From contig CM075989.1 in assembly GCA_038087875.1 (NCBI GenBank), forward strand, positions 18,972,001-19,036,000: DNA of 64,000 nt. The letters run 5' to 3'. This stretch comes from Malacoraja senta. Lineage: Eukaryota. Positions 1 to 64,000 of the stretch are shown piece by piece (within the stretch, counting starts at the first letter, position 1; each line of letters opens with the position of its first letter). The translations under genes were made by a program, and so were the position numbers. Below the pieces are notes generated by a model. It was not told where the DNA came from. It ran no database searches and worked only from the letters and a program-made list of their open reading frames with translations.

Positions 1-97
1 CATATTGTGCCTGAAGTTTGTCTGGAAACTGCAGTTGAGGATGTGTTTAAATGTTTAAGATGGAAATGTTATGGAGTTGCAGAAAACTACTTTAGAT

Positions 98-330
98 GGC
101 ACGGTGGCACAGTGGTAGAGTTGCTGCCTTACAACGCCAGAGACCCGGGTTCGATCCTGACTATGAGTGCAGCCTGTACGGAGTTTGTACCTTCTCCCCA
201 TGACCTGCGTTGGTTTTCTCTGAGATCTTCGGTTTCCTCCCACACTCCAAAAACGTACAGGTTTTTGCTGGACGCGCAGACTCGGTGGGACGAAGGACCT
301 GTTTCTGCCCTGTATCTCTCAACTAAACAA
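98..330 (+). mobile_element. tRNA-derived V-SINE (HE1-like), internally deleted
   Basis: Head ggcacggtggcacagtggtag...gggttcgatcc (A/B boxes), central gggtttcctcccacactccaaa-type domain, CR1-like tail gaaggacctgtttc...ctaaac. Confidence 0.85.
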
Positions 331-334
331 AACT

Positions 335-631
335 TTACAGATACAGCATGGAAACAGGCCCTTCGGCCCAGTGAGTCCACGCCGACTAGTGATCACCCCG
401 TACACTAGCACTATCCTACACACTAGAGACAATTTACAAGTTTACCGGCCAATTAACCTACAAACCTGTGCGTCTTTGGAGTGTGGGAGCAAATTGGAGC
501 ACACGGAGAAAACCCACACGGTCACAGGGAGAACGTACAAACTCCGTACAGACGGCGTCAACAGTCTGGATCGAACCCGGGTCTCTGGTGCTGAAAGGCT
601 CTAACTCTACCACTGCGCCACCGTGCTGCCC
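335..631 (-). mobile_element. V-SINE (HE1-like), tail-to-tail with the previous copy
   Basis: Reverse complement of the same SINE consensus. Confidence 0.85.
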
Positions 632-649
632 CAGTGCTGAACCAAGTTC

Positions 650-1300
650 ATAACTCTTTGAAAATGGCAACACAGTTAGATAGAGTGGGAAAATAAGCCA
701 TATGGTGTACTTCAGGGCATTGAGTATGTCAAGAAGTCATGTTACCGCTTTATAGGACTTTGGTTAGGCTGCATTTGGAGTATTGCGTCCAGTTCTACTC
801 GCCTCATTACAAGAAGGATGTGGAGGCTTTGGAAAGGGTGCAAATACGGTTTAGCGGAATGATGCCTGGGGTATTAGACAATGGGAGAGGTGGGACAGAC
901 TTGGATATTTTCTCTGGAATGCCAGAGGTTGCAGGGAAATCTGCTTATAAGTATATAAAATCGTGAGAGGCATCAATAGGCAACTTTTTAGAGAACAGTC
1001 AAAACCTTTTTCTCAGGATGGAAATATAAACTCCTAGAGGGCGTTGCTTTAAGGTGGAAGGGCAAAGTTTAAAGGAGACGTGCGGGACAAATATTTTACA
1101 CAGAGGATGGTAAATGCCTGAAACGCACTGCCTGGGGTGGTAGTTAAGGCAGATACTATAGTGGCATTTGAGAGACTTTTGGCTAGGCAGATAATATGGA
1201 GGGATATGGATTATGTGCAGGCAGATATGAGTTCTTGGCATCATGTTCGCCACAAACATTGTGGGCTGAAGTGCCTTTTCTTGTCCCAGAGTGTTCTATG
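650..1300 (+). mobile_element. CR1-type LINE 3' fragment, degenerate
   Basis: ORF 739-966 [32 protein letters not shown] matches the CR1 RT C-terminal motif. Confidence 0.85.
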
Positions 1301-2434
1301 ATCCAGAAGAGAACTTTGTCAAATCAGATTACAAACAATCTTCCTTCTACATACTCATAACTTCATACATCATAAATTAATTAAAATAAGTTGATTCGAA
1401 CTTATAAAATTTCCAGAGTAACTTTTTTCTAGGAATAGGGTACTCTGAAACATATGAAAATTAAAATGACAGCAGATGCTGGTAATTTGAATTAAAACAG
1501 GAAAAACTCGTCAGATCAAGTACGTTCTCTTTGTGACCTCTTGGGTTTTGAGTTCAGTTTATTGTCACGTGTACTGAGGTACAGTGAAAAGCTTTGTTGC
1601 ATGCTGCCCAGTCAGCGGAAAGACTATACATGGTTATAATGAGGCCATCCGTAGTGAACAGATGCAGGATAAAGGGAATAACGTTTAGTGAAATGCTACT
1701 GTTGGAGGAGAGGTTTAAAAGAGTGGAGCGATTATGATGAGTGATTGCAGATCCACTTCTGGGACCAGCACGCCTAGCTCTGATGCCATCTTGGATGCTG
1801 GTTTCCTCCAGGTGCTCCAGTTCCCTCCACAACACAAAGCAATGTGGGTTTGTAGGTTAATTGGCCTCTGTAAATTGCCCCTAGTGTGTGGGGAGCGGAT
1901 GCGAAAGTCGGACAACATAGAACTAATATGAAAGGATGATCAAAGGTCAGCATGGACTCATTGGGCTGAAGGGCCTGTTTCCCCCACTGTATCTTTCAAT
2001 CGATAAACAACAAAAATTCAGTTCTTGTCTAATGGCTGGGTAATTTGATATTGTTCATTTTACATCCAATGTCAGAATGCCTCCACTTTAGCGTGCATCA
2101 TCATTCTAAAAATAGCCAACCTTGCCTTCAGTTGTTATTCTTGATCATTCAATCGATTGCATCAAAATGCATGCATTGTCTGAGCTTCATGAAGAGCCAG
2201 CATCAATTTACAAAAGATTTGCCAATTCTCTGGCATCCTTGCTCCCTCCTGTCTCCTAAGAGCTTCACTTAAAGTGAAATTACTTGTACAGAACAAAAAT
2301 GATTGCTTTAATTTTAACTAATGAGGCATCAAGTGTACAAACACATTGTTACACATTTCAATACTAAATACTATATTTCAGATGCGATTATACTGAAGAG
2401 ATGCAGAATTACCTTGTTGTCATTTTATAATATG

Positions 2435-3082
2435 ACTAGACCAAGTGCAGACCCGTTGGGTCTGCTCCCCCAACGCACCCGTCCCCTACCCGTACCCCCA
2501 ACGGGAGGCGTGGTCTTCCAACTCAACCCGTTGCCGAAGGTAAGATTCAAGCACTGCTCGGCAAAGATCATAGCTCGTGAACCACCCCCAGCACTGGAGT
2601 TGAAATAAAAATCCCAATAGCACCTGCCCAACTGCAATACCAATTGACCCTCCCCCTCCTGTCCTGCCAGGAGCTATGATGGCAACATTGTTGCAAATGT
2701 GCACTTGCTGTGAGATGCCATTGAGCTGAAAAGTTCAGAGTGTTCCTGTCTTGCAACTTTGTATCGAAGTGTGTTGGAAGCTGTGAGGAATGATTTTAAC
2801 AGGAAAAAACATTTTAAATTCAAAGTTTTGTCCGATTTTTGAACATTTTCATTAATAACTCGAGAAATAAAGCAAGACCTTTTCAGATAAGGCGATTTAG
2901 GACTCCAGGGGAAAAATCTCTACCGGAATATGTAAAAATGTTATCGTTAGCGCGTCGTTTTTTCGAGAAGATGTGATTGTACACAAACAAACACACACAC
3001 GAACAAACACACACATGAACAAACACACACACATGAACAAACACATCCACATCCAAGATCAGACTTTTAATAGTTATATGAT
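2435..3082. mobile_element. Non-autonomous Helitron/Helentron-like element
   Basis: Begins actagaccaagtgcagacccgttggg, has an ACAC/ACAA microsatellite near the far end and ends tttaatagttatatgat; no TIR or TSD seen. The layout resembles HINE/DINE-1-type elements. Confidence 0.45.
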
Positions 3083-4404
3083 AATTGTACAACATTTCAT
3101 AATTTGACAGGAAAAATTTCATAGGAACCTGAGAGGCAACATTCTCCATGCAGAGGGAGGTGGGTCTATGGAACGAACTGTCAGAGGAGGCAGTTGAGGT
3201 AGGTAAAATAACATTTAAAAGATACTTGCACATGTACAAGTTAGCCTAACTTTTGCAAATGTTTGGAGGGACAAGGGCTAAACGTAGGCAAATGGGATTA
3301 GCTTTGATGATAACATGGATGGGGTTGGGCGAAGTGCCTGTTTCCGCGCTGTATGTCTCTATGCCTCCAATATTTCACAGAGAAAAAAAATCTTAATACT
3401 TATTATAATAGATACAATTTTCATTTCTTATGTTGCAGAGAATCTGATGACATCACATCATGCAGCAGAAAAATGGCATGGGTGCCAAACAATAGAAGAT
3501 TGTGAAAAATCACGTCACATTTTAAGAGAAGAAAAGTAACTGACACCTAAAGACACAGAAACTGCATATGGTGGAACCTTCAGCAAAATTCAGTGGGTCA
3601 TGCAGCATCTATGGAGGGATTGGACAGACAATGTTTCGGGTCTGGACCCTTCTTTAGACTGATGGAGTGGGGGAGGAGGGGGGAGGTGGAAAAACAAAGC
3701 CTGGCAAGTGACATGTAGATAAAGACTGCTTGCCACTCCATATCACTGACATGATGAATATTCGTCATGTTGGCGAACATCAGAAGGATTATTGATAATT
3801 ATTGCGCTGGGTGTATAAATGCTGGTGATATTGGGAAAGGCAGATTATCTTAAGTCAACTTAAAACAAACGGAAGATCATTCAGTTTGAGAATCTTTCAA
3901 AGGTAAAACTGAGTAATTCAAAATGTTTGATAGCTATTGTTTAGATAGGAATTAAATAAAAATGTCAACCAAAAACCAATATGGTTTCATCTGTTTGCTG
4001 AGTTCCAACAAAATCCATCGTGGATTAAGCAAATCTCCAATTCATTTTCGCACTGTTACACAAATATATTTTCTTGCAGCTTTGTACAATAAAGTCAAGA
4101 CACTCCCTGGCCCTGTATTTGGACAGTCAACTGGAACTCACTGTTAGAATAGTTTCAAGAGTGACTCGGGGGACTGGAACGGGGGTTGTGAATATTTCAG
4201 CTGAATTTGACAGAGAAAGGGGAAGGTCAATTTAAAAGGGAACTTATCACACCAAACATCCCCCAAGGACTTTAGTTTGATTGAATTATACTTGAAGTGT
4301 GTCTCTTATTCCAGAAAGCAAACTGAATATCGCAGGTTCTCATCAACAAAATGAGATGAATAATCAGTAACTGTGCTTTTAATAAATGATTGATTCAAAG
4401 ACAC

Positions 4405-4940
4405 AGCATCAAAGCAGCGCCAGAGACCCGGGTTCGATCCTGAATACAGGCGCTGTCTGTACGGAGTTTGTATGTTCTCCCCGTGACCGTGTGGGTTTCT
4501 CCCCGGGTGCTGTGGCTTCCTTGCACATTCTAAAGATGTACATGTTTGTAAGTTAATTTGGCTTCAGTAAATATTGTCCCTAGTGTGTAGGATGGTGCTA
4601 GTTTGTGGAGATTGCTGGTAGGCACGAACTCGCGTGGGCCTCAAAGCCTGTTTCTGAGCTGTTTCTCAAACTCAAACTAAACTAAATCACCCATTAACAC
4701 TAGTTATATGTTATCCCACTTTCATACATTCACTACACACCAGGGACAATTTACAGAGGCCAATTAACCTACAAACCTGCACGACTTTGAGATATGGAGG
4801 GAAACCGGAGCCGTTGGAGGAAACCCACATGTTCACAGGGGGAGCATATAAACTCCAGAAAGACAGCACCCGAGGTCAGGATCGAAACCCGTGTCTCTGG
4901 CGCTGTGTGGCAGCAGCTCTACCAACTGCGCCACTGTATC
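4405..4940. mobile_element. Tail-to-tail pair of V-SINEs (about 4405-4686 plus, 4690-4940 minus)
   Basis: SINE consensus on both strands. Confidence 0.8.
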
Positions 4941-7509
4941 GCCTAGGGAAGAATTATGCTCTGTGCGTGTGAACCTGAGAACTAATCAAAGTAAAGATGT
5001 CAAAACGGGAAAGAACAGAATCTCAGCCACAACACTACATCACTCCATAATAATATTCTCAGCACTCTGAATCCATTATTAACATATTTGCTGAAGAAAG
5101 CTTACTTTGCCCAATGAAGTGACACTCTTAAGAAGAGTCCTGACCCAAAATGTCCTATCCTTTTTCTCCAGAGATGCTGCCTGACCCACTGAGTTACTCC
5201 AGCACTTTGTGTCCATCTTTGGTATAAACCAGCATCTGCAGTTCTTTATTTCTACACCTGACTTTCTGAGGCCAGCTAATCACCGTTGCTTTGTCCATTG
5301 CCTCTGCCAATAAAAGAGACAAATTAACGTTCTTCAAAATGTTAGAAGTGCTGGAGTGTTAACATTAATCTATGTCTTAGTTTCTCAGTGTCACGTTCTT
5401 GAGGGATTGCCTTGAGCATTTGCTCTAGTGACACTTCAATAATGAAAAATCAATTTGAAGATCTGCTTGAATTTGCTGTTTGCACTTTCTAATAATATAT
5501 TTACCTAGGAACTGTTGATGCTGTTATATTCCAAGCTGAACTATAAAAAAATGCTGGAAATATTGAGGAGATCGTGAGTCAAGAACGTTTAATTGCCATA
5601 TGTACCGTATGCGCCATATGCCATACGTAACATTTCTTACTTGCTGCATCTCAACAGGCCTACAAACACATTAAAACACAGATAAATCTATGATCAATCA
5701 TACAGGAAACTAATAACCAATATACGAGGTAACCATAATAATGCAAAACAGAACTCTGTAGTGCAACTAAAGACACTTGAGTTTGCAGGAGTTTTGTGCG
5801 TTCTCCCCGTGACCACGTGGGTTTTCATCGGGTGCTCCGGTCTCCTCCCACACTCCAAAGACGTACAGGTTCGTCCCTAGTATGTTGGATAGTGCTAGTG
5901 TGTACGGGGATTGCTGGTCGGCGCGGACTCGGTGGTACGAAGGATCTGTTTCCGCGCTATATCTCTAAACACAGTCCATGGAAGGTCATAGTTGCTGAGG
6001 TTAGTGTTGTGCAGTGTTCAAGAGCCTGATGGTTATTGAGAAGAAGCTGTTCTTTAACCTGGTGGTCACGGTTCTCAGGCTCCTATACCTTGTTCCCAAT
6101 GGTAGAAGTGATAAGAAAGCATGGCCAGGGTGGTGTGGGTCTTTGATGGTATTAGCTGCCTTTCTGGATCAGCGCTTTCTGCAGTTCCCTTTGATGATGG
6201 GGGGTACGTGCGATGGCACGAGCAATGTCTACCATCTCTGTAATCCCCTCCGTTCTCTGTAGTGTGTTAGTTCTTCAATTCCTTCATTTTTCCCACAACA
6301 ACTGAATGCCAGTGTAAATAATCTGCGAGTACCATTAATATTCACAGAACAATTACTAATTTTGATAGTTGGCAGACGATGTTTGATGAATGGTCGAAAA
6401 TGAATAAATTTACATGATATTGCAGGCAATTTATCAGACTTACTACCACATGCACAATCACACTAAGAGAGAATGGATCATTATTAATCATCAGTAATAC
6501 ATCTCCTCTTCCATTAGTCATACTTAGGAAAAATGCAGTTTATTTGCAATAAAGTCAGATATTCTTATACTTAACTTTAATTCAAGAGAAGCAAAGTTTG
6601 AAGCAGTATTATCCCACTTTCTGGGATGCAAGCAGAAGCCTCCACGTGGTGCATCCCGGGCAATGCTGATGACAGAAACTGTGCCACAGTGACTGAATGA
6701 AGTAGCCAATTCTGCAACCGTCACTGACCGACCGGAAAGACGTGATATAGATGGCCGGACACGAGGAAGAAGAATCCCACTCTCATGCACTACCTACACA
6801 CTAGAAGCAATATTACAATTAACCTAGAAACCTGTATGTCTTTGGGAAGTTGGAACAAAGCTAATTCCACAGATTCACCACCCTTTGACTAAAGAAATTC
6901 CTCCTCATCTAACTTTTCTTCTGAGGCTCTGGCCTCTGGTCCTAGACTCTCCCACTAGTGGAAACATCCTCTTCGCATCCACTCTATCAAGGACCTTTCA
7001 CTATTCGGTAAATGTCAATGAGGTCCCCCCTCATCCTTTTAAACTCCAGCGAGTACAGGCATATTGCTGTCAAACGCTTATCGTCTGTTAACCCAATCAT
7101 TCTTGGGATCATTCTCGTAAGCCTCCGCTGGACCCTCTCAACGCCAGCACATCATTCCGAGCATCTTCTAAAGCAACCAAGCCAGACTACAAATCCCTCG
7201 TGGAATCTGGTGGTGACAGAGGGCTGGAAGATTTCAGCTGCAGTGGAATGATTGAAGCCAAGGGAGGCAGTACCGAAAAAAGCAATTTGCACTTTGGCTT
7301 CAAAGCAGAGGAGCAAGGTGAAGTCTGACGTAAACCAGGATGCAAATGGCCAGCCCTAACTCAAAGTAGCAGCTAAGGAGCTCACTGCAAACTTTAAAAT
7401 TAATTTAACAACTTGTCTCCAATGCACAGCTAAATATCTCTATTTAAAACTAGGTTGTCTTTATAGTTTGAACAAGTAAGAATTTAAAATTACGACAATC
7501 ATAGAATCT

Positions 7510-7610
7510 GAAGATAGACAAAATGCTGGAGTAACTCAGTCGGTCAGGCAGCATCACTGGGGAAAAGCAATAGGTGACGTTTCAGGTCGGAAACCTTCTT
7601 CAGACTGAGT
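7510..7610 (-). mobile_element. Penelope-like repeat arm with a hammerhead-like core (7603-7576)
   Basis: Minus strand CTGAAGA AGGT ttccg ACCT GAAACGTC followed by acctatt...gatgctgcctgacc...agttactccagcattttgtc. Confidence 0.6.
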
Positions 7611-7614
7611 ATTA

Positions 7615-8040
7615 CATTGGATAGACTTGGATTGTTTCCCATGGAATGCTGGAGATAGCAGGAGGCTGGATGGAAGTATATAAAATTATGAGAGGCATAA
7701 ATAGGGTAGACAATCAGATCCTGCTCCCCCAGGATGGAAAAATCAAATACTAGAGGACACACGGTAACTTTAAGGTGAGAGGGGCAAAGTTTAAAGGAGA
7801 TGTGCCTAGCAAGTTTGTTTACACAGACGTTGGTGGGTGCCTGGAACCCGCTGCCGGGGTTGATGGTTGAGGCAGATACGATCGTGCCAATGAAAAGACT
7901 TTTGTATATCACATGGATATGCAGGGAATGGAGGGATATGCGTTATATGTAAGCAGATATGAGTTGGTCTTGGTATCATTTCAGCACAGACGTTGTGGGC
8001 CGAAGGGCCTGCTCTTGTGCTGTACTGTTCTATGTTCTAA
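7615..8040 (+). mobile_element. CR1-type LINE 3' end
   Basis: tttaaggtgagaggggcaaagtttaaaggagatgtg...gggccgaagggcctg...tgttctatgttcta tail. Confidence 0.8.
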
Positions 8041-8179
8041 TTGGCTAACAGAGCCAATGGCCAATGGGGCAGAAGCTGAAGATGTTGCAGTGAAGTTTTA
8101 CCCATTCCCCTTGCATCCCCTCAGCCTGGCAGACATTGATAGCGTGAAACAAGGCAACTTCCTTCCTGAGCTGGAGACA

Positions 8180-8660
8180 CAAGAAGCTGCAGAGACTGGA
8201 GTCGTGAACAAAACACAAAGTGCCGGAGGAATTCTGTGGATCAGGCAGTATCTGCGGGGGGAATGGGCAGGTGTCCCTATGGGTCTGGACCCTTACTTAG
8301 ACTGAATGAGTTGGGGGGTAAAGCTGGAAAAGAGAGATGGGGATGGGACAAAGCCTGGCACAAACCTCCTTCCCTTCCCCCTGTCCCCGATCACCCATAT
8401 CCCTCCCTCTGGCTTTACATTTGCTTACCTTAGCCCTTTTGACTCCTTTTCACCTCTACCCTTAGTCACTCACTCCATCCATCTGCCAATCAACCCCCCT
8501 CACCTGTAACCACCTATCATCCCACCTCTCTTTTCCAGCTTTATCCCCCCTAGCCCATCAATCAGAAGAAGGGTCCCAACCTGAAACATCGTTCGTCCGT
8601 TGCCTCCACAGATGCTGCCTGACCTGCTGAGTTTCTCCAGCACTTTATGTTTTGCTCATA
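8180..8660. mobile_element. Penelope-like repeat with two inverted arms
   Basis: Left arm aacacaaagtgccggagg...ggacccttacttagact is inverted relative to right arm agaagaagggtcccaacctgaaac...ctccagcactttatgttttg. Confidence 0.6.
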
Positions 8661-9879
8661 AATGAGTTGTCCGTTACTTTTGTACCGCTTTCTTCAGGGA
8701 ATTAATCGCTTTGCTGGAGATGGAGGTATATTAAATGTTCATGCTTCTTTTGCAAATGGTTCTTTAATAAATGTAGCACGTGTAAATCTCTCCGCTCCAT
8801 CTCCCCTTTCACCTACTCTCGTTTTGCTGCACTTACAATGAGAAGGATTGTTTCTGGGACACAGCAAGTCTCTTTCCTCATCAGCAGAATATTAATACAA
8901 GTTGGAGAGATGTAACTACAGCTCGTGGTGAAATGTGCTGAAATGTCTCTCCATATTAATTATGCTGGGGAAAAATCACTTTGATCTAATGGAAGTTTTA
9001 TAAATCCACGTGAGGGGTAGCATTGCAATTGTATCCTGGTAGCTTTGCTTATCTATATCAAAGAGTGCAATTAATATCACTGCACTTCCTAAACATTTAA
9101 GAACTTTGTACAATCGGTTTCTTGGTTTTATTTCCTGAGGATAGCTTTTAAGACCATAGACCATAAGACATTAGACCATTGGGCAACGCAGTGATGCAGT
9201 GGTAGAATTGCAGCCTTACTGTGTCATAGACCCGGGTTCGATTCTGACTATGGGTGCTGTCTGTACGGAGTTTGTACGTTCTCCCTGCGTTTTCTCTGGG
9301 AGCTCCAGTTTCGAATAGTGAAAGGGGCTGAATAGAGTGAATGGGGAGAGGAAGCTTCCACTAGTGAGAGAGTCTAGGCTCAGAATAAAAAGGACATACC
9401 TTTAGGAAGGAGATGAGATGGAATTTCTTCAGTCAGAGGGTGGTGAATCTGTGGAATTCATTGCCACAGTCGGCTGTGGAGGCCAAGTCAATGGATGCTT
9501 GATTGGTAAAGGTGTCAAGGGTTATGGGGAGAAGGCAGGAGAATGGGTTTGAGAGGGAAGGATAGATCAGCCATGATTGAATAGCAGATGAGACTTGATG
9601 GGCCAAATGGCCTAATTATGCTGCTAGAACCTTTTAACAATATTTTAAAAATGGAAATAATTTCATGTCCAACCAACATTCCATTTTTGAACTCTTGTTT
9701 CTTGACTGTAATAGAAATTCCCCAACGTCTCAACAATTTCTTGCCACAACGCTTGCCTCAGTGATCTCCCCCTCACGGCTTCAGATCCAGTAATTCACGT
9801 GATATCAGGGTGGTTCTACCTTCAGTGAGGTGGAGCATTTTACCTTGGGTTTGAGAAGTGGAGACTCAATATGCCTGCT

Positions 9880-10145
9880 TTGTTTAGTTTGGGGACACAG
9901 CGCTGAAAACGGCCCTTCGGCCCACTGAGTCCGCGCCGACCAGCGATCCCTGCACACTAACGCTATCCTACACACACCAGGGACAATTTACACATTTTTC
10001 CGAAGCCAATTCGCCTACAAACCTGTACATTTTTGGAGTGTGGGAGGGAACCGGAGCACCCGGAGAAAACCCACGCACAGCACCCGTAGTCAGGATCGAA
10101 CCTGGGTCTCTGGGGCTGTAGGGCAACAACTCCGCGCCGCCCGTG
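9880..10145 (-). mobile_element. V-SINE (HE1-like)
   Basis: SINE consensus on the minus strand. Confidence 0.85.
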
Positions 10146-10235
10146 TTGAGCAAACAAATAAACTAATTTGAGCTCAGCAGTAAATGTTTACCGAATATTG
10201 AAGTATTTAAGCGAAGCCATAAAATTGGAGGTTTC

Positions 10236-10271
10236 GTTGTCGTGGCAACACAACCCACTCTGCTGAGTCAT
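10236..10271. promoter_or_regulatory. RFX X-box-like site next to an NF-E2/Maf-AP1 site
   Basis: GTTGTCGTGGCAAC (10236-10249) and TGCTGAGTCAT (10261-10271) in non-repeat DNA. Confidence 0.35.
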
Positions 10272-10587
10272 CGGCTATTCCTGTCCACAGTGGAGATATC
10301 TGGTTCTCTAATGACATCTTGGCAACCACGCACACTGATTAATGTGCTGGCTTCACATTGCATTATTTAGAAATGTAACGTATTCCTGGTGTACTGAGAT
10401 CGCAGGAGTTCTGGCCCCATCAGAACTCTAGCAGGGAAACAGCTTTACTTCTCCTTGCTCTGCGATCCCAAAGGATATTCAGTATTGTATGATTTTTCTT
10501 CTCTCCCAATTTAATGGGGTGTTTTAAATACAAGGGAAGAGGTCGCACTTCCCTCGTGTTTTCTAGGCACTTTGACCTATAACCAAA

Positions 10588-11340
10588 GGGCGGCATGATG
10601 GCGCAGCGGTAGATTTGTGGCCTTACAGTGCTTACGGACCCGGGTTAGATCCTGACTATGGATGCTGTCTGCATGGAGTTTGTATGTTCTCCCCATGACC
10701 GCGTGTGTTTTCTCCGAGATCATGATCACATTGAATGGCGGTGCTGGCTCGAAGGGCCAAATGGCCTACTCCTGCACCTAATGGAGGGATCTACCACAGT
10801 CGCTGCCTCAAAAAGGCTGGCAGCATCATCAAGGACCCACACCATCCTGGCCACACCACCCTACTACCTTCAGGTAGAAGGTACAGGAGCCTAAAGACTG
10901 CAACGACCAGGTTCAGGAATAGCTACTTCCCCACAGCCATCAGGCTATTAAACCTGGCTCGGACATAACACTGAACTTTACTAGCCAATACTGTTATTTG
11001 CACTTTATCAGTATATTGACCATTGTGTATATATTTATAGAATGCCTTGTAGTAAATGCCTACTATGTTCTGTTGTGCTCAAGCAAAGCAAGAATTTCAT
11101 TGTCCTACCAGGGACACATGACAATAAACTCACTTGACTTGACCTGACTTGACTTGAATGTCTATTGTCTATTGTCTTATCTCCGGTTTCCTCCCACAAT
11201 CCAAAGGCGTACGGGTTTGTTGGTTAATTGGCTTGGTATGAATGTAAATTGTCCCTAGTGTGTGTAGGGTGGTGTTAAGGCGCGGACTTGGTGGGCCGAA
11301 GGGCATGGTTCCGTGCTGTATCTCTAAACTAAACTAAACA
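10588..11340 (+). mobile_element. V-SINE interrupted by a CR1 tail and an L2/Rex-type LINE 3' end (about 10780-11160)
   Basis: SINE head at 10588; insert encodes GSIIKDPHHPGHTTLLPSGRRYRSLKTATTRFRNSYFP and ends in (cttga)n; SINE resumes near 11180. Confidence 0.75.
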
Positions 11341-12396
11341 ATATACCTTCCAACTGGTGCTTTATCCAGGTCTTCATACTTGCAAGGATACAGGTCAGAC
11401 CCGAGAGTAAACAGAACTTCATTCACACGCAAAACATAAAGTGCCGGAGGAACTGTGTAGGTCAAGCAGCATCTGTGGAGGGAATGGACAATGTTTTGGG
11501 TTGGAACCCTGCTTCAGTCTGATTATTCTCCATAATCAGTCCGAAGAAGGGTCCCGACCCGAAATGTCACCTGTCCATTCCTTTCACTGATGTTGCCCGA
11601 GATCTGCCAGCACTTTGTGTTTTGCTTATATTCCAGCATCCTCAGTTCCTTGTGTCTCCGTTTTATTGGTGTGGAATGCATGGTTAATGGTGCAACTTCC
11701 TAATGCGCCATAGAATGCATCCTGTCGAGATCCATCACGGCTTGGTTTGGGAACAGATCTGCCTGTCCCAGACCACAATAAATTGCAGAGTTGTGGATGT
11801 AACCCAGTGCACCACATAGACCAGACTCCCCACCATTGACTCCAACTATCCTTCATGCTGCCTCAGGAAAGCAGCCAGCATAACCACGATTTCTTCACCT
11901 CAGTCATTCCCTCCTCCTTGCACCTGTCGGGCTGCGAATAGAAAAGCTCCAAAGCGTTTGTACCAGCAGATTCAGGAATAGCTTCTTCCCCTCAGTTATC
12001 AGACTACGCAATCGTTCCTCCATAAGCCAGCGTTTAGTTTAGTTGAGTTTATTGTCACGTGTGCCGAGGTACAGTGAAAAGCTTCTGTTGCGTGCTAACC
12101 GGACAGCAGAACGACAAGACATGATTACAATCGAGCCATTCACAGTGCACAGATACATGATTACAGTCAAGAACCAAGAGTTCAAAAATGGAATGTTCAC
12201 AGTGCACAGATACAGGGAATAACATTTCATGCAAGATAAACTCCAGTAAAGTCCAATTAAAGATAGTCTGAGGGTCTCCAGTGTGGAAGATGACCCCTCT
12301 CTAATTGTTGCTAGGATGGTTCACGGACACACAGATAAGATTTGTTCAACCAATTCTTCACACCTACCTCATTGCTGACATTCAACCTTTTCTTTT

Positions 12397-12705
12397 TAGT
12401 TTAGTTCAGTTTAGAGACACAGCGCGGAAACAGGCCCTTCGGCCCATCGGGTCCACGCCGACCAGCGTTGCCCGCACATTAATACCCGCCAGGGACAATT
12501 TTTACATTTACCAAGCCAATTAACCTCCAAACCTGTACGTCTTTGGAGTGTGGGAGGAAACCGAAGATCGCAGTGAAAACTCACGCCAGTCACGGGGAGA
12601 AGGTACAAACTCCGTACAGACAGCACCCGTAGTCGGGATCGAACCCGGGTCTCCGGTGCTGCATTCGCTGTAAGGCAGCAACTCTACCGCTGCGCCACTG
12701 TGACC
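12397..12705 (-). mobile_element. V-SINE (HE1-like), near full length
   Basis: Head, V-domain and tail all present. Confidence 0.9.
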
Positions 12706-13052
12706 GCACTGTAACATTAACACTGCAATACAATATTCTACACTCTGGTATTTTTCTCTTTGCCCTACTTGTGAAAGGCTTGATTGTAAGTGTGTACGGT
12801 ATGATTTGATTTGACCGGATAGCACACAAACAAAAGCTTTTCACTGCACCTCAGTTCATGTGACAATGGTAAACCAAACCAATACTTAAATTAATCTTGA
12901 ATGCTCAGAGTCCCAAACACTACCTGTCACGTTTGGGGCTGGTCGCAGGTGTCTTTGCTGAGCCCCCAACATCCAGGCTTCTCTGCAGTTCCCAAAGGTT
13001 AAAAAAGACACAAAGTGCTGGAGTAACATGTGAGGAACATGTGTACGTAATG

Positions 13053-36400: not shown

Positions 36401-39400
36401 GCTGCCAAACTAAACTTCTTCAGATGAGAATTATTTTTCAAAGCTTCCGCAAAATCTTTTAACGTTGGAATTGGAATATTCTGAGGACAAATTCAAATAA
36501 TTGAGTTCTTTCTCTGCTGTTAGTCCTCATTAGTTTCAACCAGTCAACCAATTTATTCGTGGACCAACGCAACCGTTTTCAAACATCGTAGCCATATTTA
36601 CAAAACCTGACTATCTAGAAAATCTGCTTTTTAGATTTTGTTCGAATGTTAGTTTTTAGTTTTAGAGATACAGGCCTTTTGGCCCTCCGAATCCGCACCA
36701 ACCAAAGATTCCCACACATAGCACTACCCTACACACTCTAGGGCCAATTTAAATTTATACTAAGCCAATGAACCTACAAACCCATACGTCGTTGGAGCAA
36801 ACCGAAGGTCTCAAAGAAAATCCACGTGGTCACTGGGAGAACATACAAACTCTGTACAGATAATAACCGTAGTCGAGATCTATTTATTGACTGCATATTA
36901 CTCATGGCTTTTACAGGTGTCCAACTTACCTCATATTAAATACTTAAGAAGGAACTGCAGATGCTGGAAAATCGAAGGTAGACAAAAATGCTGGAGAAAA
37001 TCAGCGGGTGAGGCAGCATCTATGGAGCGAAGGAAATAGGTGCCTTTTCGGGTCGAGACACTTCTTCAGACTGAAGAAGGGTCTCGACCCGAAACGTCGC
37101 CTATTTCCTTCGCTCCATAGATGCTGCCTCACCCGCTGAGTTTCTCCAGCATTTTTGTCAACCTCATATTAAATACTGGTTTGTATAAGAGAGAAAGGAG
37201 CATCTTTTTCAAGTAATTACTTGGGTGTCATCCACTTGAAAAAAGATGGTCCTTTCTCTCTTACACAAACCAGTATTTAATATGAGCTAAGTTGGACACC
37301 TGTAAAAGGCATGAAAGGAGGAGAGCTTGTCAAGGAACAAGAGTCTGGCTGAAATCATCGGAACCAGTTTGAACAACTCAACCATGGCAAAGACTTGATG
37401 CCAAACTACAGTACACTATCTGCTAAAAATCTTAGGCCTGCTGCATTCAAGTTTAAATAGGTAATCATTAAACTGAAAAACAAGGGGTCTCCACAGCATA
37501 CAACCTCTGCTAAATACATCATGGCTGAGGGGTGATGCTGGTGCTGAGTAACAGGCTGCTATAAGTACATCCTTACAAATCTAGCATGATTAGTAAAGTT
37601 AATAAATGAAAACATCATTGTGCCAAAAGATTATTAAAGTAGCTTTTCAGCTTTTATTGCAATAAGCCAGGATACATTGGTTATTGGTTTATTGTTGCCA
37701 AGTGTACTACCATAATTTTGTGCTATTGAGGCAAATCATATCATACACCAGTACATCAGGCAGTGCAAATGAGAACAGAGTGCAGAATATAGTGTTACAG
37801 CTACGGAGAAAGTGCAGATAAAAAAGTGCAAGGGTCGTAGGTAGATTGGAAGATCTAAAATACTTCAAGTCAATGCCTACTAAATGAAATTGCCATTTTT
37901 CAAAAACATTAATACCATGTCATTGAACAACAGGACTCTTACCTTTATGTTATTAAGATTAACTTCCACAAGCCCAGGATCATTGGCTTTTATTCGTTGT
38001 AAACTTTCTTCTACATTTGTTGGGTTGGGCGGTTCATCCAACACTGGTTTGACCTTCTCACCTTTGACAACATCTGGAAGGTACCATTCAAAGCAGGTCA
38101 GAGGCACGTTTTACTACAAGACATACGTATTGTAGCAACATTTGTTGCAACACTCGATCAGAAAGCACGTTATGAGGAGGGACATGGAACTTTAGATGAA
38201 GACAAATTGATAAAAGTAAAAACCAGGCTGGTGAATTAAATCCACCTTGGGAGGAACAACAGAAAAGCAGAATATAGTTTAAATTGAGACATTTTAGAAT
38301 GCTGTTGGAAAGAGATTGAAATACACATTTTACAGAGGTACAACAAGTAATACACAAGGCAAATGTTGGCCTTTATTGTTGCGAAGATTGAGTAGACCAA
38401 TTTGGAAGACTTACTAAAAAGTGTACAGGTCTTTGGCAAGACTAAACCTCCTTAGTTAAAGGGATATACCTGCATTGGAGAAGTTCAGAGAAGGCTCTTG
38501 GATGCAAGCAGAGAACAACTGATCCCGTAGTGCCTATACATATTGGAAGTTTAGAAGAACGACACATGACAGTGTTGGCAAGAATGGGGGAGTCCAGAAA
38601 ACAGGGAGTACACGGATCAGAATAAGGGGTTGACAATTTCAAAATGAGATGAGGAATTTCTTCAGAAGATCATAAATCTATAAAATTCTCCCCCTCAAAG
38701 AGCTGAGTTGAGGCTGTCACTAAATGTGTTCAAGGCTGCAGTTTCGGTCTGGCCCAAGTCACTGGTAATGGAAGGGAAGCAGGTGGGAAAGTAGAGTTGA
38801 GGCCAAGATCAGAGCAGCTATGACCTGTAAGGAACGGCAAAAAAAACTCCAAATGCTGATGCAAGAGACTGTTTTGCTCAAGATTCCAGCATCCGCAATG
38901 TTGGAGGAATTTAGGAGGCAAGGCAGTTGCGGACAGAAATGGATAGACAATGGTTCAGGTAGGACTATGTCTGAAGAAGGATCCCAACCCAAAATATTGT
39001 CAGTCCATTTCCCTCGACAGATGCTGCCTGACCTGCTGAAGTCCTCCAGCAGCTTTTTTTGTTGCTCAAGCTCCAAAGGGATGTATACCCTAATCCTGCT
39101 CTTATGTCAGTTTACACAACATAATATTTTGTCTAGAATACCATGAAATCAGTAATGTTCTTTCAGCATGAAGGCCACAGTTAATTTTCAAGCAGATATT
39201 TAACAAGTTAAATTCTCCAACTTACTGTTCAACCTCCCTTTGATTCCACCAACTGAATCACAGTAATGCGTGTTGCTCAAAGTGTGCATTCCAAGAATGG
39301 CTGGAATTAAAAAAGATGAAATTAATAAAATCTTAACGACAGGTTTGATAACCTTTCAACAATGTCTGCTATGCTACAAAATAAATGTAACAAACTAGGA

Positions 39401-42400
39401 AGGTTGTAACTGATTAGTTCAATTACTGTCAGTGTGTTTTCCCTTGAATGATACACGAGGCACGCCACCGAAGAATGGAATGGATAATCTACCTTAATTG
39501 AAATTAGATCAATCATGTTTTCAAACATTTTATATGCTGCACAAAGTATGGATTTAAAAGTTTAATCTTGAAGTAAATTGCAGCTAAATGTAAGTGGCTG
39601 TGGTTCCTATAACGTGGCAAACTGCCGGAATTCACCATTTGCCACAAAGTCAGTCACACCGCTAATTATTCTCCAGATGCAAACAATGAATGTAAAGCTA
39701 AATGTAGATTTAGAATCATAATTTCAAAATCATGTACTATGGGAAAGAAATCAAAATATTTTTAAATTATACAGACCCTAGCCTACAAATGGATACAATT
39801 ATGGTCCATGAAGACAGAGTCTGGGTATAGAAGATGTTTTGAGTGTATTTGAGATCATTGGAAAACATCCATGAACTGTACAATGATCAGTAAGATTTAG
39901 GGGAATACATTCTATTACTGTGGCATTGGGTGTTAATCTCCTGATTTTTATATACTGCCAACAATGTTCATATGAAAGACCACACAAACGCCACTTGTGC
40001 CGTAGATAATGATCAATAGCGTATCTAGAAATAGCACACTCCATGTTGGTCAATAGCCAGCCCAGACACTCAATGAACAATTTGGTTTTGGGGATTCTAA
40101 TTACTGGATAAAGACTGGTTAAAGGTGGCATACCTTCTGTCGTTCTGTGGACATAATTACTCAGTAAGGACTTCTTTAAAATTCTAGATTATAAATCAAA
40201 CTTCTCACAGAGAGTGGTGAGTCTGTGGATTCTCACAGAGAGTGGTGAGTCTGTGGATTCTCACAGAGAGTGGAGAGTATGTGGAATTCTCTGCCTCAGA
40301 GGGCGGTGGAGGCGGGTTCTCTGGATGCTTGCAAGAGAGAGCTAGATAGGGCTCTCAAAAACAGCGGAATCAGGGGATATGGGGAGAAGGCAGGAACGGA
40401 GTACTGATTGGGGATGATCAGCCATGATCACATTGAATGGCGGTGCTGGCTCAAAGGGCCGAATGGCCTACTCCTGCACCTATTGTCTATTGAACTGCTG
40501 AGTTTTAAATTCTGCAGCTGCCGTGGCAGGATTTGAATTGTTAGTTCAGGCCTCTGGATGACGTCTATTAACTACAGCAAATGAAAGCATCAAGCGGATG
40601 ATGCAATTTATACAATGCAACAAAACTCTTGATAATCCAGTACCCAACACAAAGTGCTGGAGGACCTTGGCGGGTCAGGCAGAATCTGTGGAGGGAATGG
40701 ACAAACGACGTTTCGGGCTGAGACTATTCTTGAGACCCAAAATATCATCTGCACAGTGCCTCCACTGATGCTGCCTGACCCGCTGAAGTTTTCCAGCACT
40801 TTGTATTCTACTCACGTTTCCAGCAACTAGGGTTTCTTGCGTCTTACTCTTTTGTCAACTTATTTACCAGGTCTGGTTACCCAAACTCCCTCCTAACTTA
40901 CTGAGCTTTGCTTTCCCATTCTCCCTTTAAACTCATCTGATTCACTGGAAAATGTTATACTACTCCATAAACACTTGATAAAACTGAATTGGATTATATC
41001 CAACATTCTGGAAAAGCTCAGTCCCACAGCACCAAAGTCCTGAGGGTGGCAGAATAGCAGACTCGGGGGTTAGATTGCGCAAGTTATTAATTCATAAATT
41101 GGGGATAAAATTTCTAGTCAAAAAACTTGATATCCTACCCACCCAAGATAAATATATCCTCTAAATTTCCCCCCACCAGAAGTGAAATTTTGGTATTTGC
41201 TGCTTATTAAAATCAATTAAAGCCAAGTTTTAAATTACAAAAAACAAACCATATTTATTTTTGCACAAATGCCATCCATCGTCAAACCAAAGAGAGAAAT
41301 GCAAAGTTCTGCTGGAGATGCTTTACCTGCAAGATCACAGAGCTCATTATCTGATGCACTGGTCAAAGCTTCTTCCAGTTCTGGATCCAGAATCACTTTC
41401 TCTTCTATACGTTGTTCCATCGGCTTGTGCTTGGGCAACCATGACTTTCCTGTGACAAATTATATTTCAATTAATCTTACATAAAACAAGTGCAGTGCAG
41501 GACATTAAGGAACAGTCCTTTCAGCCCACACTGTCCGTGCCGAACATGGTGCCAAGATGCATGTCCATGTGCCAATCTAAAAGCCTCAATACCATTATTG
41601 CATCTGCCTCCACAAGCACCCCTGGCAGCACATTCCAGGCACCCACCACCCTCTATATAGAAATACTTGGCCCACACACCTCCTTTAAACTTTGCCCCTC
41701 TCGCCTTAAAACTATGCCCTTAGATTTTGACATTTTCACTGTATGGAAAAGGGTCTATCTACCCTCAATTGCCCTCAAGGTGACATTGTTAAACTACCAC
41801 CCTGAACTGCTGTAGTGTTCCAGATATAGGTACTCCCCACTTCACTAGATACTGGATAGAGGGACATCAAGGACCCAGACCCTGTGGTGGTGAAGACCGT
41901 ATTTCCCCATCATATAAATCAACAAATTGGACCACCTGCAGGTGGCAGTATTCCAGTGCACTGCTACCTTTGTCCTTGGTGACAGGGATCATGTGTGTGG
42001 GAGGTGATTTATAAAGAAAATATCTTTATGGCACGGAATGAAACTATTATTGGGCTGCATTCTTTAACAAAGGTCAGAATTCAAAATACAAAATTCTCCA
42101 GGATTCAAACACCTTCACGGAACAGATGGCTTGTCATTATAGTCATAGAGTGATAGAGTGTGGAAACAGCCCCCTTGGCCCAACTTGCCCTCGCCGGCCA
42201 ACATGTCCCAGCTACACTCGTCCCACCTGCCTGCGCTTGGTCCATATCCTTCCAAACTTGTCCTATCCATGTACCTGTCTAACTTTTTCTTAAATGTAGG
42301 GATAGCCTCTGCCTCAACTACTTTGGCAGCTCGTTCCATACACCCACCACCCTTTGTGTGAAAATGTTATCCCTCAGATTCCGATTAAATCTTTTCCCCT

Positions 42401-45400
42401 TCACCTTGAACCTATGTTTGGGCAGATTACACTATGGAGGATGCTTGTTTCATGATCTCTATTAATATAAGTTGCCCGACTTCTAGTTTAAGGGCTTTAC
42501 AGGATGTTACTTATAAGAATGTGTAAAAGTATTTACATGCAATTGAAAAAAAAAGAACACACTCCCTCGGTATTTATTCTAACAGCTACATGTTTGATAC
42601 ATGTTTTTTTTTTCTTCTTGCAAATGTATCCAAAACTATGAAGTCCTTCGTAAGCAATGCCTTTACACAGCCAGCTAATAGTTTTAAGTATTACTTCAAA
42701 TTATTATTATTATTATTATTACTTTTTATTTTATTTTTATTAGAAGTACAATAATGTAGTACATAAGTACTTAATACACACTGAGATATTACAGTTCATG
42801 TACAACTTCTTATTTTTAATTTAACAATAAAACAGAAAATGATAAAAGGAAAGATAGAAGAGAGAGTATCGTAAGAAGTGGTGATAGTGTTAGTGCGTGA
42901 AATAGTAAAGAAAGCCCGAAGAAAGAAACAGAAGGTAAACAAAAAGGTAGAAATGGGTGAAGAGAAAAAAAGAAAGGAGAGAAGAAAATAGAGAAAAAAA
43001 AGAAGAAAATAAAAGGAAAGAAATTGAGAGATATACCTATTTAATATCTTTACCCACCCCTGACTTATTTCTGACTGAACAATTTCTGCAGAAGATTACT
43101 ATCAAATGCCATTTCCATGCAAGAAAATAAAATCAGGAAGAACAAATAGTAAATTCAGTGGAAATTATTTGTATCATTCCCATCTGTAGATTAAACAAAA
43201 AACACAATTATCCCTCATTGCAGGGACAAGAATGGATTACTAAACACTGCTCAGAATATAGTGAGACTTTTAGATAACTGAGTCTATCTGTTTTTCCGAC
43301 CGAATAATGAAAGGCCTAGATGGAGTGGATGTGGAGAGAGTCTAAGACCAGAGGGCAGAGCCTCAGAATTAAAGGACATACGTTTAGAATGAAGGTGAGG
43401 AGGAATTTCTTAAGCCAGAGGGTGGTGAATTTGTGGAATTCATTGCCACAGACGGCAGTGGAGGCCGTCATTGGGTATTAAGTGGAGAATGATAGGTTCT
43501 TGATTAGTAAGGGTGTCAAATATTACAGGGAGAAGGCTGGAGAATGCGGTGGAGAGGGAAAAGTAAATTAGCCACAATGGAATGCAGAGAAGACTCGATG
43601 TGCCAAATGGCCGAATTCTGCTCCAATGTCTTTTGTCATCCAAAAAGGTCAAATCAATGCCACATCAACCCATTCCCCAGCTAATTCAGATTATACACTG
43701 AGCCCATATGTCAAATTGAACAGTAATCCTACAGTTACATAAGCAACTTGGAGCTGGCGTTATCATTGTAATTTATAAAATATTAAACAGAAGAGCATGT
43801 GTAGAAGCAGTAAACAACTAGCACAGGGCTCACTATTCAGAAATTTATAAATTTAAATTTCAAAACAAGCCATTTTTTGAAACACACAACACAACACAAA
43901 ACACAGAATATAAAATTAAACAGCTTTTCTCCCCATAAGTAACACTGGCAAAGCCGTATTTTTTGTCCATCATGAAGTGTTTATTTCAATTGGTTTTCTA
44001 GATGAAGGTATTAGCAGCATGGGGAAGGCCACAGTACAGAGCAGATCATGTGGGAATGACAGTTTTCCTCGTGCACAGGGCTGTTGAACTATGGTGCTTT
44101 AAAAACAATGTATAACCAATTTAGTACTGTCAGTCAAAAAGCTCAAGATGGTTCGGTGTGGTTCAGCAATTTCATAACTTATGGAAGCAATTGAACCAGT
44201 CCACCTTCCTTAAACACCTGAAGTAAAAAAAGTTAAAAGTTAAATGCATTAACATCTGAAGAAGGGTTTCGGCCCGAAACGTTGCCTATTTCCTTCGCTC
44301 CATAGATGCTGCTGCACCTGCTGAGTTTCTCTAGCATTTTTGTGTACCTAGCATTAGCATTAGCAGGGTCCACCCTGTTTCGACTAATGCAATCAACCCA
44401 ATGTGCACAAACAAAAGATCAAATAGAACAAGTTGTCCTACACCTTTAGGCTGTGCACGCCAAACGCAAGAAGAAGAAGGAGATCATTAAAATTACCTAT
44501 TCGTTGACTACGGGACCAATAGTTTAAATCTAGATTAAAAATTTTTTTTTTTAAAGGAGTTACCCTTGCAACTGGTAACGTTATACATTAGGCAAAGACC
44601 TGGGTGTTACTGTTCACCACAGTTTATGGACTGTCTACAAATACTTCAGGATAACCTATTTTTGACCAGCTATTTTATGGCTACAACATAAAAGGCATCC
44701 TGCAACAAGTGTTACACCTCCCAGCAGTCCAAACCTGTTCCATTACCTACAATGCACAACTCAGGAAGCTCTGACATGAGATACACACCACCCATGACAA
44801 ATCAGCCTAGTTGACTGGTACCACACCTAGCTCATTAAACATTCGTCCCATTCTTAGTCACGTGTGTGACCAAAACTATGGAAAATTGTGAACTACATCT
44901 CTTCTAATTCTGAAATCATTACAGGTATATTGTTTTGTGCTGTATATATATATATATATGATTCATATTTTTTTCAAAGTTTATCAAGTGACATTTTTAT
45001 GGGATGGTGACAATGTTTGTTTAGGGTCAGAGATCAAATATGACTGGTCATGTGTGTGACCTCACACGGAAGCATTTTTCCCCATAAATTTTATCTTACA
45101 AACTCTGAATTTAAAAAAGCTAGAGTGTTCATATCTTTAGCAGACATGCATTATAATTCTGTGGGTAGGGAAATAGCAATGAATAAGATTAATCCCTTAC
45201 AATAAATTTTTAATGTATTACTTTATGTGATGACATCTGGTCACGTGTGTGACATTTGGGTCCACTTTCCAACGAATGGCCCACTCCTTCTCTTCAACAT
45301 TGATGAAGAAACAATCCATTTCTAAGTCAACCTCTTACCTGCACTGTCAAGTATTGTGCCAGGCATCATATACTCTCCACTAGTACTAATGATTTGGCAG

Positions 45401-48400
45401 AAAAGAGAAATATTTTCTTTGCTAATATTTCTGAAATGGATGCTGAAATGTTCCTATAAAAAATGGTGAAAATTACACAGAAGTGGGCAATGTGGTGAAA
45501 TGAGTAGTAAACCTATTTCAAATTAGCAGTATAATTTCTTTATTCAGATTATTTTTGAATGAGATTTGGTATTAAAGACGTTAAATCTTTTTAATTCTTA
45601 AGTCACTATTTACTATCAGTTGATTTACCACATTCCAAATCTTAAACCTTAAAATTTAAAGCTTAATCCATTAAGAATTTATTCAGCTTACAAAAACTAT
45701 TCCAGACCAATTAGTTTGCGGCACAAATGTCTCAATGTAATTTCCCCTAGCACCTTAAGTATTTATAAATAAAAGATATCAATGCCTCAATTTTTTTGCC
45801 ATAACAGCAGCAGGGTGGTGCAGCGGTAGAGTTGCTGCCTTGCAGCGCCGGAGACCCGGGTTCGATCCCGAATGTAATGTCTGTATGGAGTTTGCACGTT
45901 CTCCGGTGACCGCGTGGGTTTTCTCCGAGGTCTTCGGTTTCTTCCCACACTCCCAAGACGTACAGGTTTGTAGGTTAATTGGCTTGGTATAGGTGTAAAT
46001 TGTCCCTAGTGTGTGCAGGATAGTGTTAATGTGCGGGGATCGCTGGTCGGTGCGGACTCGGTGGGCCAAAGGGCCTGTTTCCGCGATGTATCTCTAAACT
46101 AAATTAAGCTAATCATTTGGCAAGAACTGCTTCCACCATTTAAAACCAGTGACCTCATTCATTCAGACGGATTCAAAACATGGGTTACCGGAATGCTAAT
46201 TCTATACCTACAAACCATTTTTTAAGGGGCAGCATACTGCAGTGTTGGCTAAAAGCAGAGCTATTGCAAACAGCCAATCTTACATTTCTTTCAAATCCAA
46301 TGTCACATTAAGTTTCAGAAATGTCGCTGGAAACAATTATTCTGCAACCCAATATCAAGATACCTGCAACATGAAATGCAAGGGTAGCTTCACATTAACA
46401 GCATATTATATTGATGACCACAGACATTTTATGGCAAACCTTCCAGTCATTTTGACAAGAGACGCATGGAACTGTGTAATAATCTTACCATTGTAGTTTA
46501 GTTTGCACCAAGTTATATTTAAACAAGGCATTAAGATTAGGTCCACATTTCTGATTTGATGCAAGTTCAGATGCAATACCACATACCACAAAAAAGAAAC
46601 AAAAAATTATGGCCCAGTAAACTGTGGGAAAGGAATACGAAAACATTTGGAAATGAATTGAGGAAAGTTTCACATACCATGAACAATCCTTTAAACGTTA
46701 GGGGTAGAGATGAGAACAAACTCAAAAGCAAACAGAATATTCCCCATTAATTGAAGATGGATCCGTTTGTTAACCAACTGCAAAGGCAACTCATTTTAAA
46801 TGTCAAAAAATCAGCTTCTCCAAATGAGAACCACAGGTTAATTAAGTTTTAATTCTAAACAGCCGTTTAGCAATATTTTTGAATAAAAGAAACTCAGTAA
46901 ACTGGTGCATCATTATTTTCCTTATCTCACACCATTAAAGGTTGGAACAAGGTCACAATGTCACCAATAACTACAGAAGAAAACTTGGACATTAAAGTGG
47001 AAACCAAGAAGAATAAAAACAATTTGTTTGTCCCATGAGATTTTGAGTGTGGGCGTACATGATAGGAAAAATAATTGATCAGAAAGTCTTTCTTCCGAGG
47101 GATTTCTCACCTGAAGTAATGGCAGCTGCTGCTCCTGTGGTTGGCATTAGGGTGAGCAGCAGAGAGGACTGGTTAGCAAAAGCCAGCAAAAACGGTCAAT
47201 AGAAAACACAGAGTAGCACAGCGTGCAAGGTTTGAGAAATAGAATATACTTTACATTAGAAATATTAAATATAAATACAGCAGTAACAGTGGACAGGCCA
47301 TGCAACAATTGCAATCCATGTACAAAAAAACGCACCTGCATACATCTGGTCAAGGCATACAGCAATATTCTCAGATAGCCCATGCATCTCATGCCCTTTA
47401 ATGCATGCAACAAGTTTCCATAATTCAGAGAGTCCATTCCAAGATTTTTCCTACACAACACATACTCTAGTTAAATCTGTGTTTTCTAGATGCTAGCACC
47501 AACGAAGGAGATGAGGAAGAATTTCTTTAGTAAGAGGGTGGAATCTATGGAATTGATTGCCACATAAGGATGTGGAGGTCGTCAATTGATATTTTTAAGG
47601 CAGAGATTGATAGATTCTTGATTAGTACGCATGTTAGGGGTTATGGGGCGAAGACTGGAGAATGGGGTTGAGAGGGAAAGATAGATCGGCCATGATTGAA
47701 TGGCGAAGTAGACATGATGGGCCGAATTCTGTTCCTACCACTTATAAACTGTATGTTTTACCGTATGTTTTAAGATGTAAATCAGCTATAATCTATTTAT
47801 GTGGGATACAGATTTGCAGATCAAAACCGTATGCATTTTGGAAGAAGAATAAGTAGTAAACTATTTAGTAGCTACACTATTTAAACCTAGTTTTCAAATG
47901 GAATTAACTATTTCTAAAATGTTCTCACAAATTTGGTATTTGATGCACATCCTTGGAAATAAACATGGTGCAATTATCGGAGAGATGGAGATTTAAAAAA
48001 AATCAAAAATGGATCCTGAGAGTATTTTAGAATGAAATAAGATGGAAAATTGAATTGAAAAAGCAAATTACGAACAAATACAGAAAAAAATAAAGGAATG
48101 AATGAATACTGGAGCTGCATTGTGGAATACTAGTAACAAAACAAATTGAGCGCTGCAATGGAGACAGGCTAACATTTCCCTTCTGTACTTGGTCAGAGAT
48201 TTTAATAAACTAGGTTTTAATCTAACCTATTGATGATCTTGAAGGTCAAAATACCAACAGCACTAAGTAGAAAGTGTTGGTAACAAGAAATCACTTATGT
48301 GCAGGTGTCAAACACAATTAAAAAGATCAGGTCTTGCATACATGGCAAAGCAAGTGAGTAATGCTCTAACAAATACTACACAGGTAAATAAATAAGTCAA

Positions 48401-51400
48401 TAGTGCACTGCAGTAAGTCACAAGCCATGGCAGCAGACAAACAGTTTAAGAAAAAGAATGGCAGTGTAGGTTACGGATAAAATAAAATATTGATGCTGCC
48501 TGTCCTGCTGAGTTACCCCAGCACATTGCGTCTTTCCTTGTTAAACCAGCAGCTACAGTTGCTTGTTTCTAGAAGATTAAAATACTGACCAACTTACTAA
48601 AATGAATTCCACTTTCAAAACTCCTGCAGTTTAAATAGCACCATGGAGTCTTTTAGATCTATTTGATTAGGCACATTTTATGACTTGATTCGAGATCTCA
48701 AAATGTACTTCAAATAATGCAACATTACCTCAGTACCCCATGAGATTATTAGACTGCTTATGCGCACAAATCCCACACCCACCAATTTAAATTGCTGCAT
48801 ATTGTTACTAAGCCGAATAGTCTACAAAACAGTAATAATAATGGATAGCACTAAATAATAGAAAAATCGGTCTAGACCACTTGAAAAGTTTGTCCCTGCT
48901 CATTTCCACATCGACTACAGGGGACATATTTTTTTAAATTAGATTTCCATTTTCCCTTTATCATTTTTCTGGTAATTCAATAAAGCTGAACATCAAGAAT
49001 ATATAAATCATCCATCCCAAATACCCCAAAATAACATTAGGCTATGAGTAAAACTAGTTAAAGTTAAATAAACATGAAAAATACTGTAAACATTTCCTGT
49101 TCTGATAAAGGTGCCAACCTCAAAACATTAAATATTTCTCTTTCCACAGATGCTGCCTGATCTGTTTAGTTTACAACATTTTTGGTTTTATTTCAGATTT
49201 CCAGCATCTGCAGCTTTTTGACAAACTTTTATTTCAGGTGTATCTTCAGTACTCAAGTTGAAGTGACATTAAATGTACATCAATATCCAAGTTCCATAAA
49301 TTCATAAATTTGCGAGAAAAGAAAATGGGGGATAAAGAGGAGAAATGTAAAGACCCAAAGTAGCTGCTAAAACTATCAGCAAAATCCTTTCTAAATAAGA
49401 GAGAAAGAAAGGTAAGAAGAATGATCCATTAAAATAGATTTGTTAAATAAAAATGCTGCACGTTTGCATAATGGAGGAAGAGGAGGTGGTACAAAGAAAA
49501 GCAAATAGAGAAGCAAATGAAATCAAAATGTAAAAAATTTGCAAAGGGTTGAAGGAATTCAAAGTAAATCTTTAGAACCGCAGCTTTCACCAGCTTTAGT
49601 TTAGAGATACAGCGCAGAAACACGTCCTTCGGCCCACCTCGTCCGAGCCGACCAGCGATCCCCGCATATTAACATTATTCTACACACACCAGGGACAATT
49701 TTTACATTTACCAAGCCAAATTACTTACATACCTGTACGTCTTTGGAGTGTGGGAGGAAACAGAAGATCTCGGAGAAAACTTACGTAGGTCACGGGGAGA
49801 ACGTACAAACTCCGTACAGACAGCACCCGTAATCGGGATCGAACCCGGGTCTCCGGCGTTGCAAGCGCTGGAAGGCAGCAACTCTACCGCTGCGCCACCG
49901 TGCCGCCCAGTTAGTACAAAACAGTTGAGGAAACCTCCAATTGTTTATTCAAACGAATGGAAAATTACAATTAGCATTTGAATGGTAAAGGAAGTGAGGT
50001 AATTGGAACAGTTTGCTCCTTCTATGAAAGGAACTGGAACCTAAGTGAAAGAACGTCTGAGTATTTGGTCATGCGTCTGCCCAATTAGAAGCACAAATGT
50101 GTGAAGGAAGAGGTTGTATGCAACTAATCCAACTGATATTTGGAGGGTGTCAGTAACATGGTAGGTGACGGGACGTTTATAAATTATGTCCATAAAAAAC
50201 TATATGTGGACTTCCAAAAGTGAGATAATCCTATAATCCAAGTCAGTAGAAAGAAATTAAGGTGTATTCTCCACTTTGCTAGAAATGGGTATTCTATGTT
50301 GTCCTGGGGTTTCGGAGTTTTAATTTAGTTGTAATTATTTATATTTCGGGACTTGGGTGTTGCTGGTAAAACTGCATTTATTGGACACCCCTAAATACAC
50401 TTGAACGGAATGCCCTGTTAGTCCATTTCATTCGGCTGCATTGATAGGTATGGGGAAATAGATCAAGTACAGCACAAACAATAACTTAACTATTACCACT
50501 TTCAATCCCAGAAAGATAAAATGGCACACTTTTTAAGTGGTGGGTTAGCCATACAAAACTAATAGGATTTACATCTTCATAAATTAAGAATAAATGCAAT
50601 GTAAATACAAAAATTAAATTGTAAAGGCTAATGGTTTGCTAGTCTTGACATCATGGAAATTAGAATTTAAAGCAAGGAAACGAGGCTTCAGTTGCCCGCA
50701 TCATTACAATTCCGAGTGTTAACATTTGGTCAAACTTCAGGGTAAAATCATTGGGCTTGGAAGGCAAAATTGCAAATATTACACCAAAATGCTAAGGATT
50801 GATTGAGGACCAGCTTCACCCATCTTACAATAAAGGGCCTGTCCCACATACGCGATTTTTTCGGCGACTGCCGGCACCCGTCATAGTCGTAGCAGGTCGC
50901 CTATGTAGTCGTGAGTAGTGAAGAAAGTAAATGGCATGTTGGCCGTTATAACAAGAGGAATCGAATATAGGAGCAAAGAGGTCCTTCTGCAGTCGTACAG
51001 AGCCCTAGTGAGACCACACCTGGATTATTGTGTGCAGTTTTGGTCCCCTAATTTGAGGAAGGACATTTTTGCTATTGAGGGAGTGCAGCGTAGGTTTACA
51101 AGGTTAATTCCCGGGATGGCGGGACTGTCATATGCTGAGAGAATGGAGCAGCTGGGCTTGAACACTCTGGAGTTTAGAAGGATGAGAGGGTATCTCATTG
51201 AAACATATAAGATTGTTAAGGGTTTGGACACGCTAGAGGCAGGAAACATGTTCCCGATGTTGGGGGAGTCTAGAACCGGGGCCACAGTTTAAGAATAAGG
51301 AGTAAGCCATGTAGAACGGAGTTGAGGAAACACTTTTTCTCACAGAGAGTGGTGAGTCTGAGGAATTCTCTGCCTCAGAGGGCGGTGGAGGCGGGTTCTC

Positions 51401-54400
51401 TGGATGCTTTCAAGAGAGAGCTATATAGGGCTCTTAAAAATAGCGGAGTCAGGGGATATGGGGAGAAGGCAGGAATGGGGTAATGATTGCGGTGCTGGCT
51501 CGAAGGGCTGAATGGCCTACTCCTGCACCTATTGTCTATTGTCTAGTCGCCCAAAGAGTCATACCTTTTTCTGGTCGCCGCTGGATTTTCAACATTTTGA
51601 AAATTTTCGGCGACCTGCTGGCAGTCGCCGAAAAAAAACGCGTAAGTGGGACATGGCCTTAAGATGTGTTCAGAATAACAAGTAGTTCAAAGATACACTT
51701 CAGGGTTCAACATTTGGATGTTACTAATGACAATGTGGACTACATTGCTATGGTCAGCTTTACAGTGAACTCTGCTTAAAGGAGACCCTACTTTTGAAAT
51801 AACGTCATAGGAATCAATACAACATTGAGTCCCTTTGATAGTACCACTTCGAAACATAAAATGACAATATGGTTGCACATTCAAGATACGCAGAGGCTAG
51901 AGATGAGGAGAGCACTTTGCAAATCTTAAAACTTTTCTCCATTACTGAAATGTACTACTATTACACTACTACCTCTGCAGAAGAGCGAGACATTTTGACC
52001 TCAGGACAAATAATACAATTTTTGCCATTAATATATGACAGGTGTTCTGAATGTTTATCATACTAGGCCTTGCTATTCATGTCAGGAAAGACTGAGAATC
52101 TCATTGGCTTAATACCTTATATGTAGTATTCATTTCGGTGAAGCGCGGCGTCGCCGGAAGAGGGGACCGCACGGCAACCGCGAGAGCGCAGCACGGATGC
52201 TGCGCGGGGGCAGAGTGATCTCCGTACGGCTGGTTCCACGAGCTTGCGGCGTCGGGTGATGACGACATCACGCAACGCGACGCGCTACGCGATGACGTCA
52301 TTTCGGATCGCGGGGCTGTGGCGGCGGTAGTGGTGATCGCGGCGCTGTGGCGGCGCCCGTGCCGCACACGTGCCTCACTGGCGGCGGCTGTGGCAGTGAA
52401 AGTTCGACTCACGGCGCTCGTGCCGCACTGGCGGCGGCTGTGGCGGTGCCCATGCCGCACTCGTGCCTCACTGGCGGCGGCTGTGCGGTAGGAATAGTTT
52501 TTTCGACATTGTTGGTTTTTTGTGAGCACCGTGCGGTGTTGGGACCAACACCGCACGGCCCCGGCGGTGTGCGTTGGACCGACCCCGCGGTCTCTGGCGG
52601 TCCACGAGCGGTAGAAACTTCCTGTTTCACCGCCAATGACCGCAAACTCGTGAGACAGGCCTTTAAAGCTTGCATCAGAACAGCTGCAGTCAACCCACAC
52701 TTCAAATTGCATTAATAAGCTACAATAAAGTCAAATTCATCGAGGTACACGTTCCTAACATATCAGCAAGGAGACTGCTTGCTCTACAAGGCGAGTGAAG
52801 CCATTAATGTAACCTCTAAAAGTACCAACTACGGTCAATGTTAGAGCTTCAAAAACCTTTGACAGCTATTCTGCAGAGTTAATTCCAAAACCGAATACTT
52901 TTCACAAGTCTCAATTTGCGTAGTTGGGGATCAGTTGTGATACAGTAGCGCAAGAGGTGGCACAGTGTTGCAGCTGATGGAGCCATTGCCTCACAGTGCC
53001 AGAGACCTGGGATTGAACCACCGCTCGGGTACTGTGTGTGTGGAGTTTGCAGTTTCTCTTGTGACCGAGTGGGTTTCCTCCAGGTGCTCCAGTTTCTTCC
53101 CACATCCCAAAGACGTCAGGGTTTTGTAGGCTAATTGGCTGTTGTATGTTGCCCCTGGTATATAGGGAGTGGATGCGAAAGTGGGATAACATAGAACAGG
53201 GTTGTAAATATGTGGAGATCATTGCCACAGACTGCTGTGGAGGCCAAGTCTTGGGATATTTTTAAAGCAGATTCTTGATTAGTAAGGGTGTCAAAGGTTA
53301 CAGGGAGAAGGCAGGAGAATGGGGTTGAGCGGAAAAGATAGATGGGCCATGATTGAATGACGAAGCAGACTCGATGAGTTGAATGGCCTAATTGTGCTCC
53401 TGTGTAATGAACTAATGTCAACGGGTGATCAATAGCCGGTGTGGACTCGGTGGGCAGATATGTTTTATAACACCAGGAATACGAATGCTGAATCCAATAC
53501 ATACTGGTACAGGTTATTAACTAACCAAGAAGTTAGTTAATATCCAAGCTCTGCTCCACTTCTTTATGATTGCACAAACCTAAGAATCACAAGGTATAAT
53601 GAAATGAAGTGATCTAAAGTACACTGTTACTTCTAATGATTTGGAATTTATATGGTTCTCACAAATGCATTCAAATAAAATCAAAAAGCTAAATTAACAT
53701 GATTTTGTATGGTGTAAGATATGATTCCAGCAGTTCTACTAGCCATGAAATTTAAGACCTAATTAGTCAAGAACTACTTGTAGGAAAGTCATTTTGGATT
53801 TTTTCTTTCCTCGACTTCAGATTTAGAGATTTACTTCTGTAGTAATACATTAGAAGTTTAAGCAAGCTCAAAAAACAATTCTAACGGTAAATACTGCTAA
53901 TCTGCTGGCCAAAGGAAGTTGCAGGATTTCAAAGTGACGTTCTTAACAGGCTCATTACTGGAACATGGATTAAGCGGTAGAAGGTACAAATGGGGTGCAG
54001 AAGGTGAGATGGAGCAACGAGGAAGGCATGGAGTGCATAATAATTTATACTTTGTACCACTGCGTTTTAACCATTGAATTGTGTAAAATATGTTATTGAT
54101 ATCCTACAAATGAGGTGTTGAGCCCAAAAATCTGAATGGTTTTAAAGCTTGCATATTAAATTAATTTATATCCAAAACATCCTCAGGAAAAGCCCATAAA
54201 GACTTGCAATAATGTAAACTACAGTCAAAGTCAATGTTTAGGTGCACACTGCTTTTACTTCGGGAATCTAAAATTATGTAAAGTGAGATTTCCAATTAAA
54301 AAATAAAAATTGCCTTCAATCTCAACATTCTAACCAAATAATCTATTTTCTTGAGGATTGCAAAAAAAAACAAATGCCTGATCCCATCGTCCAAGTTTGC

Positions 54401-57400
54401 AATGAGAATTATGAATATTTGAATGTTTAGGAAAGTTACATACTATTACATCAATGTTCAGCATTCTTGAGAAATAAAAATTCTTTCATAATTATATTTA
54501 TATATGCAAACACTTTTAATCTAAGATCATAGCTTGCAATGGCCTGCAATTCATTGTAAATAGACAGTTTCCATCCTTTCTTAGTTTTTAAATATATAAT
54601 AAATGATAAACATGTGGTTTTAATTATGGTATTTGTGTCAGAGCCCTGAAATAGGAGCCTGTAAAGAATGCTCACTGTATACGTATTTACAAGAGCAGGG
54701 TACTGTCGTGGGAAGCTTACTCTCCATGCTAAGGAGTGCGGAGAACATCTGGCATGGTTACTAGCTGGAAATACCAATGTTATTTAACAGTCAGTAAGTA
54801 CTTGGAAGAGCATTAAATATGCATTTAGATCAGCAATGTTTTGGCATTGCAATTCACCTCAAGGTAATAGTTTTACTTCTATGCAAACCCATCCAAGAGT
54901 TAAATACAAGACCCCAAATTGTTGCCAACAGAAAAATCCTAAATGAGAAGTAACCATACCAAGTCCCTTTAGCTTTATAAAAAATATTTTGCCTCAATTA
55001 CAGCACATTTAAAGACTGCAATTAGCATGCCTGATGCATGACAGGAACGTACTACATTGAAATACTCTCATTTCAATTTTATTACAACGTCTTCAAGTTT
55101 GTTTCTTCTTCAAAAAAGAACAGCCGGAACCACCCATTTTCCATTAACAAAATATTTCAGTGATTTTACCCTTCCTGCAGTTTTGTTCCTTTTTCAGGGG
55201 TCTTTGATTAATGTCTTAAAAGACAAATGTCTACTGATTGTCTAAAAAACATCTAAAATGGACAGCAAAACTAATTGCAAGTCATTGCATCCTGTAAGAT
55301 TTTAATTCTGAGTCGATGCTTTATTTTAATGTAAAAGTTAATAGTATAATAGATTTTTAGTTGCCAAATATGCTGAACATTAAAATAACTAATGCTGATA
55401 TTTTGTAAATGTCACAATGGAAGATTTGAAATTTTTTTTTAAATCAAGAGTAAATGACTGAAGAAAACTTTAGCATTTGACCTAACCGCTGCACTCCCGC
55501 CTAATTTACACGCACTAGACTGAAAGTGTTAAGATTCAAAATCTTTTGTAATGCATCTTTTGTTAATTCCCTCAAAGACACAAACATGCAAACAATTAGT
55601 AAAAGCCTATGGACCCAAGTTTAGCATTGTACCTTTTTTCTCTCCAGTGAAAGGCACAAAATCTTCCCTATCCTTGTATTCCAAGGCCTCCTTCTCCAAG
55701 AACACGAGTAGCTGATCTCGATCAAAGGCGCCAGTTGGAGATTTGATAGTCTGGTCCTTCTGACGAAAGCCTGCTGGCAGCAGCGCATGCTAGAACAAGC
55801 GAGAGAAAATAAGTTTATGTCTAAACAGAAAACATATTACACATAAAGCTACTCCTTCCAAAAAAGATCAAAATGCCAGGGATCTTTCTAAATATACATT
55901 AACCTTAAGTAATGGAAGGAAATAATGACAGACAAAACATGAATCTGTCTCGAGTCAATTATATGATGTAAATGGCATGTGTAATAAGGCTGGTTTGCCT
56001 TTTGTTAAGTGTGCATGTTTTAGAATAAGATTTTAGACTTAGCTGAATGAATAAATGAGGATATCATGAATCAGGAGACATTTCTGGAAGATAGGAGTGA
56101 TAAGAGACCAGTTGTTGTAAGCATAGGCGTTGAATATCACTGAGAATGGCCTCTAACTGAATATGTGCCTGATCACCAAGAGTCGCCTCTATCACCCAAA
56201 CTTAATGTTCCTCAACTCATCTCAACTATGCAATTACACAAAGTGCTGGAGGAACTAAGCGAGTCAGGCAGCATCCTTGGGAGGAATGGATACGTGACAT
56301 TTTGGCTCGGAAATAATCTTCAGGCCTTGGTGAAGCTTCCCAACCAGATTTGTTGCCTGCCAATTTCTTTTACAGATGCTTCCCCTTCACAGACCCCCGA
56401 GTTTCTCCAGCACTTTGTGTTTTGCTCAAGTTCCTTGTGCCTCCAACTACCATTACTCTTCCATCTTCTACTTACCATCAAAAGAAACACTTCAGTTTTG
56501 GTGACAACTAGTTCTGTTCACTCATCATGGAATTATTGTTCCATTCTCCCTTCCCCATCTCTAACTTTCAGTCTGACAAACATCAGGGTATCTACCCTCC
56601 AATAATTCAAGGCTCTCACCCCAACCTTCCCCCAGCAACACGTTGCTGAGAAAATATCCATGTCAGTCTCTAGAAATTAAGCGACATGAAAAAGCTGGAT
56701 TCTTGACATAAATCAGAATATACACATGTGCAAACTTATACATGCATGGACAAACATTTGACCGATTATAGAGATGGGTCAGAAGAAAACAAGCCAAAAA
56801 ACTCATGGTGCATTTTGACTAAGATCAGTGTATTAACTGTTTACTCAATAACATTATCCACTGTTTACACATCACCTCTACCCTGAGAAAGGTTTTTAGT
56901 GGATTAAATATCTAGAGGATCATTACGTCCACATACCTTGCACCCAAGGACACTTCTACATAAAAGCAAATTATTGACAAGTGAAATTTTCCATCATTGA
57001 AGTTAACTGCAACACCATTTCAAAAGTTATTTTCAAATATTACATTGCTAATTTTATTTACCCTCGTGAACAAAGGAAAATTTTCTGATAATTAATCTCT
57101 ATTTTAGTCATAACATTCCCCAAAACTCCTCCAAGCTTCTCAATACATCCTTGGTCCCATTAGCACTTTAGGATGTGTTGGTGTCATACAGCGTGGTAAC
57201 AGGCCCTCCAGCCCAACTTGCCTACACCAACCACCATGCCCCATCTACACAAGTCCCACCTGCCGGCATTTGGCCCATATCCCTCCATATCTATTCTATC
57301 CAGGTACCTGCCCAAATGCTTCTTAAACGTTGCAATAGTACCTGCCTCAACTATCTCCTCCGCCAGCTCGTTCCATACGCCCCCCCATCCTTTGTGTAAA

Positions 57401-58372
57401 AAAAGTGACAACCCCCCCCCTTCCACCCCCCCACCGTAAAACTATGTCTGGTTCTCGATTCCCTTACTTTGGCCAAAAGTGGGCATTTACCCTATCAATT
57501 CCGATCTATGCGTTACATTATACACACTCCTCTCCCCACTACTACCCCATCCATTCCTTTAACTTCATCGACAACACTCTAAGGCCTTCAATTCTGATAA
57601 AATGAAGATGATCAGAGGTAATACTGTTCTTTCATCGTGAACATTTGCAGGAAGGCGTAGGCAGATTTTGAACAAGTGAACAATATATATGTATAAACCA
57701 CAGATTAAAACGGAACTCACCGACATGATTTAATTAAAACTTATAACTGAACCAATCTTGAGACAATGAAATGCCCGGAATAAGGCTTATCACTACAACA
57801 TCAGCAATATGACATTTTCTTGCTGCACAATAATGTGGCATGCTTCTAGATGCTGGGTGATGAAGGCGTACACAAACAATTTTTCATGCTACTGAATTGT
57901 TTATTACAGATGTTGCTGTGGGAAAATGCCAAAATAAGATCTGGAAACCAGGTGGTTATAGTTGGAGATTGATAGAATGAGAACAGAACTATTATACAAG
58001 TTTTTTTATAAAGAACTCCTCTGCAGTCACACAAACCTGTTTTAACATCGCAACATACAAGCAGTAGTTGCAAAATTTAAAACAATTCCATGGTTATCAA
58101 CAAGGCTTATATCTCAATTTCAAAATTCTACACGAATAAATATTTGTGGTAATTAAACATCACAAATTTTTCTCCCAAAAAACAGATGTTTTAGCTTTAA
58201 ACTTGCAAACTAATTCTCTGGCAAATGTCAAACATTCCAGTCCCACCTCTGGGTCCAGTTCCTCAAGGGTGGTTTCCAGCTGCTTCAACTCTTCCTCACT
58301 CAGTTTGCCAAGAAGCTCATCCTCGTCAATATCTTTATACTTCTCCAGGTCCTTCTTGAATGGGAGGGCCAT
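30403..58372 (-). CDS. TMOD2/TMOD3: Tropomodulin of the TMOD2/TMOD3 type, 9 coding exons, 347 aa; join(58372-58247,55789-55633,41449-41327,39300-39226,38073-37943,36480-36373,34329-34186,32829-32685,30437-30403)
   Basis: Manual splicing gives one open frame of 126+157+123+75+131+108+144+145+35=1044 nt, from [33 protein letters not shown] to [16 protein letters not shown]. All introns are GT-AG with matching phases, and the exon layout matches vertebrate TMOD genes as I recall it. TMOD2 versus TMOD3 cannot be resolved by eye. Confidence 0.96.
31150..31350. mobile_element. Palindromic Penelope-like repeat with the centre deleted
   Basis: aatcgaaggtagacacagaatgctggag...ctccagtattttgtgtctatcttcgatt. 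Confidence 0.7.
31831..32145 (+). mobile_element. V-SINE (HE1-like), full length, intron 9
   Basis: Head, V-domain and tail intact. Confidence 0.9.
32685..32829 (-). CDS. TMOD2/TMOD3: Tropomodulin exon 9 (145 nt, LRR and cap)
   Basis: Acceptor tgcttccag; [48 protein letters not shown]; donor TAC|GTAAGT. Confidence 0.95.
32915..33210 (-). mobile_element. V-SINE, intron 8
   Basis: SINE consensus on the minus strand. Confidence 0.8.
33290..33600 (-). mobile_element. Tx1/L1-clade LINE remnant
   Basis: Degenerate ...[12 protein letters not shown]... resembles the Tx1-like ORF2 C-terminus as recalled. Confidence 0.4.
34186..34329 (-). CDS. TMOD2/TMOD3: Tropomodulin exon 8 (144 nt, LRR)
   Basis: Acceptor cttttcaaag; [48 protein letters not shown]; donor CAG|GTAAGC. 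Confidence 0.95.
34937..35199. mobile_element. PIF/Harbinger-type MITE, complete (263 bp)
   Basis: TIR AGGGCCTGTCCCACTT...AAGTGGGACAGGCCCT, TSD TTA at 34934-34936 and 35200-35202, long internal inverted symmetry. Confidence 0.85.
35380..36140 (+). mobile_element. CR1/HER1-type LINE, 5'-truncated, with an uninterrupted 222-aa ORF2 C-terminal fragment
   Basis: ORF 35385-36053 [14 protein letters not shown]...[19 protein letters not shown]...[16 protein letters not shown]; 3' tail gaatggcctactcctgcacctattttctatgtttcta. Confidence 0.92.
36373..36480 (-). CDS. TMOD2/TMOD3: Tropomodulin exon 7 (108 nt, LRR)
   Basis: Acceptor ttgtcctcag; [36 protein letters not shown]; donor TTC|GTAAGT. Confidence 0.95.
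36650..36880 (-). mobile_element. V-SINE, 5'-truncated
   Basis: SINE consensus on the minus strand. Confidence 0.75.
36902..37314. mobile_element. Hairpin MITE-like element interrupted by a Penelope-like insertion (36945-37160, 17-bp TSD)
   Basis: Arms tcatggcttttacaggtgtccaactta / taagttggacacctgtaaaaggcatga; acctcatattaaatact duplicated at 36928-36944 and 37161-37177. Confidence 0.75.
37943..38073 (-). CDS. TMOD2/TMOD3: Tropomodulin exon 6 (131 nt, start of LRR domain)
   Basis: Acceptor ccttccag; (N)[43 protein letters not shown]; donor AAG|GTAAGA. Confidence 0.95.
39226..39300 (-). CDS. TMOD2/TMOD3: Tropomodulin exon 5 (75 nt)
   Basis: Acceptor ttttaattccag; (A)[24 protein letters not shown]; donor ACA|GTAAGT. 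Confidence 0.92.
40200..40492 (+). mobile_element. CR1 3' end with a triplicated 28-bp unit at its 5' junction
   Basis: ttctcacagagagtggtgagtctgtgga at 40202, 40230 and 40258 (third copy diverged); (ctattgt)n tail. Confidence 0.85.
41327..41449 (-). CDS. TMOD2/TMOD3: Tropomodulin exon 4 (123 nt, TMBS2)
   Basis: Acceptor tttgtcacag; (G)[40 protein letters not shown]; donor CAG|GTAAAG. Confidence 0.95.
44256..44350 (+). mobile_element. Single Penelope-like arm starting at the hammerhead-like core
   Basis: CTGAAGAA GGGT TTCG GCCC GAAACGTT; flanked by gcattaacat / gcattagcat (probable TSD). Confidence 0.65.
45812..46105 (+). mobile_element. V-SINE (HE1-like), full length, intron 3
   Basis: Head, V-domain and tail. 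Confidence 0.9.
47111..47168 (-). other. Candidate 58-nt alternative exon in tropomodulin intron 3
   Basis: Long U/G-rich acceptor (tgtgttttctattgaccgtttttgctggcttttgctaaccag), strong donor CAG|GTGAGA, open phase-0 frame [19 protein letters not shown](G). Confidence 0.5.
47929..47951 (-). other. Candidate 23-nt microexon in tropomodulin intron 3
   Basis: Long pyrimidine-rich acceptor ending ttgcaccatgtttatttccaag, exon GATGTGCATCAAATACCAAATTT, weaker donor TTT|GTGAGA; converts phase 1 to phase 0. Confidence 0.35.
49595..49908 (-). mobile_element. V-SINE (HE1-like), full length, intron 3
   Basis: Head, V-domain and tail on the minus strand. Confidence 0.9.
50834..51659. mobile_element. PIF/Harbinger-type MITE split by a CR1 insertion
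   Basis: TIR agggcctgtcccac...gtgggacatggcct, TSD TAA at 50831-50833 and 51660-51662. Confidence 0.85.
50917..51544 (+). mobile_element. CR1/HER1-type LINE 3' fragment nested in the MITE
   Basis: ORF 50918-51292 [43 protein letters not shown]; (ctattgt)n tail. Confidence 0.9.
52135..52663. mobile_element. CpG-rich non-autonomous element with a Harbinger-like right TIR and internal direct repeats
   Basis: Ends gtgagacaggcctt|TAA; three copies of cactggcggcggctgtg; left TIR not seen. Confidence 0.5.
55633..55789 (-). CDS. TMOD2/TMOD3: Tropomodulin exon 3 (157 nt, actin-binding site 1)
   Basis: Acceptor cttgttctag; [52 protein letters not shown](G); donor AAG|GTACAA, phase 1. Confidence 0.95.
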
Positions 58373-58401
58373 CTCTTCGGCAGCAATGATCTCACTTCAC
58401 T
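58247..58401 (-). CDS. TMOD2/TMOD3: Tropomodulin first coding exon (exon 2): 29 nt 5' UTR, ATG at 58372, TMBS1 region
   Basis: Acceptor ttttattgttgcag; [42 protein letters not shown]; donor GAG|GTGGGA, phase 0. Confidence 0.95.
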
Positions 58402-58491
58402 CTGCAACAATAAAACAATGCAGACTTTACCAAACTAGACGCAAGAAAGTGTGCAGAGATATTTAAAACCAGTCCATAGTTTCCTCGGAAT

Positions 58492-59314
58492 CATGGGTAG
58501 AAATCTGGGTGGTAGGGACAGGGGGAGGGGGGGGGCATGCCCCTTCCCATGATTTGAGCGGTGGGGGACAATCCCCCCCCCCCCCATAGATAGATAGATA
58601 AACATTTATTGTCACATACACCAATTGGTGTAGTGAAATTTGACTTGCCATGCAGCACACAAATAAAGATAACATTAAAGAATTTAACAATAACATAAAA
58701 ACATGTTTTGTAATCCAGATTTTGAAACTCAGTGAAAAAAAAAATCTATTAAAAATCTCCGCTTTCCGCGTGAACGTGGGGGTGGGACTGATGATCGAGG
58801 GAGGGTGCCGATTGAACGTCGGTCAGCAGGCAGTGGGGGGGGGGGACATGATGATTCAGCGTGATGATTGGATGAGGGAGGTGTCGGTCAGAGGCGGAAG
58901 TAGGAGGGTGGGACTGAGGATAGAGTGCAGTGATTGGAGGAGGGAGACGTCCTGGTGGAGCAATGATAGAGTGGAGCTGGAATCGGCCCGTTCGCGGGGC
59001 TTTTTATCGCTTAAAATCGGCCGCGGGCAAATTGCTGCGTCGAGGCGGTCGAGGCTCCCAATGTTAAAGCCCCCGCCCGGGTGATGAAAGGCCCCGCGAA
59101 CGTGCCGATTGAAGCCCCACGATTCGGGGCAGACAAAGCTGCTGTTGCTGGAGTTCGAGTCGGTCACCAACTAGGTCAGCTCCCGACGTTATCGTCCACA
59201 GGGCCCACTGCTGAAGCCTCCAAAGCCTTGCGCGCATGTGTGTGCGCGCACGCGCGGTGCTAAGAAATTGTGTCCCCCCCCCCCCCCATGTTTTGATAGT
59301 GATTTCCGCCCCTG
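58492..59314. mobile_element. Non-autonomous hAT-type DNA transposon (823 bp) containing a LINE tail insert
   Basis: TIR catgggtagaaatc / gatttccgcccctg; imperfect 8-bp TSD ctcggaat (58484-58491) vs cccagaat (59315-59322). Confidence 0.7.
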
Positions 59315-62300
59315 CCCAGAATTGTCTCTGGGTTGCACGAATGCAATCAAAATTTAGCAAAATCCAAGAATATAAAGGGAGGGCAGAGCCACCTTGATAC
59401 TAAGTCATTTGAAAATATGGTTGCACTTTAGCCACTATAAGGCCACACTCAAATGCTTCCAAATCCCAAATAGTCATTTCAAACATTTAGTTCTTCCAAC
59501 CAAAGTGGTCATTTCTAACTTCACCACAGAACATCCCATCTGCCACCTTCTTGCCCATTTACTCATTCCATATCTTCCTTACAACTTGCTTTCTACCAAG
59601 CTATCTACAGAGGCTGAGTCAGACAACATGGACACATTGTCGAAAAGCTCAAGTATTACATATTCCTATCAAAGACTATGCAATTAGATAAAGTTTACAT
59701 CAAACACCAATCCTTGACGAATTACCTAACAGCAGGTTAGTGATATATTCATGATTTGACATGAATAAGTCAATTTCCTATGATGAGACTGAACTGTATT
59801 ATTTTGACTGTCAGAGCCTCACACCCCAATTCCCTTCGGAGTCCAAGAAATGTAATTAACTCACTCTTGAATTAGCACTCGTAGCCACATGGGTAGAATT
59901 CTAAAAATTCACAATTGTGTGAGTGATAAAGACTGCAACTAATGTCTGAACCATCGTAAAACTACAACCTCGAGTTCTAGATTTTCCTGCCGACTAACAA
60001 GCTTAGTGACAATGCTATCAAGGTCACTCACAAAAAAGAAACACGTTGCCTATTTCCTTCGCTCCATAGATGCTGCCTCACCTGCTGAGTTTCTCCAGCA
60101 TTTATGTCTACCTTCGATTTTCCAACATCTGCAGTTCCTTCTTAAACATTTCATCACGATTAACCATTCTTCAGTGAACACGGGCCTATGAAAAGCCCTT
60201 TATCCAAAGGAATCTAGCCATAGAATCAAGCCACCAAATCTTGTACTCGAAGCACAATTCATGACTTAAAATACCAAGAATATTAACATTCTGTGTGGCC
60301 TTTACAACAGCTGTAAAATTTCTGTGTGATAATGGCTGTGAGTCTTTCTAACTGCTTGCAGTATGGGCATACCTTTTCTGCCCACGAGACTTTAAACAAC
60401 AAAATCAGATGAGCCATAAAATAAGTGATGTATGAACTATAAAAGGTTCATTTTCAAGGTCAAGGTCAGTTTGTCACACTTACCAATTAAGGTACAGTGA
60501 AATTCAAATTCCAATGCATTACTTTAAATGGTACTAATTATTGCTGAACAAACTGCTTTTTACTATGGTCAAATTTACCAGTAAATTAATCATTCCATGT
60601 AAAAATGAAAAAAGTCATGTACTTTATACCATGTTGTCAAATAAAAAATTATACCAAATTTAGTGACTCCAAAAACAAAATGCTGGTTTAAATGTCTATG
60701 ATGACTGCCAATTTAATCTTAAATCATTAGTTGGGAATTGAACAGCTGCCAGTACCTTAATACTCACTGCCGCAATAAACAGAAATAGCCTGCAAATTGT
60801 TAAATCTTAACCCCAGCATCTGGCATCATATCATAGCCAACTCTCACCTCCCATCCCAACATCTGTCCAATAAATGAATAAGCATTGCAATGGATAGAAG
60901 TCGGTGTATTGTTCCAAGTACACACTGGTGTCCTGTGGGGAGGTCATGTGGATCAGAACATTATACTTGGCTATTCAGTGAAGTTTTAGAGCTTGTGACA
61001 AAACTTGGGAGATAGTAACAGAGGAGTTGTGGAGCCAGTAGAAACATGGTCGGAACTATTTAACCCAAAGTCGTACATACACAAATCTCTACTGCAGAGG
61101 AAGAAAGATTTCTATGAAAAGGATACAGCATTACAGGATACAGTTACATGTAAGGAGAGAACCTAGTGCCCTTTGCTTTTCAGGAAGTAAAGGGATGTTT
61201 GGCCTAGGCACTCAAATCTGTTTTAAACCATTTTCTTTAGCACAGACTTACCAATAAGCAGAATTATTTTCAAAAGACATTAGAAAAATCTTAGGAATAA
61301 AAGTTCTGAAAAGAGCTAACAGAGTGAGGTATGATGTCAAATGGACTATTGTGATTATATATTGATGTTTATTCAGAATGTGAGAGAAACTGGAATATTA
61401 ACATGCACGTCAAAGAATCTGATTGACCGAGAGATAGAATGAGCTCCTCAATGCCTGAAAATCTAATAGTGCAAGGATGGGAGAAATTTACCAGTAAATA
61501 ACAAGCCAAAACAGAAAGACGACTTTGTTCACCAGCAGACTAACATGGGCTTCTTACTGGACTTAAATTAGTTTACTATAATTAGATTGGAAATGTAGGC
61601 AATCTTTCAATTAATGGTTCAAATCTTTTATTTTGCAAATAAGAGTCTCTCCAAAAGCACTTTCATACACTTTAAGATGACGATAGCAAAATCAAATAGC
61701 CCAACAAACACTTTGGCATTTACCCAAACAACCAACAAAACTAATACACATTGAAAATGCGGCTTCAAGATTGCTGCAATACTCTGCAGGAAGTGAACAG
61801 GAAGCTTTCAACAAAACTACATTCCTGCCTTAATTCTCTACTGCAGTTTATACTTCCATGAACATCAACAAATAGACATATAGTGCAGGACACCTTACTA
61901 CTTCTGTTGAGAATTCAATGCAAAAATTAAAAAAATCCAACACTGTCACAACCAAGATCCAACCAGGAATTGTTTCACATGAACAATAATCAATACTCAG
62001 ATGAGCGATTCAGTGTTTATACAAATTTAGAAAAAAAGCTTGCATGCTTTCATTCTCCAATGTCATTCAATAAACAGTCAAAAGATGTTCCTTTTGGGAA
62101 AATCCCATCTCACAACAAGTTTAAGTATTCATTACAAACCTGGAAATGCCTGCATCAGGCTTATGACAAAACATTCAGTAACCACACCCTTTGTGCCAAT
62201 TCATCTGATTACATTACACATTAGCTCACTGAAATTTTGGTATTCACATTAGGTTTGAGGCAGTTTGCCAAATTCTTTAATAACTTTCATAATTTCCCAT

Positions 62301-62648
62301 TTCAATTCACATTTAACCATTTTGAAAAAAATAAAGCCGACTGAGATTTGACTTTAAAAAAGAACATAAATCTACAAAACCCATCTACCTTCTAATTTCT
62401 AGTTATACAACTTCAAAGCTTCCAACAATACATTAATTTAGTGCCTTCTGTAAACTATGTAGACTTCCTGAATGGGTTTGGTAATATTGGATCCAAGATT
62501 GTAATATAAATAGCAGCACTGAAACTCTATACTTTAACTATGCTCAGATTTGTATTGCTGCACAATTAATATGCACAGGCTTCTCACATCCAAATTTCAA
62601 CAATTTGAAATCCGGCAGATTCACTATGCATTAATTATCAGAGCCAAA

Positions 62649-62829
62649 AGGGGCTGTCCCACTGCGGCGACCTAATCCGCGAGTTCAGAAGAGTTTGCCC
62701 TCGACTCATACTCGCAGCATGGTCGACACGAGGTCCTAGGAGGTCTTTGTAACTCTCCTTCATGCTCGAGAGTAGTCGAGGCCTCAGCTAGGTCGTGGCG
62801 TTTTTTTCAACATGCTGAAAAATGCCCCT
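62649..62829. mobile_element. Related Harbinger-type MITE, internally deleted
   Basis: aggggctgtcccact...gcccct|TAA. Confidence 0.55.
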
Positions 62830-64000
62830 TAAAAAACACACAGGCGTCAGTTCCAAGGGGTTTTCAATTTAAGATGAAGCATTAAATACAAGATTACAGA
62901 ACAGCAATTTAACCACACATAAACCCACATTAATTTGCTGGTAATGAAATGCATGCAGCTAGAACATGTGTTTTATTTTGTTTGTCTTGTGGAATGGAAG
63001 GTTGAAAAGTAGTTATGTGCAGAAATGGGTAAACATGTAAATATTAACATTCCTCAATTACTGACTGGCACAACATTTGGGTAAATGACAGATGGGAAAT
63101 GCTCATATTGTAGATTAGATTTAAATGGGTAGTTTAACGGCTTGTACAATCCACCCTGCGCTACTTAAGAAGTTAACACAATCTTACTGAAATCATATCT
63201 ACTTATCTCGCTTCCAATTCTCACCTCAATCCTCAACCATAAATTTCCTTGGGGGAGGTGGGGATTTGCCTGAAAGGATCATTTCACAGCATTTTTTTTC
63301 TTCAGCGAGAGCGGAGGGAAGGGAAAGGTTGGGAAGCCAAAAGGAAGATGCCCGTCTGTCTGTCGGATCAATTTCTTTTATCCAAAAGCAATCTTACTGC
63401 GATTCAATATTTTTGGTGAAGCGGGTTCTCCTTTTCTGTGCAAGTATTAAAAATCACCGGCTTGTTGGCTTGGCTCGTAGTTTGAAATAAATCACGCAAT
63501 TGCAAGCTTTGATGCAAGTATCAAAGACGGTTTCAAAATATTAGTCATCCTCAATTTAAGGTATGTGCAGGTGATCTCCACATTACAGGAGGGTTGTGGT
63601 TCGGGACCGTGAAGCCGTATCTTGTGTGTGTTAAAAAATAATAATTTGTGTTGATTTATTTCCTCCTGCCCCACATAAATCCAGAAAATGTGGATTTTAT
63701 GCTGCGTCTCAAATTTCTGTGTATTTATTTGTTGTATGCAAGGGCAAATTTCCATAACTGACAGACAAATTTCCACAAATGACAGTAGCACGTGGGTCGC
63801 CTGTATCTATTTAACAATTGAAACATAAATGTATCAGCTGGCAAGAATGAGAAAGGCTACATGTTAGATTCCTTTGGAGTTTGGGTTCATGCCAATAATC
63901 AGAAACAAACCCAATGACCACTAAGCAGGCATGAAACAGATGTGCAGTAGAATAAAACAGCTCAAAATGTTTGTTTGACGGGATTGTGCAAAATTTTAGT

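What the first reader, a model, noticed from the sequence alone, without database searches (positions are those of the whole stretch)
47111..47951. Hidden two-exon cassette (23 + 58 nt) adding 27 in-frame residues to tropomodulin
Seen: intron 3 (phase 1, 14 kb) contains two exon-like segments, 47951-47929 and 47168-47111, neither a multiple of three. Together they total 81 nt and read without a stop: ...[38 protein letters not shown].... Both acceptors have long pyrimidine tracts with a UGC 7-18 nt before the AG, the known SRRM3/4 neural microexon signature. The insert falls in the disordered linker between actin-binding site 1 and tropomyosin-binding site 2. Inference: a coupled, probably neural or muscle, splicing switch that changes pointed-end capping geometry. 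It may let one TMOD2/3 gene make the tissue-specific form that tetrapods obtain from a duplicate gene. I know of no such isoform in human TMODs.
Basis: partly seen in the sequence, partly recalled or inferred. Interest (0 to 1): 0.75.

Follow-up and report, generated by a model that had tools for sequence, protein, structure and literature searches.

The report
Conserved 24-nt tropomodulin microexon

Summary
The window carries a minus-strand TMOD2/3-type tropomodulin gene of a skate-like batoid. That is not beyond chance: intron 3 holds 36 such frame-keeping pairs.

What is real is smaller. It inserts GAAAAITS between ...GEKK and GK....

- Two spliced transcript contigs of a close relative join E3, this microexon (24/24 identical) and E4.
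- RefSeq or UniProt isoforms with an 8-9 aa insert at this junction exist in Amblyraja, Rhinoraja, Pristis, Mobula, Hemitrygon, Scyliorhinus and Callorhinchus.
- The exon and its AG/GT are kept in the Narcine and Heptranchias genomes.
- The 46 nt before the exon are 96% identical between skate and shark.

The 23-nt exon has no transcript, annotation or deep-conservation support, and its frame breaks in Pristis.

Tissue specificity and regulators are inferred only. I found no paper describing this isoform.

The parts
47111..47134 (-). 24-nt alternative microexon, phase 1-1. It inserts GAAAAITS between exon 3 (...GEKK) and exon 4 (GK...).
   Evidence: Spliced transcript contigs L001 and L007 align E3 / 47136-47110 (100%) / E4. 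RefSeq X1 isoforms carry it. It is 24 nt with AG/GT kept in four other genomes.
47135..47180 (-). Upstream control region of the microexon: branch-point-like CTAAC (47176-47172, branch A 38 nt from the AG), a CCUCUCU run (47167-47161), UGC at 47161-47159, 47158-47156 and 47146-47144, and the acceptor CACAG.
   Evidence: 100% identical to Amblyraja, 96% to Pristis, 85% to Narcine and 96% to the shark Heptranchias, which is higher than the exon itself. The layout matches that described for SRRM3/4 microexons in bioRxiv 10.1101/2024.09.17.613571.
47102..47110 (-).
   Evidence: GTGAGA is invariant in five species. It is used in L001 and L007.
47299..47409 (-). Cluster of three UGCAUG (RBFOX-type) motifs 165-275 nt upstream of the microexon, starting at 47409, 47386 and 47304.
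   Evidence: Three in 110 nt against 0.49 per kb in the intron. The motif at 47386 is invariant in all five species, and the one at 47304 is kept in four. That they act in regulation is inferred.
47065..47473 (-). Conserved intronic block around the microexon.
   Evidence: It is one of the two largest stretches of intron 3 that still align to Heptranchias, and the only large one in the expected order along the intron (447 nt, 70%, E 1.6e-44). It lies inside the largest block aligning to Narcine (47425-46713, 72%, E 1.8e-94).
47929..47951 (-).
   Evidence: AAG acceptor. Absent from all transcripts and isoforms. It aligns only in Amblyraja and Pristis. In Pristis the AG is shifted by 1 nt, giving 24 nt, which breaks the cassette frame. 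Depth was zero or near zero (X25: 0.2-0.6) in the laid runs.
55633..55789 (-). Tropomodulin coding exon 3 (HALLPAGF...FTGEKK), ending in phase 1.
41327..41449 (-). Tropomodulin coding exon 4 ([10 protein letters not shown]...CDLA).
29592..58405 (-). Span of the transcript contigs' match to this gene: 5'-UTR end 58405, ATG at 58372, then E2 58372-58247, E5 39300-39226, E6 38073-37943, E7 36480-36373, E8 34329-34186, E9 32829-32685, and a last exon starting at 30437 with 3' UTR matched down to 29592.
   Evidence: tblastn and splice-site check. cDNA contigs L001 and L007 mapped to the window.

Best explanation
Intron 3 of this skate-type TMOD2/3 gene contains one alternatively spliced 24-nt microexon (47134-47111, minus strand). 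When included, it inserts eight residues (GAAAAITS) after the residue matching Tmod1 residue 92. That is at the C-terminal edge of actin-binding site 1, ahead of tropomyosin-binding site 2, so it lengthens a flexible Ala/Ser/Thr-rich spacer. Skipping gives the canonical 347-aa-type protein.

Shown:
- the exon, its borders and its use in spliced transcripts of a close relative;
- its annotation in at least seven cartilaginous-fish species;
- its conservation, together with that of its upstream 46 nt.

Inferred:
- Inclusion is regulated in the manner of SRRM3/4-dependent neural microexons: a distant branch point, then a CUCUCU element that could bind PTBP1 or U2AF2, then UGC motifs before the AG.
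- The conserved UGCAUG sites upstream give RBFOX input.
- The insert tunes how the two binding sites are spaced at the filament pointed end.

The 23-nt exon is a chance pseudo-exon.
For: - Transcripts: contigs L001 and L007 (two runs, 99.6% alike, 95-99% identical to the window exons) map as E2-E3-[47136-47110, 100%]-E4...E10.
- Isoform pairs that differ only by an 8-9 aa insert at GE[KR]K|G: Amblyraja XP_032906392 vs XP_032906393, Rhinoraja XP_078283341 vs XP_078283342, Pristis XP_051896561 vs XP_051896563, Mobula, Hemitrygon, S. canicula X5, and Callorhinchus V9KDT8 vs XP_007904272.
- Genomes: the exon is 24 nt, has CACAG|...|GTGAGA and no stop in Amblyraja, Pristis, Narcine and Heptranchias. 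The Pristis genomic translation equals its RefSeq X1 insert.
- Flank conservation is higher than exon conservation, and this is the best conserved syntenic block of the intron.
- The motif layout fits the published microexon architecture, and there is a UGCAUG cluster upstream.
- The insert aligns between Tmod1 residues 92 and 93, inside the 4PKG ABS1 construct.
- In the AlphaFold model, residues 82-123 are coil with pLDDT below 50, between helix 66-81 and helices 125-145.
Against: - There is no transcript data from the window's own species.
- The only reads I could lay were contigs of a relative that cross the exon unspliced at depth 3-6. The tool itself flags two of those runs as probably DNA, so they neither show nor exclude splicing.
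- No tissue information was available, so 'neural or muscle' is unsupported by data.
- RefSeq gives Leucoraja erinacea, Narcine and Heptranchias only the short isoform.
- The insert's sequence varies after GAAA, so any protein-level role must tolerate change.
- UGCAUG sites upstream of an exon more often go with repression.
Confidence: 0.88

Rival explanations
1. One reading: a coupled two-exon cassette (23 nt + 58 nt) adds 27 residues.
For: Both segments have AG/GT borders and jointly keep the frame. The 23-nt segment is slightly better conserved with Pristis (19/23) than its surroundings (about 71%).
Against: No protein or transcript found contains GCASNTKF or [11 protein letters not shown]; every insert seen is 8-10 aa. 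The 58-nt acceptor AG reads AA in Narcine, and the 34-nt part has a 1-nt indel there. In Pristis the first segment is 24 nt, so 24+58 breaks the frame. 36 equally good frame-keeping pairs exist in the same intron.
Confidence: 0.03
2. The upstream AG at 47169 is an occasional alternative 3' splice site. It would give a 58-nt exon that shifts the frame, making an unproductive, NMD-targeted isoform.
For: CCAG|T is kept in four of five species, with a pyrimidine-rich tract before it.
Against: The AG lies only 4 nt after the likely branch-point A of CTAAC, too close for normal use (established knowledge of 3' splice-site choice). It is lost in Narcine. No transcript shows it.
Confidence: 0.05
3. 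The microexon is used in relatives but is silent in this species, leaving only a conserved relic.
For: There is no RNA evidence from this species. Some species have only the short isoform annotated.
Against: The exon, both splice sites and the 46-nt upstream element are 100% identical to Amblyraja, where the X1 isoform is annotated, and 24/24 identical to the transcribed exon of L001 and L007.
Confidence: 0.05

Closest known systems
RefSeq/UniProt long isoforms of cartilaginous-fish tropomodulin-2: Amblyraja radiata XP_032906392.1 (isoform X1), Rhinoraja longicauda XP_078283341.1, Pristis pectinata XP_051896561.1, Mobula hypostoma XP_062922049.1, Hemitrygon akajei XP_072889246.1, Scyliorhinus canicula isoform X5, Callorhinchus milii V9KDT8
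   Same: Same gene, same junction (GE[KR]K|G) and the same 24-27-nt exon. The Amblyraja and Rhinoraja insert GAAAAITS is identical to the window's.
   Different: These are automatic annotations or a cDNA entry in other species. I found no paper describing the exon. The insert varies after GAAA (AITS, ATTS, AATTS, SSAS, GATS).
SRRM3/4-dependent neural microexons, as described in bioRxiv 10.1101/2024.09.17.613571
   Same: Length up to 27 nt and a multiple of 3. Branch point and pyrimidine element set far from the AG. UCUCUC...UGC enhancer between them. Strong 5' splice site. Flanking introns more conserved than the exon. Located in a disordered protein segment.
   Different: Tissue pattern and SRRM3/4 dependence were not tested. 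No tetrapod or coelacanth tropomodulin retrieved showed this insert, although 90% clustering can hide isoforms.
Teleost TMOD2 models with an insert at the same junction: Sander lucioperca A0A8D0DHK2, Oryzias sinensis A0A8C7ZZN1, Takifugu rubripes H2V2V8
   Same: An 8-10 aa insert exactly after GE[KR]K.
   Different: The peptides are unrelated (GVCLSTES, GFFKPFST, GLCSSTNFHS). I found no homologue of the shark element in bowfin intron 3. Homology is therefore undecided.
Tropomodulin-1 at the actin pointed end (PDB 4PKG/4PKH, 8F8T, 8IAH)
   Same: The insertion site aligns between Tmod1 residues 92 and 93, inside the crystallised ABS1 construct and before the TMBS2 helices.
   Different: No solved tropomodulin carries an insert here, so its effect on capping is unknown.

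Membership tests
Tropomodulin (TMOD2/3 type) | N-terminal tropomodulin domain plus LRR cap domain (PF03250, PF27087), with the conserved exon structure | tested here: met
   The nine coding exons mapped all have AG/GT borders. The eight joined translate to 336 aa that are 95% identical to Amblyraja and Leucoraja tropomodulin-2/3, which carry both Pfam domains.
Alternative cassette microexon | Exon of 3-27 nt, a multiple of 3, present in some spliced transcripts and absent from others | tested here: met
   24 nt. Present in L001, L007 and the X1 isoforms; absent from the 347-aa isoforms of the same species. This was shown in relatives, not in the window's own species.
SRRM3/4-regulated neural microexon | UGC motif between branch point and AG, preceded by a UCUCUC-type pyrimidine element, with the branch point far from the AG | tested here: met
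   CTAAC has its branch A 38 nt from the AG. CCUCUCU is followed by UGC at -27, -24 and -12. All are conserved from skate to shark.
SRRM3/4-regulated neural microexon | Flanking intron sequence conserved as well as or better than the exon | tested here: met
   Against Heptranchias, the upstream 46 nt are 96% identical and the exon 83%.
SRRM3/4-regulated neural microexon | Neural-enriched (or endocrine) inclusion | not testable with these tools
   No tissue metadata were available.
SRRM3/4-regulated neural microexon | Inclusion depends on SRRM3/4 | not testable with these tools
   This needs a minigene or knock-down experiment.
   No transcript or isoform carries either the 23-nt exon or the 34-nt extension.
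   In Narcine the acceptor is lost and there is a 1-nt indel. In Pristis the first segment is 24 nt.

The most novel reading that the evidence does not exclude
The microexon would be an ancestral jawed-vertebrate switch at the ABS1/TMBS2 junction of the single TMOD2/3 gene. Cartilaginous fishes would have kept it, teleosts might have kept it in diverged form, and tetrapods would have lost it once the TMOD2/TMOD3 tandem duplication supplied a separate neuronal paralogue. That would be a clean case of gene duplication replacing splicing-based isoform diversity.
Probability: 0.2. Interest if true: 0.55.

Novelty: already known. Interest (0 to 1): 0.3.

Why it matters
Tropomodulins cap the slow-growing end of actin filaments. 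The spacing between their first actin-binding site and second tropomyosin-binding site is thought to set how they sit on the filament end. An eight-residue spacer that can be switched by splicing, held for the whole history of cartilaginous fishes, is a natural experiment on that spacing. It is also a candidate member of the vertebrate microexon programme in a cytoskeletal gene.

The exon is already present in automatic annotations of sister species, so the value here is mainly corrective.

Tried and rejected
- RNA evidence from public runs. The runs holding exon 3 (X19, X20, X25, X23) gave only unspliced low-depth contigs and repeat pile-ups, and the tool itself judged two of them probably DNA. 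This was inconclusive.
- Building a full-length query by aligning window exon pieces to a snake tropomodulin. MAFFT scattered the fragments, so I dropped it. I reached shark proteins through a representative search instead.
- Possible origin of the insert from exon 9. The microexon's AAAAIT resembles exon 9's RAAAAITK. I rejected this as coincidence because other species' inserts read ATTS, ATAS, AATS, SSAS and GATS.
- Resemblance of the 23-nt exon's peptide (CASNTKF) to the Takifugu insert (LCSSTNF). It does not align without gaps, and the segment is not conserved beyond Pristis, so I rejected it.
- A homologue in bowfin TMOD2 intron 3. I found only T-rich chance matches.
- Loci for Hemitrygon, Mobula and Cetorhinus (no DNA served) and for S. 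canicula X4 and Latimeria X1 (not on record).
- Literature. No paper links tropomodulin or Tmod2 with a microexon.

Full report
**Observation.**
On the minus strand, exon 3 of a tropomodulin gene ends at 55633 (...FTGEKK, phase 1) and exon 4 starts at 41449 ([10 protein letters not shown]...). Segment 47951-47929 is 23 nt, with an AAG acceptor and a GTGAGA donor. Segment 47168-47111 is 58 nt, with a CAG acceptor and a GTGAGA donor. Spliced between exons 3 and 4 they give a stop-free 27-residue insert.

I mapped the gene with tblastn and by splice-site inspection. The exons are E2 58372-58247, E3 55789-55633, E4 41449-41327, E5 39300-39226, E6 38073-37943, E7 36480-36373, E8 34329-34186 and E9 32829-32685. 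All have AG/GT borders. The last exon starts at 30437.

**Chance.**
I applied criteria that both reader segments satisfy. Under these, the 14.2-kb intron contains 48 pseudo-exons and 36 ordered pairs that jointly keep the frame without a stop. Shuffled sequence gives 12 +/- 13 pairs, and the antisense strand gives 3. With stricter YAG and 65% pyrimidine rules there are still 5 pairs, and the 23-nt exon fails the filter. The pattern alone is therefore not evidence of an exon.

**What the proteins show.**
- A representative search with exon 3 gave a full-length snake tropomodulin-3-like protein (P0076).
- A word search with that protein reached Cetorhinus TMOD2.
- A second search with the Cetorhinus protein listed the cartilaginous-fish orthologues.
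- The window protein is 95% identical to Amblyraja and Leucoraja tropomodulin-2/3 and 93% to Rhinoraja and Pristis.

In the alignment, two proteins carry an insert exactly at the exon 3/4 junction. One is a Logan transcript product, P0282 ([16 protein letters not shown]). The other is Callorhinchus V9KDT8 (GERK-GAAAGATS-GKAW).

Cluster members and a junction-focused search added RefSeq isoform pairs that differ only by this insert:
- Amblyraja X1/X2 (355/347 aa, GAAAAITS)
- Rhinoraja X1/X2 (GAAAAITS)
- Pristis X1/X2 (GAAAATTS)
- Mobula and Hemitrygon X1/X2 (GAAAAATTS)
- Scyliorhinus canicula X5 (GAAASSAS)

**Transcript mapping.**
L001 and L007 are Logan contigs from two runs. They are 99.6% alike, and their product is identical, outside the insert, to Leucoraja erinacea TMOD2. 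They map on the window as E2, E3, then 47136-47110 at 100% identity, then E4 to E10. The real exon is therefore 47134-47111.

**Genomic conservation.**
I fetched the orthologous loci of Amblyraja (L002), Pristis (L003), Narcine (L004) and the hexanchiform shark Heptranchias (L005).
- Most of intron 3 no longer aligns with Narcine or Heptranchias.
- The block around the microexon is the strongest match in Narcine (47425-46713, E 1.8e-94).
- It is also the largest match in the expected order along the intron in Heptranchias (47473-47065, E 1.6e-44).
- In all four genomes the exon is 24 nt, stop-free, and flanked by CACAG and GTGAGA. The translations are [24 protein letters not shown] and GAAAATAS.
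- The 46 nt upstream (47180-47135) are 96% identical between window and shark. The exon is 83% identical, and the more distant flanks 66%.

- The acceptor AG at 47170-47169 reads AA in Narcine.
- The 34-nt stretch has a 1-nt insertion there.
- That AG sits 4 nt after the likely branch A of a conserved TGCTAAC.
- The 23-nt segment aligns only with Amblyraja and Pristis.
- In Pristis its AG is shifted by one base, so the segment is 24 nt. Then 24+58 breaks the frame, and 24 nt alone ends in T+GA, a stop.

**Read laying.**
Read laying was uninformative. Contigs of a relative cross 47031-47315 unspliced at depth 3-6, like other intronic stretches. The 47752-48145 bins are empty in three runs and 0.2-0.6 deep in X25. 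The tool marks two of the runs as probably DNA.

**Mechanism (inferred).**
The upstream element reads, 5' to 3':
- a branch-point-like CTAAC, with the branch A 38 nt from the AG;
- CCUCUCU;
- UGCUGC;
- a further UGC at -12;
- CACAG.

This is the arrangement described for SRRM3/4-dependent microexons: branch point and pyrimidine tract displaced upstream, leaving room for a bipartite UCUCUC...UGC enhancer that binds SRRM3/4, SRSF11, U2AF2 or PTBP1 (bioRxiv 10.1101/2024.09.17.613571).

Three UGCAUG motifs lie 165-275 nt upstream, against 0.49 per kb in the intron. One is invariant in all five species. Regulated, probably neural and/or muscle, inclusion is thus plausible, but I could not test it.

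**Protein context.**
The insert aligns between Tmod1 residues 92 and 93. That is inside the ABS1 construct of PDB 4PKG and before the TMBS2 region. An AlphaFold model of the long isoform puts residues 82-123 in low-confidence coil (pLDDT about 28 over residues 91-110), between helix 66-81 and helices 125-145. The likely effect is an eight-residue lengthening of that spacer.

**Beyond cartilaginous fishes.**
Among about 300 tropomodulin representatives, no tetrapod or coelacanth protein has this insert. Clustering at 90% identity can hide such isoforms. Three teleost TMOD2 models have unrelated 8-10-aa inserts at the same junction. Bowfin intron 3 shows no homologue. Only one TMOD2/3-type gene per cartilaginous-fish species appeared in the hit lists.

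**Novelty.**
The exon is already in RefSeq and UniProt for sister species. I found no paper on it. It is a correct but ordinary microexon, and the two-exon cassette is not supported.

Noticed in passing
window 30701-30766 (minus), between E9 and the last exon: A stretch translating to [19 protein letters not shown] matches the extra penultimate exon of shark long isoforms (Mustelus X2, Chiloscyllium X2, Pristiophorus X1: FFIHLASCPAMKFQ). In two of those isoforms it shifts the last exon into another frame, and that frame is also conserved in the window (30437-30318).
   Followed up: partly
proteins P0376, P0169, P0175, P0166, P0199, P0215: Coelacanth, reptile, bird and mammal TMOD3/2 'X1' isoforms that are 4-9 aa longer use an alternative C-terminal exon (VWS.RV...SSLQP-type tail) in place of VRKRRVEGD. 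This is a second conserved tropomodulin splice variant, unrelated to the microexon.
   Followed up: no
proteins P0379, P0380, P0383: Teleost TMOD2 models carry 8-10 aa inserts (GVCLSTES, GFFKPFST, GLCSSTNFHS) at the same GE[KR]K|G junction. This could be a diverged homologue or an independent microexon.
   Followed up: partly
proteins P0275, P0324 (Scyliorhinus canicula X2, X6): There is a 12-aa insert (ADLKLDSKTTLR) between exons 4 and 5 in catshark isoforms. tblastn found no clear counterpart in the window's intron 4.
   Followed up: partly
window 45782-46175, 47555-47751, 48343-48539, 49525-49918: Very abundant interspersed repeats inside intron 3, with summed contig depths of 1e4-3e5 in all four laid runs. 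The one at 47509-47727 also has diverged copies elsewhere in the Amblyraja locus.
   Followed up: no
RefSeq Leucoraja erinacea XP_055517081.1 vs Logan contigs L001 and L007: Only the short 347-aa isoform is annotated for little skate. Two transcript contigs whose product is otherwise identical to it include the microexon, so that annotation appears to miss the long isoform.
   Followed up: partly
window 23513-23870: A run of 358 N (assembly gap or mask), outside the gene. I left it alone.
   Followed up: no
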